Positions 1 to 64,000 of a stretch of 64,000 nucleotides of DNA are shown one piece after another. The DNA is from an uncultured Chloroflexia bacterium (GTDB taxonomy: Bacteria; Chloroflexota; Dehalococcoidia; DSTF01; JACRBR01): assembly GCA_963701135.1 (NCBI GenBank), contig OY969567.1:2576537-2640536 (forward strand). The letters are read 5' to 3'. Within the stretch, counting starts at the first letter, position 1. Each line of letters starts with the position of its first letter. Below the pieces are notes generated by a model. The model saw only the letters and a list, made by a program, of their open reading frames with translations, ran no database searches and was not told where the DNA came from. The position numbers and the translations under genes are program-made.

Positions 1-315
<315 letters not shown>

Positions 316-356
316 ACGCTTCTCGATAGCACTCGACCTTCCGGGAGCGCACCACA

Positions 357-1919
357 GTGGACCAATCCCGGCTCGACGCGATAGTGCGCGCGGCGCGCCT
401 CACTCTGCCGCCGGATGCATCGATCGAAGTCTCGGGCGAAGACCCCGTGCTCGCCGCGCGCTTTCCGGTCGGCGAAGCGGCGGCCGTCGCGCTCGCGGCG
501 TGCGGCGCGGCCGCGGCCAATCTCTGGGCGCAACGCACCGGCGTGCGGCAGACCGCGCGCGTCAACGTGCGTGCGGCCGCGGCGTCGCTCCTCGGCTTCG
601 CGTACGCGGGCGTCGCCGGCAAGGCCATGAGGCGCCCGAACGAGAGCAACCCCTGCGTGGCGCTCTACGAGTGCGGCGATGGCCGCTGGATCCACCTGCA
701 CGGCGGCTTCCCGCACCTCAAGGCCGGGACGCTCGACGTGCTGCGCTGCGATGACGACGCGGCGAGCATCGCGGCGACGGTGCGCGGGTGGCGCGCCGAG
801 GCGCTCGAAGATGCGCTCGCCGGGCGCGGCATGTGCGGCGCGATGGTGCGCACCTCGGAGGAGTGGGCGGCGCACCCGCAGGGACGCGCGCTCTCCGATC
901 TGCCGGCCGTCGAAGTGATCAAGATCGGCGAGAGCGACCCGGAGCCGCTGACGTCGCACCTACGGCCGCTCGCGGGCGTGCGCGTGCTCGACCTCACGCG
1001 CGTGCTCGCCGGGCCGGCGTGCGGCCGCGCGCTCGCCGAGCACGGCGCGGACGTGCTGCGCATCGCCTCCCCGAAGCTGCCGGCGGTCGAGGTGTTCGAC
1101 ATCGAGACCGGCCACGGCAAGCGCTCGGCGTGGGTCGACCTCGACGAGCGCGGCGGGCCGGACGTGCTCCGTTCGCTGCTCGACGGAGCGGACGTGTTCG
1201 TCGATGGATACCGCCGCGGCGCGCTCGCCCGGCGCGGCTTCGGCGTCGATGACGTCGTCGCGCTGCGGCCGGGCATCGTCCACGTCGCGATCAACTGTTA
1301 CGGGCACACGGGTCCGTGGCGCGGCCGGCCGGGCTGGGAGCAGCTCGCGCAGAGCGTGACGGGCATCGCGGCCGCGCAGGGCGCGCCTGGTCCGCCGCGC
1401 CTCGTGCCCGCCGCCGCATGCGACTACACGACGGGGTACCTCGCCGCGTACGGGACGATGATCGCGCTCGCCCGCCGCGCCGAAGAAGGCGGCAGCTGGG
1501 CCGTGCGCGCGTCGCTCTGTCAGACCGCGATGTGGTTCGACAGGCTCGGCGCGACGTGCGATCCCGCGGCGGCGCGCGGCGTCGGCGACCCCGGCGACCT
1601 GCTCATGGAACGCGAGACACCCTTCGGGCCGATGACGCACCTGCGGCCGGCGATCGAATCTGACGGCCACGCCGGCGCGGTGGGAGCGGCCGAGTGCGCC
1701 GCTCGGGTCGCATCCGCCGGAATGGATGGACGCGTAGCGGTTCTCGTCAGCCAGACGGCAGCTCTCGGCCGCTACTCGCCGTCCGAATACGCCGGGGGCA
1801 ACGACTCGACATCGCCTGTGGCCGATGACTGCCGCCGCGCGCGCAGCAGCTCGTTGCGCGCGGCGACGGTGTGCGGGTGCAGCGGCCAGCCGGTGTCCAG
1901 CGCGTACAGCACGTGGTAG
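357..1919 (+). CDS. CoA transferase family III (CaiB/BaiF-like) protein. The 3' end is uncertain and a frameshift near nt 1650-1700 is likely.
   Basis: LAGVRVLDLTRVLAGPACGRALAEHGADVLRI is the family III CoA-transferase N-terminal motif. The last ~80 codons are low-complexity and overlap the convergent HD gene by ~150 nt, so the native stop was probably lost to an indel. Confidence 0.6.
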   Translation: MDQSRLDAIVRAARLTLPPDASIEVSGEDPVLAARFPVGEAAAVALAACGAAAANLWAQRTGVRQTARVNVRAAAASLLGFAYAGVAGKAMRRPNESNPCVALYECGDGRWIHLHGGFPHLKAGTLDVLRCDDDAASIAATVRGWRAEALEDALAGRGMCGAMVRTSEEWAAHPQGRALSDLPAVEVIKIGESDPEPLTSHLRPLAGVRVLDLTRVLAGPACGRALAEHGADVLRIASPKLPAVEVFDIETGHGKRSAWVDLDERGGPDVLRSLLDGADVFVDGYRRGALARRGFGVDDVVALRPGIVHVAINCYGHTGPWRGRPGWEQLAQSVTGIAAAQGAPGPPRLVPAAACDYTTGYLAAYGTMIALARRAEEGGSWAVRASLCQTAMWFDRLGATCDPAAARGVGDPGDLLMERETPFGPMTHLRPAIESDGHAGAVGAAECAARVASAGMDGRVAVLVSQTAALGRYSPSEYAGGNDSTSPVADDCRRARSSSLRAATVCGCSGQPVSSAYSTW

Positions 1920-2407
1920 TCCAGGTACGCGAGCAGCGCCGCATCGAGGTCGCTCTGCGCCAGCTCGATCACGCGGTCGATCGCCGCCGGCGCGAGGTCG
2001 CGCTTGTGGGGCTCGATCTTGTCGGCGACGAACAGCAGCTTCTGCAGCGGCGTCATGCCGGCGTGCGCGGTCGTGTGGTACGCCACCGCGCCCAGCACGT
2101 CGGCATCGAGCACCTTGTACTGCTCGCGCAGGATCGGCACGGCGAGCGGGCCGTGCAGCAACACCGGCTCCATGCGGTCGACGTCGCAGAGCGGGTAGCC
2201 CTGCTCCGCGGCGATGTTGAGCAGCCGCTCGTCGCTGTGCGCGCGCAGCAGGTCGTGGCCGAGCGCGGCGATCTTCGCCGTCTCCCGGTCGATGCCGTGC
2301 ACAGCAGCAAGCCGCGCCGTCTCCTCGAGGACGCGCACGACGTGCTCGGCGAGCCCGGCGGGCACTTTGAGCAGGGCGGCGCGCAGCAGTTCTTCGGTGT
2401 CGTTCAT
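1772..2407 (-). CDS. HD-domain hydrolase, YqeK-like (putative bis(5'-nucleosyl)-tetraphosphatase)
   Basis: Internal Met start MNDTEELLRAALLKVP. Motifs AALGHDLLRAH and YHTTAHAGMTPLQKLLFVADKIEP are typical of the YqeK HD family. It overlaps the upstream gene by 4 nt (ATGA). Confidence 0.7.
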   Translation of the reverse strand: MNDTEELLRAALLKVPAGLAEHVVRVLEETARLAAVHGIDRETAKIAALGHDLLRAHSDERLLNIAAEQGYPLCDVDRMEPVLLHGPLAVPILREQYKVLDADVLGAVAYHTTAHAGMTPLQKLLFVADKIEPHKRDLAPAAIDRVIELAQSDLDAALLAYLDYHVLYALDTGWPLHPHTVAARNELLRARRQSSATGDVESLPPAYSDGE

Positions 2408-2889
2408 CGCAGGCTCTTCGGAAATCGCTTGACGAAGTCCAACACGCGCCAGGACCGCACCGCCACGCGGATCCGGCGCTGCGTTTTGACGCGCGTGCGC
2501 ATCGGCGCGAGATAGGCGTCGGCGGCGGCGCCCAGGTAACGTTCGACGATCGCCGGGTACTCCGGCGCCATGCCCTCGGTCGGCTCGACGGTCGCGTCGC
2601 CATCGACCAGCAGCACGTGGTACGGCGGCTTGCTGGAATCGATCGTGATCGCCACGGCCGGGTTGGCTTCGAGCGCGCGCACCTTGTCGGCCTTCGGGCC
2701 CGTCACCATCACGATGTCGCCATCGATGTACGCGCACCAGATCGGCACGACGTGCGGCCTGCCGTTGACGCCGACGTACGCGAGCCGCGCCAGATTCGGC
2801 CCGCTGAGCAACTCAGCGACGATCGGGTCATCGAGCGGCAGTTCGGGCAAGACGGCTCCCTTTCGGCCCGCGTGATCGTGCGGATCCAT
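2404..2889 (-). CDS. Pyridoxamine 5'-phosphate oxidase family (PPOX-class) flavin/deazaflavin-binding protein
   Basis: Start taken at MDPHDHAGRKGAVLPELPLDD. The ORF extension upstream of this Met runs into the 33-bp tandem repeat and is treated as spurious. Confidence 0.6.
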   Translation of the reverse strand: MDPHDHAGRKGAVLPELPLDDPIVAELLSGPNLARLAYVGVNGRPHVVPIWCAYIDGDIVMVTGPKADKVRALEANPAVAITIDSSKPPYHVLLVDGDATVEPTEGMAPEYPAIVERYLGAAADAYLAPMRTRVKTQRRIRVAVRSWRVLDFVKRFPKSLR

Positions 2890-2957
2890 GGCTACGATAC
2901 GAGGGCTGGCGGAAACAGACAACAGAGAGCAGCGCGCAGAAGCAGAGAGCAGGCCGT

Positions 2958-3060
2958 CCACGGGTAGGGGCGGAGCCATGCCTCCGCCCTGGTCGAGTAG
3001 GGGCGGAGCCATGCCTCCCCCGTGGTCGAGTAGGGGCGGAGCTATGCCTCGTCGCTCGAC
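2958..3060. repeat. Three tandem copies of a 33-bp unit (GTCGAGTAGGGGCGGAGCCATGCCTCCGCCCTG), each with an internal 7-bp hairpin (GGCGGAG/CTCCGCC). A fourth copy lies at 6497-6530.
   Basis: Direct reading of the sequence. The units are contiguous, with no spacers. Confidence 0.8.
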
Positions 3061-3093
3061 TCACAACTGTGAACTGTGAACTGACAACTCCCC

Positions 3094-4122
3094 CTACGGC
3101 AACAACCGCAACGGCTCGCCTTCGTCGAGCGGCACGGGGACGACATCGGGGTCCAGCGGCCGCGCGAGGCGGTCGCCGAGGCGCGCCGCGCTCCGGTCCA
3201 GCTCGTCGTACTTCGCGTGGGCGTGGGCGATGTGGCCTCCGAGCGTATCGAAGTCCTTGCGGAAGCGCGCGAAGTCGTCGTTCAGCCGTTCCAGGTGGGC
3301 GACGATCTCGCGCGCGCGCTCTTCGACCCGCAACCCCTTGAGGCCGAGCACGAGCGCCTGCAGGTAGGCGAAGAAGCTGTTGGGCGAGCAGACGATGACC
3401 CGCTTTGCCTGCGCGTACGCCTGCAGGTCGGCGCTGTCGTCGCGGATCATCGACTCGTAGTACACGTTCTCCGCGGGGACGTACATGAGCGCGAAGCCGA
3501 ACGTGCCCTCGTCGGGCAGGATGTACTTGGCGACGGCGTCGATGTGGCCGCGCACGTCGCGCGCGAAGTCGCGGCGGGCGACCGCGCGGACGGCGTCATC
3601 CGCGGCGTCGATGATCCGCCGGAACGCGGCGTCCGGGAACTTCGCATCGACGGGTACGAGGCCGCCGCCGATCTGGATCACCGCATCGACGATGCGCCCG
3701 TCCTTGAAGCGGTGCTGGAGCGCGAAGTGCCCGGACGGGAGTATGTCTTCGAGCAGGCGCTCGAGCAGCAGCTCGCCGAACTGGCCGCGCGGCTTCGGCG
3801 CGCGCAGCATCTGCTGCAGCCCGGAGATGTCGCGCCCGACTTCGAGCATCTGGCGCGTCGATGCCGACAGCTCGCCGAGCTGCTGATCGACGGCGCGCAT
3901 CGTGTCGTGCGTGGACGTGAGCGACGAGGTCAGCGAGCGCTGCACGCCATCGACGCCCGCTGTGAGGCGCGCGTCGAGCGCCTGCACCTGCGCCTGCATC
4001 GACTGTTGCATCACCGCGAGCTGCTGCTGGAGCTGCGCGTTCGCCAGCCGGCTTTCGCGCCAGGCGAAGAGCACGGCGCCGGCAACGGCGACCGCGGCGA
4101 GAATGGCGAGCGTGACGATCAT
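3094..4122 (-). CDS. rmuC: DNA recombination protein RmuC
   Basis: N-terminal TM segment, Gln-rich coiled coil, and conserved RmuC core (VPVDAKFP...YILPDEGTFGFALMYVPAENVYYE...VIVCSPNSFFAYLQAL). Confidence 0.8.
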   Translation of the reverse strand: MIVTLAILAAVAVAGAVLFAWRESRLANAQLQQQLAVMQQSMQAQVQALDARLTAGVDGVQRSLTSSLTSTHDTMRAVDQQLGELSASTRQMLEVGRDISGLQQMLRAPKPRGQFGELLLERLLEDILPSGHFALQHRFKDGRIVDAVIQIGGGLVPVDAKFPDAAFRRIIDAADDAVRAVARRDFARDVRGHIDAVAKYILPDEGTFGFALMYVPAENVYYESMIRDDSADLQAYAQAKRVIVCSPNSFFAYLQALVLGLKGLRVEERAREIVAHLERLNDDFARFRKDFDTLGGHIAHAHAKYDELDRSAARLGDRLARPLDPDVVPVPLDEGEPLRLLP

Positions 4123-4178
4123 GGGCCTCTCCTGGCGGCCCGTACCCGCGGACAGGGTAGCAGGCCGGAGGCCAGGGG

Positions 4179-4805
4179 CTACGTGAGATCCTTGACCATG
4201 AGCACGCGGCCGGGGATGCCGGTGATGCGTTCGAACGCCGCGTCAGTCTTCGTCTCGACGACGCGGTAGCCGTGGCGCTCGTACAGGTGCTGAGCCGGAT
4301 TGGTGATCGCGGTGGTGAGCGACATCTGCTTGTGGCCGGCGGCGCGCGCCGCTTCCTCGGCGTGGCGCAACAGCACGCCGCCGATGCCGCGGTTGCGGTA
4401 CCGCTCGTCGACGTCGATCTCTGCGATGTAGTACGAGCCCGGCACGGGCGGACAGTTGACCCGGCCGCGGGCACGGAGCGCGGCGGGCAGCCACAGCGTC
4501 TGCCGTGGGCCAAGGAGCCGGATGGCCCGCGGGATGAGACGGAGCACCGTCAGCGGCGCGATCTTGCGGTGGTGCTCGGCGCCGTACGCTTCGAGCACGC
4601 CGACGATCTGGCCGTCGAGCATCGCCAGCGTGGTCTGCGAGATGTCGATGCCCAGGCCGTGGCGCGCCAGGACGTTGCCGACGGCTACCGCGCGCCGGGC
4701 GTCGCCGGCCATGCCGATCGATTCGCGGCTCGGAGGCTCGTTGACGATGCTCCAGGCGCGCTCGAAGTCCTGGGGCGCCGCCGGCCGGGTGGTCAGGCCT
4801 TCCAC
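4179..4805 (-). CDS. GNAT family N-acetyltransferase
   Basis: GNAT motif A (YRNRGIGGVLLRHAEEAARAAG) and overall length. Confidence 0.7.
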   Translation of the reverse strand: MEGLTTRPAAPQDFERAWSIVNEPPSRESIGMAGDARRAVAVGNVLARHGLGIDISQTTLAMLDGQIVGVLEAYGAEHHRKIAPLTVLRLIPRAIRLLGPRQTLWLPAALRARGRVNCPPVPGSYYIAEIDVDERYRNRGIGGVLLRHAEEAARAAGHKQMSLTTAITNPAQHLYERHGYRVVETKTDAAFERITGIPGRVLMVKDLT

Positions 4806-4986
4806 GCGCTCGCTCCTCTGCTGCTAGACCAGCATCTCACGCCGTGCGCGGGCATGACAACCGTCCTCGGCTTGCGAATGTCGCAGCCGTGAGTGTGCCG
4901 CGGCAGCCCGCCGCGGGTGCCGCCCGCGCGGCGCACACGCCTATACTGCCGTCGCGACCAGATCGCGACCGAGGAGGCGCGCCGGC

Positions 4987-6438
4987 ATGAGACACCCGAT
5001 CCGGCTCGAAGGCATCGTCACGCCCGCAAACGCGGAGGCGCAGTACCACTACCTGCCGTTCGTCGTGCCGGAAGGCGCGCGCCGGCTCGAGGTCAGCTAC
5101 TTCTACGACAACCAGGTCACCGGCGCGCAGGAGACGCACGACGGCAACAACGTTGACATCGGTGTGTTCGACGCGCGCGGCGCGGACTTCCTGACTGGCG
5201 GCTTCCGCGGCTGGAGCGGCGGCGCCCGCAGCGGCTTCTTCATCGCGCCGGACGCCGCGACGCCGGGCTACATCCGCGGCCCGCTGCAGCCGGGCGAATG
5301 GAACATCATGTTCGGCTGTTCGAAGATCGACGACCCCGTCGTGCGCTACCGCGTGAACGTCGACGTCGACATTGACCCGGCCGCGACCGAGGAGCCGGCG
5401 GCGAATGCCGAGGTGCGCGTGCCGGGCATGCCGGCGGCCGAGGTGGTGGCCGGTGGGTCGAATGGCGGCGGCGGGCGCTGGTATCGCGGCGACCTGCACG
5501 CGCACAGCGAGCATTCCGACGGCAAGAACACCGTCGAAGAGATCGTCATGTACACGCGGCGCGTCGGGCTCGACTACTTCGCGCTGACCGACCACAACAC
5601 GATCAGCCACTGGGACGAGCTGGCGCGCCTCAACGACCGTGCGCCGCTCCTCATCGCCGGCGAAGAGATCACGATGTACGGCGGCCATGCCAACGTCTGG
5701 GGTCTCGATGGCTGGATCGACTTCCGCGGCAGCGACGGCGACCGCGTGCAGCGGCTCGTCGAGAACGCGAACGCGCGCGGTTCGATGTTCTCGATTAATC
5801 ATCCGGACTCGCCGATCCCGTGGAAGCACGACGACGTGCGCGGCTACCAGGCCGTCGAGGTGTGGAACGCACCCTGGCGCTGGTTCAACGAGCCCGCGCT
5901 GCTGCGATGGGAAGGCCACCTCAACCGCGGCGAGCGCATGGTGGCCGTCGGCGGCAGCGATTCGCACTGCGTGCCGCCCGCGGTGATGACGCAGCCGAAC
6001 GGGCCGGGCGAGCCGTGCACGTGGGTGTACGTCGAAGGCCCGCTGACGCAGCGCGCCGTGCTCGATGCGGTGGAGCGCGGCCATGTCTTCATCTCCGAAG
6101 CGCCGAACGGCCCGTTCATCGAGCTGCGCGCCGACGCCGACGCCGACGGCGTGTTCGAGGCCATGCACGGCGACCGCATCGACGCCGCGCCGGACGCGCT
6201 CGTGCGGTTCCGCGTGAAGTATCGCGGGCCCGACGGCAAGCACCTGCGCTTCTTCGGCAAGCGCGGCCTCGTGAAGGAGATCACGCCCGCGGTCGAAGAG
6301 TTCGACGATGAGTTCGATCTGCGGCTGGAAGGCGACGATTACCTGCGCGTCGAAGTACGCGGCTTCCGCGGCCGCCCCGAGCGCGGCGAAGTCGTCCACG
6401 CCATGACGAACCCCGTGTACTGGGGCGCGTGGCGCTGA
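4987..6438 (+). CDS. PHP-domain metallohydrolase (CehA/McbA-like)
   Basis: GDLHAHSEHSDG and TDHNT motifs of the PHP/polymerase-histidinol-phosphatase fold. 483 aa. Confidence 0.7.
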   Translation: MRHPIRLEGIVTPANAEAQYHYLPFVVPEGARRLEVSYFYDNQVTGAQETHDGNNVDIGVFDARGADFLTGGFRGWSGGARSGFFIAPDAATPGYIRGPLQPGEWNIMFGCSKIDDPVVRYRVNVDVDIDPAATEEPAANAEVRVPGMPAAEVVAGGSNGGGGRWYRGDLHAHSEHSDGKNTVEEIVMYTRRVGLDYFALTDHNTISHWDELARLNDRAPLLIAGEEITMYGGHANVWGLDGWIDFRGSDGDRVQRLVENANARGSMFSINHPDSPIPWKHDDVRGYQAVEVWNAPWRWFNEPALLRWEGHLNRGERMVAVGGSDSHCVPPAVMTQPNGPGEPCTWVYVEGPLTQRAVLDAVERGHVFISEAPNGPFIELRADADADGVFEAMHGDRIDAAPDALVRFRVKYRGPDGKHLRFFGKRGLVKEITPAVEEFDDEFDLRLEGDDYLRVEVRGFRGRPERGEVVHAMTNPVYWGAWR

Positions 6439-6567
6439 CGCTGCTGGCGCAGTACAGACAACAGACAACAGACAACAGACAACAGAGCGTCGCCGACGAG
6501 TAGGGGCGGAGCCATGCCTCCGCCCTCGCCGCGAGGCGCTGTCCGCATCCCTTTGCGGGCTGCCCGC

Positions 6568-7407
6568 TTACTCTCGGCGGGCGGCGACCGGCGTGAGGGC
6601 GAGGCCGGCGGCTGGGGCGATCGCCTCGTTCATGCTGCCGCTGCGGAAGCCCGCGAGGTCCATGGTGACGTACTTGTAGCCCAGGTTCTTGAGCCGCGTC
6701 ACGATCCGGTCGCGATGCTCGATCACGGCCGCCAGGTCGCCCGGCTCGACCTCGATGCGGGCGACGTCGCCGTGATGGCGGACGCGTAGCTGCCGGAAGC
6801 CCAGCCCGCGCAGGAACGCCTCGGCCGCGCCGACCTGGTCCAGCGCCTCCACCGTAACCGGCGTGCCATAAGGGATGCGCGACGACAGGCACGCCATCGC
6901 CGGCTTGTCCCAGGTCGGCAGCCCGCGCTCGCGCGACAGCTCCCGGATCTCCGCCTTGCCCAGCCCGGCTTCGATCAGCGGGCTGCGCACCCGATGCTCG
7001 GCGGCGGCGACGCGGCCCGGGCGGTGGTCGCCCAGGTCGTCCATGTTGCAGCCATCGGCCACGAACGCGATGCCGTCTCGAACGGCCATCTCTTCGAGCA
7101 GGGTGTAGAGCTCGGTCTTGCAGTGGTAGCAGCGCTGTGGCGAGTTCTCGACATAACCGGGCCGGTCCATCTCCGACGTGTCCAACAGCACGTGGCGGAT
7201 GCCGATCTGACGCGCCAGCTCCTGCGCCTCTTCGACCTCTGACCGCGGGATCGACGGCGAGACGCCGGTGACGGCGAGCGCTCGCTCGCCAAGGACGTCG
7301 GCGGCCACGGCGGCCACGAACGTGCTATCGACGCCCGCGGAGAAGGCGACGACCACGGATTCCATGCCGGCGAGGATGCGACGGAGTTCTTCCAGCTTCG
7401 ATTCCAT
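6568..7407 (-). CDS. PP-loop ATP pyrophosphatase, LarE-like (TIGR00268 family)
   Basis: VVAFSAGVDSTFVA PP-loop, CYHCK cysteine motif, 279 aa. Confidence 0.7.
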   Translation of the reverse strand: MESKLEELRRILAGMESVVVAFSAGVDSTFVAAVAADVLGERALAVTGVSPSIPRSEVEEAQELARQIGIRHVLLDTSEMDRPGYVENSPQRCYHCKTELYTLLEEMAVRDGIAFVADGCNMDDLGDHRPGRVAAAEHRVRSPLIEAGLGKAEIRELSRERGLPTWDKPAMACLSSRIPYGTPVTVEALDQVGAAEAFLRGLGFRQLRVRHHGDVARIEVEPGDLAAVIEHRDRIVTRLKNLGYKYVTMDLAGFRSGSMNEAIAPAAGLALTPVAARRE

Positions 7408-7538
7408 GCCGTGGAACTATAGCACCGGGCCCTTAGGGGAATCTATGAATGTCCGTCAGATCACCTGTGAACCTACATCTTGCGAGCAAACAGGCCGATA
7501 CAAAGAGAGGGTCATGGCGCCGGGCAGAGAGAGGTTTG

Positions 7539-9394
7539 ATGAGCAGGGAATCCAGCTCAGACATTTACCTGCGGTTCGCAGCCGCCAGCTTCGTCGCGAT
7601 CGTCCTGATCGTCGGCGGGTTCGGCTTCATTGGCTCCCAGCTCGTCCGCAGGTCGAACGAGCACTCCGCGGCCGAAACCGCCGCCGCCATCGCGAGCGCC
7701 CCGCTGCTCCCGCTGTTCGAGCCGCTCGCCCCCGGTGAGCCGGTGTCCGCCTCGACCCGGTCGCGGGCGGAGGATGCGCTACGGCCGCTGATCGCGGGCG
7801 ACGTGCGGGCGGTGCGCGTCTGGGGGCAGGCGGCGGAGCCCGTCCTCTCGCTTGGTACGGGAGCGCCGGCGCAGGGACCCTCGCAACCGCCATGGGGCCC
7901 GGCATGGACGCGCTCGACGGCTCCGGACGGCAGCGACATCTTCGTCACGTTTGCCCGCGCCGGCGCGTACACGATCGAAGTCGACCAGTCGTCGGCCGCG
8001 GTCAACCGCGCCATCTCCAAGGCGAACCGGGAAATGATCTCCCTGCTGGCGCTGTTCGCGCTGGCGTGCTTCGTGCTCGTGCAGCTCACGTTCTGGTTCG
8101 GCGTGCGGCGGTTCGCGGCGGGCCACCGGCGGCTGCTCCACCTGTACACACGCGGCGACGAGATCCGCTCGTCGCTGGACCTGCACGAAGTCGTCACGCA
8201 CGTGTCGCGCGACGCCACGCTGCTCGCGCGCGGGAGCCACGGCCTCGTCGCGCTGTACGACGAGAACACCGGCGACATGATGCTCCGCGCGACGTACGAG
8301 CAGGCGACGGGCGCGATCTCGCATCACCAGCGCGCGGTCGAGGAGTGGTTCCTGCGCCGCTGCGTCGCTACGAACACTACGGTGGTGACGTCGCAGCCGG
8401 CCAGCGCGTACCGCCAGTTCTTCCCGGAGGTGGACGGCGCCGGGCAGATGTCCGTCGCTGTGCGTGCCCGTTGCGCTGCGTGAGCGCGTCGTCGCCGTCG
8501 TCGGTGTGATCCGGGCCGGATCGGGACGGCGGGGCGGCTTCACCGACACCGAGGTGCAGGGTGTCGAGGAGCTGGCGGGGCAGGCGCGTCACGGCCGTCG
8601 AGCAGGCGCTGCTCTTCGCGAAGGTGCGGTCGTACGCGGACGAGATCGAGCTGAGCTACGACGCCACGCTGAAGGCGCTCATGGCGGCGCTCGACGCGAA
8701 GGACGAGGTGACTGAGGGCCACTGCGAGCGCGTCGCGCGGATCACGCTGCACCTGGCGCGGCAAATGGGCATACCGGAACCGCAGCTCGTCGACATCGAG
8801 CGCGGCGCGCTGCTGCACGACGTCGGCAAGATCGGCGTGCCGGATGCGGTGCTCAAGAAGCCGAAAGCGCTGAACGACGGCGAGTGGGAGGCGATGCGGA
8901 AGCACCCGCTGCTCGCCGGGCTGATGGTGTCGAAGATCGGCTTCCTGGAAGGCGCGCTGCCCATCCTGCTGTACCACCACGAGCGGTACGACGGCGGCGG
9001 CTATCCGTTCGGCCTCACCGCCGACAAGATCCCGCTCGAAGCGCGCATCTTCTCCATCGTCGATGCCTACGACGCGATGACGTCCGACCGGCCATACCGC
9101 GCGGCGATGAGCCACGACGACGCGATGGCGGAACTCGCGGCGAACAGCGGCACGCAGTTCGACCCGGATGTCGTGGATGCGTTCGAACGGCTGATGGAAG
9201 CGCGCGCCGGATCTGCGCCACGACGCCCCGCACCGCTTCCCCGCCGGCCACGACGACCACGACCAGGATCTGGCGTCTGCGTGCGGAAGACGCGGCGTGA
9301 GGAAGTCGGTCGGTCTTTCAGGATGTCAGTTCGTCAGGGCGGTGGGCGTTCGCTACGAACTGCCGACAGACCGACAGACCGACTGACCGACTGA
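7539..9394 (+). CDS. Membrane-anchored GAF/HD-GYP signalling phosphodiesterase, with a frameshift near nt 8480-8560
   Basis: Two TM segments and a GAF-like region in the 7449-8483 frame. The HD-GYP domain (HCERVARITL...LLHDVGKIGVPD...HHERYDGGGYP) continues in the 8561-9394 frame. Start taken at the internal Met MSRESSSDIY. Confidence 0.65.
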
Positions 9395-9430
9395 CCGACT
9401 GACCGACTGACCGACTGACTGACCGACAGA

Positions 9431-11656
<2,226 letters not shown>

Positions 11657-11664
11657 CTGCCGGC

Positions 11665-12281
11665 ATGGCGCCGAACGTCGTCATCGTCGATTACGGGGCG
11701 GGGAACCTGCGTAGCGTGGCGCGCGCCGTCGCGCACGTCGGCCACGAGCCGCAGCGTGACCGCCGACCCGTACGACGTCGACGACGGCCGACGCGCTGAT
11801 CCTGCCGGGCGTCGGCGCGGCCGCCGACACCATGCGCAACCTGCGCGAGCACAAGATGGTCGAGCCGGTACGCGAGTACATCGCGTCGGGGCGGCCGTTC
11901 TTCGGCGTGTGCATGGGGCAGCAGGCGCTGCTGTCGGTGAGCGAGGAGGGCGGCGAGCACGAATGCCTCGACGTCATCCCCGGGCGGGTGAAGAAGCTGC
12001 CGGGCGGGCAGAAGGTGCCGCACATGGGCTGGAACCAGGTCCGCCAGCGCTCGCCGCACCCGATCTTCGACGGGATCCCGGACGAGAGCTACTTCTACTT
12101 CGTCCACAGCTACTACCCCGAGCCGGCCGACGAGTCCGTCGTCATCGGCGAGACGGACTACGGCGTGACGTTCGCGTCGGTGCTGGCGCGCGACAACATC
12201 GTCGCCACGCAGTTCCACCCGGAGAAGTCCGGCGAGATGGGGCTGCGCATGTACCGGAACTTCCTGGCGCAGCTCGCGTAA
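11665..12281 (+). CDS. hisH: Imidazole glycerol phosphate synthase glutamine amidotransferase subunit HisH, with frameshifts near nt 11750-11800
   Basis: N-terminus MAPNVVIVDYGAGNLRSVARAVAHVGHEP. C-terminal part GVCMGQQAL...VPHMGWNQV...FYFVHSYY...TQFHPEKS. Confidence 0.7.
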
Positions 12282-12405
12282 CGCGCTGCGCAGAACCCAA
12301 AACCGAGGAGAGAACCAGGAAGCCTGGAACCTAATTCGGCACCGGCGTTGCCGCGCGGTATGCGACCAGGTTCTAGGTTCCAGGTTCTTGGTTCTACAGG
12401 AGCGC

Positions 12406-13511
12406 ATGGTCCCCGTAGCACGGCGCAATTTGCTTTCGGAGAAAGGGCGCCTGGCGATCTCCGTCGCGGGCGTCGCGTTCGCCGTACTGCTGACGCTGCT
12501 CGTGCTGAGCCTCTATCGCGGATGGAGCGGCGTCGGCGCGCTGATCACGCGGCTGCCGGGCGACGTCTGGATCGCACAGGAAGGCACGAGCGGACCGTTC
12601 AACTCCAGCTCGTACCTGCCCGCGGACGCCGGCCCGGACCTCGCGGCCATCTCGGGGGTGCAGCTCGTCATGCCCGTGTACGCGCGCGAGATGTCGTTCG
12701 AGCGGGACGGCAAGATGCTGCGGGTCTTCTTCATGGCGCTCGAACCGCCGGCGGACGTGACGCTGCCGCGGGACGTGCGCGAACGCTTCCTCCCGGAGCA
12801 CGGGCGCGTCAACATCGACACCATCTTCGCCGGCGACGCGGGCGTCGGCACGGGCGACACGCTGAGCGTCCTCGGCCGCGACGCTCGACGGTCGCGCGGA
12901 TCACCAGCGGCGGCAACGCGGCGCTCACGCAGTTCGCCTTCCTCAACGCCGCCGACGCGCGCGCCATCTTCGGCGTGCCCGGCGCCGTCAACTTCTATCT
13001 GCTCGCCACCGCGCCCGGCGCCGACGTGCCGGCGGTCGAGGCCGCGGCGACGCGGGCCGTCCCGCGGTCGCAGGCGCGCACGAGCCAACAGTTCGCCGGC
13101 GACATCGCAGAGACGGTGGAGAAGGGCTTTCTTCCGGTCGTCAGCGTGCTCGTCGGCCTGGGGGCCGTCGTCGGCGGCGCCGTGATCGCCTTGACGACGT
13201 ATACCGCCACGATCGAGAAGTCGCGCGACTACGGCGTGCTGAAGGCGCTCGGCGCGTCGGGCATGTATCTGTACCGCATCGTCATCACGCAGAGCCTGAT
13301 CGTCGGCGTGCTCGGCTCGGCGCTGGGCCTGCTCGCGTCGGCGCTGGCGGCGAGCCTCATCAAACGGCAGATCCCGGAGTTCATCACGGACCTGCGCTGG
13401 ACCGACGCCGGCGCCGTCTTTCTCGGCGCGCTGGTGATGGCGATCGCGGCCTCGTACGTGCCGGTGCGGCGCATCAACAGCATCGACCCGGCGATGGTGT
13501 TCAGGGCATGA
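12406..13511 (+). CDS. ABC transporter permease (FtsX-like, MacB/LolE-type), with a frameshift near nt 12890
   Basis: N-terminal TM and periplasmic domain in the 12388 frame. The C-terminal four-TM FtsX domain (YGVLKALGASGMYLYRIVITQSLIVGVLGSALGLL...) is in the 12348 frame. An AGGAG RBS sits upstream of the chosen start. Confidence 0.65.
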
Positions 13512-14248
13512 AGAGCGGCGACCCGATCCTGCGCGTCGAAGGTTTGACGAAGGTGTTCGGCAGCGGTCGCACGCAGGTGCGCGCCGTCGATGGCGTCAAC
13601 CTGCACGCGTGCGCCGGCGAGATCATGCTGATCATGGGGCCGTCCGGGTCGGGCAAGACGACGCTGCTGACGATGATCGGCGGCCTCCTGCGCCCCACGA
13701 GCGGTCACGTCTACATCGAGGACGTCGACATCACGGCGCTGAAGGCCGCCGAGCTGCCGCGGGTGCGCCGGCATCACGTGGGATTCGTCTTCCAGACGTT
13801 CAACCTGCTTGACTCGCTGAGCGCGCTCGAGAACGTCGAAGTAGCGATGAACGTCGCCGGCACGTCGGGCCACGCCGCGCGCGACCGGGCGCGACGCCTG
13901 CTGATCGAGGCGGGGCTGGAAGGACGGCTCGACTTCAAGGCGAAGGACCTGTCGGGTGGCGAGAAGCAGCGCATCTCGATCGCGCGCGCGCTCGCGAATG
14001 AGCCGCGCCTGCTGCTGGCCGACGAGCCGACGGCGAACCTGGACACTCGCCACGGTCACGAGGTGATGCAGCTCCTCCACGACCTGACGAAGAACCAGGG
14101 CCGCACGGCGATCGTCGTATCGCACGACGCGCGCCTGCGCGACATCGCCGACACGGTGCTGTGGCTGCAGGACGGCCGCCTGCGCGCAGTCAGCGAGGGT
14201 GAGACGGACTTCGACCTGGCCGGCATTCCCGGTAGACGGCAATCATAG
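13508..14248 (+). CDS. ABC transporter ATP-binding protein (MacB/LolD-like)
   Basis: Walker A GPSGSGKTT, signature LSGGEKQRISIARAL, Walker B LLLADEPT. Start overlaps the permease stop. Confidence 0.85.
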   Translation: MKSGDPILRVEGLTKVFGSGRTQVRAVDGVNLHACAGEIMLIMGPSGSGKTTLLTMIGGLLRPTSGHVYIEDVDITALKAAELPRVRRHHVGFVFQTFNLLDSLSALENVEVAMNVAGTSGHAARDRARRLLIEAGLEGRLDFKAKDLSGGEKQRISIARALANEPRLLLADEPTANLDTRHGHEVMQLLHDLTKNQGRTAIVVSHDARLRDIADTVLWLQDGRLRAVSEGETDFDLAGIPGRRQS

Positions 14249-14299
14249 GACAGCCGCCGCCCAGCCCTACAACCTACAACCCACAACCCACCACCTCAC

Positions 14300-15241
14300 C
14301 TACAACCCACCACCTGTTCTCCGGATCGCGTTCCTCACGAAGAACCAGAGGTTCGCCGGACGCTCCGCCAGCCGCCGCATCAGGTACGGATACCAGTGGC
14401 TGCCGTACGGCACGTAGACGCGCACCCGGTAGCCGCGGTCGCGCAGCCGCCGCTGCAGGTCGCCGCGGATGCCGTACAGCATCTGGAACTCGATGCGGTC
14501 GTTCGCGACGCCGTGCGCGGCCGCGGCCCGGCGCGCCGCACGCACCATCCGCGCGTCGTGTGTCGCGACGGCGAGCCACGCGCCGTCCGTCATACCCGCG
14601 AGATACGCCTCGGCCAGGCGCGCGTACGCCGCATCGACCTCCGCCTTCGACTGGAACGCCACGCTCTCCGGCTCGCGATACGCGCCCTTCACGAGCCGCA
14701 CCGGCACGCCCTCGCGGGCAAGCGCTTCGAGGTCCTCGGCGCTCCGGCGCAGCGCCGCCTGGATCACGACGCCGGCGTTCGCGTGCGACGCGCGCGCTTC
14801 GCGGACGAGGTCGAGCGTCGCCTGCGTGTAGCGCGAGTCCTCCATGTCGATGCGCACGAACGTGCCGGCGGCGTCCGCGCACGCCAGCACCGCATCAAGC
14901 GAGCGGCGTGCCAGGCCCCGATCGAACGCCAGCCCCAGCTCGGTGAGCTTGATCGAAAGATGGCTCCTCAGCCCCTGCGCCTTGACGGCCCCAGCGAACG
15001 ACGTGAACTCCTTGACGGCGCCCGCCACCTCGTCCTCGCTCGTCACCGCTTCGCCGAGAAATGACACCGTCGCCTCGAAGCCGGCGGCGTTGAGCCGGCG
15101 CACCACGTCAAGAACGTCGCGCTGATCGTTGCCGGCGACGAAGCGCCGCGAGAAGCCGCGGAACCCCGGCACGTTCGACGCGATGTGCTCGCCCGTGCGG
15201 CTGCGTGACAGCGCGAAGATCAACTGCCGCAACATGCGCAT
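14300..15241 (-). CDS. Proline dehydrogenase (monofunctional PutA-like)
   Basis: 313 aa. ProDH family motifs: RIDMEDSRYT, VRLVKGAY, IEFQMLYGIRGDLQRRLRDRGYRVRVYVPYG. Confidence 0.75.
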   Translation of the reverse strand: MRMLRQLIFALSRSRTGEHIASNVPGFRGFSRRFVAGNDQRDVLDVVRRLNAAGFEATVSFLGEAVTSEDEVAGAVKEFTSFAGAVKAQGLRSHLSIKLTELGLAFDRGLARRSLDAVLACADAAGTFVRIDMEDSRYTQATLDLVREARASHANAGVVIQAALRRSAEDLEALAREGVPVRLVKGAYREPESVAFQSKAEVDAAYARLAEAYLAGMTDGAWLAVATHDARMVRAARRAAAAHGVANDRIEFQMLYGIRGDLQRRLRDRGYRVRVYVPYGSHWYPYLMRRLAERPANLWFFVRNAIRRTGGGL

Positions 15242-15364
15242 AGCCTACCGCGCGGAGGCCCGGCGGTGCGCCGTCAAGCATCGCCGCCGGACGTTGACAC
15301 GCCCCCGCGCCAACTTGACGATCGCCGCTCGACGGACGCCCTCGCCCGCCGTACGCTCGTCCGT

Positions 15365-16129
15365 ATGAAGATCACCGTCGCGCTCACGCCGCGCCTGTTG
15401 CGCGAGCCGCGCCAGCACGCCGTCGCCGTCGTCGACGTGTTGCGCGCGACGACGTCGATCATCACGATGCTCGAAGGCGGCCTGCTGCGCGCGATCGTCA
15501 GCGACAACCTGCAGCAGGCGCGCAAGCTCGCACTCAACAACTTCTCGCTGCTCTGCGGCGAAATCCGCTCCGTGCCGCCGGCCGGCTTCGACTACGGCAA
15601 CTCGCCCGCGGAGTTCGCCGGCCTCTCGTTCAAGGGCAAGTCGGCGGTGATGTTCACCACGAACGGCACGCGCGCCCTCGCGGCCGCCGCCGAGGCGCCG
15701 GTCGTGCTCGCGGCCGCTCTCACGAACCGGCGCGCCGCCGCGCAGCGCCTCGTTGACGAGGCCGTGCGCCGCAAGCTCGATGCCGCGGTCGTCTGCGCGG
15801 GCGTCGAGCGCGGCACCGCGTTCAGCCTGGAAGACACCGCCGCCGCCGGCGCGATCGTCGAAGCGGCGCGTGAGTACGACGCCGCGATCGCGCTGACCGA
15901 TGAGGCGTGGGCCGCGCTCCACCTCTGGCGCTGGTATCGCGGCGACGCGATGCGCATGTTCCGCCAGTCCGCGCACGGCCGCGCCCTGCGGGAGATGGGC
16001 TTCGACGGCGACCTCGAGTACGCCGCGCAGCTCAACGTCTTCGACAGCGTGCCGATGCTCTACGACGACCGCGGCGTCAAGGTGCTGCGCACGCGCCTGC
16101 CCCGTTCGAAACAGCGCGCCGCCAACTGA
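15365..16129 (+). CDS. 2-phosphosulfolactate phosphatase family protein (ComB-like)
   Basis: VVDVLRATTSIITML and FDYGNSPAEF motifs. Internal Met start MKITVALTP. Confidence 0.65.
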   Translation: MKITVALTPRLLREPRQHAVAVVDVLRATTSIITMLEGGLLRAIVSDNLQQARKLALNNFSLLCGEIRSVPPAGFDYGNSPAEFAGLSFKGKSAVMFTTNGTRALAAAAEAPVVLAAALTNRRAAAQRLVDEAVRRKLDAAVVCAGVERGTAFSLEDTAAAGAIVEAAREYDAAIALTDEAWAALHLWRWYRGDAMRMFRQSAHGRALREMGFDGDLEYAAQLNVFDSVPMLYDDRGVKVLRTRLPRSKQRAAN

Positions 16130-16186
16130 CGCCGACCTGAGCCACTCGGCGTCGTCGTCCTTGCTGTTTGCTGTTTGCTGTTTGCT

Positions 16187-16206
16187 GTCGCTCCGGCCGA
16201 AGGCCG
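16187..16206. terminator. Hairpin CTCCGGCC-GAAG-GCCGGAG between the convergent comB-like and proA genes, flanked by CTGTTTG and CCTACAA repeats
   Basis: 8-bp perfect stem with a 4-nt loop, located between two convergent stop codons. Confidence 0.45.
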
Positions 16207-16259
16207 GAGGTGAGGTCGCCGCGCAGCGGCCCTACAACCTACCCCCTACCACCTACAAC

Positions 16260-17531
16260 CTACGCGGGCCGCACCTGGCCGGTGCCGAAGACGATCCACT
16301 TGTACGTGCAGATCTCCCGCACGCCGACGGGGCCGCGCGCGTGGAACTTCTGCGTCGCGTCGATGATCTCGGCGCCCATGCCGAACTGCGCGCCGTCCGT
16401 GAACTGCGTGCTCGCGTTCACGTAGCAGACGGCGGTGTCGACCTCGCGCAAGAAGCGCATGGCCGTCGTGTAGTCCTCGGTCACGATCGCGTCGGAGTGG
16501 CCGCTGCTGTAGCGGTAGATGAAGTCGACCGCATCGTCGTACGAATCGACGACCTTCACGGACGCAATGAGCGCGAGAAACTCCTTGCCGTAGTCCGCGT
16601 CCGTCGCGCGCGTCACCCCCGGCCGGCCCTCGAGCGCCGCGTACGAGCGCTCGTCGCACCGCAGTTCGACGCCCTTCTCCGCGAGCGCGGCCGCAACGTC
16701 CGGCAGGAAGCGCCCCGCCACGCCGGCGTGCACGACGATCGTGTCGAGCGCGTTGCAGATGCTGTACCGCCGCGTCTTGGCGTTGACGACGATGTCGCGC
16801 GCCTTCGCCAGGTCGGCGTCGCGGTCGACGTACGTGTGGCAGACGCCGATGCCGCCGATCAGCACCGGCATCGCCGCGTTCTTCTCGACGAAGCGGATCA
16901 GCTCTTCGCCCCCACGCGGCACCACCAGGTCGATGTACTCCTTCATCTGGAGCATCTCACCGACGATCGCCCGGTCGCTGGACTCGATGATCCGCACCGC
17001 CCCCTCCGGCACGCCGGCGGCCGTCAGGGCGGCGTCGATCACGCGCCCCAGCACGATATTCGACTGCAGCGCCTCTTTCCCGCCGCGGAGGATCGTCGCG
17101 CTCCCCGCCTTCAGGCAGAGCGACGCGATGTCCACCGTCACGTTCGGGCGGTTCTCGTAGATCGCGCCGATGACGCCGAACGGCACGCGCATCTTGCCGG
17201 CCATCATCCCGTTCGGCAGCGTGCGCATCTCGATCATCTCGCCCACCGGGTCCGGCAGCAGCGCCACTGCCCGCACGTCGTTCGCGATGCCGGCGAGGCG
17301 CTCCTCGGTGAGCGTCAGGCGGTCGAGGACGGCCGGCGTCAGGCCATCGGCGCGCCCGCGGTCGAGATCGCGCGCGTTCGCTGCCAGGATCTCCCCCGCG
17401 TGCGCGCTCAGTGCATCGGCCAGGCCGTTGAGTGCGGCGTTCTTGACTTGCGCCGACAGCGTCGCGAGCCGGCGGGCGGCCTGCTTCGCTTCACGCGCCT
17501 TCTGCTCGATTTCGGAGACTGTCGTCGTCAT
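16260..17531 (-). CDS. proA: Gamma-glutamyl phosphate reductase
   Basis: 423 aa with full-length similarity to ProA (VPRGGEELIRFV, CNALDTIVVH, YSSGHSDAIVTED). Confidence 0.85.
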   Translation of the reverse strand: MTTTVSEIEQKAREAKQAARRLATLSAQVKNAALNGLADALSAHAGEILAANARDLDRGRADGLTPAVLDRLTLTEERLAGIANDVRAVALLPDPVGEMIEMRTLPNGMMAGKMRVPFGVIGAIYENRPNVTVDIASLCLKAGSATILRGGKEALQSNIVLGRVIDAALTAAGVPEGAVRIIESSDRAIVGEMLQMKEYIDLVVPRGGEELIRFVEKNAAMPVLIGGIGVCHTYVDRDADLAKARDIVVNAKTRRYSICNALDTIVVHAGVAGRFLPDVAAALAEKGVELRCDERSYAALEGRPGVTRATDADYGKEFLALIASVKVVDSYDDAVDFIYRYSSGHSDAIVTEDYTTAMRFLREVDTAVCYVNASTQFTDGAQFGMGAEIIDATQKFHARGPVGVREICTYKWIVFGTGQVRPA

Positions 17532-17766
17532 GGCGATGTCCTCGGCGAACGCAGCTTTGCGGGGTGCGACCAGTGTAACAGAGCGCCCCTGCGCCTCAGA
17601 GTGCGCTCACAGCCGCGAGACCTGCGAGTTGGAGGCGTATGGCCGCTGCGGCAAGGAGAAAAAGCAGGTAGCATTGCCCAATATTTGCCGTATACAATAG
17701 CGTCGCGTGCTGAAGCGTGATTCTGACGTTGCACTTCAGCGGTCGCACAGGCCGTCGCCCCGGCGC

Positions 17767-17851
17767 GGGGAAGTGTCGGAATTGGCAGACGAGCGTGACT
17801 TAGGATCACGTGCCGCAAGGCGTAGGAGTTCGAGTCTCCTCTTCCCCACCA
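17767..17851 (+). tRNA. tRNA-Leu (anticodon TAG), class II with long variable arm
   Basis: Acceptor GGGGAAG/CTTCCCC, anticodon stem CGTGA/TCACG with loop CTTAGGA, variable arm TGCCGCAAGGCGT, T-arm AGGAG-TTCGAGT-CTCCT, discriminator A, encoded CCA. Confidence 0.8.
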
Positions 17852-18012
17852 GACACGCCTCGGCGGCGGGGATTCGCGGGCGCCCGCCGCCGCACCGGCC
17901 GCCCCATAGCGCGGCCCGTCCGCGATCAATACGTGCGCACAACGCCGGGAACCGCCAGGTGCCCGGCTTCGTATCGGCTGGTATAGGGCTGGCCGTACGC
18001 GAGGGAGGCCAG

Positions 18013-20052
<2,040 letters not shown>

Positions 20053-20093
20053 CCGGCTGCGCCGGCCAGACGCGGAGAACAGAGAACAGACAA

Positions 20094-20125
20094 CAGAGCC
20101 CTCGATTGAGGGCTCTGTGCGTTTC
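20094..20125 (+). terminator. Rho-independent-type terminator after the oppF-type gene
   Basis: CAGAGCCC-TCGATTGA-GGGCTCTG hairpin followed by TGCGTTTCC. Confidence 0.55.
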
Positions 20126-20196
20126 CCGGGGCAGCGCGCTGTGAGAGATCGACCGCGTGATCCTCGGCACGCCCGTTCGCCCAGCGGGCATTGCTG

Positions 20197-20997
20197 CTAC
20201 CTGTCGAGCCCGCGAGTGTAGTGGCGGACGACCAGGATCGGCCGGAACCCCAGCGCGGCGTACATGCGCATCGGCGTGTCGCTCGGGTCGGCGCTGATGA
20301 TCACCGGACCGGCGCCGCAGGCGCGGGCGTCGGCAACGCCGTGCGCGATGAGCGCCGTGGCAATGCCGCGATGGCGGTGGTCCGGGTGGGTGAACAGGTC
20401 CTCGACCACGCCGACGCCGTCCACGCCGGGCCATGACCAGGCGTACGCGACGGGCCTGCCATCGACGTACGCCATCCAGTGCGCGATGTCGTTGGACGTC
20501 GTGCGCCGCAGAGCAGCGAACGCGGCAGGGATGGACGGATCAGGCATGCGGCCGAGGCGCTCGCACCTCTCGACCCAGTCCATCTCGTGCAGCACGCCGG
20601 ACGACGCCCACTGCTTCTCCGTTTCGACGCGCCGGATGTCGCACGGCCTCGGCTGCGCCCGCAATTCGCCTTCGAGGGCCAGCTCCAGATCCTCCTCGCT
20701 CGCGTAGCCCTCCAGTACGAGGCGTGCGACGAACGCGGGCGGCGTCCACGGGTCGATGTCGAAACGGCGGTGGCGGAAGTGCGCGTACTCCTGCTCGACG
20801 CGCGCGAGCAGGCGCTCGATGTCGGATGCTGACTCGCAGCGGACGTGCGTGACGTGGTTCGCGTCGTAGATGTTCGGCAGCTCGCGGTTGCGTACGAAGC
20901 GGGCGCCGTCCGCTTCGTACGCCTCGTTGCCCAGCTCGAGGTTGCCGGTGACGGCGGCGTAGACGCGCCGGGCGAGGTCCGTCTCGTGCGTTGCCAA
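20197..20997 (-). CDS. GNAT family N-acetyltransferase
   Basis: GNAT motif (HPDHRHRGIATALIAHGVADARACGAG). Probable TTG start with GGAGGA RBS at 20997. The longest-ORF alternative reaches 21057. Confidence 0.55.
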   Translation of the reverse strand: MATHETDLARRVYAAVTGNLELGNEAYEADGARFVRNRELPNIYDANHVTHVRCESASDIERLLARVEQEYAHFRHRRFDIDPWTPPAFVARLVLEGYASEEDLELALEGELRAQPRPCDIRRVETEKQWASSGVLHEMDWVERCERLGRMPDPSIPAAFAALRRTTSNDIAHWMAYVDGRPVAYAWSWPGVDGVGVVEDLFTHPDHRHRGIATALIAHGVADARACGAGPVIISADPSDTPMRMYAALGFRPILVVRHYTRGLDR

Positions 20998-21123
20998 TTG
21001 GATTCCTCCGCGATGCCTGATGGTATGCGTTGCCAGTTGACGACGAAAGGCGACCAAGCAGGTATTCCCTAACCCCGCAGGTCAGTAGAATCCGGGCAGT
21101 CCGGAACAGAAAGGAATCGCCGC

Positions 21124-22077
21124 ATGGCCACGATCAACACCGTCACCGGCCCCATCGACATCGCCGAGCTCGGCTTCACGCTCATGCACGAGCACATCTT
21201 CGTCCTGTCCGAGGGCGTCAACGCCAACTTCCCCCACCTCTGGGACCGCAACGGCCGCGCCGCGCAGGCCGTCGCCAGCCTCAAGGAGGCGAAGGCGCAC
21301 GGGGTCTCGACGCTCGTCAACCTCACGGTGCTCGGCCTCGGCCGCGACGTCGCGCTCGTCCGCGAGATCGCCCGCGAGGCCCGCATCAACGTGATCGTCG
21401 CCACCGGCCTCTACACCTACGACGAGTTGCCGCACTACTTCGCGTCGCGGAGCGAAGACCACATGGCCGACTGCTTCGTGCGCGACATCGAGCAGGGGAT
21501 CCAGGGCACGGACATCCGCGCCGCCATCCTCAAGTGCGCGACCGACGAGAAGGGCCTCACGCCCGGCGTCGAAAAGGTGCTCCGCGCCGTCGCCCGCGCG
21601 CATCGCCGCACCGGCGTCCCGATCTCGACGCACACGCACGCGGCCACCAAGCAGGGCCTCAACCAGCAGCGCATCTTCACGGAAGAAGGCGTCGACCTGC
21701 GCCGCGTCGTCATCGGCCACAGCGGCGACAGCGAGGACGCCGGCTACCTGGAGACGCTGATCAAGGCGGGCTCGTACGTCGGCATGGACCGCTTCGGCAT
21801 CGACTCGTTCCTTCCGACCGACAAACGCGTCGCCACCATCGCGAAGCTGTGCGAGCGCGGCCACGCCGGCAGCATGGTGCTGGCGCACGACGCCTCCTGC
21901 TACATCGACTGGTTCGAGGAGGCGCTGGTGCACGCGGCGATGCCGCGCTGGCACTACCTGCACATCCCGGACGACGTCCTGCCGGCGCTCCGCCAGGCCG
22001 GCGTCAGCGACGAGCAGGTCCGCCAGATGACCGTCGACAACCCGCGCCGCATCTTCGAGGCCCAGGGTGCCTACTAG
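21124..22077 (+). CDS. Phosphotriesterase-family (PTE/aryldialkylphosphatase-related) metal-dependent hydrolase
   Basis: GFTLMHEHI start of the amidohydrolase TIM barrel, ISTHTHA and HD metal ligands. 317 aa. Confidence 0.75.
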   Translation: MATINTVTGPIDIAELGFTLMHEHIFVLSEGVNANFPHLWDRNGRAAQAVASLKEAKAHGVSTLVNLTVLGLGRDVALVREIAREARINVIVATGLYTYDELPHYFASRSEDHMADCFVRDIEQGIQGTDIRAAILKCATDEKGLTPGVEKVLRAVARAHRRTGVPISTHTHAATKQGLNQQRIFTEEGVDLRRVVIGHSGDSEDAGYLETLIKAGSYVGMDRFGIDSFLPTDKRVATIAKLCERGHAGSMVLAHDASCYIDWFEEALVHAAMPRWHYLHIPDDVLPALRQAGVSDEQVRQMTVDNPRRIFEAQGAY

Positions 22078-22154
22078 TGTAGTGCTTCTAACGCTTCTTT
22101 AACGTGGGCGCGGTGGCGCACGCGTCCGAGATCCTCAGACGAGCCGCTGTACCA

Positions 22155-22245
22155 CGTCGGTCCGGCTTCGCCGGACGCACAGCCGGGGCGGCTATGCTCC
22201 ACGCTTCGCGTCTCGCAAACAAACGACTGTTCGGAATCACTACAC
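22155..22245. repeat. Partial copy of the MITE-like repeat family (palindromic core ACAGCCGGGG(G)CGGCT)
   Basis: GTCGGTCCGGCTTCGCCGGACGCACAGCCGGGGCGGCTATGCTCCACGCTTCGCGTCTCG matches the left terminal inverted repeat of the 36047-36282 element and the reverse complement of the 26775-27150 units. Confidence 0.7.
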
Positions 22246-22493
22246 TAGCCTCCTTCGTCCCCCGTTGCTCCTGCTCCGAAGCGGCGTACGGGCGCGGCCG
22301 TCTCGAAGCGAGGCGCGCCGCGTGTGGGGTAGCTGCCTCCGGCTGCCCATCCGGCGGTCGCAGAGCCGCCGCAGGAGACAGCCGGATCACGCCCACCCAC
22401 CTGCCGGCCGCCGGCGCCCGTCGCGTGCGCCTCCCCGCGGCCGCCTCGTGAGCAGCTGCCAATCGGCGACATCTGGGCAATCCGCAGATGGCC

Positions 22494-22629
22494 GCCTCCA
22501 ACCTCCAACCTCCAACCTCCAACCTCCAACCTCCAACCTCCAACCTCCAACCTCCAACCTCCAACCTCCAACCTCCAACCTCTAACCTCTAACCTCCAAC
22601 CTCCAACCTCCAACCTCCAACCTCCAACC
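22494..22629. repeat. Heptanucleotide microsatellite (CCTCCAA)n, about 19 units (the other strand reads GGAGGTT)
   Basis: Direct reading. Two units are CCTCTAA variants. Located upstream of rny. Confidence 0.9.
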
Positions 22630-22747
22630 CCGTTTCCTTGACCGCCGGATCGGGCGCTGCGTATGATGGCCTCGTAGCTCGATCTGTCACGAATCGTTAA
22701 CGAGTTACGTTCGAGGGAGACTAAACAACCGGAAAGAGAGGCTACCA

Positions 22748-24280
22748 ATGTTCGCCATCCTGGGCGCCGTGATCGGCGTCGTTGTAGGATTGGCGATCGG
22801 GGCTCTTCTCGGCTACGCCATCAGGCGCAGCAGAACCAGGGACCAGGAGCTACTGGCGGAACAGGCTGCCGCCCGCCTCCTGGCCGATGCACAGGCAAAG
22901 GAAAAGGAGATCCTCCTCGGTGCCAAAGAGGAGGCAATTCAGGTCCGAGCTCAGGCCGAACAAGAGGTCAAGACACGCCGGGACGAAGTCCTCCGGCTTG
23001 AGCAGCGTGTTGCTAACAGGGAAGAGAATCTCGATCGCAAGATAGAGTCGCTCGAACGCAAGGAAGCGGCCTTCACCGAGAAGGAACAGCAGCAGGAAGC
23101 GACCCGCGCAGAGCTCGAAGAACTCCGCAAGGCCAAACTCGCCGAGGTCGAACGCGTCTCCGGCATGACCAGCCAGGAGGCGAAAGACCTGCTGCTCCGC
23201 GAACTGGAGCAGGAGATCCGCGACGAGGCCAACCGCATCGTCCGTACGCTCGAGGCCGAGGCGAAGGAGGAGGCCGACCGCCGCTCGCGGTCGATCCTGG
23301 CCACCACCATGCAGCGGCTCATGGCCGATGTCGTCACCGAGACCACGGTGTCCGTCGTGCCGATCCCCAGCGACGACATGAAGGGCCGCATCATCGGCCG
23401 CGAGGGCCGCAACATCCGCGCGCTGGAGACGGCGACGGGCGTCGACCTGATCATCGATGACACGCCCGACGCCGTCACGCTGTCCGCCTTCGACCCCGTC
23501 CGGCGCGAGATCGCCCGCGTGGCGCTCACGAAGCTCGTGCTCGACGGCCGCATCCACCCGACGCGCATCGAGGAGGTCGTCGAGAAGGCGCGGCACGAGG
23601 TCGACGCCAGCATCAAGACGGCGGGCGAGCAGGCGGCCATCGAGGCCGGCTGTCCGGGCTTGCACCCGGAGATCCTCCGCACCATGGGGAGGCTCAAGTA
23701 CCGCACGTCGTACGGCCAGAACCAGCTCAAGCACGCCGTCGAGTCCGCCTTCATCGCCGCGATGATCGCCGACGAGATCGGCGCCGACGTCAACGTCTGC
23801 CGCCGCGGCGCGCTGCTCCACGACCTCGGCAAGGCCATCGACCACGAGATCGAGGGCACGCACGCGGCGCTCGGCGCCGAGCTGGCGAAGCGCTACAACG
23901 TCACCCCCGCCGTGGTTCACTGCATCGAAGCGCACCACGAGGAGATCGAGGTCGAGACGACCGAGGCCGTGATCGTGCAGATCGCCGACGCGATCAGCGG
24001 CAGCCGGCCCGGCGCCCGCCGCGAGACGCTGGAGCTGTACATCAAGCGCCTGGAAGCGCTCGAAAGCATCGCCAACAGCTTCAAGGGCGTCGAGAAGTCG
24101 TTCGCCATCCAGGCCGGGCGCGAGATCCGCATCATCGTCAAGCCGGACGAGATCGACGACCTGGACTCCATGCGGCTGGCCCGCGACGTCAGCAAGAAGA
24201 TCGAGGAGTCGCTCGAATACCCGGGCCAGATCAAGGTCACCGTCGTCCGCGAGACGCGCGCGAGCGAGTACGCCCGCTAG
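22748..24280 (+). CDS. rny: Ribonuclease Y
   Basis: N-terminal TM helix, coiled coil, KH domain (KGRIIGREGRNIRALE) and HD domain (HAVESAFIAAMIADEIG...LLHDLGKA). 510 aa. Confidence 0.9.
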   Translation: MFAILGAVIGVVVGLAIGALLGYAIRRSRTRDQELLAEQAAARLLADAQAKEKEILLGAKEEAIQVRAQAEQEVKTRRDEVLRLEQRVANREENLDRKIESLERKEAAFTEKEQQQEATRAELEELRKAKLAEVERVSGMTSQEAKDLLLRELEQEIRDEANRIVRTLEAEAKEEADRRSRSILATTMQRLMADVVTETTVSVVPIPSDDMKGRIIGREGRNIRALETATGVDLIIDDTPDAVTLSAFDPVRREIARVALTKLVLDGRIHPTRIEEVVEKARHEVDASIKTAGEQAAIEAGCPGLHPEILRTMGRLKYRTSYGQNQLKHAVESAFIAAMIADEIGADVNVCRRGALLHDLGKAIDHEIEGTHAALGAELAKRYNVTPAVVHCIEAHHEEIEVETTEAVIVQIADAISGSRPGARRETLELYIKRLEALESIANSFKGVEKSFAIQAGREIRIIVKPDEIDDLDSMRLARDVSKKIEESLEYPGQIKVTVVRETRASEYAR

Positions 24281-24462
24281 GTCGTACGTCGCAGGTGGTA
24301 GGTTGCAGAGGGCGCGCGCCGCGAGGTGCGCGCCCTCTCGCGCGTGACAGCAAACGGCAAACAGCAAAGCGGGTTCGGGTTTCACGCCGCCCGCCTCTCT
24401 CGTCGCGCTTCTCGCTTCCCTCGCCGGTCTCGCCTCCCGCCGTCGCCCCCGTATACTGACGC

Positions 24463-25251
24463 ATGCGCATTCTCGTGATCGGAGACATCGTCGGCAGGCC
24501 GGGGCGGCGCGCCGTGGCCGCGCTCGTGCCGGGCCTGCGCCGCGAATTGCGCCTCGACATCGTCGTCGCCAACGGCGAGAACATGGCGGCCGGCCGCGGC
24601 ATCACCGTCAAGACCGCGAAGGAGGTCTTCGCCGGCGAGGTCGACGTGATCACGTCCGGCAACCACATCTGGGCGCAGCAGGAGGTCATCCCGTATCTCG
24701 ACACCGAGGCGCCGGTGCTGCGGCCCGCCAACTACCCGGAGGGCGTGCCCGGCCGCGGCATGGTGCGCTTCGCCGGCCTCACCGTGATCAACCTCATGGG
24801 CCGCACGTTCATGTACGAGATCGACGACCCGTTCCGCGCCGCCGACCGCCTGCTCGAAGCCGTCGAGCCCGGCACGCCCGTGCTCGTCGACATGCACGGC
24901 GAGGCGACGAGCGAAAAAGTCGCGATGGGCTGGTACCTCGACGGCCGGGTGTCGGCCGTCGTCGGCACGCACACGCACGTGCCGACCGCCGACCAGCGCA
25001 TCTTCCCGAAGGGCACGGCGTTCGTCTGCGATGCCGGCATGTGCGGCCCGCGCGACTCGGTGATCGGCGTCGAGGTGGAGCCCGTGATCCGCAAGTTCCT
25101 GACGGGGATGCCCGCGCGCTTCACCGTCGCCGAGAAGTCGAAGATGGTGGTGTTCAACTCCGTGCTCGTCGATATCGACGACGCCACGGGCAAGGCGCGC
25201 GCGATCGAGCGCGTCGACAGGGAATGGGAGCAGCATGGCGAGCAAGGGTGA
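24463..25251 (+). CDS. YmdB-like metallophosphoesterase (2',3'-cyclic-nucleotide 2'-phosphodiesterase, TIGR00282)
   Basis: MRILVIGDIVGRPGR...ANGENMAAGRGIT...TSGNHIW...GTHTHV motifs. Downstream of rny as in the conserved rny-ymdB arrangement. Confidence 0.8.
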   Translation: MRILVIGDIVGRPGRRAVAALVPGLRRELRLDIVVANGENMAAGRGITVKTAKEVFAGEVDVITSGNHIWAQQEVIPYLDTEAPVLRPANYPEGVPGRGMVRFAGLTVINLMGRTFMYEIDDPFRAADRLLEAVEPGTPVLVDMHGEATSEKVAMGWYLDGRVSAVVGTHTHVPTADQRIFPKGTAFVCDAGMCGPRDSVIGVEVEPVIRKFLTGMPARFTVAEKSKMVVFNSVLVDIDDATGKARAIERVDREWEQHGEQG

Positions 25252-26089
25252 TTTTCACACGCACAGCACCGCGTCCGACGGGCGCCTGACACCTACGGAG
25301 CTCGTCGACCTGGCGGCGGGGCAGGGCGTGAAGTACCACGCGCTCACCGACCACGACTCGACCGAGGGTGTGGCCGAGGCGCGCAAGGCCGGTGAGAAGC
25401 ACCCGGGCTACGTGCTGATCCCGGGTGTCGAGATGGGGACCGACATCGAGGGCGCCGAGGTGCACATGCTCGGCCTCTACCTGAGCCCGGACGACGCGAA
25501 GCTGCAGGAGATGCTCGCGAAGCTGCGCGAGGGTCGCCTCGGCCGTGGCGAGGGCATCGTCAAGAAGCTGCGTGCGATGGGCATCATGATCGAGTGGGAG
25601 CGCGTGCAGCAGATCGCCGGAGACGCCGCGGTCGGACGGCCGCACGTCGCGCAGGCGCTCGTCGAAAAGGGCTACGTCTCGAAGGTGGCGGAGGCGTTCG
25701 ACAAGTGGATCGGGCGCAACGGCCCGGCCTACGTCGAGCGCGACAAGATGACGCCGGCCGAGTCCGTGCGATGCATCGTCGAGCGCGGCGGCCTGGCGTG
25801 CCTGGCGCACCCGGCCGACATGGCCGATCTCGATAACCTGCTCATCGAGCTGAAGCAGGCCGGCATGGCGGCGATGGAGGTCTTCTACAAGGACTACCCG
25901 CCGGAGACGGTCGAGCGGCTGCGCGTCGCGGCGGAGAAGCACGGGCTGCTGCCGCTCGGCGGGAGCGACTACCACGGCATCTTCGGCAACGACGAGCCGC
26001 TGCCCGGCAACATCCCGCTGCCGGACTCCTCGGTGGAGCGGCTGCTGGAGTTCGCGCGCACGCTGCCCAACCGGGAGCTCGTGCGGTAG
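25235..26089 (+). CDS. PHP-domain phosphoesterase
   Basis: DFHTHSTASDG...ALTDHD...GGSDYHG PHP-family His/Asp motifs. Overlaps the ymdB-like stop. Confidence 0.75.
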   Translation: MASKGDFHTHSTASDGRLTPTELVDLAAGQGVKYHALTDHDSTEGVAEARKAGEKHPGYVLIPGVEMGTDIEGAEVHMLGLYLSPDDAKLQEMLAKLREGRLGRGEGIVKKLRAMGIMIEWERVQQIAGDAAVGRPHVAQALVEKGYVSKVAEAFDKWIGRNGPAYVERDKMTPAESVRCIVERGGLACLAHPADMADLDNLLIELKQAGMAAMEVFYKDYPPETVERLRVAAEKHGLLPLGGSDYHGIFGNDEPLPGNIPLPDSSVERLLEFARTLPNRELVR

Positions 26090-26256
26090 GCCGGAGCTGG
26101 TAGTCCGTGACGCCCCGCCGCCCCCGCGTTGCCGAGCCCGGCCGCCTGACCGCCGGTTGACGCAATCGTCAATCTGCACTATCGATTGCGCCGGTGCCGC
26201 GATAAGCTAACGCGACTGGCGCCGCCGTGGCGCCTTTTGGTTGCCCGGACCGGCCG

Positions 26257-26751
26257 ATGCAGTGTGCTACCCATCCCAACGTTGAGACCGAGCTGACGTG
26301 CAGCCGCTGTGGCAAGGCGATCTGCCCGCGCTGCCTGGTGCACACGCCCGTCGGCGCCCGCTGCCGCGAGTGCGCCAACGTGCGCCGCATCCCCACCTAC
26401 AACACGCCCGGCACCGTGATGCTGCGGGCGGCGGGTGCGGCGTTCGGCGCCGCGATCGCCGTCGGCATCGCCTGGTGGCTCTTCAATCCGCTGACGTGTT
26501 TCTTCTACGGCGTCATCGCCGGGCTGGCGTTTGGCTACGCGGTCGGAGAGCTGGTGTCGTTGGGGACGAACCGCCGGGCGGGGCCGCCGTTGCAGGCCGT
26601 CGCCGTCGCCGGCGTGGTACTGGCGTACGTGCTGCGGGTGATACTGCTGTTCGCGATCAGCGGATGGGTGCTGGGGGACCTGCGGCTTGACCTGTGCGGG
26701 CTGATCGCCCTGACGCTGGCCGGCTTCATCGCCGCCGGCCGGCTGCGCTAG
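26257..26751 (+). CDS. B-box-type zinc-finger membrane protein (hypothetical)
   Basis: N-terminal CxxC...CxxC...CxxC (CSRCGKAICPRCLVHTPVGARCREC) followed by 3-4 predicted TM helices. Confidence 0.5.
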   Translation: MQCATHPNVETELTCSRCGKAICPRCLVHTPVGARCRECANVRRIPTYNTPGTVMLRAAGAAFGAAIAVGIAWWLFNPLTCFFYGVIAGLAFGYAVGELVSLGTNRRAGPPLQAVAVAGVVLAYVLRVILLFAISGWVLGDLRLDLCGLIALTLAGFIAAGRLR

Positions 26752-26774
26752 CGCGAGGTCTGACTGCGATGTGC

Positions 26775-27150
26775 TACGTAGCCACGTGGCGCGGGCTTTT
26801 CAGCCCGCTCGGCACCACGGCTCGCTGGTGTACTGTTTCGAAATGGCGTTGGTTAACGCGACGCGAAGCGTGGATCACAGCCGCCCCCGGCTGTACGTCC
26901 GGCGATCGACGCGTCGCCGAAGGAGACAGCCGGAGCGCCGCGGCGGTCCTACGTGGCGCGGGCTTTTCAGCCCGCGCGGCACCACGGCTCGCTGGTGTAC
27001 TGTTTCGAAATGGCGTTGGTTAACGCGACGCGAAGCGTGGATCACAGCCGCCCCCGGCTGTACGTCCGGCGATCGACGCGTCGCCGAAGGAGACAGCCGG
27101 AGCGCCGCGGCAGTCCTACGTGGCGCGGGCTTTTCAGCCCGCGCGGCGCT
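26775..27150. repeat. Tandem array (2.2 copies) of a ~170-bp unit belonging to the MITE-like repeat family
   Basis: Units begin CTACGT(A/G)GC(CAC)GTGGCGCGGGCTTTTCAGCCCGC and contain the palindromes GCGCGGGCTTTTCAGCCCGCGC and ACAGCCGCCCCCGGCTGT. The copies at 26775, 26949 and 27117 are nearly identical. Confidence 0.85.
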
Positions 27151-27222
27151 TCGCACTGCTGCGCCTCGACGGTTGGCCGGCGTCTCCTCCCCGCGCGGGG
27201 GGTGGCGTTGGGGTTGGCTGCG

Positions 27223-27744
27223 CTAGCGCATCACCACCGCGAGGATCACGAGCGTCACGATGACCATCGTCGCGAGGACGGCGATCCGCCGCAGCTCGTG
27301 CATCGCGTACTTCGTGTCGCGGACGGCGAGCGCCTGGACGTCGAGGTCGCGCCGCTTTCGCACGCCCTGTTGCTGGATGGCGCGGACCGTCGTGGGCAGC
27401 TTGCCCGACGGCGTACGCTGGAACGGCACAGGGCGGTCCGGCTCGGACACCGGCTCCGCCGCGGCGGGTGGAGCGAATGCGGCCGCCGGCTCCGTCGCAG
27501 CGGGCACGGGCTCGGCGGCGGCTTCGACGGCCGCGCGCACAACCTCGGCCGCATCCTGCTGGTCCTCTTCGACGTACTGCTCTTGATCTTCGGGGAGCGC
27601 CGCCGGCTGGGCGCCGGGACGCAGGTAGGCGCGGTCAGTGCGCTTCTTCTTCCCCTGGATCCGGCCATCGCGGACGAGCGGTCGATTCTGTCTTGGCAAT
27701 GTCTCTCCTGGCGGCCGCCGGCGGCCGGGCAAATTGCCCCGCAT
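27223..27744 (-). CDS. Hypothetical tail-anchored membrane protein (Pro/Ala/Glu-rich linker, C-terminal TM helix)
   Basis: The only frame with a non-degenerate composition and a clean C-terminal TM (IAVLATMVIVTLVILAVVM). The alternative frames are Arg/Ser/Pro-rich. The start is uncertain. Confidence 0.35.
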   Translation of the reverse strand: MRGNLPGRRRPPGETLPRQNRPLVRDGRIQGKKKRTDRAYLRPGAQPAALPEDQEQYVEEDQQDAAEVVRAAVEAAAEPVPAATEPAAAFAPPAAAEPVSEPDRPVPFQRTPSGKLPTTVRAIQQQGVRKRRDLDVQALAVRDTKYAMHELRRIAVLATMVIVTLVILAVVMR

Positions 27745-27821
27745 TATAGCCTCGGCCTATTGCCGTCACAACGCCACCCCCGCTGGCGGGTGTACCGGTG
27801 GCGACCCGCCATCGCCTGGGT

Positions 27822-28485
27822 TATGCTGGCCGCGCTCGTGGCCGGTGTCATACTGGCCCCCTGGGTCGTACGCAATCAGCGCCAACTGGGCAGCCCCGTG
27901 ATCATCGCGACGAACTTCGGCCCGAATGTCTGGATCGGCAACCACGACGGCGCCTCGGGCCGGATGAACATCGGCGAGCCGGAGCCGCCGCAGCCGGAAC
28001 GGGGCGACCTGACGCAGCCGGAGTTCGAGGTGAAGGCGGACCGGCTCGCGCTTCGGAAGGGGCTCGGTTTTATGTTCACTCACCCGGCCGAAGAAGTGCG
28101 GCTCACCGCAACCAAGGTGCGGGCCATGTACGAGTCCGCCGCCACGGCGCTCGACTGGAGCTCGGCGTACAAGGCCGGCTTCTACTCGTCGCGGACGGCC
28201 GAAGACCGGCTGCGGGCGGCGGCCAACGGCTTCTGGTTCGCGGCGCTGGCGCTGGCGGCGCCGGGGTTCGTCGCGAGCCGGATGAAGCTCGGCAACGTCA
28301 TCGGCATCTTGCCGGCCATGGTGCTGCTCTGGACGGCGGCCCACCTGCTGTTCTTCGGCGACCCGCGCTTCCACTACGCGATCGTCTTCGCGTTCGCGCT
28401 GCTCGCCGCGCGCGGCCTGGTCGTGCTGTTCGAAGCCGTCGGCAGGCCGCAACCGGCCCTCGGCGGGAGGTACGTGCGGGCTTGA
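27822..28485 (+). pseudogene. N-terminally truncated remnant of a GT-C (PMT_2/ArnT-like) glycosyltransferase paralog (C-terminal ~220 aa only)
   Basis: Aligns with the C-terminal third of the two downstream paralogs, including the conserved FFGDPRFHY motif (paralogs FFGNQRFHF and FIGDPRYHF). It has no TM-rich N-terminal core, and no room for one exists between it and the upstream gene and repeat. Confidence 0.65.
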
Positions 28486-28559
28486 GCGTCGAGACACCGG
28501 CGGCCGTTCGCATCGAAGCCGGGGTGGCGCGCGACACGCCGGCGGTGCGTGCGTTCGCT

Positions 28560-29852
28560 ATGCGCCGCATCGACGTTCTCCTCATAGTCGCGCTGTTCAC
28601 CTTGGCAATCATTCCGCGCGCCGCGTGGGTCGCGTACCGCGACCGCGCACCTCAGGAAATCAGCGACCCGGCGCTGTACAGCATCTATAGTGACCAGATC
28701 GCGGACGGGAATGGCTACGCCCGCCTGACGGGCGAGAAAACCGCCTACTACCCTGTCGGATACCCCGCGACGGTGGCAGGGCTGAAGAAGGCCGGCGACA
28801 TCTTCGGTTGGGGGCGCAGCATCTTCTCGGTGAAGATGATGAACGGGATGTTCGGCGCCGTCACCGTGCTGCTCTTATACCTCCTGGCCTCGCGCATGTT
28901 TGACCGCCGCGTCGCCGTCGTCGCCGGCATGCTGGAGGCTACCTTTCCCAGTCAGGTGTACTACACCGGTGCGATTCTGTCAGAGCCGGAATTCACGATG
29001 CTTTTCGTCGCGGCGCTGCTGGTGCTGTTGTGGAAGCCGTGGACGCGCGGGGGCATGGCGTGCCCCCAACTCCTGTCCGCCGGCTTACTTCTCGGCGCCG
29101 GAACCATGGTTCGCGGAATCCTCGTCATCTTCCCCCTCGTGCTGCTGGCGGTCTGGCTTTATTACCTGCACTCGAAGAAGCGAGCGCTCTTGCAAGCGTT
29201 GACTGTGTTCGTTGGGATCTCCGTGTTTGTCGTCCCGTGGTCGATGCGCAATACGATCGTCTTCGGCGAGTTGACTGGACCATCGACGAATCTCGGTGAC
29301 GACCTGTGCATCGGCAACTTCAATCGCTCCCGCGGTAAGTTCACGCTCGAAGGGAAGTGCTTCGATGGTTACGAGGGACTGTCGCCGCAAGAGACAGAGT
29401 TGGAGCGCAACAAGCAGGGCCTGCGCATCGCCCTTCAGGACGTAATCACCCACCCCGCCCGAATGCCAGAGCTCATCGGCCAGAAGGCCTACTGGCTTTT
29501 CTACCAGGACGATGACGGCCTGAGTGCATCGATGGACTTCGGAAACAACGTGTTCATGTCCGGATACCGGCGAGAGGTGCTGAGCTTCGCGGCCAACGCT
29601 ATCTACTACGCGACGGCCGCCGTGACGATACTTGGCGCACTCGCCTTCGTGTGCTCTCGTGATCTGCGCCGACTGTTTGTACTCCTGTCGATGCTCTATG
29701 TGCTTGCGATGCCGCTCGTGTTTTTCGGCAACCAGCGGTTCCACTTCCCGGCGATCCCGCTCGCCGTGCTGATCACCGCCGCGACGATCGTCGCGATCTG
29801 GGACGGCCGCCGGCGGCGGCTTCCCGCCATGGAGCGGCTCGATGTTCGATAG
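28560..29852 (+). CDS. GT-C fold membrane glycosyltransferase (PMT_2 / ArnT / dolichyl-phosphate-mannose-protein mannosyltransferase-like)
   Basis: About 10 TM helices and the acidic loop SDPALYSIYSDQIADGNGYARL of GT-C/GT39/GT83-type enzymes. An alternative TTG start at 28482 overlaps the upstream stop. Confidence 0.7.
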   Translation: MRRIDVLLIVALFTLAIIPRAAWVAYRDRAPQEISDPALYSIYSDQIADGNGYARLTGEKTAYYPVGYPATVAGLKKAGDIFGWGRSIFSVKMMNGMFGAVTVLLLYLLASRMFDRRVAVVAGMLEATFPSQVYYTGAILSEPEFTMLFVAALLVLLWKPWTRGGMACPQLLSAGLLLGAGTMVRGILVIFPLVLLAVWLYYLHSKKRALLQALTVFVGISVFVVPWSMRNTIVFGELTGPSTNLGDDLCIGNFNRSRGKFTLEGKCFDGYEGLSPQETELERNKQGLRIALQDVITHPARMPELIGQKAYWLFYQDDDGLSASMDFGNNVFMSGYRREVLSFAANAIYYATAAVTILGALAFVCSRDLRRLFVLLSMLYVLAMPLVFFGNQRFHFPAIPLAVLITAATIVAIWDGRRRRLPAMERLDVR

Positions 29853-31236
29853 CGCCAGGCGCTGGGCCGCCTCCCCAACGGGCCGGGCCGTGCTCGCCAT
29901 CTTCCTGCTGGCGCTTGCTGCCAGGCTGCTCGTCGTCGCCGTCATCCACCCAAGCCCGCGCGACGGCCGCTTCGATGACAGCGTCTGGTACGACACCTCC
30001 GCCCGCCACCTCGCCGCCGGCGATGGCTACGTGTTCGACCCGACCGTCTGGTTCGCGTCCGATGGCAGCCGCATCTACCCGGACGAAGAGGCGCTGTCCC
30101 CCACTGCCATCTGGCCGCCCGGCTACCCCGCCACTCTCGCGGTCATCTACAAGGCCAGTGGCGACGCGCTCTGGGCCGGACGCATGCTCAATGTCCTGTG
30201 CGGCGCGCTCACCGCCGTCCTTGTGTACGCCATCGCCCGCAAGCTCTTCGGCCAGGCCGAGGGTGTATTCGCCGGCGTCCTCATGGCGCTCTTCCCCGGC
30301 CACGTCTACTTCACGCCGATCCTCATGAGCGAGACCTTCTTCCTCTTCCTCATGACGTCGACCCTCGCCGCGTTCCTGTACTGCGTCCTCGACCGCGAGC
30401 GTCCCACGCTGCGCGCCGTCGCCGCCTCTGGCCTGCTCGCCGGTCTCACCGCCATATCCCGCGGCGAGTTCATGCCGTTCCCGGCCATCATGCTCGTCCT
30501 GCTGGCGTTCCATGTCGGCTTGAGGCGCTCGCCGCTCCCCGCCGCCGTCCTCGTTGTTAGCGTGGCGGCGATCTTCGCGCCGTGGGCGATCCGCAACAAG
30601 ATCCAGATGGGGGAGATGATCGTCGGCACCACCGGTGCCGGCCGCGTCGCCATCCAGGGCCACCACCCTCTGTCGGAAGGCATCCCCAGCCTCGAGATCT
30701 TCGGCCGCATCGACCACGAGTACGCGACGCTTCCGCGCAAGGAGCGCGAGCTCAAGGTCAACTCCGAAGGCATGTACCGCGCGCGCACCTTCGCGTGGGA
30801 CCACAAACTGGAGGAGCTGCGGCTGATCCCGCGGCGGATGTACGGCCTCTTCCGGTCCGACGAGTCGGCCATCACGTGGACGCAGTCCAACAAGCCGGTC
30901 TACGGCGAGGAGACGGCGAAACGGCTGATCAACCTCTGCTCGTTCTTCTTCTTCGGCACGATCGGCTTCGCGCTGATCTCGTGGCCGATCTGGTTCCGGT
31001 GGCGCGATACGAAGCGCTGGCTGCTGTTCGCGCCGGTGCCGTTTTATATGCTGATGTTCGGGGTGATCTTCATCGGCGATCCGAGGTACCACTTCGGCAT
31101 GTACACGTCGCTCATCGTGCTGGCATCGCCGGGTCTGGCGCTGCTGTGGCGCATCACCGCCGAGAACTTCCGCGCCGTCTCCGGCGGGCGCTCGCTGGGC
31201 GCGGTCCTGCGGACGTACGGCGCGCCGCGGCCGTGA
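29842..31236 (+). CDS. GT-C fold membrane glycosyltransferase (PMT_2 / ArnT-like), paralog of the preceding gene
   Basis: DDSVWYDTSARHLAAGDGYVF acidic loop, multiple TM helices, conserved C-terminal FIGDPRYHF. Overlaps the upstream gene by 11 nt. Confidence 0.7.
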   Translation: MFDSARRWAASPTGRAVLAIFLLALAARLLVVAVIHPSPRDGRFDDSVWYDTSARHLAAGDGYVFDPTVWFASDGSRIYPDEEALSPTAIWPPGYPATLAVIYKASGDALWAGRMLNVLCGALTAVLVYAIARKLFGQAEGVFAGVLMALFPGHVYFTPILMSETFFLFLMTSTLAAFLYCVLDRERPTLRAVAASGLLAGLTAISRGEFMPFPAIMLVLLAFHVGLRRSPLPAAVLVVSVAAIFAPWAIRNKIQMGEMIVGTTGAGRVAIQGHHPLSEGIPSLEIFGRIDHEYATLPRKERELKVNSEGMYRARTFAWDHKLEELRLIPRRMYGLFRSDESAITWTQSNKPVYGEETAKRLINLCSFFFFGTIGFALISWPIWFRWRDTKRWLLFAPVPFYMLMFGVIFIGDPRYHFGMYTSLIVLASPGLALLWRITAENFRAVSGGRSLGAVLRTYGAPRP

Positions 31237-31457
31237 ATCCGTTCGCGAGCCACTGGTTCCGGCTCGCGGGCTGGCTGTTCCTTGCGTCGCCTGTCGTGGC
31301 GCTGCTGGTCGTGCTGACGGCGGGGGCGGATTTCACGCTGGCGCTCATCGTCACGCTGTATATATGGGCCCTTGTTTGCGTCATACTGGCGCTAATCGCG
31401 CTCGCCGGGCTGGTGTTCCGGCTGTTGGGTCGGGGGATCCGTGCGCTTCGAAGGTAA
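31233..31457 (+). CDS. Small two-TM membrane protein (74 aa). Speculatively a lipid-linked-sugar flippase subunit (GtrA/ArnE-like role).
   Basis: GTG start overlapping the upstream stop (GTGA). Two hydrophobic helices. Translationally coupled to flanking genes on both sides. Confidence 0.35.
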   Translation: MNPFASHWFRLAGWLFLASPVVALLVVLTAGADFTLALIVTLYIWALVCVILALIALAGLVFRLLGRGIRALRR

Positions 31458-32433
31458 GACCGTCGTCGTCACCGGCGCGGGCGGCTTCATCGGCAGCCAT
31501 CTCATCGAGCAGTTGCTGGCGGCGGGGGCGCACGTGCGCGCGATGCTCCGGTACACGTCGCGCGGCCAGCGCGGCTGCCTGGACCTGCTGCCGGCGCCGC
31601 TGCTCGGCGACGTCGCCATCACGATGGGCGACGTGCGCGACTTCGACGCGGTGCGCGAGGTGATGCGCGGCGCCGACGCGGTCTTCCACCTGGCGGCGCT
31701 GATCGGCATCCCCTACTCGTACGAGCACCCGCAGGAGGTCATCGACACCAACATCATCGGCACGTCGAATGTGCTGCTGGCCGCGAAGGAGCTGGGCACG
31801 CTGGAGCGCCTCGTGCTGACGTCGACCAGCGAGGTCTACGGCTCGGCGCTGCGCGTGCCGATGGACGAGGAGCACCCGTTGCAGGCGCAGTCGCCGTACT
31901 CGGCGACGAAGATCGCCGGCGACGCGCTCGGGTTGAGCTTCCACCGCTCGTTCGGGATGCCGGTGACGATCGTGCGGCCGTTCAACGCGTACGGTCCGCG
32001 GCAGTCGGCGCGCGCGGTGATCCCGACGATCATCAGCCAGGCGGTGACGGGCGCGGCGCTGCGCCTGGGCACGCTCGACACGACGCGCGACTTCACGTTC
32101 GTCGCCGACACGGCGCGCGGGTTCATCGCCATCGCCGCGGCCGATGCGGCGGTCGGCGAGGTCGTGAACGCCGGCTCCGGCAAGGAAGTGAGCATCCGCG
32201 AGATCGTGCGGAAGGTGGGCGAGATCACCGGCCGGGAGCTTGCCGTCGAAGGCGACGAGCAGCGGATGCGGCCGGCGAAGAGCGAGGTGTCGCGGCTGCT
32301 GTCCGACAGCTCGAAGGCGCAGCGGCTCGCCGGCTGGCAGGCCGAGGTCTCGCTCGATGAAGGGCTGCGGCTCACGACGGAGTGGATCCGCGAGCACATC
32401 GGCCTCTACCGGCCGAAGGAGTACGCGGTATGA
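31441..32433 (+). CDS. NAD-dependent sugar epimerase/dehydratase (SDR, UDP-glucose 4-epimerase-like)
   Basis: GAGGFIGSHL Rossmann motif, catalytic YSATK, 330 aa. Confidence 0.8.
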   Translation: MRFEGKTVVVTGAGGFIGSHLIEQLLAAGAHVRAMLRYTSRGQRGCLDLLPAPLLGDVAITMGDVRDFDAVREVMRGADAVFHLAALIGIPYSYEHPQEVIDTNIIGTSNVLLAAKELGTLERLVLTSTSEVYGSALRVPMDEEHPLQAQSPYSATKIAGDALGLSFHRSFGMPVTIVRPFNAYGPRQSARAVIPTIISQAVTGAALRLGTLDTTRDFTFVADTARGFIAIAAADAAVGEVVNAGSGKEVSIREIVRKVGEITGRELAVEGDEQRMRPAKSEVSRLLSDSSKAQRLAGWQAEVSLDEGLRLTTEWIREHIGLYRPKEYAV

Positions 32434-33134
32434 AGGCCGTGATCCTGGCCGGCGGCAAAGGCGTGCGGCTGCGGCCGCTCACGTACACGATCCCCAAACC
32501 GCTGTTGCCCGTCGGCGAGAAGCCGATCCTCGAAGAGATCATCGAGCGGCTGAAGGTCCACGGGTTCCACGATTTCATCATCGCGGTGGGGTATCGCGCG
32601 GAGCTGATCGAGACGTACTTCCGCGACGGCGAGCAGCTCGGCGTGCACATCGACTACGTGCGCGAGTCGCACGCGCTCGGCACGGCCGGCCCGTTGTCGC
32701 TGGTGCGCGCTTCGTTCGAGCTGCCGCCGGACGAGCCGCTGCTGGCGATGAACGGCGACATCCTGACGGACCTGGACATGACGGCGTTTATGGAGTTCCA
32801 CCGCCGCGGCGGCTACGAGGTAAGCGTCGCCACGCGGGAGTTCCGGCTCCAGCACCCGTACGGCGTCGTCGAGGTCGACGGCGAGCGCGTCACGGGCATC
32901 GTCGAGAAGCCGGTCGAGACGGACATCGTGAGCGCGGGCGTGTACGCCATCCAGCCGTCGGCGCTGGACGTGATCCCGTACAACAGCTTCTTCGACATCC
33001 CGGACCTGGTGAACCGGCTGCTGGCCGATGGCCGCCCGGTGGGCGCGTACCAGTTCACCGACGACTGGCTGGCGATCGACCGCATCGACCAGCTCGAGGA
33101 CGCGGCGCGCATGCTGGCGGAGCGCCACGCATGA
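32430..33134 (+). CDS. Sugar-phosphate nucleotidyltransferase (NTP_transferase family)
   Basis: MKAVILAGGKGVRLRPLTYTIPKPLLPV N-terminal signature. ATGA overlap with the epimerase. Confidence 0.8.
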   Translation: MKAVILAGGKGVRLRPLTYTIPKPLLPVGEKPILEEIIERLKVHGFHDFIIAVGYRAELIETYFRDGEQLGVHIDYVRESHALGTAGPLSLVRASFELPPDEPLLAMNGDILTDLDMTAFMEFHRRGGYEVSVATREFRLQHPYGVVEVDGERVTGIVEKPVETDIVSAGVYAIQPSALDVIPYNSFFDIPDLVNRLLADGRPVGAYQFTDDWLAIDRIDQLEDAARMLAERHA

Positions 33135-33916
33135 AGCTCTCGATCGTGATCCCCGTCCGCAACGAGCGCGACACGGTGGCGCCGCTGATCGAGCGCGTGC
33201 GCGCGGTGGACTGCGGCATGCCGAAGGAGCTGATCGTGGTCGATGGCGCATCGACCGACGGGACGCGCGAGGCGCTGCTGGCGATGGAGCCGGCCGGCGA
33301 CCTGGTGCTCGTGCTCGAAGACGCCGCCCGGGGCAAGGGGCGCGCCGTCCGCACCGGGTTCGAGCGGGCGAGCGGAGAGATCGTGATGGTGCAGGACGCG
33401 GACCTGGAGCTGGACCCATCGGAGATCCCGTCGCTGCTGGCGCCGATCGTCGAGGGGCGGACCGGCGTGGTGTTCGGCTCGCGCTTCAAGGGGCGCGGCC
33501 GCGGCAGGACGCCGCTGGTGGGCTACGCCGGCAACTTCATGCTGACGTGGGCGGCCAACGTGCTGTACTTCACGCGGCTCAGCGACATCCTCACGTGTTA
33601 CAAGGTGATGCTGACGGGCGTGGCGCGCGGGCTCGACCTCACGTGCGACGGCTTCGACCTGGACGCGGAGATCACGTGCCGGCTGCTGCGCGACGGCTAC
33701 CGCATCGTCGAAGTGCCCGTGACGTACGAGCCGCGCGGCGCGGACGAGGGGAAGAAGCTCAGTCCCGGCGCCGGGTGGAGCGTGCTGCGGGCGATCGTGC
33801 GCGTGCGCTTCTCGCGCGGGCGGCGGCGCGTCGAGCCGATCATGGCGGCCGCGGAGCCGCCTGTGCGCACGCCGGCCGGCGCGGCGAGCGCGCGCGACGG
33901 CGACGAGCAGCGTTGA
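33131..33916 (+). CDS. Family 2 glycosyltransferase (polyprenyl-phosphate sugar synthase-like: DPM1/ArnC/GtrB type)
   Basis: LSIVIPVRNE, DGASTDGT, VQDADLE motifs of GT2 Dpm1/GtrB-like enzymes. ATGA overlap with the upstream gene. Confidence 0.75.
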   Translation: MKLSIVIPVRNERDTVAPLIERVRAVDCGMPKELIVVDGASTDGTREALLAMEPAGDLVLVLEDAARGKGRAVRTGFERASGEIVMVQDADLELDPSEIPSLLAPIVEGRTGVVFGSRFKGRGRGRTPLVGYAGNFMLTWAANVLYFTRLSDILTCYKVMLTGVARGLDLTCDGFDLDAEITCRLLRDGYRIVEVPVTYEPRGADEGKKLSPGAGWSVLRAIVRVRFSRGRRRVEPIMAAAEPPVRTPAGAASARDGDEQR

Positions 33917-34020
33917 CACCCCGCGAAGATGCTCCCTAGACTGATGTAACGACGCCGGAGCGGTTGCGCCACAGGCACCGGCGGCATCCGCTGCCCGTGC
34001 CGCACGCCGCAGGAGCGTTC

Positions 34021-34984
34021 ATGTCCCTCGACACGTTGCTGCCCAAGCTCGAGGACCCCGACAACGCACCGCCGGCGACGGACCTTGCCGCGCTGAGCAG
34101 CCTGGGCGGCGTCGACCAGAAGCGCTTCCTGGCCGTCTGGCGCACGCTGAGCGTCCAGCGGCGGCGCGACATCATCGACGTGCTGGCCGACATCGCCGAG
34201 GACAACGTCGAGCTGGACTTCAACGGCGTGTTCATGATCGGCGTGCTCGACGATGACGTGCAGGTGCGCGCGGAGTCGATCAAGGCGCTCTGGGAGTACG
34301 AGGAGGACGGCCTCATCGCGATCCTGCTGCGCGTGCTGCGCGACCCGGAGGCGATCGTCCGCGCGGAAGCGGCGCTCGGGCTCGGGCGCTACCTGCTGCG
34401 CGCGGAGCTCGACCGGCCGTGACGACGCGGCGATGGGCGAGATCGAGGCTGCGTTGCGCGCCGTCGTGCACGACGAGGCGGAGCTGCCCGAGGTGCGCGG
34501 CCGCGCGCTCGAGGCGCTGGGCGCGAGCGGCAAGGACTGGGTACACGACATGATCGAGGACGCGTACGAGAGCGGCGACCGCCGTATGTCGATCAGCGCC
34601 GTCCACGCCATGGGCCGCAATGCCGACCTGAACTGGCTGCCGGCGATCTTCGCCGAGATGGAGAGCGAGGACGGCGAGATGCGCTTCGAGGCGGCGGTGG
34701 CCGCGGGCTCGCTCGCCGACGAGGAGGCCATCCCGCGCCTCGTCGACCTCTCGCACGACGACGATGCGGAGGTGCAGGAGGCGGCGATCGCGGCGCTCGG
34801 CCAGATTGGCGGGCCGGCCGCGCGCTCGGCGCTGCACGGCATCGCCGGGGAGCATTCCGACGAGCGCGTGCTGGAGTCCGTGCGCGACGCCCTGAGCGAG
34901 GCGGACTTCGTCGAGGATCCGCTCGGCTTTAAGATGTACCTCGACAAGAGCGTGGCCGATGATGTTGAAGAGGACGATGAGTGA
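34021..34984 (+). CDS. HEAT-repeat (PBS-lyase-type) protein, with a frameshift near nt 34420
   Basis: Repeated VRAEAALGLG / VRGRALEALG / MRFEAAVAAG / VQEAAIAALG HEAT-like units split over the 33964 and 34253 frames. Confidence 0.6.
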
Positions 34985-35436
34985 CGACCCGCGACTTTGA
35001 CCTCCGCGTTCAGCAGGCCGTTTCGGCGGGCGGCGTCGTGTACCGCACGGGTGAGCGCGGGATCGAGGTCGTGCTGTGCGGCCGGACGCCGGAGGGGCTG
35101 TGGGCGCTGCCGAAGGGCACGCCGGAGCGCGGAGAGTCGCTGCACGAGACGGCGCTGCGCGAGGTGAGCGAGGAGACGGGGCTCGGCGTGGAGATCGTCG
35201 GCGACCTGGGCACCATCGAGTACGTGTTCGCGCGGCCGGTACAGGGCGTGCGCTTCGAGAAGACGGTGTATCACTACCTGATGCAGCCGACGGGAAGCGG
35301 TAGTGTCAGCGACCACGACGGCGAGTACGATCGCGTGCAATGGTTTCCGGCGGAAGAGGCGTTGCGCATCATGACGCACCGCAACGAGGCGCAGGTCGTA
35401 CGCCGGGCGCTCGACGCAATCGAGGAACGGGCATGA
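34981..35436 (+). CDS. NUDIX hydrolase
   Basis: Nudix box GTPERGESLHETALREVSEETG. GTG start overlapping the upstream stop. Confidence 0.8.
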   Translation: MTTRDFDLRVQQAVSAGGVVYRTGERGIEVVLCGRTPEGLWALPKGTPERGESLHETALREVSEETGLGVEIVGDLGTIEYVFARPVQGVRFEKTVYHYLMQPTGSGSVSDHDGEYDRVQWFPAEEALRIMTHRNEAQVVRRALDAIEERA

Positions 35437-35975
35437 CGACAACGGTCGACGGCGAGGTCGCGCGCAGCGAGCTGGTCGTGCTGCGGGAGAAGCGCCTGGG
35501 CGACGCGCACAACGACTACCGCTGGCGCAGCGACGCGGAGCTTGCGCGCTTCGACGCGGCGCGCCCGTTCGCCGCGACGTACAACGACTACCTGGCGCTC
35601 TACCGCGACGAGCTGACGTACCCCAGCCCTTACCGCCGCAGCCTGGCGATCGAGGACATGGGCGGCCGCCACATCGGCAACGCGATGTACTACAACATCG
35701 ACACGATCCGTCGCGAGGCCGAGATCGGCATCACGATCGGCGAGCGCGATTGCTGGGGCAAGGGCTACGGCACCGACGCGGTGAAGGCGCTGGTGCGCCA
35801 CGTCTTTCGCACCACGGGATTCCGCCGCATCTACCTGAAGACGCTCGACTGGAACACGCGCGCGCAGCGCGCTTTCGAGAAGGCGGGCTTCCGCGGCTGC
35901 GGCCGTTCGCGCCGGGGCGGCAACGCGTTCGTCGTCATGGAGTACATGGCGGCGTGGCTGGACGCGCGCGAGTAG
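35433..35975 (+). CDS. GNAT family N-acetyltransferase
   Basis: GKGYGTDAVKALVRHVF motif A. ATGA overlap with the NUDIX gene. Confidence 0.7.
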   Translation: MTTTVDGEVARSELVVLREKRLGDAHNDYRWRSDAELARFDAARPFAATYNDYLALYRDELTYPSPYRRSLAIEDMGGRHIGNAMYYNIDTIRREAEIGITIGERDCWGKGYGTDAVKALVRHVFRTTGFRRIYLKTLDWNTRAQRAFEKAGFRGCGRSRRGGNAFVVMEYMAAWLDARE

Positions 35976-36046
35976 CGGCGGCGAGTCCGGCGTCATCGCA
36001 CGCGACGCTGGATGTTGGGCCGAGGCGTTGTGCTGCGTCGGTCCGG

Positions 36047-36282
36047 CTTCGCCGGACGCGCAGCCGGGGGCGGCTACGCTCCACGCTTCGCGTCTCGATT
36101 TCTGACAGTCGTTGCAGATCAACACGGTGCCGCGCGGGCCGAAAAGCCCGCGCGACGGACTGCATGTGACTCCTTCAGCGCCCCGCTAGCCCCCGGCCTC
36201 TTCGTTCGACGATTCTGACCGGCGGGCGCTAAGCATGTAGGACAGCCGCCCCCGGCTGTCCATCCGGCGAAGCCGGATCGAT
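36047..36282. mobile_element. MITE-like non-autonomous element (~236 bp) with ~40-bp terminal inverted repeats
   Basis: Left end GTCGGTCCGGCTTCGCCGGACGCGCAGCCGGGGGCGGCT. Right end AGCCGCCCCCGGCTGTCCATCCGGCGAAGCCGGATCGAT, its near-perfect reverse complement. The internal GCGCGGGCCGAAAAGCCCGCGCG hairpin is shared with the 26775-27150 repeats. Confidence 0.65.
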
Positions 36283-36286
36283 GCCG

Positions 36287-37840
36287 CTAGCGCGCCGGGC
36301 TGCCGGCGTAGTGCGCGACCAGCGCTTCGACCAGCCCATCGATCGTGTAGCGGCCGGCGGTCACGCTGACCTCGAGGCCTGCTTCGCGCACGGCGGCGGC
36401 GGTGACGGGGCCGATCGCGGCGATGACGGCGGTGCGCAGCGGGGCGGGGTCGCCGCCGAGCATGGCGATGAGGTTGCGCACGGAGGATGAGCTGGCGAAG
36501 GTGACGGCATCGATCTCGCCCGCGCGCAGCCGCCGCAGCGCTTCGGCGCCGGGCCGCTCGGGCACCGCCGCCCGGTAGAGCGTCAGCTCGCGCACGCTGG
36601 CGCCCATCGCCAGCAGGCCGTCGACCAGCACCTCACGCGCGCCTTCGGCGCGGGGCAGCAGCACGCGCTGGCCGCGCATGACACGCGAGGCGAACGCGTC
36701 CAGCAGCCCCTCGGCGACGAAGCGCTCCGGCACGAGGTCCGCGCGCAGCCCCTCGCGCGCCAGAGCCTCGGCCGTGCCGGGGCCGATGGCGGCGATACGC
36801 GCTCGCGCGAACGCCCGCGCGTCGAGCCCGGCGCCGCGCACGTGGCCGAGGAACAGCTCGACGGCGTTGGCGCTCGTGAAGACGACCCACTGGTAGCCTG
36901 ACGATTTCAGCACCTCGATCGCGTACCCAAGCTCGCGCTCGTCGTGCGAGGGCACGATCTCGATGACCGGCAGCTCGACCGGCTCGGCGCCCTGCGCCGC
37001 GAGGGCGCGCGACAGGTCGCTCGCCTGCCGGCGCGTGCGGGTGACGAGCACGCGCTTGCCGAACAGCGGGCGCGTGTCGAACCAGCGCAGCTCGTCGCGC
37101 AGCCGCGCGACCTCGCCGACGACGGTGACGGCGGGCGGCTCGATGCCGGCCGCGCGCACGGCGCCGGCGATCGTCGCGAGCGTGCCGGTGGCGGTGCGCT
37201 GCCGCGGCAGCGTGCCCCATTCGATCACCGCCGCGGGCGTCGCTGCGTCGCGGCCGTGCGCGATCAGTTGCTCCGCGATCTCGGCGAGCCGCCCCGTGCC
37301 CATGAGGAAGACGAGCGTATCGGCGCCGTTCGCGAGCCGCGCCCAGTCGATGCTCGTCGCGTCCTTCGACGGGTCCTCGTGACCCGTGATCACGGCGAAC
37401 GACGATGCAAGCGAGCGATGGGTCAGCGGGATGCCCGCGTACGCGGGCGCGGCGATCGACGACGTGACGCCGGGCACCACCTCGAACGGCACGCCGGCGG
37501 CGATCAACGCCTCGGCCTCCTCGCCGCCGCGGCCGAAGACGAAGGGGTCGCCGCCCTTGAGGCGCACAACGCGCTTTCCGGCGAGCCCGAGTTCGACGAG
37601 CAGCGCGTTGATCTGGTCCTGCGTCATCGTGTGGCGGTCGGTGGTCTTGCCGACGTAGATCAGCTCGGCGCCGGGGCGCGCGTGCGAGAGCAGCGCCGGG
37701 TTGGCCAGGCGGTCGTAGACCACGACCTCCGCCTCGGCGAGGCGCGCCGCGCCGCCGATGGTCAGCAGATCGGGATCGCCCGGGCCGGCGCCGACGAGCG
37801 AGACGAACCCCTTGCCGCGCGATGCCCCGTCGCTGCTCAT
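36287..37840 (-). CDS. cobA-hemD: Uroporphyrinogen-III C-methyltransferase / uroporphyrinogen-III synthase fusion
   Basis: N-terminal SUMT ([15 protein letters not shown]...[12 protein letters not shown]). C-terminal HemD-like half. Confidence 0.85.
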
Positions 37841-38746
37841 TCGATGAACCTCGCCGCTCCCTGCGCCAGCACCGCCTCGGCCGCGCGCACGCCCAGATCG
37901 CCCGGCGTGGCGGATGGGCCGCGCACCTCGGCGCGGATGATGCGGTCGCCGGCGGCGATCATCACGCGCAGCATCAGCTCACCGGCGGCAACGGTAGCGT
38001 ACGCGCCGACGGGGAGCCGGCAGCCGCCGCCAAGCCGTTGCAGGTACGCCCGCTCTGCCTCGACCGCCGCGTGCGTCTGCGCGTCATCGATCGCGCTGAC
38101 GAAGGCCAGCGCCTCGTGGTCGTCGATGCGCGCTTCTATGCCGAGCGCGGCCTGGCCGACGGCCGGGAGCATCTCGTCGACCGAGAACACGTGCGCGGCC
38201 TTGCCTTCGAGCCCCAGGCGCGCCAGGCCGGCCATCGCGAGCACCGCGGCGTCGTACTCGCCGGACTCCACCTTCCTGATGCGGGTGTCGACGTTGCCGC
38301 GGATCTCGATCGTCTCGACGTCAGGCCGGAGCGACTTGATCTGCACGGCGCGGCGGCCGCTGCCGGTGCCGATGCGCGCGCCCGGCGGCAGGTCCGCACA
38401 GCGACGCCCCGCCACGCGACACGAGGGCGTCGCGCGGGTCGGCGCGTGGCGGCACGGCGGCGAGCGCGAGGCCGGCCGCGAGCGCGGCGGGCAGGTCCTT
38501 GAGGCTGTGGACGGCGATGTCGGCGTCGCGCGCGATGAGCGCGTCCTCGATCGCCTTCGTGAAGACGCCGAGGCCGCCGATCTCGGCGAGCGGCGCGGTG
38601 GAGCGGTCGCCCTCGGTGTGGATCTCGCGCACCTCGAGGCGCGCGCCGGGGTGGGCCGCGCGCAGGGCCTCCGACACCAGTTCGACCTGGCGGAGCGAGA
38701 GCTTGCTCCCGCGCGCGCCGATAACGAACGTCCGCTCCATGCCCAC
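37837..38746 (-). CDS. hemC: Hydroxymethylbilane synthase (porphobilinogen deaminase), with a frameshift near nt 38390
   Basis: N-terminus ERTFVIGARGSKLSLRQVELV...AVHSLKDLP in one frame. The C-terminal part (RIGTGSGRRAVQIKSLRPDVE...RGNVDTR) is in another. Confidence 0.75.
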
Positions 38747-38843
38747 ATTATCCGTGAAAGCATCGGTGGTCGATATGTGCGGGCCGGTATATGGGAGAGG
38801 AAGTTGGAGGTTGGAGAGCAGAGAGCAGAGACGGGCGGACGGC

Positions 38844-38907
38844 GTAGGGACGAAGCTTTAGCTCCGTCCGAGCGGTGTTGGGGACGGAGCTAAAGCTTCG
38901 TCCCTAC
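38844..38907. other. Perfect 26-bp inverted repeat with a 12-nt loop, overlapping the hemA stop codon
   Basis: GTAGGGACGAAGCTTTAGCTCCGTCC - GAGCGGTGTTGG - GGACGGAGCTAAAGCTTCGTCCCTAC. Confidence 0.9.
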
Positions 38908-40164
38908 GTGTTCGTCTCGGGATCGTCCACGCCGAAGAGGGCGCGCGCGGCTGCGACGTAGCGGTCGCCCTGGCCGGGTTGCTTGAGGCGGCTGATGGGG
39001 GCGTGGAGGAGCTTCTTGACGAGCGCCGACGTCATGGCTTCGACGCGCTTGCGGTCGGCGGCGCTGAGGTTCGTCTTCGCGAGCGTGCGCTCGAGCTCGG
39101 CCAGGCGCAGCGTCTCGGCGTGCGAGCGCAGCGCGGCGACCGTGGGGACGACTTCGAGCGATCGGAGCCAGTCGCCGAACCTGGCGATCTCCTCGTCGAC
39201 GATCGCCTCCGCCTGCGCCGAGCTCCTTGCGCCGCAGGTGCATGCTGTGGCGCGCGACGGCCTGCAGGTCGTCGATGTCGTGCAAGTGCACCCCGGACAG
39301 CTCGCGCACCGCCGGGTCGACGTCGCGCGGGACGGCGATGTCGATCAGCAGCAGCGGCCGGTTCGGACGGGCGGCCATCGCGGTCTCAAGCATCGGGCGG
39401 TCGATCAGGAAGTGCGGCGCGGCGGTCGACGTGATGACGATGTCCGCCTCGGCGAGGGCGTCCGGCAGGCGCTCGAACGGCAGTGTGCTGCCGCCGAGCT
39501 CGGCCGCAAGCTCGGCCGAGCGCGCGGCGTTGCGGCTCGTCACCAGCATGCGCGAGACGCCGCTCGAAGCGAGCGTGCGCGCCGTGAGCTTGCCGGCCTC
39601 GCCGGCGCTGACGACGAGCGCCGTCTTGCCGGACAGATCGCCGAGCGCTGAACGGGCGAGCGACACCGCCGTGGAGCTGACGGACATCGTGCCGCGGCCG
39701 ATGTTGGTCTGCGCGCGCGCCTTGCGTCCGACGCGGATCGCGGTGTGGAACAGGCGCGAGAGCACGGGCGTGTGGGTGCCGGCGGCCGTGGCGGCGGTGA
39801 ACGCCGCGCGCACCTGGCCCAGGACCTCCGACTCGCCGATCACCATCGATTCGATGCCGGCGGCGACGCGGAAGAGGTGGCGCGCGGCCTCCTTGCCGGT
39901 GACGGCGAAGAACGGCGCGCCCTCGAACGCGACCTCGCCCTTGATCTCGCTCAGCAGCGCCACGATCGGGCGGGGGTCGCCGATGCCGCGCGCGCTCGCG
40001 ACGTAGATCTCGGTGCGGTTGCAGGTGGAGAGCACGGCCGCGCCCGCGTAGCGCTCGCCGAGCTTCGCCAGGAGCGGCGGCAGCTCATCGGCCGAGAACG
40101 CGAAGTGCTCGCGCACGGCCACGGGCGCCGTCTTGTGCGAAATGCCGATGAGCGAAATCTGCAC
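38904..40164 (-). CDS. hemA: Glutamyl-tRNA reductase, with a frameshift near nt 39230
   Basis: N-terminal ~300 aa (LSTCNRTEIY...NAARSAELA) in the long ORF. The true C-terminus (...TSALVKKLLHAPISRLKQPGQGDRYVAAARALFGVDDPETNT*) is in the adjacent frame. Confidence 0.75.
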
Positions 40165-40197
40165 CGTGTCTCCCGTCCCTCCGCCGCCGCGCGACGG

Positions 40198-40854
40198 TTA
40201 TTCGTTCTCCGTCCCGACCGGCGACAGCTCGACGCCCAGCCGCGCGAGCAGCCGGGCGCGCGCCTGGCCGTAGCGCCGCTGCGCGAGCATGACCCGGAGC
40301 TGGCCGTCGATCGCCTCCTGCCAGCGGTCGCTTTCCACCTTGATGCCGCGCTTTCGCAGCTCCTGGCGCACTTCGGCGAGCAGGTCGGCGAGCGCGGGCA
40401 TATCGTCGGTCAGGTAGGCGTCGAGCTCCTCGCGCAGGCGCCGGGCCAGCGCCGGGCTGCTGCCGGCCGTCGATGCGGCGAGCGTGATCTTGCCCTTGCG
40501 CACGACCGAGGGGAGGATGAAGTCGCAGTTCTTCGTGTCGTCGGCGGCGTTCACCCAGATGCCGCGGCGGCGCGCCGCCGAGGCGACCTCGCCGTTGATC
40601 GCGCCGTCGTCCGTCGCGATCATCACCAGCTCGTAGCCGCCGTCCAGGTCCTCCTCGCGGTACGCGCGGGCGATGTGGCGGATGCGGCCGGCTGCGACGT
40701 ATTCGCGCAGCTCGTCGATCAGCTCCGGGCTGACGACGGTGATGTCCGCCTCGCCGTTGAGCAGGCCGTGCACCTTCTCGGCGCCGACGTGGCCGCCGCC
40801 GATGACGATCACGCGGCGTCCGCTGGTTTCGAGGAAGATGGGGTAGAGCGCCAT
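40198..40854 (-). CDS. sirC: Precorrin-2 dehydrogenase / sirohydrochlorin ferrochelatase (CysG N-domain-like)
   Basis: Rossmann RVIVIGGGHVGAEK, 218 aa, upstream of hemA in the same orientation. Confidence 0.75.
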   Translation of the reverse strand: MALYPIFLETSGRRVIVIGGGHVGAEKVHGLLNGEADITVVSPELIDELREYVAAGRIRHIARAYREEDLDGGYELVMIATDDGAINGEVASAARRRGIWVNAADDTKNCDFILPSVVRKGKITLAASTAGSSPALARRLREELDAYLTDDMPALADLLAEVRQELRKRGIKVESDRWQEAIDGQLRVMLAQRRYGQARARLLARLGVELSPVGTENE

Positions 40855-40871
40855 GGTTGCCCGCCGTACTC

Positions 40872-41570
40872 CTAAGACTCAGCCTCGTACGCGCCGGCGA
40901 TGCCGAGCAGCACTTCGTCGGCGAGCGCCATGATCTGCTCGCAGACCTCGACCGACTCGCTGTGCGGCGTACCCGTCTTCGCGAGCGCCTGCTTGGCCGA
41001 CTGGTCGAGGCTGCGGCGGAAGAACGTGAACGCGTGCATGGCCTGGAACAGCGACATGCCGGAGGCGGCCAGCTCCGACCCGTACTGCGCGCCGGTCGCG
41101 CGCGCTTCCTCGAGCAGCGAGGTCTTGCGGCCGCGCTTGCCGACGTAGTCGGCGACGAGCGCCATCAGCCGCCGGCCGAGCGGCCGCAGCTTCTCGCGCT
41201 GCTCCTCGCCGACGTTCGCGTACCAGTCCTCGGGACGGTGGTGGAGCTGGCGGCGAATGCGGCGCGTGGCGAGGTCTCCGACCTCGCTCATGTGGTTCTT
41301 CGAGCGGCCGTTGACGATCGCGCGCACGTCGCCATCGGCGAAGCGGCGGTGGCCGCCGGGCGTGCGGAAGGTGCGCACCTGGCCGGCGTCGGCCCAGCGG
41401 CGCAGCGTTGACTCATCGACGTTCAGCAGGCGGCATGCCTGGCCGAGCGTGAGCCAGCGCTCCGATTCAGACGGTGGCGGCGCGCTGGCGGACGTGCGCG
41501 CGGCCGCGGGAACCCTGCTCAAACCTGTGTAATCCTCGTTCCGGTCCAGCCGTCCGTGAGATTCTAGCAT
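40872..41570 (-). CDS. MerR-family transcriptional regulator with an uncharacterized C-terminal domain
   Basis: HTH WLTLGQACRLLNVDESTLRRWADAGQV. Start taken at MLESHG. The longer ORF reading into the heptamer repeat (GGWRLEV...) is rejected. Confidence 0.6.
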   Translation of the reverse strand: MLESHGRLDRNEDYTGLSRVPAAARTSASAPPPSESERWLTLGQACRLLNVDESTLRRWADAGQVRTFRTPGGHRRFADGDVRAIVNGRSKNHMSEVGDLATRRIRRQLHHRPEDWYANVGEEQREKLRPLGRRLMALVADYVGKRGRKTSLLEEARATGAQYGSELAASGMSLFQAMHAFTFFRRSLDQSAKQALAKTGTPHSESVEVCEQIMALADEVLLGIAGAYEAES

Positions 41571-41699
41571 GCGGGAAATCGCGGGCAATCGAGGAAGGGC
41601 GCGGCGCCGCGGCCAACCTGCGTAAATCTGGCGGGCGCGGGGGAGAGCAGAGACAGCAAACAGCAAACAGCAAAGGGGCCGGGCTCTCGCTTCCCGCCT

Positions 41700-41902
41700 G
41701 CGGCCTCCAACCTCCAACCTCCAACCTCCAACCTCCAACCTCCAACCTCCAACCTCCAACCTCCAACGTCCAACCGCCGGCCTCCAACCGCCGGCCTCCA
41801 ACCTCCAACCTCCAACGTCCAACCTCCAACCGCCGGCCTCCAACCTCCAACTTCCAACCGCCGGCCTCCAGCGTCCAGCCTGCGGCCTCTAGCCTCCAAC
41901 CT
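41700..41902. repeat. Heptanucleotide microsatellite (CCTCCAA)n with CCGGCCTCCAA variants, ~25 units. It reads (GGAGGTT)n on the strand of the downstream MerR-family gene.
   Basis: Direct reading. Lies 130 nt upstream of the MerR-family start. Confidence 0.9.
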
Positions 41903-41925
41903 CGGGGCGCCGGTACGCTGCATGC

Positions 41926-42330
41926 ATGAACAACGAACCGCTCGCGCGGAAGGCGCAGGCCGACCTGATCATCGACCGGGCAGCGCAGCAGATGCGGCTG
42001 CTGCTGCAGGAGGCGGCGAAGGAGCTGCGGCCGTTCCCGCCGTTCCCGGGCGCGTTCTTCACGAACGCGGTGGAGGTGAACCTCGACGGCGTGGAGCGCG
42101 CGGACATCGGCTGCATCATCGTCGGCGAGGACGGCGAGCTGTACGAGCTGGAGATGAAGATCGACTTCGGCGAGGAGTTCGGCGACGTCGTCGACCCCGT
42201 GCAGGCGCGCGAAGAGACGCTGAAGAAGCTCGAAGAGCTGCACCCGCGCGACTACATCGTGCTGGCGTACAACGCGCTGACGCAGCTCACGGAGCTCCTG
42301 CTGGAGCAGCACGCCGACGCATCGGCCTGA
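41926..42330 (+). CDS. Hypothetical protein (134 aa)
   Basis: Clean ORF with balanced composition. No family recognised. Confidence 0.45.
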   Translation: MNNEPLARKAQADLIIDRAAQQMRLLLQEAAKELRPFPPFPGAFFTNAVEVNLDGVERADIGCIIVGEDGELYELEMKIDFGEEFGDVVDPVQAREETLKKLEELHPRDYIVLAYNALTQLTELLLEQHADASA

Positions 42331-42334
42331 GACC

Positions 42335-43276
42335 ATGCCGCCGCCCCGCACGTTCATTATCGCCTTCGTCGCGTTCGCGGTCTTCGCGTTGCTCGCGGCG
42401 TGCGTGGCGAGCGCGCAGCCGGGGCCGGACGCGGTGGGCGAGCCGGCCGTCACGCTGAAGCCGGCTGTCGCGACCGTCGGCGACCGGCTGACGCTGACGA
42501 TCGCCATCGACCACGAGGACGGCGTGACGCTGACGCCGCCGGGCTTCGGCGGCGGCTTCGGCGGCCTGGAGGTCGTCGAGATCGCGCCGCCGGCCGACGA
42601 GGAGCGCGGCGCGGGCAGGCGCCGCACGACGTTCACGTACACGCTGACGGCGTTCACGCCGGGATCGTTCACGGTGCCGCCGCGGCAGGTGACATTCGCC
42701 GGGCCCGGCGCGGCGAGCGGCGCGGTCGAGACGGCGGCGCGGACGGTGACGATCAACTCCGTGCTCGCGCCGGGCGATGCGTCGCTGCGGCCGTTGAAAC
42801 CGCAGCTTGAGATCGATAGCGCCGCGCCGGCGGCGGCAGTGCCGGTCCTCGTCGTGGCGGCCTTCGCCGTGCTCACCGCCGCCGGCTACCTGCTGCACGT
42901 GCAGGCCGTCCGCATCCCGCCGCCGGCGCCCGTGGCCGCGCCGGCGCCGCCACCGCCGCCGCAGGAACGAGCGCTGGCGGCGCTCGACGCCACGGCGCCG
43001 CTCGCGGACGCCGACGTCCGCGCGTACTACGCGCGCATCGCCGCGACGTTGCGGGCGTACCTGAGCGAGCGCTACGCGTTTCCGGCGTACGCCATGACGC
43101 GGACGGAGATGGAGCGCGGCATGGAGGGGGCGGGCATCGAGCGCTGGCCGGCGCGGCTGACGGCGAACCTCCTCGAGCAGTGCGACGCCGCGCAGTTCGC
43201 GGGGTTCGTGCCGGCGGCGGAGCGCCGTGCGGCCGACCTGGCCGCCGCGCGCGAGATCGTGGCGCTGACGGCGTAG
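42335..43276 (+). CDS. Secreted/membrane-anchored hypothetical protein with a DUF4381 (BatD-associated)-like C-terminal domain
   Basis: Signal peptide, a Gly-rich segment, a central TM helix and a Pro-rich linker. The C-terminal region (AYYARIAATLRAYLSERY...LLEQCDAAQFAGFVP) is reminiscent of DUF4381. Confidence 0.45.
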   Translation: MPPPRTFIIAFVAFAVFALLAACVASAQPGPDAVGEPAVTLKPAVATVGDRLTLTIAIDHEDGVTLTPPGFGGGFGGLEVVEIAPPADEERGAGRRRTTFTYTLTAFTPGSFTVPPRQVTFAGPGAASGAVETAARTVTINSVLAPGDASLRPLKPQLEIDSAAPAAAVPVLVVAAFAVLTAAGYLLHVQAVRIPPPAPVAAPAPPPPPQERALAALDATAPLADADVRAYYARIAATLRAYLSERYAFPAYAMTRTEMERGMEGAGIERWPARLTANLLEQCDAAQFAGFVPAAERRAADLAAAREIVALTA

Positions 43277-43359
43277 AACAAGAGCGCGCGCCTTGCGGCG
43301 CGCGCTCTTGTTAGAACCTGGAACCCAGAACCTAGAACCTAACGCCTAGTCCCTAGTCC

Positions 43360-45104
<1,745 letters not shown>

Positions 45105-45133
45105 TCACTAGCGACCAGCTCACGGCACGCAGC

Positions 45134-45526
45134 TACTCGACCTTGGCGAGGACGTCCTTCTCGGAGAGGACGATCAGCTCTTCCTGGTCGATCTTCACTT
45201 CCTGGCCGGTGTACTTGGCGTAGAGGACGCGGTCGCCGACCTTGACGTCCATCGGGATGCGCTTGCCGTTGTCGTCGAGCCGGCCGGGGCCGGCGGCGAT
45301 GACTTGCCCTGCTGGGGCTTCTCCTTCGCCGTGTCCGGGATGACGATGCCGCTGGCGAGCACTTCTTCCTGGACGACGGGCCGGATGACGATGCGGTCGT
45401 GAAGCGGGACGAGCTTCGTCGAGGACGGCCTCCCCTCGTCTTCGCCTTCGGCGCCGGCGCGATCTTCTTATTCTTATTCTTCTTCTTCTTTGGTGCTGGC
45501 TTGGACTCGATTGCAGCCTTGGCCAC
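45134..45526 (-). CDS. groES: Co-chaperonin GroES, with two frameshifts. The apparent Lys-rich N-terminal extension is uncertain.
   Basis: [39 protein letters not shown] then a frame switch to [61 protein letters not shown] with AGGAGG RBS at 45526 opens an upstream ORF ([20 protein letters not shown]...) one frame off. Confidence 0.6.
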
Positions 45527-45584
45527 TGCTACCTCCTGTGTGGTCGATGCCTGTACGGATTCAGATTGTTGGGTTGGGCGTATC

Positions 45585-45611
45585 TTAGCACTCCATTGAC
45601 GAGAGTGCTAG
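45585..45611 (-). promoter_or_regulatory. CIRCE operator (HrcA binding site) upstream of groES
   Basis: TTAGCACTC-N9-GAGTGCTAG. Consensus is TTAGCACTC-N9-GAGTGCTAA. Confidence 0.85.
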
Positions 45612-45859
45612 CGGTCAGATGATACGGGGTGCGAGGTGTTGCCGCAAGCGGCGGGGGGGGACAACAGACAACAGACAACAGACAGCAGACAACAGCAAAC
45701 AGCAAACAGCAAACAGCAAACAGCAAAGGGCAAAGGGCAGGCGTCGGCGCTCCTCCCGCTTCCCGCCTCCGGCGTCTCGCTTCCACTTGCCCGCTTCGCC
45801 GCTTCGGGTATTGCTGTTGTTGGTTGACGCGCTACACGGATCCGTGTACGGTGCCTCGC

Positions 45860-46081
45860 ATGGCGAAGAGACGGCGGGCGAGCTGGGACGCGGCGTCCGT
45901 GCGCGGGCTGCGGCGGCACATGGCGCTGACGCAGGAGCAGCTCGCCGAGGAGCTGGGCGTCCGCCAGCAGACGGTCAGCGAGTGGGAGACCGGCGCCTAC
46001 CGCCCGCGCGGCGCGAGCGAGCGGCTGCTGACGATCGTCGCCGAGCGCGCGGGGTTCGCGTACGACGCGGGCGAGCTGTGA
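45860..46081 (+). CDS. XRE-family helix-turn-helix transcriptional regulator (73 aa)
   Basis: LRRHMALTQEQLAEELGVRQQTVSEWETG matches the Cro/C1 HTH. Divergent from groES. Confidence 0.7.
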   Translation: MAKRRRASWDAASVRGLRRHMALTQEQLAEELGVRQQTVSEWETGAYRPRGASERLLTIVAERAGFAYDAGEL

Positions 46082-46236
46082 CCGCGCTGCTCGATCGCCG
46101 ACGAACGCGCGACGCTACGACGCCGGCACGCATCGACGCCGCCGGACGATCGCGGCAGCGCCGACGATCGCAACATCCGACGTCGACCATCCGGCACCGA
46201 CGCCGCCGCACGATCCCGCGTCACGCTTCGCCGCGT

Positions 46237-47561
46237 CCCGGCTCCAACCTCCGCCGCCTCACCGAGGCGCAGCTCATCGCGCTCTGGCGCGGGCGGCGCT
46301 TCCCGGACGGGCGCGCTCGTGACGCGCGCGGGCGTGCCGGTGCGACGTGATCTTCCAGGGGCGCGCCGGGGCGCGGGCCGGGGCCGGACTTTCGCGGCGC
46401 GGTGATCGCCGGGCCGTCCGGCGTGCCGCTGCGCGGCGACGTCGAGCTGCACGTGCGCGTCGTCGTACGTTCCGCGCGCACGGGCACGACGCCGACCGCG
46501 CGTACGCGCAACGTCGATCCTGCACGTCGTCTTCGACGACGACACCGGCGAGGACACGCCGCTGCCGGGCGGCGGCACGCGCGCCGGTCGTCGCGCTCGC
46601 GCCATGGGTGGCGCGGCGCGCGGACGAGCTGCAGCGCTGGCTGGAGCGGCCGCTGCTCTGGCGCGAGCCGTGCCACGACGCCGTGATGCGCATGGGCGCG
46701 GACGGCGCGGGCGCGGCGCTGGACGCGGAGGGCGACCGGCGCTTCGACGCGAAGGTCGCGCGGGCGCGCGAGACCGTGCGCGCGGCCGGCATCGAGCAGG
46801 CGCTGTACGAGGGGCTGCTCGAAGCGCTCGGCTACGGCGGCAACGCGCCGCCGATGCTGGCGCTGGCGCGGCTGCTGCCGTGGCGGCGGCTGGCGCGAAG
46901 GCATCGCGCCGGAGGACCGCGCCATGGAGCATGGAGGCGCTGCTGCTCGGCGGCGGCGGGACTGCTGCCGTCGCAGCGCGGGCACCGCGGGCCCGTCGAA
47001 GCGCACGTCGACGCGCTGGAGCGCGCGCTTCGCGCGGGCGCGGCTGCCGTCGCTGCAGCCGGGCACGTGGAAGCTCTGGGGCGTGCGGCCGGAGAACGCG
47101 CCGGCGCGCCGCGTCGCCGCGGCGGCAGCGCTGCTGCGCGCGGCTGGCGACGCCCGCACGCGCTGCTCGGCATCGCTCGACGCGAGCACGGTCAACGAGG
47201 CGATCGCGCCGCTGCTCATCAGCGCGTCAGGCTACTGGCTGACGCCACCACGACGTCTGCGCGGCGCCCTGCCGGCTGCCGCCGGCGCTCGTCGGGCGCT
47301 CGCGCGCGCTGGAGATCATCGTCAACGTCGTGCTGCCCGTGGCCTGCGCGTCAGGCGACGCCGCGCTGGCCAGCGAAGGCGCGCGCGCTGTTCGCGCGGC
47401 TGCCGCGGCCGGCGGTCTACGGCGCGACGCGGTTCATCGAGGCGGCGCTGGCGTCGGAGGGGTTCCGCGTGCCGGTCAACGCGCGCCGCGCGCAGGGGCT
47501 GCTGGCGCTGCAGCGCAACTGGTGCACGCAGAACGGCTGCGGGAGGTGCGGGCTGAGTTAG
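46237..47561 (+). pseudogene. DUF2851-family protein gene broken by numerous frameshifts
   Basis: Fragments across three frames match the DUF2851 pattern: QLIALWRGRRF, GPDFRGAVIAG...GDVELHV, HGHDADRAYA, ILHVVFDDDTGEDTPLPGG, and the C-terminal LALQRNWCTQNGCGRCGL (CxxxxCxxC). Confidence 0.5.
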
Positions 47562-47673
47562 GTGATAGGTTCTAGGTGATAGGTTTTAGGGGGAGAGAGA
47601 ACAGACAACAGACAACAGACAACAGACAACAGAGGACCGACAGAGCACGCTAGCCCCTAAAACCTAGAACCTA

Positions 47674-47680
<7 letters not shown>
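47557..47680. repeat. Inverted repeat of AGGTGATAGGTTCTAGGT units flanking an (ACAGACA)n loop, between the convergent DUF2851 and tsaD genes
   Basis: Left arm GTTAGGTGATAGGTTCTAGGTGATAGGTTTTAGGGGG. Right arm CCCCTAAAACCTAGAACCTATCACCTC. Confidence 0.8.
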
Positions 47681-48702
<1,022 letters not shown>

Positions 48703-48704
48703 GG

Positions 48705-48943
48705 TCAGGCGCGCTCGAACGCGGATAGGAACTCGTCGCGGTCTATCGCCGCAACCGTGCGGACATGGCGGAGCGTCGCTCCCTTGATCCGGCGATGGTT
48801 CGGAGCGAGATGATCGTCCGCGTCCCATCGGCGTTCCGCCGCTCGAGACCGATGTGTTCCGCCTTGCGAACAATGACGAAGCCCAACGCCTGGAACGCGG
48901 AGAGCACGCGGGATTGCGGAGCATCGATCGGGAACTTGGGCAC
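48705..48943 (-). CDS. hicA: HicA-like toxin (YcfA family mRNA interferase) of a type II toxin-antitoxin pair, with one frameshift
   Basis: [47 protein letters not shown], then in the adjacent frame [29 protein letters not shown]. Together these match the HicA pattern (LxxxGF...GSH...PxH...GTLRxIL...EEF). Confidence 0.65.
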
Positions 48944-48945
48944 GC

Positions 48946-49185
48946 CTATGCGCTTGTGGGGCGTACGAGCGTGGCGTCAAGGACCGGCGATTCGACCTCG
49001 AGCACTTGCGGGCCGAATGTATCGACGTGGAACCGGATCGCCGAACGGCAATCCGCGAGCGCTTCTTCGAACGTCTCGCCCTCACCAACAACGGCGCCTT
49101 CGATCCCAAGCGGATACGCGACGTAGGTATCGGGGTGCTTCTCCACGACGATCGGGATGGCGTTCAGTCTCTGCTCGTCGATCAT
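48946..49185 (-). CDS. hicB: HicB-like antitoxin (UPF0150/HicB_N domain only, 79 aa)
   Basis: IPIVVEKHPDTYVAYPLGIEGAVVGEGETFEEALADCRSAIRFHVDTFG fits the HicB N-terminal fold motif (Y.A..P...G....G.T.EEAL....EA...). Confidence 0.65.
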   Translation of the reverse strand: MIDEQRLNAIPIVVEKHPDTYVAYPLGIEGAVVGEGETFEEALADCRSAIRFHVDTFGPQVLEVESPVLDATLVRPTSA

Positions 49186-49192
49186 GGCTGCA

Positions 49193-50167
<975 letters not shown>

Positions 50168-50379
50168 TTAAGTGGCCGCCGCGGCCGTCCGTCGCATTCG
50201 GACGGCACTTCTCGCCCGGCGGGCCTGCTGGCGCCTTCGCGGTGCAGCCGACGACCGGTGTGCCACATCGTACGACGAACGCGCGCGATCTCCAAGCGCG
50301 CGAGCGGCACTCCTGCTAGGTGAGCGCCGGTCGAGGCGCGGGTGTGGCCATATGAGTGAGCGCCGAACTTCTCATCCGA

Positions 50380-50412
50380 CGGTCGCAGGTTCGAATCCTG
50401 CCGGGGTGCTAC
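50380..50412 (+). other. tRNA 3'-end-like fragment (T-arm GCAGG-TTCGAAT-CCTGC plus a 7-nt acceptor strand)
   Basis: Canonical T-loop TTCGAAT with a 5-bp stem. No complementary 5' acceptor half, D-arm or anticodon arm could be found upstream. Confidence 0.3.
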
Positions 50413-50600
50413 GACGCGCTCGGAGATTTGTTTCCGACCACCGTCCTTACCATGCCGTCCTGATGTGCGCCCGGCGCCGGCGGCGCAGAAGTGAAGACGA
50501 AGGGCGGTGGAGTCATGGTCTCGTTCACCTCGGTGATCGACGCGATGGACTGCGCGATCGCGCTGCCGACTCGCGTCACCGCGTGGTGCCAGCATGACGG

Positions 50601-51257
50601 CTATCGTGCGGGTTGCACGAGCGCGTTCTCGTAGGCGTAGATCGCAATCTGTATCCGATCGCGCAGCCCGAGTTTCATCAACACCCGCGCGACGTGCGTT
50701 TTGACCGTCGTCTCTCCGATTACGAGTGCGTCCGCGATCTCCGCGTTCGAGAGCCCGCGCGCGACAAGCCGCAATACTTCCAACTCGCGCGCCGTAAGCG
50801 ACGACACCTCCTCTGGTGCGCCGGCGTTCGGCGCCGCTCCGCTCGTGTAGTGCTCGATGAGCCTCCTCGTAACGGACGGCGCGAGCAGGGATTGGCCTGC
50901 GGCGACGGCGCGTATTCCGGCAACGAGGTGGTCGGCAGGCGCGTCTTTCAACAGGAAGCCGCTCGCGCCCGCACGCAGCGACTCGTACACGTACTCGTCC
51001 ATGTCGAAGGTCGTCAGCATGAGCACGCGCGGACCGCCGGGTGCAATGATGCGACGCGTCGCTTCGAGGCCGTCCATGTTGGGCATGCGGACATCCATCA
51101 GCACAACATCGGGTGCTACCGCCTTCGCGGCGGCGATCGCCTCGAATCCGTCGCCGGCCTCCCCAGCGACTTCGATGTCGGGCTCGCTCTCGAGGATCAT
51201 GCGGAAGCCCGTTCGGACGAGCACCTGGTCATCAACGATTAGTACGCGGATGCTCAC
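50601..51257 (-). CDS. Two-component response regulator, NarL/LuxR family
   Basis: REC domain (LIVDDQVLVRTG...VVLMDVRMPNMDG) and LuxR HTH (LTARELEVLRLVARGLSNAEIA). Confidence 0.85.
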   Translation of the reverse strand: MSIRVLIVDDQVLVRTGFRMILESEPDIEVAGEAGDGFEAIAAAKAVAPDVVLMDVRMPNMDGLEATRRIIAPGGPRVLMLTTFDMDEYVYESLRAGASGFLLKDAPADHLVAGIRAVAAGQSLLAPSVTRRLIEHYTSGAAPNAGAPEEVSSLTARELEVLRLVARGLSNAEIADALVIGETTVKTHVARVLMKLGLRDRIQIAIYAYENALVQPAR

Positions 51258-52483
51258 GGCGCCTCGCTTTCCAGCGGGATGTATGCGGCCACGGCGAATC
51301 CACCCTCTGGCGCCTTGCCCGCGGTCAGCGTCCCGCCGAACATCGCGACCCGCTCTCGCATGCCGATGAGACCGTGGCCCGGAGCGTGTTCATTCCGCGG
51401 ACCCCCACCGTTGTCGCGGATGTTCAACTCAAGAGCCGCAGGCAGGTAGCGGATCGTGACGTCCACGGCGGTTGCCGCGGCATGCTTGATGACGTTCGTG
51501 AGAGCCTCCTGCACGATGCGATAGCCTGCAAGGTCCGCGCCGACAGAGAGCCCACGCGGCTCGCCCTCAACGTGGAGCCCGGCCTCGATTCCCGCGTCCC
51601 TCACATGTTCGACGAGCTCGCCGACTCGGGCGAGTACGGGTTGCGGCTCGACGGACGCCTGGGCATCGCTCGCGCGGAGCACGCCGAGCATCCGGCGTAG
51701 CTCCACGAGTGCCTGCCTGCCTGACGTTTCGATCGAGGACAGCGCCTCGCGCGCACGCTCGGGATTCTGGAACACAACGCGTTGAGCCGCGCCCGCCTGG
51801 ACAACCATCACGCTGACGCCGTGGGCGACCACGTCGTGCAGCTCGCGTGCGATACGCGTGCGTTCCTCGGCGATCGCGCGCTGCGCTTGCAATTCCTGAT
51901 CGGCCGCGAGATGATCGGCGCGCGCCTGCAGCGTTTGCGCGCGCTGCTCTCGCGAGCGAATCGCCCGCCCCAGGCCCCAGGCCGCGCCCAGAAAGATCCA
52001 GAGGCTGATGACGCTGCTCTGGTTCTCGAATCCTCCGGCCGCAGCGGCAAAGCCGGTCATCAGTGCCGCCGCGAGAAGGCCCCAGAGCGCCCGATCGTTG
52101 GGCTCGTGCGCAGCAACCGAGTAGAGGCCGATCACCCACGCCAGGAAGAGAGAGAAAGGCTTGTAATCGGAGGCAAACCAAGTGCCGGCCACAGGCGCTG
52201 CCAGGAGAAGTAGGAGCGAACCTAGCGGCGCAGCGCGGCGGAAGGCGAGCGGGAACACGCCGACACATCCGATTACTGTCGCCGCGGCCCTATTCTCCGG
52301 CGGCGTCCCGAACGGGGTCGTCGCATAGATCTCGGCGAGCATGAGTGCCCCGAGAGGCAGGGTGGCCAGGAGATCGGTGACAACAGGCCGTAGCCACGGG
52401 TGGTTGCCGAGTGTCTGCGTTCGCGGGCGGCCCAGGATCCTATTCACGAAGCAAGCGTACATGAGCGCGAGCGGCCCCCGCAT
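51254..52483 (-). CDS. Sensor histidine kinase (HisKA_3/NarX-type), membrane-bound
   Basis: Several N-terminal TM helices, H-box ERTRIARELHDVVAHGVS, and HATPase_c (DNGGG...GHGLIGMRERV). Start overlaps the regulator stop. Confidence 0.8.
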   Translation of the reverse strand: MRGPLALMYACFVNRILGRPRTQTLGNHPWLRPVVTDLLATLPLGALMLAEIYATTPFGTPPENRAAATVIGCVGVFPLAFRRAAPLGSLLLLLAAPVAGTWFASDYKPFSLFLAWVIGLYSVAAHEPNDRALWGLLAAALMTGFAAAAGGFENQSSVISLWIFLGAAWGLGRAIRSREQRAQTLQARADHLAADQELQAQRAIAEERTRIARELHDVVAHGVSVMVVQAGAAQRVVFQNPERAREALSSIETSGRQALVELRRMLGVLRASDAQASVEPQPVLARVGELVEHVRDAGIEAGLHVEGEPRGLSVGADLAGYRIVQEALTNVIKHAAATAVDVTIRYLPAALELNIRDNGGGPRNEHAPGHGLIGMRERVAMFGGTLTAGKAPEGGFAVAAYIPLESEAP

Positions 52484-52650
52484 CGGCTAGGACAACGACC
52501 GGCCATCATCCTCACGGAGGATGCGTCGTGGCGCGGGATCATCCGAGAGACGATGCCGTGTTCATGCCCGCAGCCGACGCGAGGCGAGGGCTGCCGAGGC
52601 TAATCTGGGCCCATGAACATCGCATCGTTCGTACGCAGGGAGGACCCCAG

Positions 52651-53169
52651 ATGAAGATGTTGCACATGGTGCTGATCGCAGGCCTGTCCGTCGCCGTGGC
52701 CGTCCTGGCCATCAGTTGCGGCGGGAAGAACAACATGACCGTCGCGGAGTTCGTCAAGAAGGGCTACGAACTGGACATACAGCACGAAAAGACGGCGGAA
52801 CCGCTCCGCAATCAACTCGACGGGGCGATCGCCAACCTCGGCCCGACCGACAAGCTTCCGGCTGGCGTGACCGACACGCTGACGAAGCTGTTCGACGAGG
52901 AGAGCCGCTTCGCAGCCGAGATCAAAAGCATCGCCGCACCGAAGGAGGCGAGGGACATCCAGGCAGAGGCGGTCGCGTCCTTGACGGCTGAAGTTGAGTA
53001 TGGGCGCAAGGTCGTCGGCGCAATCGGCCGGAACGCGACGGTGGGCGACATCGGCACGGCCTTCGAGAACGATCAGGCGGTCGCGGTGCAGACCCGGCGC
53101 GAGAACGCCTGCAAGTCCATGCAGAAGCTGGCCGATGACAACGGCATCAAGGTCGACATGACTTGTTAG
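52651..53169 (+). CDS. Hypothetical lipoprotein (172 aa)
   Basis: Signal peptide with lipobox LAISC, RBS AGGGAGGA. Noticeably lower GC than neighbouring genes. Confidence 0.55.
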   Translation: MKMLHMVLIAGLSVAVAVLAISCGGKNNMTVAEFVKKGYELDIQHEKTAEPLRNQLDGAIANLGPTDKLPAGVTDTLTKLFDEESRFAAEIKSIAAPKEARDIQAEAVASLTAEVEYGRKVVGAIGRNATVGDIGTAFENDQAVAVQTRRENACKSMQKLADDNGIKVDMTC

Positions 53170-53249
53170 CAGAACTCACAGCGGAACAGCCTGTCTACAC
53201 AGCCAGGTGAGACGCCTCGATCGGTTCGGGGCGAGACGAAGGAGATGCT

Positions 53250-53870
53250 ATGAACACTCGGACGACGCTACGCTTAAGTGCGGTGATAGCAAGCGTGCTG
53301 TTCACGATCGGATACTGCGTGGTGATCTTCGTTCCCGGCGCGGGCGATACCAACAAGGAAAAGGACTTCACCGACTTCTACGACTCTGACGGAAAGATGC
53401 TGGTGGCGTTCCTCTTGGGGATCGCCCTCGTGGCAGGTGCCCTGGCGCTGGTGTGGTTCTTCAACGAGGTGCGATCGCGGATTACGGACGACGCCCTGAG
53501 CCGCGTCGGCTACACCGCCGCGGTGATCGGCGCCAGTGCAGCAGCCATTGGCGGCGCGATACTGTTGGCGCCCATCGGCGTCCAGCAGAACTCCGACTCG
53601 GCCTTCGTGGGGGTCCCCATCGCGTACACCTTCGACCAGGCCGGCCTTGGAGTGATGCTTCTGGTCGGGATGTCGTCACTGGCTCTTGCCACCGCCCTCT
53701 TCAGCCTCGGAGCAAAGCGCGCGCGTCTGGTGCCGTCGTGGGCCGCGTGGGCCGGCGTCATGGTTGCGGTCGCTATGCTCGGCTCCTACATCTGGCTGCC
53801 GGGGCTGCTCTTCCCCGTGTGGGTGCTCGCGTTCGGCTTGCTCCTTCGCTCCGAGCGCCCGACGGCCTGA
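53250..53870 (+). CDS. Hypothetical polytopic membrane protein (206 aa, ~6 TM)
   Basis: Clean ORF with GAAGGAG RBS and alternating hydrophobic segments. Confidence 0.5.
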   Translation: MNTRTTLRLSAVIASVLFTIGYCVVIFVPGAGDTNKEKDFTDFYDSDGKMLVAFLLGIALVAGALALVWFFNEVRSRITDDALSRVGYTAAVIGASAAAIGGAILLAPIGVQQNSDSAFVGVPIAYTFDQAGLGVMLLVGMSSLALATALFSLGAKRARLVPSWAAWAGVMVAVAMLGSYIWLPGLLFPVWVLAFGLLLRSERPTA

Positions 53871-53988
53871 GTAACAGTAAGCTGGTCGCTGCTTCGAAAC
53901 CCGCTCCACTACGGATGCCGCGCCTTTTGGCGGGGCTGCGCTCGCCGACCTGCCGGGGGTGCCGCAGTAGCCTGCCGGCGAAGGGGCC

Positions 53989-55023
53989 CTACACCAGGCC
54001 CCGCTTCACCATCTCCTCGGCGATCTGGATGGCGTTGAGGGCGGCGCCCTTGCGGATGTTGTCGGAGGAGATCCACATGGCGATGCCGTTGGGGTTCGAC
54101 ATGTCCTCGCGGATGCGGCCGACGTAGACGGGGTCCTTGCCGGCGGCGGTGCGCGGCGTCGGGTAGAGGTTGACGCCGGGCTCGTCCTGGACGACGACGC
54201 CGGGCGCCTCGCGCAGCACGTCGCGGACGTCGTCCGGCGGACATCGGCCGCTCGAACTCGGCGTGCACGGCGAGGCTGTGGCTGAGGAAGACGGGCACGC
54301 GCACGCAGGTCGCCGAGAGCGGCAGGTCCGGCTCGTGCATGATCTTGCGGGTCTCCGCCATCATCTTCCACTCCTCCTTCGTGTAGCCGCTGTCCATGAA
54401 GGAGTCGATGTGCGGCAGAAGGTTGAAGGCGATCTCGTGCGGGTAGATGTGCGGCACGCTGTCGCGGCCGGCGGCCCAGTTGCGCGTCTGGCTCGTCGAG
54501 CTCGGCGACGGCGGCGGTGCCGGTGCCGGAGACGGACTGGTACGTGTCGGCGATGACGCGCGTCACGCGGTTGAGCTTGTGCAGCGGCCAGAGGCACATG
54601 ACAAGCGGCGTCGTCGAGCAGTTGGGGATGGCGAGGATGCCCTTGTGGCACGTCGACGTCGTCCGGGTTGACCTCGGGCACGACGAGCGGGACGTCCGGG
54701 TCCTGGCGCCAGACGCTGGAGTCGTCGATGACGATGGCGCCGGCGTCGCGGGCGATCGGCGCGTACTCGCGCGATGCGGCGCCGGAGGCGGAGATGAAGA
54801 CGAAGTCGGCGCCCTTGAACGAGTCGTGCGTCGTGGCCTCGACGGTGATCTCGCCCTCCCCGAAGGGAATGCGCTTGCCGGCCGAGCGCTCGGTCGCGAG
54901 GAGCTTGAGCCCCTTCAGCGGGAAGCGGCGCTCGGCGGCGATCTTGAGGAACTCGAGCCCCACGACCCCGGTAGCGCCGACGACGGCGACGTTATACTGC
55001 TTGCCCGGCTGCTGCGATGACAT
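53989..55023 (-). CDS. asd: Aspartate-semialdehyde dehydrogenase, with at least three frameshifts
   Basis: [16 protein letters not shown]-terminus, active-site region in the 54006-54599 ORF ([13 protein letters not shown]), and C-terminal segments in the 53909-54457 and 53989-54219 ORFs. Confidence 0.7.
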
Positions 55024-55113
55024 GGACGGCGTTACCTCATTCGCGACATCGTGCGGGGACGGTTTCGTCATGATACCGAGGGGGGAGGCGGGCCGGTAGC
55101 TGGAGGTTGGAGG

Positions 55114-56387
55114 GGTTCTACACTCGTCAGTGTGGATTGAGAGCAGGAGGCTGAACAGAAAGGCACCTGGTGTTCCTGTAGCCTTGGGCTGATCAAAGAC
55201 GCCAGCAACAGGAAGGAGGCCAGGTGCTGTCTCAGGCTATCACGGTGCAGTTACGACTCCCAGGACTCGCGGTGTGGGGCGTGGAAGAGCGCGATGACGC
55301 GATCGAGGTCGTGGCCCAGTACGCGGCTGCGGAGGCGCCGTGTCCGCGGTGCGACCAGCCGGCGTGGCAGGTGCATCAGGTGCACCGCCAGTACAAGCGG
55401 GACGCGCAGCTCTGGGGAAAGCAGGTCTGGATTCTGCTCTGGAAGCGGCGCTTTCGCTGTCGCACCTGCGGGTGCATCTTCACCGAACAGGACGCGGCGT
55501 GCGGGCGCCGACGGCGTACGACCTGCCGGCTGCGTGCGACCGTCGCACGCGACGCGGAGGAAACGCCGGTCCGGACCGTGGCACGCTGGCACGGGGTGAG
55601 TGAGGGGCTCGTACAGCGTAGCTGGCTGGAGGCGCATCGCTCCCCTGCGACACCGCCCAAACCGCACGTGTTGATCGGTCTCGACGGCTTCTGTGTGCGT
55701 CGGCCGGGCGCGATGTGGACGGGCCTCTGGGACCTCCAGACGCGGCATCCGATTGCCGTGGTGGCCGGAGAACGGAAGCTCGACGTGGAGAGGATGCTGG
55801 AGCGGCACGCCGCGCGAGACGCGGTGCGGGCCGTCAGCATCGACCTCTCGGAGGCGTACCGGCAGGCGGTGCAGCTGGTCCTGCCGGACGCGGCGATCGT
55901 CGCCGACAAGTTTCACGTCATCGCGCTTGCCGGCCGCGCCCTCCAGGAGGTGCACGGAGAGACGCGCCGGCGCGGCAACGTCGCCTGGCTGCTCCAGCGC
56001 GGCGTCGAGCGGCTGCACGCGGCGGACAAGCTGCGGCTGGCTGCGGCGCTGCGGCAGGACCGCGCGCTCACGACCGCCTGGACGCTCAAGGAAGAGCTGC
56101 GCGCCGTCTACCGCGCGCCGACGCAGGCCGCGGCGGAGCGGGCGCTGTCCGCGTGGATCCACGACGCAGAAGCAAGTGGCCTACGGCCATTCGTGCGCAC
56201 CGCGCGCACGCTGCGCTCGTGGCGCGCCGAGGTCCTGAACTACTGGCGGTATCCGATCACGAATGCCGTGGTCGAGGGCAAGCACAACCGCGTGAAAGTG
56301 CTGAAACGGAGGGCGTACGGCTACCGGAACAACCAGACCTTTCAGCTCAGGATCCTCAACCTAATCCACACTGATTGACGGAGAACC
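55114..56387 (+). mobile_element. ISL3-family insertion sequence (1274 bp) with imperfect ~28-bp terminal inverted repeats and an 8-bp target-site duplication GTTGGAGG
   Basis: IRL GGTTCTACACTCGTCAGTGTGGATTGAG. IRR (reverse complement) GGTTCTCCGTCAATCAGTGTGGATTAGG. Identical GTTGGAGG at 55106-55113 and 56388-56395. Confidence 0.8.
55224..56378 (+). CDS. ISL3-family transposase
   Basis: N-terminal zinc-finger CPRCDQP...CRTCGC and a DDE_Tnp_ISL3-like core (VSIDLSEAYRQAV...VADKFHVIALAG...KHNRVKVLKRRAYGYRNNQTFQLRIL). Confidence 0.8.
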   Translation: MLSQAITVQLRLPGLAVWGVEERDDAIEVVAQYAAAEAPCPRCDQPAWQVHQVHRQYKRDAQLWGKQVWILLWKRRFRCRTCGCIFTEQDAACGRRRRTTCRLRATVARDAEETPVRTVARWHGVSEGLVQRSWLEAHRSPATPPKPHVLIGLDGFCVRRPGAMWTGLWDLQTRHPIAVVAGERKLDVERMLERHAARDAVRAVSIDLSEAYRQAVQLVLPDAAIVADKFHVIALAGRALQEVHGETRRRGNVAWLLQRGVERLHAADKLRLAAALRQDRALTTAWTLKEELRAVYRAPTQAAAERALSAWIHDAEASGLRPFVRTARTLRSWRAEVLNYWRYPITNAVVEGKHNRVKVLKRRAYGYRNNQTFQLRILNLIHTD

Positions 56388-56481
56388 GTTGGAGGTTGGA
56401 GGTTGGAGGTTGGACCAAGGTGGCCGTCGCGAGGGGCCATGGCGCGCCATGCCCCTACGAACTACGAACTACGAACTGCGC

Positions 56482-57621
56482 TCAGCCCGTGCTGACGCCG
56501 ATGATCCGGCCGATGGTGTACGTGATGGCGGCCGCGCCGCTGCCGATCGCGAGCTGGCGGGCGCCGGCGAAGAGGAAATTGCGGCCGGTGAAGAGCGAGA
56601 CGGACGCGCCGACGGCGAACATGCCGAGGCCGCCGAGGATGATCGACGCCAGGAAGTGGGCGTTGGTCGAGCCGAAGAACCACGGGATGACCGGGAGGAT
56701 CGCGCCGGCCGCGAAGGCCGCGAACGATGCGAACGCCACGCCCCACGGGCTGCCGAGCCCCTCCGGGTTGAGGCCGAGCTCTTCGCGCGCCAGCGTCTCG
56801 AGCGCGACGCCGCGGTCGGCGATGATGCGCGTGGACAGCGCCTCGGCCTCGGCTGCGGGCAGGCCCTTCGCGCGGTAGATCAACGCGAGCTCCTGGCGCT
56901 CCTGCTCCGGGTCCGACTCCAACTCCTCTTTTTCGAGCGCGATCTGGCGCTCGAACAGCTCACGCTGCGACGTGACGGAGACGAACTCGCCCGCGCCCAT
57001 CGAAAACGCGCCGGCGAGCAGGCCGGCGACGCCGGCGAGGACGATGAAGCGGCCCTCCGGGTTGGCGCCGGCGACGCCGATGACGAGGCTGAGGTTCGAG
57101 AGAAGGCCGTCGCTGATGCCGAAGATCGCGGCGCGCAACTGGCCGCCGGTGTCGACGCGGTGCCAGCGCTCGCCGCGGGCGATGCCGGCGACATCGACGC
57201 CGCCGCCGGGCGCGTAGAGCGTCGAGAGCGTGCGTGCGTGCGAGCGCTCGTCGCGGGCCATGTCGGGGCCGGCTTCGGCCTGCGCCATGTAGTTGTCGAA
57301 GCCGCTCGATTCCATGGCGCTGACCATCGGCAGCACGGCGCGCGGGCCGAGGCGGTCGGCGAGGAAGCCGAGGATGCGGATGCGGAGCGACGGGCGCGCG
57401 CCGGCGACGTCAACGCCGGCGTCGCGCAGACGGCCGGCCCAGCTCTGGAGATGGCGCTTCTCCGTTTCGGCCAGCTCGAGGAAGATCTTCGCGCGCTCGG
57501 GGTCCTTCTCGGCACGGGCGAGGCGGCGGTAGATCTCAACGCCGTCGACTTCGCCCTGGTAGTTGTCGCGGAAGCGCTTGATGTCGGCCGGCGTGGGCGT
57601 GGGAGCGGTCGGGGTGGTCAT
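56482..57621 (-). CDS. Membrane-bound ferritin-like/VIT-family iron transporter (MbfA-like: rubrerythrin-type N-domain fused to VIT1/CCC1 domain)
   Basis: N-terminal erythrin/ferritin-like helices with ExxH motifs (ETEKRHLQ, DERSHAR). C-terminal five-TM VIT1 domain (IFGISDGLLSNLSLVIGVAGA). Confidence 0.7.
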   Translation of the reverse strand: MTTPTAPTPTPADIKRFRDNYQGEVDGVEIYRRLARAEKDPERAKIFLELAETEKRHLQSWAGRLRDAGVDVAGARPSLRIRILGFLADRLGPRAVLPMVSAMESSGFDNYMAQAEAGPDMARDERSHARTLSTLYAPGGGVDVAGIARGERWHRVDTGGQLRAAIFGISDGLLSNLSLVIGVAGANPEGRFIVLAGVAGLLAGAFSMGAGEFVSVTSQRELFERQIALEKEELESDPEQERQELALIYRAKGLPAAEAEALSTRIIADRGVALETLAREELGLNPEGLGSPWGVAFASFAAFAAGAILPVIPWFFGSTNAHFLASIILGGLGMFAVGASVSLFTGRNFLFAGARQLAIGSGAAAITYTIGRIIGVSTG

Positions 57622-57825
57622 GGCAAGGAGAGGATAGCAGTTCGTCGGTCGGTCAGTCGGGTCAGTGCGTCAGTCGATCAGTGCGTCAGTCAGTCAGCTA
57701 CCAGCTAACCGCCAACGTGCTGCGGTGCCTGACAGACTGATGACTGAGAGACTGACAGACTGTGCGAATTGACCCCCTTCCGGGGCGGCCATACACTCGG
57801 ATCGCACGCGCCCGCGGCCACGACG

Positions 57826-58641
57826 ATGGAGAATCCCATGCTTGCCACGCTGCTCAACATCAACCCTGACCGGATCGCCGTGGCCGAGCTGTTCGGCGCC
57901 ATCGGCTCGCCCGCGCGGACGAGCGAGTACGTGCGTATGCTGCGGGCGATCGAGGAGAATAAGCGGATCCGCGCGCTGGTGATCGACATCGACTCACCGG
58001 GCGGCGGCGCGGGCGCGTCGGAGTACATCTACCGCTCGATCGGCAGGATCGCGAAGCAGAAGCCGGTGATCGCGTTCATCAGCGGCACGGGCGCATCGGG
58101 CGCGTACATGGCGGCGTGCGCCGCGACAAAGGTCGTGGCGGTGCCGATGGCGGTCGTCGGGTCGATCGGCGTGATCTCGATGCGGCCGATGCTGTACGAG
58201 CTGCTGGAGAAGATCGGCGTGCGGATGGAAGTGACGAAGGCGGGGCGGCTGAAGGACATGTTCTCGAACTTCCGCGAGCCGACGGACGAGGAGCGCGAGA
58301 AGGAGCAGGCGCTGCTCAACAGCTTCTACGACCGCTTCGTGGAGCTGGTGGCCGAGGCGCGGCAGTTGCCGCCGGAGCGGGCCCGCGAGCTGGCGACCGG
58401 CGAGATCTTCACCGCGGAGCAGGCGAAGACGCACGGGCTCATCGACGAGCTCGGCGACCTGGACACGGCGATCGACCTCGCGCAGTCGCTGGCGGAGCTG
58501 CCGGAGCGCAAGGTGACGTACGTGAAGCCGCATCGCGGCCTGCGCGACCGGCTGCTCGCGAACACGGCGACGGGGCTGATGGGGGCGCTGGCGTACGCCG
58601 TCGATGGGCGGCTGCGAGAGCGGCGGATCGAGTACCGGTAG
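57826..58641 (+). CDS. sppA: Signal peptide peptidase SppA (36K type, S49 family)
   Basis: LVIDIDSPGGGAGASE, GASGAYMAACAATKVVA and SIGVI motifs. A second in-frame Met lies 4 codons downstream. Confidence 0.75.
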   Translation: MENPMLATLLNINPDRIAVAELFGAIGSPARTSEYVRMLRAIEENKRIRALVIDIDSPGGGAGASEYIYRSIGRIAKQKPVIAFISGTGASGAYMAACAATKVVAVPMAVVGSIGVISMRPMLYELLEKIGVRMEVTKAGRLKDMFSNFREPTDEEREKEQALLNSFYDRFVELVAEARQLPPERARELATGEIFTAEQAKTHGLIDELGDLDTAIDLAQSLAELPERKVTYVKPHRGLRDRLLANTATGLMGALAYAVDGRLRERRIEYR

Positions 58642-59087
58642 CGGGCGCTGCGCGCCCGCAGAACCAAGAACCGAGAACCAAGAACCGAGACCCGAGAACC
58701 AAGAACCGAGAACCGAGACGCTGGAAGCCGGAGCGGGCTCGGCGGGTCGCCGATGGGTGCGCCGCCGCTGCGCGCGGGCACGAGTGTCCGGAACCGTGCG
58801 GCGGATCGCGGCAGAGGCCACGCCGGGCCAGCACGCGGGAAGGGCGGAGCTGAAGCTCCTTCGCTGCGTTCTTCGGCCGGGCGCTCGGTGGTCCGGCAGG
58901 GGCGCCGCAAGCTGCGCCCCTGCCGGGTCGAGGCCGCCCAACTCCCCCTGTTCGTCCTTTTATGTCAAGTTATCGCCTATCAAGAGGCGCATGGAGGACC
59001 GTCCGGGAAGCCGGGACGTAGGTTATTTTGCGAGATGGTGACAGCAGGGGGTTGCATTATGTGTATCGATTCGTTAGCATCCGCTGG

Positions 59088-59116
59088 TTGACATCCCAAG
59101 GGCCTATTTGTATACT
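59088..59116 (+). promoter_or_regulatory. Sigma-70-type promoter upstream of rpoB (TTGACA-17 nt-TATACT)
   Basis: Exact -35 hexamer TTGACA at 59088-59093 and near-consensus -10 TATACT at 59111-59116, in a locally lower-GC leader about 120 nt upstream of the rpoB ATG. Confidence 0.6.
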
Positions 59117-59234
59117 CACCCAAGGCTAGACAGAACCCCCTTGCCTTTTGGATCCCCACGCATGTCCCTCTACGGGACTATCTCTGTCATCAGGAGATCA
59201 CGGTTCGTAACGCATTGTTAGGAGCGCGCCCGGC

Positions 59235-62983
<3,749 letters not shown>

Positions 62984-62990
<7 letters not shown>

Positions 62991-64000
62991 AGGTAAACGA
63001 CTTCAACGCCGTCCGCATCTCGCTGGCGTCGCCGGAGCAGATCCGGTCGTGGTCGTACGGCGAGGTCACGAAGCCGGAGACGATCAACTACCGCACGCTG
63101 AAGCCGGAGAAGGACGGGCTCTTCTGCGAGAAGATCTTCGGCCCGACGAAGGACTTCGAGTGCTACTGCGGCAAGTACAAGCGCGTGCGCTACAAGGGCA
63201 TCGTCTGCGACAAGTGCGGCGTCGAGGTGGCGCGCTCGAAGGTGCGCCGCGAGCGCATGGGCCACATCGAGCTGGCGTCGCCGGTGAGCCACATCTGGTT
63301 CGTGAAGGGCACGCCGAGCCGGCTCGGGCTGCTGCTCGACATCTCGCCGCGCTCGCTGGAGCGCGTGCTGTACTTCGCGCAGTTCATCGTCACGACGGTG
63401 GACGAGCACGCGAAGAAGCGCGCGATCGAGCACCTGCAGGAGGAGATGGAGCGCGAGGCCGGGCGGCGCGAGAAGCAGTACGCCGACCAGCGTCGCCGAG
63501 CTGCGAGGAGCAGCTCGAGCGCGGCGGAGCAGGAGATCAAGGACGACCGCGAGCGGAAGCTGGCGCAGCTCGAGGAGGACCGCCAGGAGCAGACCGACGC
63601 GATCATGCAGCAGGCCGTCGAGTACCAGGAGGAGCTGAAGGAGCTCGTCGGCAAGACGGCGCGCAAGGGCTACCGCCTCGGCGACGCGCTGATCGTCGAG
63701 CGCGGCACCGTGATCGAGAAGAGCATCGTGAAGGGGCTGAAGAAGGTCGCGCAGGAGCGCGTCGCGGCGCTGGAGGCGGACGTTCGAAGCAAGAAGCGCG
63801 AGGACATCGCGCTGATGGCGGACGCCGCCGCTGGACCAGAAGCGCAAGGCGATCCTCGACGAGCTGAAGCCGCTGCAGGAGCGCGCCGGCGGCGAGCGCG
63901 AGGCGGTGTACGCCGAGTACCAGGAGCGCATCGAGGAGCTGGAGGAGCTGGTCGACCCGGCCGAGAACGACAAGATGATGCTGCTGACCGAGGCGCAGTA
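62984..64000 (+). CDS. rpoC: DNA-directed RNA polymerase beta' subunit, 5' partial in window, with a frameshift near nt 63490
   Basis: GTG start overlapping the rpoB stop. [53 protein letters not shown]...[23 protein letters not shown] zinc-binding N-terminus. Confidence 0.85.

What the first reader, a model, noticed from the sequence alone, without database searches (positions are those of the whole stretch)
36047..36282. MITE-like element with ~40-bp terminal inverted repeats and a shared palindromic core, present at three or more loci
The 236-bp element at the 3' end of cobA/hemD has near-perfect TIRs (GTCGGTCCGGCTTCGCCGGACGCGCAGCCGGGGGCGGCT versus its reverse complement at the other end). 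It contains the hairpin GCGCGGGCCGAAAAGCCCGCGCG. Related sequence with the same ACAGCCGCCCCCGGCTGT and GCGCGGGCTTTTCAGCCCGCGC palindromes occurs as a fragment at 22155-22245 and as a 2.2-copy 170-bp tandem array at 26775-27150, in the opposite orientation. No transposase is encoded. This looks like a non-autonomous mobile or REP-like family, possibly also a transcription terminator module at gene ends.
Basis: seen in the sequence. Interest (0 to 1): 0.55.

Follow-up and report, generated by a model that had tools for sequence, protein, structure and literature searches.

The report
Stop-codon-seeking miniature repeat family, Chloroflexota
The flagged 236 bases are not one small transposon but two decayed, back-to-back copies of a roughly 175-base mobile repeat that inserts at CTAG/TAG stop codons in an uncultured Chloroflexota lineage, which makes it an ordinary kind of bacterial repeat in an unusually clear example.

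Summary
The anatomy it proposed is wrong.

- **Size of the family.** A profile and a covariance model find six copies at three loci in the window. About 35 more lie on Chloroflexota MAG and metagenome contigs.
- **The intact element.** Its termini are CTAGTGTAGTG...CACTACACTAG, flanked by TA within CTAG.
- **Evidence of insertion.** Its 5' CTAG holds the stop codon of the phosphotriesterase gene. Three relatives have no element copy at that site. In one assembly, copies are 92-99% identical with unrelated flanks.
They are the internal three-hairpin cores of two oppositely oriented, end-decayed copies. These fill a 311-bp spacer that is only 12-32 bp long in two relatives.
- **The central hairpin.** It belongs to a separate REP-like hairpin family.
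- **The stems.** They show compensatory changes (16 cells against 1.8 expected).

There is no Rfam match, no promoter, no U-tract terminator, and no cognate transposase in 528 kb of held sequence.

Best reading: a MITE with IS630-like targeting (TA within CTAG) and a REP-like hairpin core. It is a new member of a known kind, of modest interest.

The parts
22074..22248 (+). Intact full-length element (175 bp). Termini are CTAGTGTAGTG (22074-22084) and CACTACACTAG (22238-22248). The 5' CTAG contains the TAG stop codon (22075-22077) of the phosphotriesterase gene.
   Evidence: nhmmer covers profile positions 2-186, E 5e-51. The covariance model scores the core 22115-22212 at 104 bits. The same site holds no element copy in L070/L071 and L076. 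Predicted fold: a closing stem plus hairpins, -77.5 kcal/mol, z -4.2 on the + strand and -88.4, z -6.6 on the - strand.
22312..22389 (-). Degenerate short copy comprising hairpin Hb with its expansion segment, Hc and Hd. It lies tail to tail with the intact copy.
   Evidence: Covariance model 28.6 bits, E 4.7e-5, model positions 45-100. BLAST similarity to the tandem unit. Read by eye.
26784..27147 (-). Tandem array of 2.2 x 167 bp. Each unit holds a REP-like hairpin, a 5'-truncated core (Hb with a 22-nt expansion, Hc, Hd) and the 3' arm of the element ending in ...GTACACCAG.
   Evidence: TRF gives period 167, 98% matches, score 714. nhmmer hits at 26825-26911 and 26992-27078 cover profile positions 92-186. 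Covariance-model hits at 26860-26980 and 27027-27147. Hairpins at 26789, 26956 and 27123.
26741..26754 (.). Left copy of the 14-bp direct repeat GGCTGCGCTAGCGC that brackets the whole 470-bp spacer. It includes the TAG stop of gene 26227-26751(+).
   Evidence: Exact match positions. The same site is empty in L070, where the two stops overlap as CTAA.
27216..27229 (.). Right copy of the 14-bp direct repeat. It includes the stop codon (CTA on the + strand) of gene 27223-27744(-).
35976..36128 (+). Left copy at the flagged locus. The core is well conserved and both arms are decayed, with no terminal repeats. It starts directly after the TAG stop of the GNAT gene (35973-35975).
   Evidence: nhmmer 35978-36108, profile positions 34-164, E 8e-24. 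Covariance model 35995-36094, 106 bits. Alignments.
36132..36153 (.). REP-like hairpin GCGCGGGC-CGAAAA-GCCCGCGC between the two copies. It belongs to a separate dispersed hairpin family.
   Evidence: The same stem with TGAAA(A)/TTTTCA-type loops occurs apart from the element in L026, L034, L041, L054, L065, L027, L016, L018 and L020. In L014 an element sits inside the loop of such a hairpin.
36226..36286 (-). Right copy at the flagged locus. It is a short type (Hb, Hc and a variant third segment CCTACATGCTTAGCG) and starts directly after the TAG stop of cobA/hemD (36287-36289 on the - strand).
   Evidence: nhmmer 36226-36284, profile positions 91-149, E 1e-10. Covariance model 65 bits. The same variant third segment is seen in L001.
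35976..36286 (.). The whole 311-bp spacer between the convergent GNAT and cobA/hemD genes. It is lineage-specific inserted DNA.
   Evidence: The orthologous spacer is 12 bp in L074 and 32 bp in L075, with both stop codons at the same positions.

Best explanation
The flagged stretch is the inner part of a 311-bp spacer. The spacer is built from two oppositely oriented, end-decayed copies of one repeat family, with an unrelated REP-like hairpin between them.

Anatomy of the family (shown):
- The intact form is 168-200 bp and has no ORF.
- It has 11-14-bp terminal inverted repeats, GTGTAGTGCTTC...GAAGCACTACAC.
- It is flanked by TA, nearly always within CTAG.
- It carries a conserved core with the motif CGCACGCG, a variable hairpin, and three GC-rich hairpins:
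  - Hb: GTCCGGC-loop-GCCGGAC.
  - Hc: GCACAGCCG-GGGG-CGGCTATGC.
  - Hd: ACGC-TTC-GCGT.

Mechanism:
- Inferred: a transposase supplied in trans binds the terminal repeats and cuts and pastes the element into TA. The TA-in-CTAG target is that of IS630, so an IS630/Tc1-mariner-type DDE enzyme is the leading candidate.
- Shown: in this 69% GC genome CTAG is three- to six-fold under-represented, and it survives mostly at TAG stop codons and between genes. Copies therefore collect exactly at gene 3' ends, and the element's own end re-forms the stop codon.
- Shown: after insertion the arms decay while the hairpin core is kept, with compensatory stem changes.
- Shown: copies are then duplicated in tandem (the 167-bp array) or come to lie tail to tail. 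That arrangement gives the apparent 40-60-nt 'TIRs' at 36 kb and a second such pair at 22 kb.
- Inferred and weakest step: the core persists because it is useful as a stable structure at mRNA 3' ends, as is documented for REP, ERIC and Correia elements.
For: Boundaries and termini:
- Twelve full-length copies were aligned. Similarity stops at TA|G...C|TA.
- Eight of 12 copies have TA on a given side. On those sides the neighbouring base is C before the left TA in 7 of 8 and G after the right TA in all 7.

Mobility:
- JADEYI01 copies are 92-99% identical, with unrelated flanks.
- The phosphotriesterase stop site carries the element in the window and no element copy in L070/L071 (GCCTATTAG|CCCCTCC) or L076.
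- The overlapping convergent stops (CTAA) are empty in L070. They are filled by a reverse-oriented element in L073/L077, by a different 84-bp TIR element in L072, and by the tandem array in the window.
- In L014 an element is inserted in the loop of a REP-like hairpin. Removing it restores a 6-nt loop.
- Two copies in L030 share one junction dinucleotide.
- A 98-bp element in L065 has the same termini but an unrelated interior. The termini are therefore the mobile signal.

Target bias:
- CTAG occurs 28 times, against 87 expected under Markov-1 and 181 from base composition.
- At least 75% of those sites are at stop codons or between genes.
- Several copies end exactly on a neighbour's stop codon.
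- IS630's preference for TA in 5'-CTAG-3' is known from Tenzen & Ohtsubo 1991, as cited in PMC2170065.

The flagged locus is an insertion: the spacer is 311 bp, against 12 and 32 bp in L074 and L075.

Hairpins are constrained:
- 93% of cells are paired.
- Eight pairs and 16 cells have changes on both sides, against 1.8 cells expected. None of 500 shuffles reaches this.
- Slid controls give 21-42% paired.
- Loops vary while stems hold, including in the orthologous copies L073/L077.

Copy census: the covariance model finds exactly six significant copies at three loci in the window.
Against: - No transposase gene with matching ends was found. There is no IS630-type PPYSPxLNPIE motif in the 528 kb held. 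The only IS in the window is an ISL3 with unrelated ends.
- TA and CTAG duplication cannot be told apart from these data.
- Most family members, about two thirds of the nhmmer hits, lack the terminal repeats. Across the wider family the core is better conserved than the ends. That is unusual for a MITE and could mean the hairpin core spreads by another route.
- The 470-bp spacer holding the tandem array is bracketed by a 14-bp direct repeat. The independent fill in L077 shows an 8-bp repeat. Both are longer than a TA duplication.
- Only one intact copy lies in the 64-kb window, and the genome-wide copy number is unknown.
- The assembly carries frameshifts in essential genes, so single-base details are unreliable.
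Confidence: 0.6

Rival explanations
1. REP/BIME-type system. The real repeating units are the short GC-rich hairpins (Hb, Hc, Hd and the GCGCGGGC hairpin). They spread as single-stranded hairpin DNA through a RAYT-like tyrosine transposase, or by recombination, and build mosaics, inverted dimers and tandem clusters. The copies with terminal repeats would then be a MITE that captured such a module.
For: - The minimal recurring module is about 60 nt of three hairpins, often without any terminal repeat.
- Tail-to-tail dimers occur at two window loci.
- Tandem clusters have periods of 75, 120, 122, 167 and 188 bp.
- The spacers are mosaics of several hairpin families.
- A conserved CGTCGG directly precedes Hb, reminiscent of the CGTC-tagged REPs in PMC3733652.
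- The same 22-nt expansion segment appears at two different places in the core.
Against: - No tyrosine transposase was seen next to any copy, although this was not searched systematically.
- CGTC REPs as defined have 8-9-bp stems with A/T pairs in the first two positions and a CCA tail. Hb does not have these.
- The clean TA/CTAG-flanked, terminal-repeat-bounded copies, the sites with no copy in relatives, and the 98-bp derivative with only the termini are better explained by a DDE-type MITE.
Confidence: 0.22
2. A structured non-coding RNA family. The ~100-nt core would be a functional RNA, either a cis-acting 3'-UTR element or a small RNA, kept by selection and multiplied by duplication. Its mobility would be secondary.
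For: - The core is 84-97% conserved between assemblies, while neighbouring segments drop to 45-70%.
- There are compensatory changes in three stems.
- Two polymorphic stem positions give G-U pairs on the element's minus strand but A-C mismatches on the plus strand: 30/39 and 9/39 sequences.
- Predicted folds are more stable than shuffled sequence, with z -4.2 to -6.9.
- Convergent-gene settings outnumber divergent ones by 15 to 6.
Against: - No Rfam family matches at the gathering threshold.
- The one weak hit, scr5239 at 27.5 bits against a gathering score of 64, is not reproduced by any other copy.
- There is no promoter-like site and no U-tract terminator.
- Orientation relative to the adjacent gene is not fixed.
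- The strand-asymmetry signal rests on two sites. Singleton changes split 4 to 4.
- Watson-Crick covariation fits DNA hairpins equally well.
Confidence: 0.15
3. Chance similarity of GC-rich palindromes in a 69% GC genome.
For: Individual stems are short and GC-rich. The covariance model gives many 10-17-bit background hits in coding DNA.
Against: - The exact 15-mer and 22-mer motifs occur far above shuffle expectation.
- The six copies score 29-106 bits.
- About 35 homologous copies occur in independent assemblies, with conserved order of motifs over 100-186 nt.
Confidence: 0.01

Closest known systems
IS630/Tc1-mariner-derived MITEs; parent behaviour shown for IS630 and ISY100
   Same: - Small size, no ORF, and short terminal inverted repeats.
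- Insertion at TA, with the TA lying inside CTAG. IS630 prefers TA in 5'-CTAG-3' (Tenzen & Ohtsubo 1991, cited in PMC2170065).
- Near-identical copies with unrelated flanks within one assembly.
   Different: - No autonomous IS with the same ends has been found.
- The interior is not a collapsed IS. It is a conserved hairpin core that outlives the ends.
- Many copies have no terminal repeats.
- Tandem arrays are common.
ERIC (Enterobacteriaceae) and Correia (Neisseria) elements
   Same: - Size of 100-200 bp and intergenic position.
- Fold into long stem structures.
- Sit at gene 3' ends or inside operons.
- Are co-transcribed, and are documented to change mRNA stability through RNase E or RNase III (review PMC10969869).
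- TA duplication for these elements is from my own knowledge and was not checked here.
   Different: - Unrelated sequence and a different phylum.
- Here the strongest conservation is in three short internal hairpins, not in the terminal repeats.
- Precise stop-codon targeting that regenerates TAG is more pronounced.
REP / BIME / REPIN, including GTAG- and CGTC-tagged REPs (PMC3733652)
   Same: - Short GC-rich hairpins, mostly downstream of genes and between convergent genes.
- Inverted (tail-to-tail) dimers and clusters.
- Several hairpin families coexist in one genome.
- A CGTC-like tag lies before Hb.
   Different: - Three different hairpins occur in a fixed order within a ~100-nt conserved core.
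- A subfamily has true terminal repeats and TA flanks.
- The defining REP features (stem length, A/T first pairs, CCA tail, RAYT linkage) are not met or not shown.
Pneumococcal BOX / RUP / SPRITE clusters
   Same: - Modular build with internally repeated modules.
- Elements are inserted into one another and bunched in the same spacers (PMC10969869). Compare the nested MITE in L047 and the mosaic spacer at 26752-27222.
   Different: No sequence relationship, different modules, and a high-GC host.

Membership tests
MITE (non-autonomous DNA transposon) | Small size (under about 500 bp) and no coding capacity | tested here: met
   Full-length copies are 168-200 bp. ORFs across the loci are spurious overlaps in high-GC DNA.
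MITE (non-autonomous DNA transposon) | Terminal inverted repeats at the true ends of the unit | tested here: met
Met for the family and for 22074-22248, with 11 nt perfect and about 14 nt in the consensus. Its arms are internal cores, and the outer ends of the 311-bp spacer share only TAGCGGC.
MITE (non-autonomous DNA transposon) | Target-site duplication, with matching sites that lack the element | tested here: met
   TA (within CTAG) flanks most full-length copies. No element copy at the orthologous sites in L070/L071 and L076, and an empty overlapping-stop site in L070. TA and CTAG duplication are not distinguishable. The 14-bp repeat around the tandem-array spacer does not fit.
MITE (non-autonomous DNA transposon) | Multiple dispersed copies with unrelated flanks and recent (near-identical) copies | tested here: met
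   Five JADEYI01 copies are 92-99% identical with different flanks. In the window itself there is one intact copy plus five decayed ones.
MITE of the IS630/Tc1-mariner superfamily | A cognate autonomous IS with the same terminal repeats, encoding a DDE (DDE_3) transposase | tested here: inconclusive
   None in the 528 kb held (motif scan; terminal-repeat pair scans). None in viral contigs, plasmids or phages. The rest of the 3.6-Mb genome could not be searched.
REP / BIME / REPIN | 20-40-bp GC-rich imperfect palindromes, dispersed, often as inverted dimers | tested here: met
   Hb, Hc, Hd and the GCGCGGGC hairpin. Tail-to-tail dimers lie at 22 kb and 36 kb.
REP / BIME / REPIN | A conserved GTAG or CGTC tag with the stem, loop and tail geometry of the described families | tested here: not met
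   CGTCGG precedes Hb in 90% or more of copies. However, the stem is 7 bp, its first pair is G-C, and there is no CCA tail. The described geometry is 8-9 bp with A/T first pairs (PMC3733652).
REP / BIME / REPIN | Linkage to a RAYT (Y1 tyrosine transposase) gene | not tested
   No systematic search of neighbouring genes was made. The genome outside the window was not available.
Rfam RNA families (including scr5239, HEARO, IS605-orfB motifs) | A covariance-model score at or above the family's gathering threshold | tested here: not met
   There are 0 matches in the window at gathering thresholds. scr5239 scores 27.5 bits against 64 for one copy only, and is absent for 12 other loci.
Intrinsic (Rho-independent) terminator | A GC-rich hairpin followed by a U-tract | tested here: not met
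   No terminator-like site on either strand at 35700-36500. None at the element copies within 21900-27400.

The most novel reading that the evidence does not exclude
The ~60-100-nt three-hairpin core is not just transposon filling. It would be a functional module, either a strand-specific RNA structure read from the element's minus strand or a protein-binding platform. A TA/CTAG-targeting MITE would deliver it precisely to stop codons across a whole Chloroflexota lineage, and it would then be retained by selection after the transposon ends decay. In effect this would be a mobile 3'-UTR regulatory cassette.
Probability: 0.2. Interest if true: 0.6.

Novelty: new member of a known kind. Interest (0 to 1): 0.3.

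Why it matters
- **Annotation.** It corrects a tempting misreading, in which two inverted internal modules were taken for transposon ends. It also gives usable boundaries, a consensus and a covariance model for a repeat family that is absent from Rfam and from the phage and plasmid collections searched.
- **Target bias.** The family shows cleanly how target specificity (TA in CTAG) combined with base composition (CTAG depleted, surviving mainly in TAG stops) can by itself concentrate mobile DNA at gene 3' ends and re-create the stop codon. Gene-end position alone is therefore weak evidence for a terminator function.
- **Possible function.** If the conserved hairpin core proves functional, it would be an example of a regulatory structure spread by a MITE in a poorly studied, uncultured soil and sediment lineage.
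- **Assembly and strain typing.** Such repeats are likely break and rearrangement points. One breakpoint of a 5-kb inversion lies in the element-bearing spacer at 22 kb.

Tried and rejected
- **Rfam.** There was nothing at gathering thresholds. The scr5239 lead was dropped because no other copy reproduces it.
- **Own sRNA gene with terminator.** There is no promoter-like site and no U-tract.
- **IS200/IS605 end or omega-RNA idea.** No TnpB or IscB lies nearby and no Rfam HEARO or IS605-orfB hit was found. The idea was dropped.
- **Search for the autonomous partner.**
  - Terminal-repeat pairs at IS-like spacing: none.
  - IS630 DDE motif in six-frame translations of all held DNA: none.
  - The ISL3 element in the window has unrelated ends.
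  - Viral contigs, plasmids and phages: no match.
- **Window genome in the species-representative genome collection.** It is absent. The five hits were other Chloroflexota MAGs.
- **Look-up of the 3.6-Mb contig.** The 100%-identical CobA/HemD protein did not retrieve it.
- **Deciding the transcribed strand from G-U versus A-C asymmetry.** The result is suggestive for the minus strand but rests on two sites.
- **Long-range pairing of CGCG in CGCACGCG with CGCG in TTCGCGTC.** RNAalifold proposed it, but both sides are invariant, so it is uninformative.
- **Orientation relative to flanking genes.** The gene calls were crude (GC3-based) and no fixed orientation emerged.
Full report

Largely yes.
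- The spacer between the convergent GNAT gene (35340-35975, +) and cobA/hemD (36287-37840, -) holds an inverted repeat. Its arms are 36032-36092 and 36227-36287, 61 nt, 80% complementary, 134 nt apart.
- That is 49/61 matches. Three hundred Markov-1 simulations of the same length and composition give 35.5 +/- 1.8, with a maximum of 41.
- The hairpin GCGCGGGC-CGAAAA-GCCCGCGC is at 36132-36153.
- The 15-mer CAGCCGGGGGCGGCT occurs four times exactly. With up to 2 mismatches it occurs seven times, against 0.83 expected.
- The tandem array is at 26784-27147, with period 167 (not 170), 2.2 copies and 98% matches.
- Related sequence lies at 22117-22249.

Three details are off.
- The 39-nt 'near-perfect' arms match at 34/39.
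- The left arm starts at 36037, not 36047.
- The 22-kb copy carries no GCGCGGGC hairpin.

**2. What the family looks like outside the window**

One pattern scan of species-representative genomes gave five hits, all in Chloroflexota or Dehalococcoidia MAGs. The window's own genome is not among them. One metagenome scan gave 64 loci. About 35 are true relatives and the rest are chance matches in coding DNA.

The consensus element is 168-200 bp:

TA|GTGTAGTGCTTCTAACGCTTCTTTA... CTCGCACGCG-[variable hairpin]-GTACCGCGTCG-GTCCGGC-TTC-GCCGGAC-GCA-CAGCCG-RGGG-CGGCTATGC-TCC-ACGC-TTC-GCGT-CGCGTTAACTAACG..TTCGAAAGCACTACAC|TA

A profile built from ten full-length copies finds 67 hits in the held DNA.
- About a dozen run from end to end.
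- The others keep only the ~100-nt core (profile positions ~35-152) or a ~60-nt module of three hairpins.

A covariance model of the core finds exactly six significant copies in the 64-kb window, at three loci, and nothing else below E = 0.01:
- 22115-22212 (+)
- 22312-22389 (-)
- 26860-26980 (-)
- 27027-27147 (-)
- 35995-36094 (+)
- about 36226-36286 (-)

**3.

The stretch 22074-22248 has perfect 11-nt termini, CTAGTGTAGTG and CACTACACTAG. It aligns end to end with the family (E 5e-51).

The 36-kb locus has no such termini.
- Its left copy (35976-36128, +) has a well-kept core with scrambled arms.
- Its right copy (36226-36286, -) is the short three-hairpin type.
- The same tail-to-tail arrangement recurs at 22 kb, as the intact copy plus the degenerate 22312-22389.

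The central hairpin is a separate repeat.
- The same stem, with TGAAA(A)/TTTTCA-type loops, occurs away from the element in many related loci.
- In L014 an element sits inside the loop of one such hairpin.

**4. Evidence that it is, or was, mobile**

(a) Five copies from one assembly (JADEYI01) are 92-99% identical and have unrelated flanks.

(b) The phosphotriesterase stop site differs between genomes.
- The window reads GCCTAC-TAG-[element]-TAG-CCTCC.
- The 87%-identical orthologue locus reads GCCTAT-TAG-CCCCTCC, with nothing inserted (L070/L071).
- The 91%-identical orthologue (L076) ends in TGA and also has no element copy.

(c) Two small convergent genes overlap their stops as CTAA in L070, which is the empty state. 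The same site is filled in three other ways:
- a reverse-oriented element spanning stop to stop in L073 and L077;
- a different 84-bp TIR element in L072;
- 470 bp that include the tandem array in the window.

(d) The cobA/hemD-GNAT spacer is 12 bp in L074 and 32 bp in L075, against 311 bp in the window. Both stop codons sit at conserved positions.

(e) A 98-bp element in L065 shares only the termini (CTAGCGTAGTGTCTC...GAGACACTACACTAG) and has an unrelated interior. The termini therefore look like the signal that is mobilised.

(f) Two copies in L030 abut and share one junction dinucleotide.

**5. Target and the gene-end bias**

Most full-length copies are flanked by TA, with C before the left TA and G after the right one, which gives CTAG. 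IS630 is known to insert at TA within 5'-CTAG-3' and to duplicate the TA. ISY100 and Tc1/mariner elements also duplicate TA (PMC2170065 and the references in it).

In the window, CTAG occurs 28 times. Markov-1 expectation is 87 and base composition gives 181. At least three quarters of the sites are at stop codons or between genes, although about 79% of the DNA is coding.

This alone explains two things. It explains why copies sit on stop codons (several end within 3 nt of a neighbour's stop). It also explains why convergent-gene settings outnumber divergent ones by 15 to 6 (crude gene calls). Because the element begins with G after the TA, a TAG stop is re-formed on either side.

Orientation relative to the neighbouring gene is not fixed. 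That argues for a DNA-level insertion preference rather than a strand-specific 3'-UTR function.

**6. The hairpin core**

I counted a structure of Hb, an extended Hc and Hd on 39 distinct copies.
- 93% of cells are paired.
- Eight pairs have changes on both sides, and 16 cells, against 1.8 cells expected. None of 500 shuffles reaches this.
- Slid controls drop to 21-42% paired.

Examples of compensatory change:
- TCCGGC/GCCGGA becomes TCCGCC/GGCGGA in L046, L005 and L060.
- TCCGGC/GCCGGA becomes TCGGGC/GCCCGA in L064.
- A-U becomes G-C at the base of Hc in five copies.
- ACGC/GCGT becomes ACAC/GTGT in L005.

Loops vary freely. A 22-nt expansion segment sits in the Hb loop in the window array and in L031, L054 and L056. 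In L021 it sits between Hb and Hc.

Between assemblies, the termini are 87-88% conserved and the Hb-Hd region 84-97%. Other segments are 45-70%. In the decayed copies only the core survives.

Two polymorphic stem positions would be G-U pairs on the element's minus strand but A-C mismatches on its plus strand (30/39 and 9/39 sequences). This hints at an RNA role on that strand. However, it rests on two sites, and singleton changes split 4 to 4.

Other tests of an RNA role:
- Predicted folds are more stable than shuffled sequence, with z -4.2 to -6.9.
- There is no Rfam match.
- The weak scr5239 hit, at 27.5 bits against a gathering score of 64, is not reproduced by other copies.
- No promoter-like site or U-tract terminator is present.

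**7. Most likely mechanism**

Shown:
- The family has terminal repeats, TA/CTAG flanks, and sites that lack the element in relatives.
- It has near-identical dispersed copies.
- Its arms decay while a covarying hairpin core persists.
- It forms tandem and tail-to-tail secondary arrangements.

Inferred:
- Mobilisation in trans by a TA-specific DDE transposase of the IS630/Tc1-mariner type.
- Retention of the core because stable hairpins at mRNA 3' ends are useful, as documented for REP, ERIC and Correia elements (PMC10969869; PMC3733652).

Confidence in this overall reading is about 0.6.

Main rivals:
- A REP/BIME-type system in which the hairpins themselves are the propagating units (about 0.2).
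- A genuine structured RNA family (about 0.15).

**8. What does not fit**

- No partner transposase was found. There is no IS630-type motif in the 528 kb held, and the only IS in the window is an ISL3 with unrelated ends.
- Two thirds of the copies lack terminal repeats.
- The 470-bp spacer with the tandem array is bracketed by a 14-bp direct repeat, GGCTGCGCTAGCGC, at 26741-26754 and 27216-27229.
- The independent fill in L077 shows an 8-bp partial repeat. Both repeats are longer than a TA duplication and remain unexplained.
- The assembly has frameshifts in groEL and probably in hemC and rpoB. Single-base differences should not be over-read.

**9. Comparison and novelty**

In behaviour the family is closest to TA-targeting bacterial MITEs: IS630-type MITEs, and ERIC and Correia in their gene-end position and RNA effects. 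In its internal make-up, dimers and clusters it is closest to REP/BIME and to pneumococcal BOX-type mosaics.

- It meets the structural tests for a MITE.
- The test that would assign it to the IS630 superfamily, a cognate transposase, is open.
- It does not meet the defining geometry of the CGTC-tagged REP families.
- No sequence relative exists in Rfam or in the phage and plasmid collections.

I rate it a new member of a known kind. It is useful for annotation and a neat illustration of composition-driven stop-codon targeting, but not surprising to a specialist. Interest 0.3.

The most novel reading still open is that the core is a MITE-delivered functional 3'-end module. Its probability is about 0.2.

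Noticed in passing
window 55114-56387: A complete ISL3-family insertion sequence. The transposase is at 55182-56378 (+), with Pfam DDE_Tnp_ISL3 at 8e-55 plus the zinc-ribbon and HTH domains. Its 50-nt imperfect inverted repeats lie at 55114-55163 and 56338-56387 and are unrelated to the repeat family's termini.
   Followed up: yes
window 22495-22629, 41704-41903 and about ten other sites (e.g. 6454, 11586, 14266, 16161, 45660-45734, 47596, 56388, 58660): Heptanucleotide tandem arrays are scattered through intergenic DNA: (CCTCCAA)19, (CCTCCAA)28, ACAGACA, CCTATCA, TTGCTGT, GACAACA, AACAGCA, GTTGGAG and AGAACCG. Similar 7-8-nt arrays flank copies of the repeat family in L060, L020/L058, L041 and L032. 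They recall the heptamer STRR repeats of cyanobacteria; that comparison is from my own knowledge.
   Followed up: no
window about 22078-27797: The gene block rny-ymdB-PHP-174aa-173aa is inverted relative to four relatives (L070, L072, L073, L077). One breakpoint lies in the element-bearing spacer after the phosphotriesterase gene. The other is at about 27780-27797, just beyond the retained promoter-like GGCTATAATGCGG of the 173-aa gene, and no element copy lies there.
   Followed up: partly
window 26741-26754 and 27216-27229: An exact 14-bp direct repeat, GGCTGCGCTAGCGC, brackets the 470-bp mosaic spacer that holds the tandem array. Each copy contains the stop codon of one of the two convergent genes. 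It is longer than any TA/CTAG duplication and is unexplained.
   Followed up: partly
window 43360-45104 (groEL), 37837-38763 (hemC), 59211-64000 (rpoB/rpoC): Essential genes are broken by frameshifts. groEL reads correctly in one frame for about 120 residues, then continues in another, with a further garbled stretch near the C-terminus. This suggests indel errors in the assembly (for example an unpolished long-read MAG) rather than real pseudogenes.
   Followed up: partly
L047 340-490; L054 4270-4297; L065 4855-5000: A second MITE-like family, with terminal repeats CAGGGTGTTGAAAAA...TTCTTCAACACCCTG. In L047 it is nested inside the 5' arm of a copy of the main family, with a CTAAC duplication. 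In L054 it abuts a copy at its CTAG.
   Followed up: no
L065 4752-4853; L072 11687-11769: Two other miniature elements sit at TAG/CTAG sites. The first is a 98-bp element sharing only the termini of the main family. The second is an 84-bp element with its own terminal repeats (CGTCCGAGNAAGA), inserted at the same convergent-stop site that the main family occupies in other genomes.
   Followed up: partly
window 27184-27201; L032, L064, L076, L041: A further dispersed hairpin family of the type CCCCTTCCCGGCGCGGGAAGGGG (the window variant is CTCCCCGCGCGGGGGG), together with CTCTCCACG.CGTGGAGAG. It co-occurs in the same spacers as the main family.
   Followed up: no
L049 2031-2110: A c-di-GMP-I-GGC riboswitch aptamer (Rfam RF03167, 62.9 bits, above the gathering score) in a related metagenome contig. 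It is unrelated to the repeat.
   Followed up: no
window 2964-3050: A 33-bp tandem repeat, 2.6 copies, 94% matches (GTAGGGGCGGAGCCATGCCTCCCCCCTGGTCGA). It starts with GTAG and contains a short palindrome, so it may be another REP-like unit.
   Followed up: no

Follow-up and report, generated by a model that had tools for sequence, protein, structure and literature searches.

A heptanucleotide repeat array between two divergent predicted promoters in an uncultured Chloroflexota genome

Genes, promoters and repeat at the locus

The locus described here belongs to a 64-kb stretch of DNA, hereafter the window, from an uncultured soil Chloroflexota genome, and consists of two divergently oriented genes whose spacer is filled for about half of its length by a tandem repeat of ~200 bp (Table 1). 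On the minus strand lies a gene for a regulator of the MerR/HTH_17 family, followed downstream by a sirC-like gene (NAD_binding_7) and then by hemA and hemC, and on the plus strand lies a conserved gene for a protein of 134 aa without a Pfam match, here called p134. Pfam agreed with the gene identities given in the original prediction, namely the MerR/HTH_17 regulator, the sirC-like NAD_binding_7 protein and, elsewhere in the window, RNase Y and the ISL3 transposase. The start codons of p134 and of the MerR gene are 404 nt apart, and p134 is by far the closer of the two to the repeat, which ends 22 nt from the ATG at 41926 and 181 nt from the TTG at 41522.

Analysis of the window with TRF returned the repeat as a period-7 array of 28.6 copies with 80% matches and zero indels, reading (CCTCCAA)n on the plus strand and (TTGGAGG)/(GGAGGTT)n on the minus strand. 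The 7-nt register is unbroken over the whole array, and the units follow one another head-to-tail without spacers. When the array is cut into heptamers, exact CCTCCAA units number 17, of which nine stand in succession at the left end and the others follow in groups of 1, 3, 1, 2 and 1; the variant units are CCGCCGG (four times), CGTCCAA (twice) and, once each, CTTCCAA, CCTCCAG, CGTCCAG, CCTGCGG, CCTCTAG and CCTCGGG. The array is polar, the perfect nine-unit run being on the MerR side and the degenerate units on the p134 side. The tract of about 25 GGAGGTT units that had been predicted is therefore a real tandem tract, made up of 17 exact and about 11 variant units, and its description as a non-coding tandem heptamer repeat is borne out. 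With at most one mismatch allowed, the window contains 36 occurrences of the 14-mer CCTCCAACCTCCAA, as compared with 0.01 expected from shuffled sequences.

The core promoters flanking the array were predicted by a promoter scan and by alignment of the orthologous loci. Between 41400 and 42000 the scan returned exactly one site, the MerR promoter, against 0.0 in shuffles, and it found no promoter within the array. The sequence TAGAATC of this promoter is invariant in 10 orthologous loci, mostly preceded by TG and with a TTGnnn box 16 nt upstream; its –35 element is 115 nt from the array. About 40 nt downstream of the –10 element is a conserved GATTnCACAGnTTTG ending in the in-frame TTG 41522, which is the likely start of the MerR protein, and independent gene calls in two relatives (L178 and L180) give MerR homologues of 214–215 aa. 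The earlier statement that the array ends 130 nt before the start codon has to be dropped, given that the ATG at 41570 sits inside the conserved extended –10 element (aTGcTAGAAT). On the other side, a TAnnnT box is invariant in 11 loci and, because it lies only 6–7 nt before the p134 start, the p134 mRNA is predicted to be leaderless; the last units of the array overlie the –35 zone of this promoter.

Table 1. Positions, in window coordinates, of the repeats, genes and promoter elements discussed in the text.
Feature	Position	Strand	Basis and remarks
Second long array, (CCTCCAA)19.3	22495..22629	.	TRF; 98% matches; orientation as in 41704-41903
Predicted rny promoter, TTGACC-18-TATGAT	22638..22667	+	Promoter scan
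rny (RNase Y)	22748-24280	+	Pfam; ATG 22748
(GTTGGAG)~2 then (GAGAGCA)2.6	38797..38831	.	Between hemA and hemC
MerR/HTH_17-family regulator gene	40872..41522	-	Pfam; likely TTG start 41522, 216 aa
Predicted MerR promoter, TTGCCC-16-TGcTAGAAT	41588-41561	-	Promoter scan and ortholog alignment
Second, different heptamer array, (ACAGCAA)3.1	41653..41674	.	Within the MerR/p134 intergenic region
C-rich degenerate heptamers CTCTCG CTTCCCG CCTGCGG	41684..41703	.	In register with main array
Heptanucleotide array	41704..41903	.	~28.6 units, 17 exact; TRF and heptamer cut
p134 –10 element, TACGCT	41914..41919	+	Six nt before ATG 41926
Conserved p134 gene, 134 aa	41926..42330	+	Nearest gene to array
Left remnant of (TTGGAGG)n array	55100..55113	.	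Split by ISL3 insertion
ISL3-family IS	55114..56387	+	Transposase 55182-56375; Pfam
Right part of split array, (GTTGGAG)3.9	56388..56414	.	Starts with duplicated GTTGGAGG

Heptamer arrays elsewhere in the window and in metagenomes

The recurrence of the heptamer tract elsewhere in the window is confirmed, with several adjustments to the individual copies. The array upstream of rny is real, but the coding strand of rny reads CCTCCAA and not GGAGGTT; it stops 8 nt before the rny –35 element. The two long CCTCCAA arrays are oriented alike, and both end at most 10 nt from, or on, the –35 element of the next gene, as does an octamer array at 57762/57769, and these coincidences of array ends with –35 boxes are a hint of a promoter-upstream role. 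As judged from the predicted promoters, the main array is probably contained in neither the MerR nor the p134 mRNA, nor the rny array in the rny mRNA. The tracts said to flank the IS are also present; they are, however, the two parts of one pre-existing array of about six units that was split by ISL3, and the one at 55095-55113 has only ~2 units. The possibility that the heptamers represent the ends of the IS was ruled out, since ISL3 has its own imperfect 50-nt terminal inverted repeats (55114-55163 and 56338-56387) and an 8-bp target-site duplication, GTTGGAGG, on either side (55106-55113 and 56388-56395), inside the older array. Finally, the repeat reported at 38795-38810 exists, but with only about 2 units.

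These copies are part of a larger population. TRF detects 29 period-7 arrays in the window, 1184 bp in total, with about 20 different units. Exact tracts of three or more copies number 14 at period 7 as compared with 0–4 at each of the other periods from 4 to 12, and 100 first-order Markov simulations gave zero period-7 tracts of this size. Crude gene calls extend over 65% of the window but include only 62 of the 1184 bp, this intergenic bias and the dominance of period 7 being measured on the 64 kb only. Divergent, co-directional and convergent intergenic regions are occupied alike, and the pooled G+C content of the 29 arrays is 54% vs. 69% for the window. The units include a family with an AGGT/ACCT core (TAGGTGA, TAGGTTC, TAGGTCG, CCTATCA, CCTACAA, CCTACCA and CCTCCAA), a family with an ACAG core (ACAGCAA, ACAGACA, GAGAACA and GAGAGCA) and others such as AGAACCG, TCCCGCT and AACTGTG, besides a few octamer arrays. 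Within the 64 kb CCTCCAA and ACAGCAA recur at four loci each and ACAGACA at three. The array at 41704-41903 is not special to the MerR gene but one member of a period-7 population that is probably genome-wide.

In six intergenic regions the AGGT-core and ACAG-core families occur together and in the same order, and at 11500-11655 the unit families form a full palindrome able to fold into a long hairpin (z = –6.9). Furthermore, the 21-mer CTCYCGCTTCCCGCCTSCGGC is common to 41684-41704 and 45753-45773, with 0.07 matches expected by chance, and belongs to a module, (ACAGCAA)3-AAGGG...-CTCYCGCTTCCCGCCTSCGGC, which is common to 41653-41704 and 45691-45773; this junction lies outside the exact-repeat run, yet it consists itself of degenerate heptamers. 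Two further candidate traits were discarded. A "three-letter alphabet," that is, the lack of one base per strand, is found in 19 of the 29 arrays but also in ~49% of random heptamers, and the identification of the ACAG-core arrays with the U-rich tails of intrinsic terminators fits two or three cases only (20093-20118, 6478-6494 and possibly 16161) and is inapplicable to the CCTCCAA arrays.

Outside the window, a scan of metagenomes for four exact CCTCCAA units matched at least 120 contigs, with G+C contents from 34% to 71% among the matches listed. Among these listed contigs further period-7 arrays are frequent, often one-mismatch neighbours of CCTCCAA, and arrays of period 5, 6, 8 or 9 are almost absent; the adjoining of arrays that differ by one mismatch indicates diversification in place.

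Orthologous spacers and growth of the array

A search with the MerR protein identified 56 related loci, all from uncultured Chloroflexota, mostly labelled Dehalococcoidia, the best identity being 81%, and for about 15 relatives the orthologous spacers were inspected and aligned. By rough, hand-read figures the spacers of the other relatives measure roughly 150–440 nt from start to start, and none has a long array; the number of units at the orthologous site ranges from 0 to about 6, so that the unit number has proved evolutionarily labile, as had been anticipated. In the closest relative, L177 (94% aa identity in p134, 92% nt identity), the –10 element is preceded by CGTCCAG CCTCTGG CCTCGAC CCTCAGG CCGCCGG, ~5 degenerate units which align unit for unit with the degenerate, p134-proximal end of the array in the window. 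L009 has about six CATCCAA units beside the same p134 promoter, in addition to an unrelated (CCGACGA)13. No heptamer array was found at the orthologous spacer of L178, L180 and L181: the first contains two GGTTCTn units only, and the other two contain other repeats ~100 nt long. The contig of L179 starts 1 nt before the p134 ATG, exactly at the expected site of the array, as would be expected if the assembler had broken on a repeat. More generally, short-read MAGs may under-represent such arrays, and in L177 arrays coincide with one rearrangement or chimeric junction.

Per 10 kb, the window has 2.19 exact heptamer tracts vs. 0.30 for 24 close relatives, and other species carry the window's units at non-orthologous sites (CCAACCT in L013, AGGTTCT in L017). 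The lack of a long array in the relatives points to a recent, lineage-specific expansion of the 41704-41903 array, in the course of which variant units would have been copied along, thus explaining the recurring CCGCCGG units.

Our preferred reading is that the array is an ordinary repeat, rapidly evolving, of the known bacterial intergenic heptanucleotide class, and we consider it probable that it expanded by slipped-strand mispairing in a promoter-upstream spacer predicted to be untranscribed; its effect on the two promoters would be architectural at most. On this reading the non-coding heptanucleotide microsatellite, a member of the STRR-like intergenic class in a 69% G+C Chloroflexota genome, sits between divergent predicted core promoters, the one of p134, predicted to be leaderless, and the TG-extended one of the MerR/HTH_17 gene. 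It probably grew from a few old, degenerate CCTCnnn units beside the p134 promoter, most likely through slippage in steps of 7 bp, and the youngest, perfect units would be those at the MerR-side, distal end. Its effect, if any, would be to add ~200 bp between the promoters and to replace the DNA just upstream of the –35 element, at rny as well, with a repeat of lower G+C content. Furthermore, each change in length would shift the upstream DNA and rotate it by 240 degrees per unit, the helical phase being restored every three units (21 bp). What the sequences show is the build of the array, its place in intergenic DNA, its position with respect to the conserved promoter elements and the lack of a long array in the relatives; from there we infer slippage as the generator, the lack of transcription of the array and any effect on the promoters.

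Alternative readings and related heptamer repeats

Among the alternatives, the one that survives best, although we regard it as unlikely, is a tunable promoter element (a contingency locus or "rheostat") in which the number of units, changed by slippage, would grade the transcription of p134 and/or of MerR-sirC-hemA-hemC. The wide variation of the unit number at the orthologous site and the position of the arrays, abutting the p134 –35 zone and ending 8 nt from that of rny, are in keeping with it, and a precedent exists in the (ATCTTTC)n repeats of hmw1A/hmw2A in Haemophilus influenzae, which likewise consist of 7-bp units, precede a gene in tens of copies and change in copy number by slippage (PMC8262952, PMC12721329) and in which more heptamer units mean less hmwA transcript (PMC8262952). 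However, the hmw repeats are situated between promoters P2 and P1, are transcribed in a long 5′ UTR and control a surface adhesin of a host-adapted pathogen (PMC8262952, PMC12721329), whereas the array in the window precedes the core promoters, and the genes concerned are of the housekeeping type (heme synthesis, and RNase Y for the rny copy) and not surface or contingency genes. By the predicted promoters, in fact, the repeat is found neither in a –35/–10 spacer nor in a transcribed leader, which makes the classical phase variation by promoter spacing unlikely, and related arrays also lie at convergent gene ends, where there is no promoter. A graded effect of the length of the upstream spacer is possible.

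Less probable again is that the arrays are a dispersed cis-element or mobile module, in which composites, ordered as an AGGT-core, an ACAG-core and lastly a CCT-core array, would have spread from one intergenic region to another or would be recognized by a dedicated DNA-binding protein, such as a nucleoid or promoter-upstream factor. Such a module would account for what independent slippage at each site fails to explain, that is, the recurrence of units (at three to four loci each in the window), the fixed order of the families with the full palindrome, and the 21-nt junction shared by two loci; the same units at non-orthologous sites of other species and the at least 120 metagenome contigs with four or more (CCTCCAA) units also speak for it. 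On the other hand, neither terminal inverted repeats nor target duplications were found for the arrays themselves, nor was a gene associated with them, neighbouring arrays are one mismatch apart as expected from growth in place, the common junction is itself made of degenerate heptamers, and no candidate binding protein was found. Still more doubtful is the bolder form of this idea, in which the arrays would be a family of sequence-specific cis-elements, propagated or bound by a factor, just upstream of –35 boxes and beside terminator hairpins. G-quadruplexes bind heme and, on this ground, an extreme version is conceivable in which stacked two-tetrad G4s of the (GGAGGTT)n strand, formed in the supercoiled spacer before the regulator of the heme/siroheme operon, could be a heme-responsive DNA switch.

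The suggested formation of G-quadruplexes by the GG tracts of the array could involve two-tetrad structures only, which are conceivable in single-stranded DNA. The G strand contains 33 overlapping four-tract GG-N1–3 motifs, for which a crude, indicative energy model puts each two-tetrad G4 (loops 1, 2 and 1 nt long) at about –9.7 kcal/mol, but it has zero GGG tracts and zero canonical G3+ motifs, and with a central loop of 1 nt it departs from the thrombin aptamer and its 3-nt loop. Two-tetrad G4s are only marginally stable. A role as non-B DNA, with stacked two-tetrad G4s and weak i-motifs opposite them in a spacer unwound by negative supercoiling, modulating both promoters, is thus improbable in our judgement, even though the GGGNATC heptamers of Xanthomonas and Nostoc, likewise G-rich, intergenic, variable among relatives and not associated with any gene class, form G4 in vitro (PMC4692102). 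Those repeats differ from the ones in the window, which have GG tracts only and so two tetrads at most, in two other respects: they have a mode of four units in Xanthomonas, as compared with 28.6, 19.3, ~6 (before the IS) and 2 units here, and they are under-represented between divergent genes (PMC4692102), where the array described here lies. In addition, G tracts are missing from most of the window's other arrays of this class, and G4 formation cannot therefore explain the class.

The motif that had attracted attention at first was the GGAGG of the repeat unit, similar to a Shine-Dalgarno (SD) sequence, with CCUCC on the complement. CCUCC is the core of the anti-SD of 16S rRNA. In an RNA-level version of this reading, (GGAGGUU)n in the leader of MerR, or (CCUCCAA)n in that of p134 or rny, would sequester ribosomes, or mask the SD, as a mimic or an anti-SD sponge, and we hold this to be very improbable. 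The conserved –35/–10 elements place the predicted transcription starts of merR, p134 and rny downstream of the array, so that SD-like motifs in front of MerR would not be in a position to act on ribosomes; moreover, p134 is predicted to be leaderless, the coding strands of rny and p134 read CCTCCAA, relatives with the same genes do without the array, and ~20 other heptamer units without SD likeness occupy the other intergenic regions of the window. A census of positions relative to gene starts gave no preference for GGAGG as the coding strand: on the listed high-G+C contigs, scored with a crude gene caller based on G+C skew, arrays beside gene starts (n = 53) have CCTCC on the coding strand in 33 cases and GGAGG in 20 (p = 0.10). 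The likeness to GGAGG looks incidental, a coincidence of the unit sequence.

Other RNA-level features were considered as well. The C-rich, G-free strand of the array would suit Rho. A Rho-loading (rut) site was nevertheless rejected for lack of an orientation bias: by a hand tally the C-rich strand is in the transcript of the upstream gene in only ~7 of 12 AGGT/CCT-family arrays, and the arrays beside gene ends on the listed high-G+C contigs (n = 31) are split 17 vs. 14. Rfam gave no match at the gathering threshold anywhere in the window, and the G strand folded as RNA shows weak G-U pairing only (z = –2.7), which is not informative. Finally, a translated repeat of seven residues, WRLEVGG in frame to MerR from the TTG at 41843 or LQPPTSN on the plus strand, can be dismissed as next to impossible: stop-free ORFs do span the array in several frames, but any 7-nt unit lacking stops necessarily leaves every frame open, the ORF would cross the conserved promoter, and the MerR homologues, of the length given above, have no such N-terminus.

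Slipped-strand expansion of an intergenic heptamer remains the preferred reading, and it places the array among known repeats. In bacteria, heptamer repeats between genes were already known in 1990. The STRR heptamers of cyanobacteria, reportedly described in that year by Mazel and colleagues, are said to be intergenic and to include several families per genome, with CAACAGT as STRR3. The repeats of the window resemble them as intergenic tandem heptamers of several families, and an ACAG/ACTG core is common to some units; they differ in phylum, G+C content and unit sequences, and strict membership, defined by STRR1-3 units in heterocystous cyanobacteria, does not apply, the relatives being Chloroflexota/Dehalococcoidia MAGs. 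According to Mrazek (2007), as cited in PMC4679880 and PMC4692102, heptanucleotides are the commonest class of long simple sequence repeats (SSR) in many bacteria, with polymerase slippage as the proposed cause. Within the Chloroflexota, arrays of (GATAGRA)n are reported in Chloroflexus aurantiacus (PMC6749651). The array agrees with all the features of this long heptanucleotide SSR/STRR-like class, being made of tandem units in numbers above chance, non-coding in a window dominated by period 7, and variable among relatives. With the repeats of the Mrazek class, including (GATAGRA)n of C. aurantiacus, it shares the 7-nt head-to-tail arrangement, the over-representation relative to other periods, the intergenic position, the use of few unit families at many loci, the variability among close relatives and the occurrence in Chloroflexota. 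It differs in its units (CCTCCAA, ACAGCAA and others), in its high-G+C, Dehalococcoidia-related host, in the unusual length of about 28 units and in the position between divergent promoters. The TAACTGA repeats of marine Beggiatoaceae, also found in unrelated phyla, are similar in being intergenic direct repeats of a heptamer beside gene starts, but they consist of 2–6 copies of one dominant unit a few nt from start codons, with a proposed role in translation (PMC4679880), as opposed to the many units and long arrays of the window and to the position of the array upstream of a predicted leaderless promoter.

The window offers a dense and diverse example of heptamer repeats in an uncultured, high-G+C lineage of Chloroflexota, and a caution against inferring function from a motif that only resembles a known one, like the GGAGG contained in this repeat unit. 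It also provides a clean comparative case, a conserved pair of divergent promoters between which the number of units is 0, about 5, about 6 or about 28, and on which one could examine whether arrays of this kind have any effect on promoters.

Heptamer arrays and their disruption

Twenty-nine tandem arrays of period 7, built from about 20 different units, occupy the intergenic regions of the window (1-64000), and nearly none of its tandem arrays has any other period; in close relatives, the density of exact tracts is about 7 times lower than in the window. One of these arrays, (TTGGAGG)n, is the insertion target of an ISL3 insertion sequence, which together with its flanking 8-bp target-site duplication, GTTGGAGG, occupies 55106-56395.

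Positions 1-1667 of L177, the contig of the closest relative, were compared with window 41869-42765 and 58995-59581. In L177, the neighbour joined to the 134-aa gene is not merR but the reverse complement of window 58995-59581, and the breakpoint falls where the main array, lying in the window between merR and the divergent 134-aa gene, ends in degenerate units. The junction reflects a 17-kb inversion or else contig chimerism. In L179, a short-read metagenome contig, the sequence begins just 1 nt ahead of the start codon (ATG) of the 134-aa gene, a break that coincides exactly with the expected position of the repeat.

Representative repeats and disrupted frames of the window
Feature	Window positions
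Example period-7 arrays	6454-6486, 11586-11655, 14266-14315, 45660-45805, 47559-47633, 58660-58718
ISL3 inverted repeats	55114-55163, 56338-56387
REP-like 33-nt element	2964-3050, 6499-6530
Octamer arrays (units ACTGACCG, GTCAGTCG, CTGACAGA)	9359-9440, 57644-57697, 57729-57762
Disrupted frames (groEL, hemA, hemC)	43360-45074, 38890-40164, 37837-38763

Other repeats and disrupted reading frames

A REP-like palindromic element of 33 nt (GTAGGGGCGGAGCCATGCCTCCSCCC...) is present as 2.6 tandem copies and one single copy, and a 167-nt unit is duplicated in tandem at 26784-27147 (2.2 copies, 98% identity). The octamer array at 57729-57762 ends 6 nt ahead of a predicted -35 element (TTGACC, 57769). 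In L044, a contig from a distantly related MAG of the Chloroflexia, there are 11 tracts of the hexamer (CCGACG)n (286-660 and 15018-15109), and the dominant repeat period of that lineage differs from that of the window.

In the window, the groEL reading frame is broken, so that two ORFs which overlap cover the gene, and the hemA C-terminus and hemC are out of frame. These breaks are probably indel errors of a long-read assembly, the alternative being pseudogenes.

Promoters and candidate operators

In relatives' contigs (L001, L009 and L178, merR promoter; L014 and L017), the palindrome CTTGTGACGnTTGACACAAG spans the merR -35, and an inverted repeat, AATCTATGCA-N22-TGCATAGATT, is located past the -10 and ahead of the start; both are putative operators, and the palindrome over the merR -35 is lost in the window. 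Elsewhere (59088-59235), a near-consensus promoter, TTGACA-17-TATACT, precedes the ATG at 59235 by a comparatively A+T-rich leader of about 120 nt, which matched no Rfam family.

Arrays next to gene starts and ends

A composite module, ordered as (ACAGCAA)3-5, AAGGG and the C-rich CTCYCGCTTCCCGCCTSCGGC, is common to 41653-41704, 45691-45773 and 24347-24445, and at all three loci a plus-strand gene starts about 20 to 90 nt past the last array or C-rich stretch. Inverted arrays at 11490-11660, in which (TAGGTGA)n is followed by an ACAG-rich loop and (CCTATCA)n, form a long predicted hairpin (DNA fold -37 kcal/mol, z = -6.9). The gene immediately downstream, recognised as hisH-like only by visual inspection, has its -10, TATACT, where the right arm ends. 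At 20075-20118 and 6454-6494, ACAG-core arrays provide T-rich tails on the minus strand immediately past G+C-rich hairpins, in terminator-like matches; because these tails abut the hairpins, some arrays may function as U-tracts in the terminators of convergent genes.

Follow-up and report, generated by a model that had tools for sequence, protein, structure and literature searches.

The junction between dapA and tsaD in an uncultured Chloroflexia bacterium (contig OY969567.1) is occupied by two small open reading frames (ORFs), which a sequence-only reading had taken for a HicB-HicA toxin-antitoxin (TA) pair inserted between the two neighboring genes, with the toxin gene split by a frameshift. 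This raises the questions of whether the two ORFs are genes and a TA pair at all, what the frameshift signifies, and how the pair came to reside between dapA and tsaD. Analysis of the window (the entire 64,000-nt stretch of the contig) and of homologous loci leads us to consider it quite likely that the two genes constitute a type II TA module of the HicAB family, which combines a stand-alone HicB N-domain with a 79-aa HicA, was acquired, and carries a single-base deletion in hicA that is better explained by an error than by a genuine lesion.

All four genes of the locus are encoded on the minus strand. The dapA gene, specifying 4-hydroxy-tetrahydrodipicolinate synthase (50089-49193, TGA stop at 49195-49193), is followed after 7 nt (TGCAGCC) by the hicB-like antitoxin gene (48946..49185), which is intact, starts with an ATG at 49185 and comprises 79 codons before the TAG at 48948-48946. 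Another 2 nt (GC) separate hicB from the hicA-like toxin gene (48705..48943), which has a GTG start at 48943 and a TGA at 48707-48705, and a further 2 nt (CC) lie between hicA and tsaD (48702-47657, ATG at 48702), the gene for a tRNA t6A synthesis protein. As it stands in the window, hicA is represented by an ORF of 66 aa (48943-48743) and a second frame extending to 48705, and a 1-base repair yields 79 codons. The gene order, the coordinates and the close packing of the pair described in the sequence-only reading are all correct when checked against the sequence and the ORFs, as is the single frame change in hicA, which we locate near 48804. A scan for promoters and terminators proved uninformative on co-transcription, returning no promoter, where none was expected by chance, and only a terminator-like site on the plus strand. 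Farther downstream, tsaD and a DUF2851-like gene converge, and their 3′ ends are separated by an element of lower GC content (47559-47679) in which inverted repeats of 24-26 nt (AGGTGATAGGTTCTAGGTGATAGG and its complement, 92% complementary) surround 5.4 copies of AGACAAC. This element, possibly a terminator or a small repeat, lacks some 50 nt in one of the relatives (L003).

With one base added at 48804, hicA encodes a protein of 79 aa, and intact homologs of the same length (P0001-P0004) share 85-92% identity with it. Against the Pfam HicA_toxin model (PF07927; COG1724), the gathering score of which is 27, this repaired protein reaches 25.7 bits (E = 1.2e-5), and the unrepaired 66-aa ORF scores 14 bits; a precomputed PF07927 match is available for eight of ten close homologs. 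The AlphaFold2 model of HicA (pLDDT 90) displays a double-stranded-RNA-binding-like α-β-β-β-α arrangement followed by an extra C-terminal helix (helix 10-19, strands 23-27, 30-36 and 42-48, helix 55-64, and the extra helix 69-78). The sole convincing match of this model in a Foldseek search of the PDB is HicA of Streptococcus pneumoniae (5yrz_B), with a probability of 1.00, an rmsd of 2.1 Å over 61 columns and a target-normalised TM of 0.76. Residue His30, embedded in the sequence ‘KAEHIGL’, is kept in nine of ten aligned HicA homologs and lines up with the histidine of Escherichia coli HicA, in ‘GSNHLKL’. The motif AEH, previously pointed out as a replacement of the canonical GSH, is indeed present, but there is nothing unusual about it, given that the residues preceding His30 vary in the subfamily and GS, GN, AE and RE all occur. 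In HicA toxins, the single conserved histidine is the essential residue (PMC6159526). A homolog 85% identical to the present HicA and encoded on a 564-nt ENA contig (P0004) has a glutamine in place of the catalytic histidine (‘AEQIAL’); either this toxin is naturally disarmed or its sequence contains an error. The HicA profile matched 1030 cluster representatives (E ≤ 0.001) among 1.84 billion. Many of the 50%-identity cluster representatives P0155-P0280 align with this profile at residues 1-50 or 1-60 only, beyond which they run into unrelated tails, for overall lengths of 90-130 aa; judging from these tails, public data appear to contain many hicA genes that are frameshifted or mis-called.

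The HicB-like protein has 597 homologs, many of which are labeled as HicB family proteins by JGI or NCBI, for example as ‘RNase H-like HicB family nuclease’ (JGI) or as ‘HicB family antitoxin’. Its AlphaFold2 model (pLDDT 87.6) has a β-β-β-α topology (strands 12-16, 21-25 and 34-36, helix 39-57), and the best relevant Foldseek matches among solved structures in the PDB all correspond to the N-terminal domain of Burkholderia pseudomallei HicB (6g26_A, 6g26_B and 6g1c_B). These matches have probabilities of 0.99-1.00 and 24-32% identity in alignments of ~62 columns, with E-values of only 0.04-0.1, which are weak, as expected for such small domains. Against the Pfam HicB_lk_antitox model (PF15919), the protein scores 13.2 bits (E = 0.1), below the gathering score of 27; the same model is matched, weakly, by 19 of 35 family members (best E = 0.008). 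Most members of the subfamily also match DUF5678 weakly, the score of the present protein being 21.4 bits with a cut-off of 23.2. Past the predicted fold, the 79-aa protein is limited to a short helix and a tail that is conserved (V61, L62, P67, L69, A71), with no C-terminal ribbon-helix-helix (RHH) or HTH DNA-binding domain. The lack of such a domain had been noticed earlier and is borne out by the length of the protein and by the model, but to regard it as an oddity was mistaken: it is the norm in the subfamily, the homologs being 72-81 aa long and none of them carrying a DNA-binding domain.

The two proteins also go together in other genomes. Among 80 metagenomic loci matched by the HicB profile, there are 67 in which the gene immediately downstream, on the same strand, matches the HicA profile; in five, the contig ends too early, and eight are without HicA. 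In classic hicAB loci, the toxin gene comes first, whereas the present locus starts with the antitoxin gene; this order, too, had been singled out as odd, and the 67 paired loci show that it is the rule in the subfamily, the layout of which is a HicB of 72-81 aa and a 79-aa HicA with the extra C-terminal helix, always hicB and then hicA. At L086 (3001-3759) and L087, the gene for a short HicB-like protein (P0070, 72 aa) is not accompanied by hicA; downstream of it are two 83-aa genes with matches to DUF4258 (faint) and DUF2283, a hint that other small-protein pairs may at times serve as partners of the HicB-like domain. Flanking DNA is shared in only 17 locus pairs among 73 loci, and the named sources of the homologs include Chloroflexota, Methylomirabilales and Terriglobia; the scarcity of shared flanks, together with the spread over several phyla, indicates that the module is mobile. 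Two small adjacent genes, a patchy distribution, varied genomic contexts and loss are traits of type II TA systems, and all of them are seen here. The pair is an ordinary member of a large, mobile HicB/HicA subfamily.

Collectively, the predicted folds, the retained histidine, the pairing and the source annotations bear out the assignment of the two ORFs to a HicB-like/HicA-like pair, and this assignment, derived from models and sequence comparison, holds at scores below the Pfam thresholds. The HMMER check that had been proposed for it falls short of the Pfam gathering scores for both HicA (25.7 versus 27) and HicB (13.2 versus 27). Searches of NCBIfam and PADLOC gave no useful match for either protein, profiles of both families found nothing among solved structures by sequence, even at E ≤ 10, and literature searches turned up no characterized short HicB and nothing specific on HicA in Dehalococcoidia.

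Comparison with known systems reveals both the relatedness of the pair to well-studied HicBA modules and its departures from them. The HicA of S. pneumoniae HicBA (PDB 5YRZ), the best solved-structure match to the present HicA model, has a single essential histidine that HicB blocks with its N-terminal part (PMC6159526). However, pneumococcal HicB is a protein of 150 aa, the C-terminal RHH domain of which binds its own promoter, whereas the present HicB, at 79 aa, has no such domain, and the autoregulated promoter of the pneumococcal system contrasts with the lack of a promoter-sized gap at the present locus. The toxins differ as well: the present HicA has 79 aa, including the extra helix (residues 69-78), compared with 58 residues in the solved pneumococcal chain, and the identity between the two is 23%. 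Similarly, HicAB of B. pseudomallei (PDB 6G26, 6G1C) provides, in the N-terminal domain of its HicB, the best match to the present HicB, but includes an added DNA-binding domain (136-137 residues) that the latter lacks. According to Makarova and colleagues (PMC2701414), HicB domains are probably not DNA-binding and only some of them are fused to RHH or HTH domains. Stand-alone HicB domains (COG1598/UPF0150; PMC2701414) akin to the present one have already been described, and many of the homologs carry the HicB label of JGI, although the present subfamily remains under the gathering score of the Pfam HicB model.

The tight dapA-hicB-hicA-tsaD order, with both small genes intact, is found in four relatives (L001, L002, L171 and L172). 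In comparisons with relatives at dS of 0.5-1.0, hicA has a dN/dS of 0.09-0.15 and hicB one of 0.08-0.14; judged from these substitution patterns, both genes are under purifying selection, with dN/dS of about 0.1. The GC3 of hicB (0.75) and hicA (0.83) is lower than that of dapA (0.96) and tsaD (0.98), and this contrast between the pair and its neighbors recurs in L002 and L003, which fits horizontally acquired DNA incompletely adapted to the composition of the host. In distant Dehalococcoidia (dapA identity of 56-64%), the pair is missing, tsaD does not adjoin dapA, and unrelated genes lie downstream. No empty dapA-tsaD junction was found among the relatives, so that the case for an insertion comes from base composition and patchy distribution and not from an empty site.

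A sister lineage (L003, L169 and L170) carries a decayed allele in which hicB is cut right after ‘FGPQV’ and the conserved tail is gone; in L003, hicA is absent and tsaD is directly next. An insert of 135-180 nt follows dapA in this lineage (L003 2667-3056, L169 1660-1840, L170 1605-1776) and contains 2-5 tandem copies of CACGAAGAG along with a perfect hairpin (GGGACAGGTCTTCAGACCTGTCC), and in L003 the truncated hicB is flanked by a 21-nt perfect inverted copy (CGATCCACGAAGAGCACGAAG and CTTCGTGCTCTTCGTGGATCG). These features may have been left behind by a small mobile or recombinogenic element through which hicA was removed. Under the most plausible scenario, the module would have entered an ancestor of the present lineage, which its closest dapA loci mark as Dehalococcoidia-like (Chloroflexota); several relatives would have retained it under purifying selection, and in the sister lineage it would have decayed.

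A stretch resembling the 3′ end of a tRNA had also been reported near the pair. A T-arm/acceptor-like sequence is indeed present at ~50381-50412, its best Rfam tRNA match having a score of 18 bits (gathering score 29, E = 0.54). Rfam at gathering thresholds returned nothing in the whole window, and ARAGORN run on 50340-50412 found no tRNA with default settings and produced only implausible calls with relaxed ones. The fragment belongs to a 3.9-kb segment between asd and dapA (50090-54010) that is absent from L002, where asd and dapA are 94 nt apart. The segment also encodes a histidine kinase (52483-51254), a LuxR-type response regulator (51257-50601), a putative lipoprotein (52528-53169) and a membrane protein (53250-53870), and its GC3 of ~0.78-0.80, compared with ~0.96 in neighboring genes, suggests a separately acquired islet. 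The fragment was considered as the integration site of hicBA and rejected, because L002, L003 and L169 have hicB or hicBA without the 3.9-kb segment; it is, therefore, unrelated to the pair.

The frame change in hicA calls for a closer look at the quality of the assembly. Alignment with L001, L002, L171 and L172 places the single-base deletion at 48803..48806 on the minus strand, with the frame changing at ‘ATCTCGCT|CCGAACC’ near 48804: the window reads TCG CT- CCG AAC, and the relatives read TCG CTT CCA/CCC AAC or TCG CTG CCG AAC. We counted errors by comparing the window with clean relatives, namely L002 (GCA_038220665.1) and the short-read contigs L003, L169, L171 and L172. Uncompensated 1-nt indels turned up in essential genes throughout the neighborhood: 3-4 insertions in asd, two insertions in groEL, one deletion in groES, three insertions in dapA (~49855, 49299 and 49266, located by tblastn with the clean dapA of L002 and L003) and five in tsaD (~48299, 48071, 48025, 47890 and 47712). 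The resulting rate in these nearby essential genes (43380-55015) is ~1 indel per 250-350 nt, or ~15 frameshifts in 5 kb, mostly by an inserted G or C, with insertions outnumbering deletions by ~15 to 1 and the only clear deletion being the one in groES. Across 51.6 kb of coding DNA, a composition-based frame model switched frame on the same strand 56 times, a number that is an upper bound, as some of the switches are real gene junctions. At the rate of the window, about one error is expected per gene of 240 nt. Since asd, dapA, tsaD, groES and groEL cannot all be pseudogenes, frameshifts in this window say little about biology. The sequence-only reading, which had left open whether the hicA frameshift was a sequencing error or a genuine inactivation, missed that dapA and tsaD are themselves frameshifted, three and five times, respectively, and this changes how the hicA frameshift is read: with its neighbors frameshifted, error is the favored half of that alternative, and the frameshift does not count as evidence of inactivation.

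Could the toxin nevertheless have been recently inactivated, so that an orphan HicB between dapA and tsaD would mark the onset of the kind of decay that the sister lineage displays? In hicA a base has been deleted, at odds with the great predominance of insertions in the essential genes, and the sister lineage, known from short-read assemblies, did truly lose hicA together with the 3′ end of hicB. In addition, hicA is split into two ORFs in five of the 67 paired metagenomic loci and truncated in several, and the close homolog P0004 has the glutamine in place of the histidine. Yet, the essential genes in the window are frameshifted as well, and the deletion in groES shows that errors of this type occur too. 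Furthermore, the 32 codons past the shift have no additional lesion and remain conserved when read in the correct frame, dN/dS of the repaired hicA relative to its relatives is ~0.1, and the base is missing from what is, in the relatives, a short run (TT or CCC), a typical site of miscalls. Real inactivation is, accordingly, a possibility to which we assign the smaller share of probability, and we lean towards an assembly or sequencing artefact. The artefact is favored over real inactivation only modestly, precisely because the hicA indel is a deletion and the other errors are almost all insertions.

Two further explanations concern the nature of the pair itself. High-GC DNA yields many spurious ORFs, and the composition-based frame model calls the interval 48668-49288 non-coding, as it would if the two ORFs were chance open frames in high-GC intergenic DNA rather than genes. 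This explanation is already refuted by the homology and selection data, and its probability is negligible: the two proteins have hundreds of homologs, some at E-values as low as 1e-42, their folds are predicted with confidence, dN/dS is ~0.1, and the ‘non-coding’ call only reflects the lower GC3 of both genes. The other explanation is that the genes encode not a TA pair but domesticated small proteins with a housekeeping role tied to the dapA-tsaD operon, such as the binding or processing of RNA with an effect on tsaD expression. The tight 7-, 2- and 2-nt packing, conserved in five genomes at dS of ~0.5-1, the strong purifying selection on both genes, and the absence from HicB of a DNA-binding domain, and hence of classic autoregulation, would all suit such a role. 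However, the same two-gene module is found in many unrelated contexts, its composition is unlike that of the neighboring genes, and in more distant Dehalococcoidia the pair is absent and dapA and tsaD are not linked; moreover, the pair is dispensable, having been lost in the sister lineage. A housekeeping function thus appears very improbable, and an acquired HicBA module is the reading we retain.

How such a module would work can be sketched from characterized HicAB systems. By analogy, HicA would be a small ribonuclease with an RNA-binding fold that cuts RNA by means of the single conserved His30, and the partial RNase H-like domain of HicB would bind HicA and cover His30, as in the solved complexes. 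The pair most likely does not repress itself, because HicB has no RHH or HTH domain and there is no intergenic room for an operator. Instead, it would be transcribed together with dapA and tsaD, with translation presumably coupled across the gaps of 7, 2 and 2 nt. The mazEF pair of E. coli, located downstream of relA, is a chromosomal TA pair co-transcribed with host genes and, like hicBA here, is packed in a host operon beside housekeeping genes. It differs in belonging to another toxin family and in having its own autoregulated promoter, for which the 2-7 nt gaps of the present locus leave no room. A HicBA module without a DNA-binding domain that has long been fixed (dS of ~0.5-1) between dapA and tsaD, with translation coupled at all three junctions, would have its expression set by the host and could act as a built-in post-transcriptional brake on the operon or on growth. 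We regard this idea as improbable; if true, it would make the pair a domesticated rather than a selfish TA system, the expression of which is set wholly by the host operon and not by autoregulation.

The locus adds one chromosomal HicBA module from a populous, experimentally uncharacterized subfamily that current Pfam thresholds miss, and its significance beyond annotation is slight. It should be noted that, in an assembly so rich in indels, no frameshift in the window should be taken to denote a pseudogene without read-level support. For the lineage itself, the relatives and the sister lineage form a natural series for the decay of a TA system, from the intact, tightly packed module to an allele in which hicA is deleted and hicB truncated.
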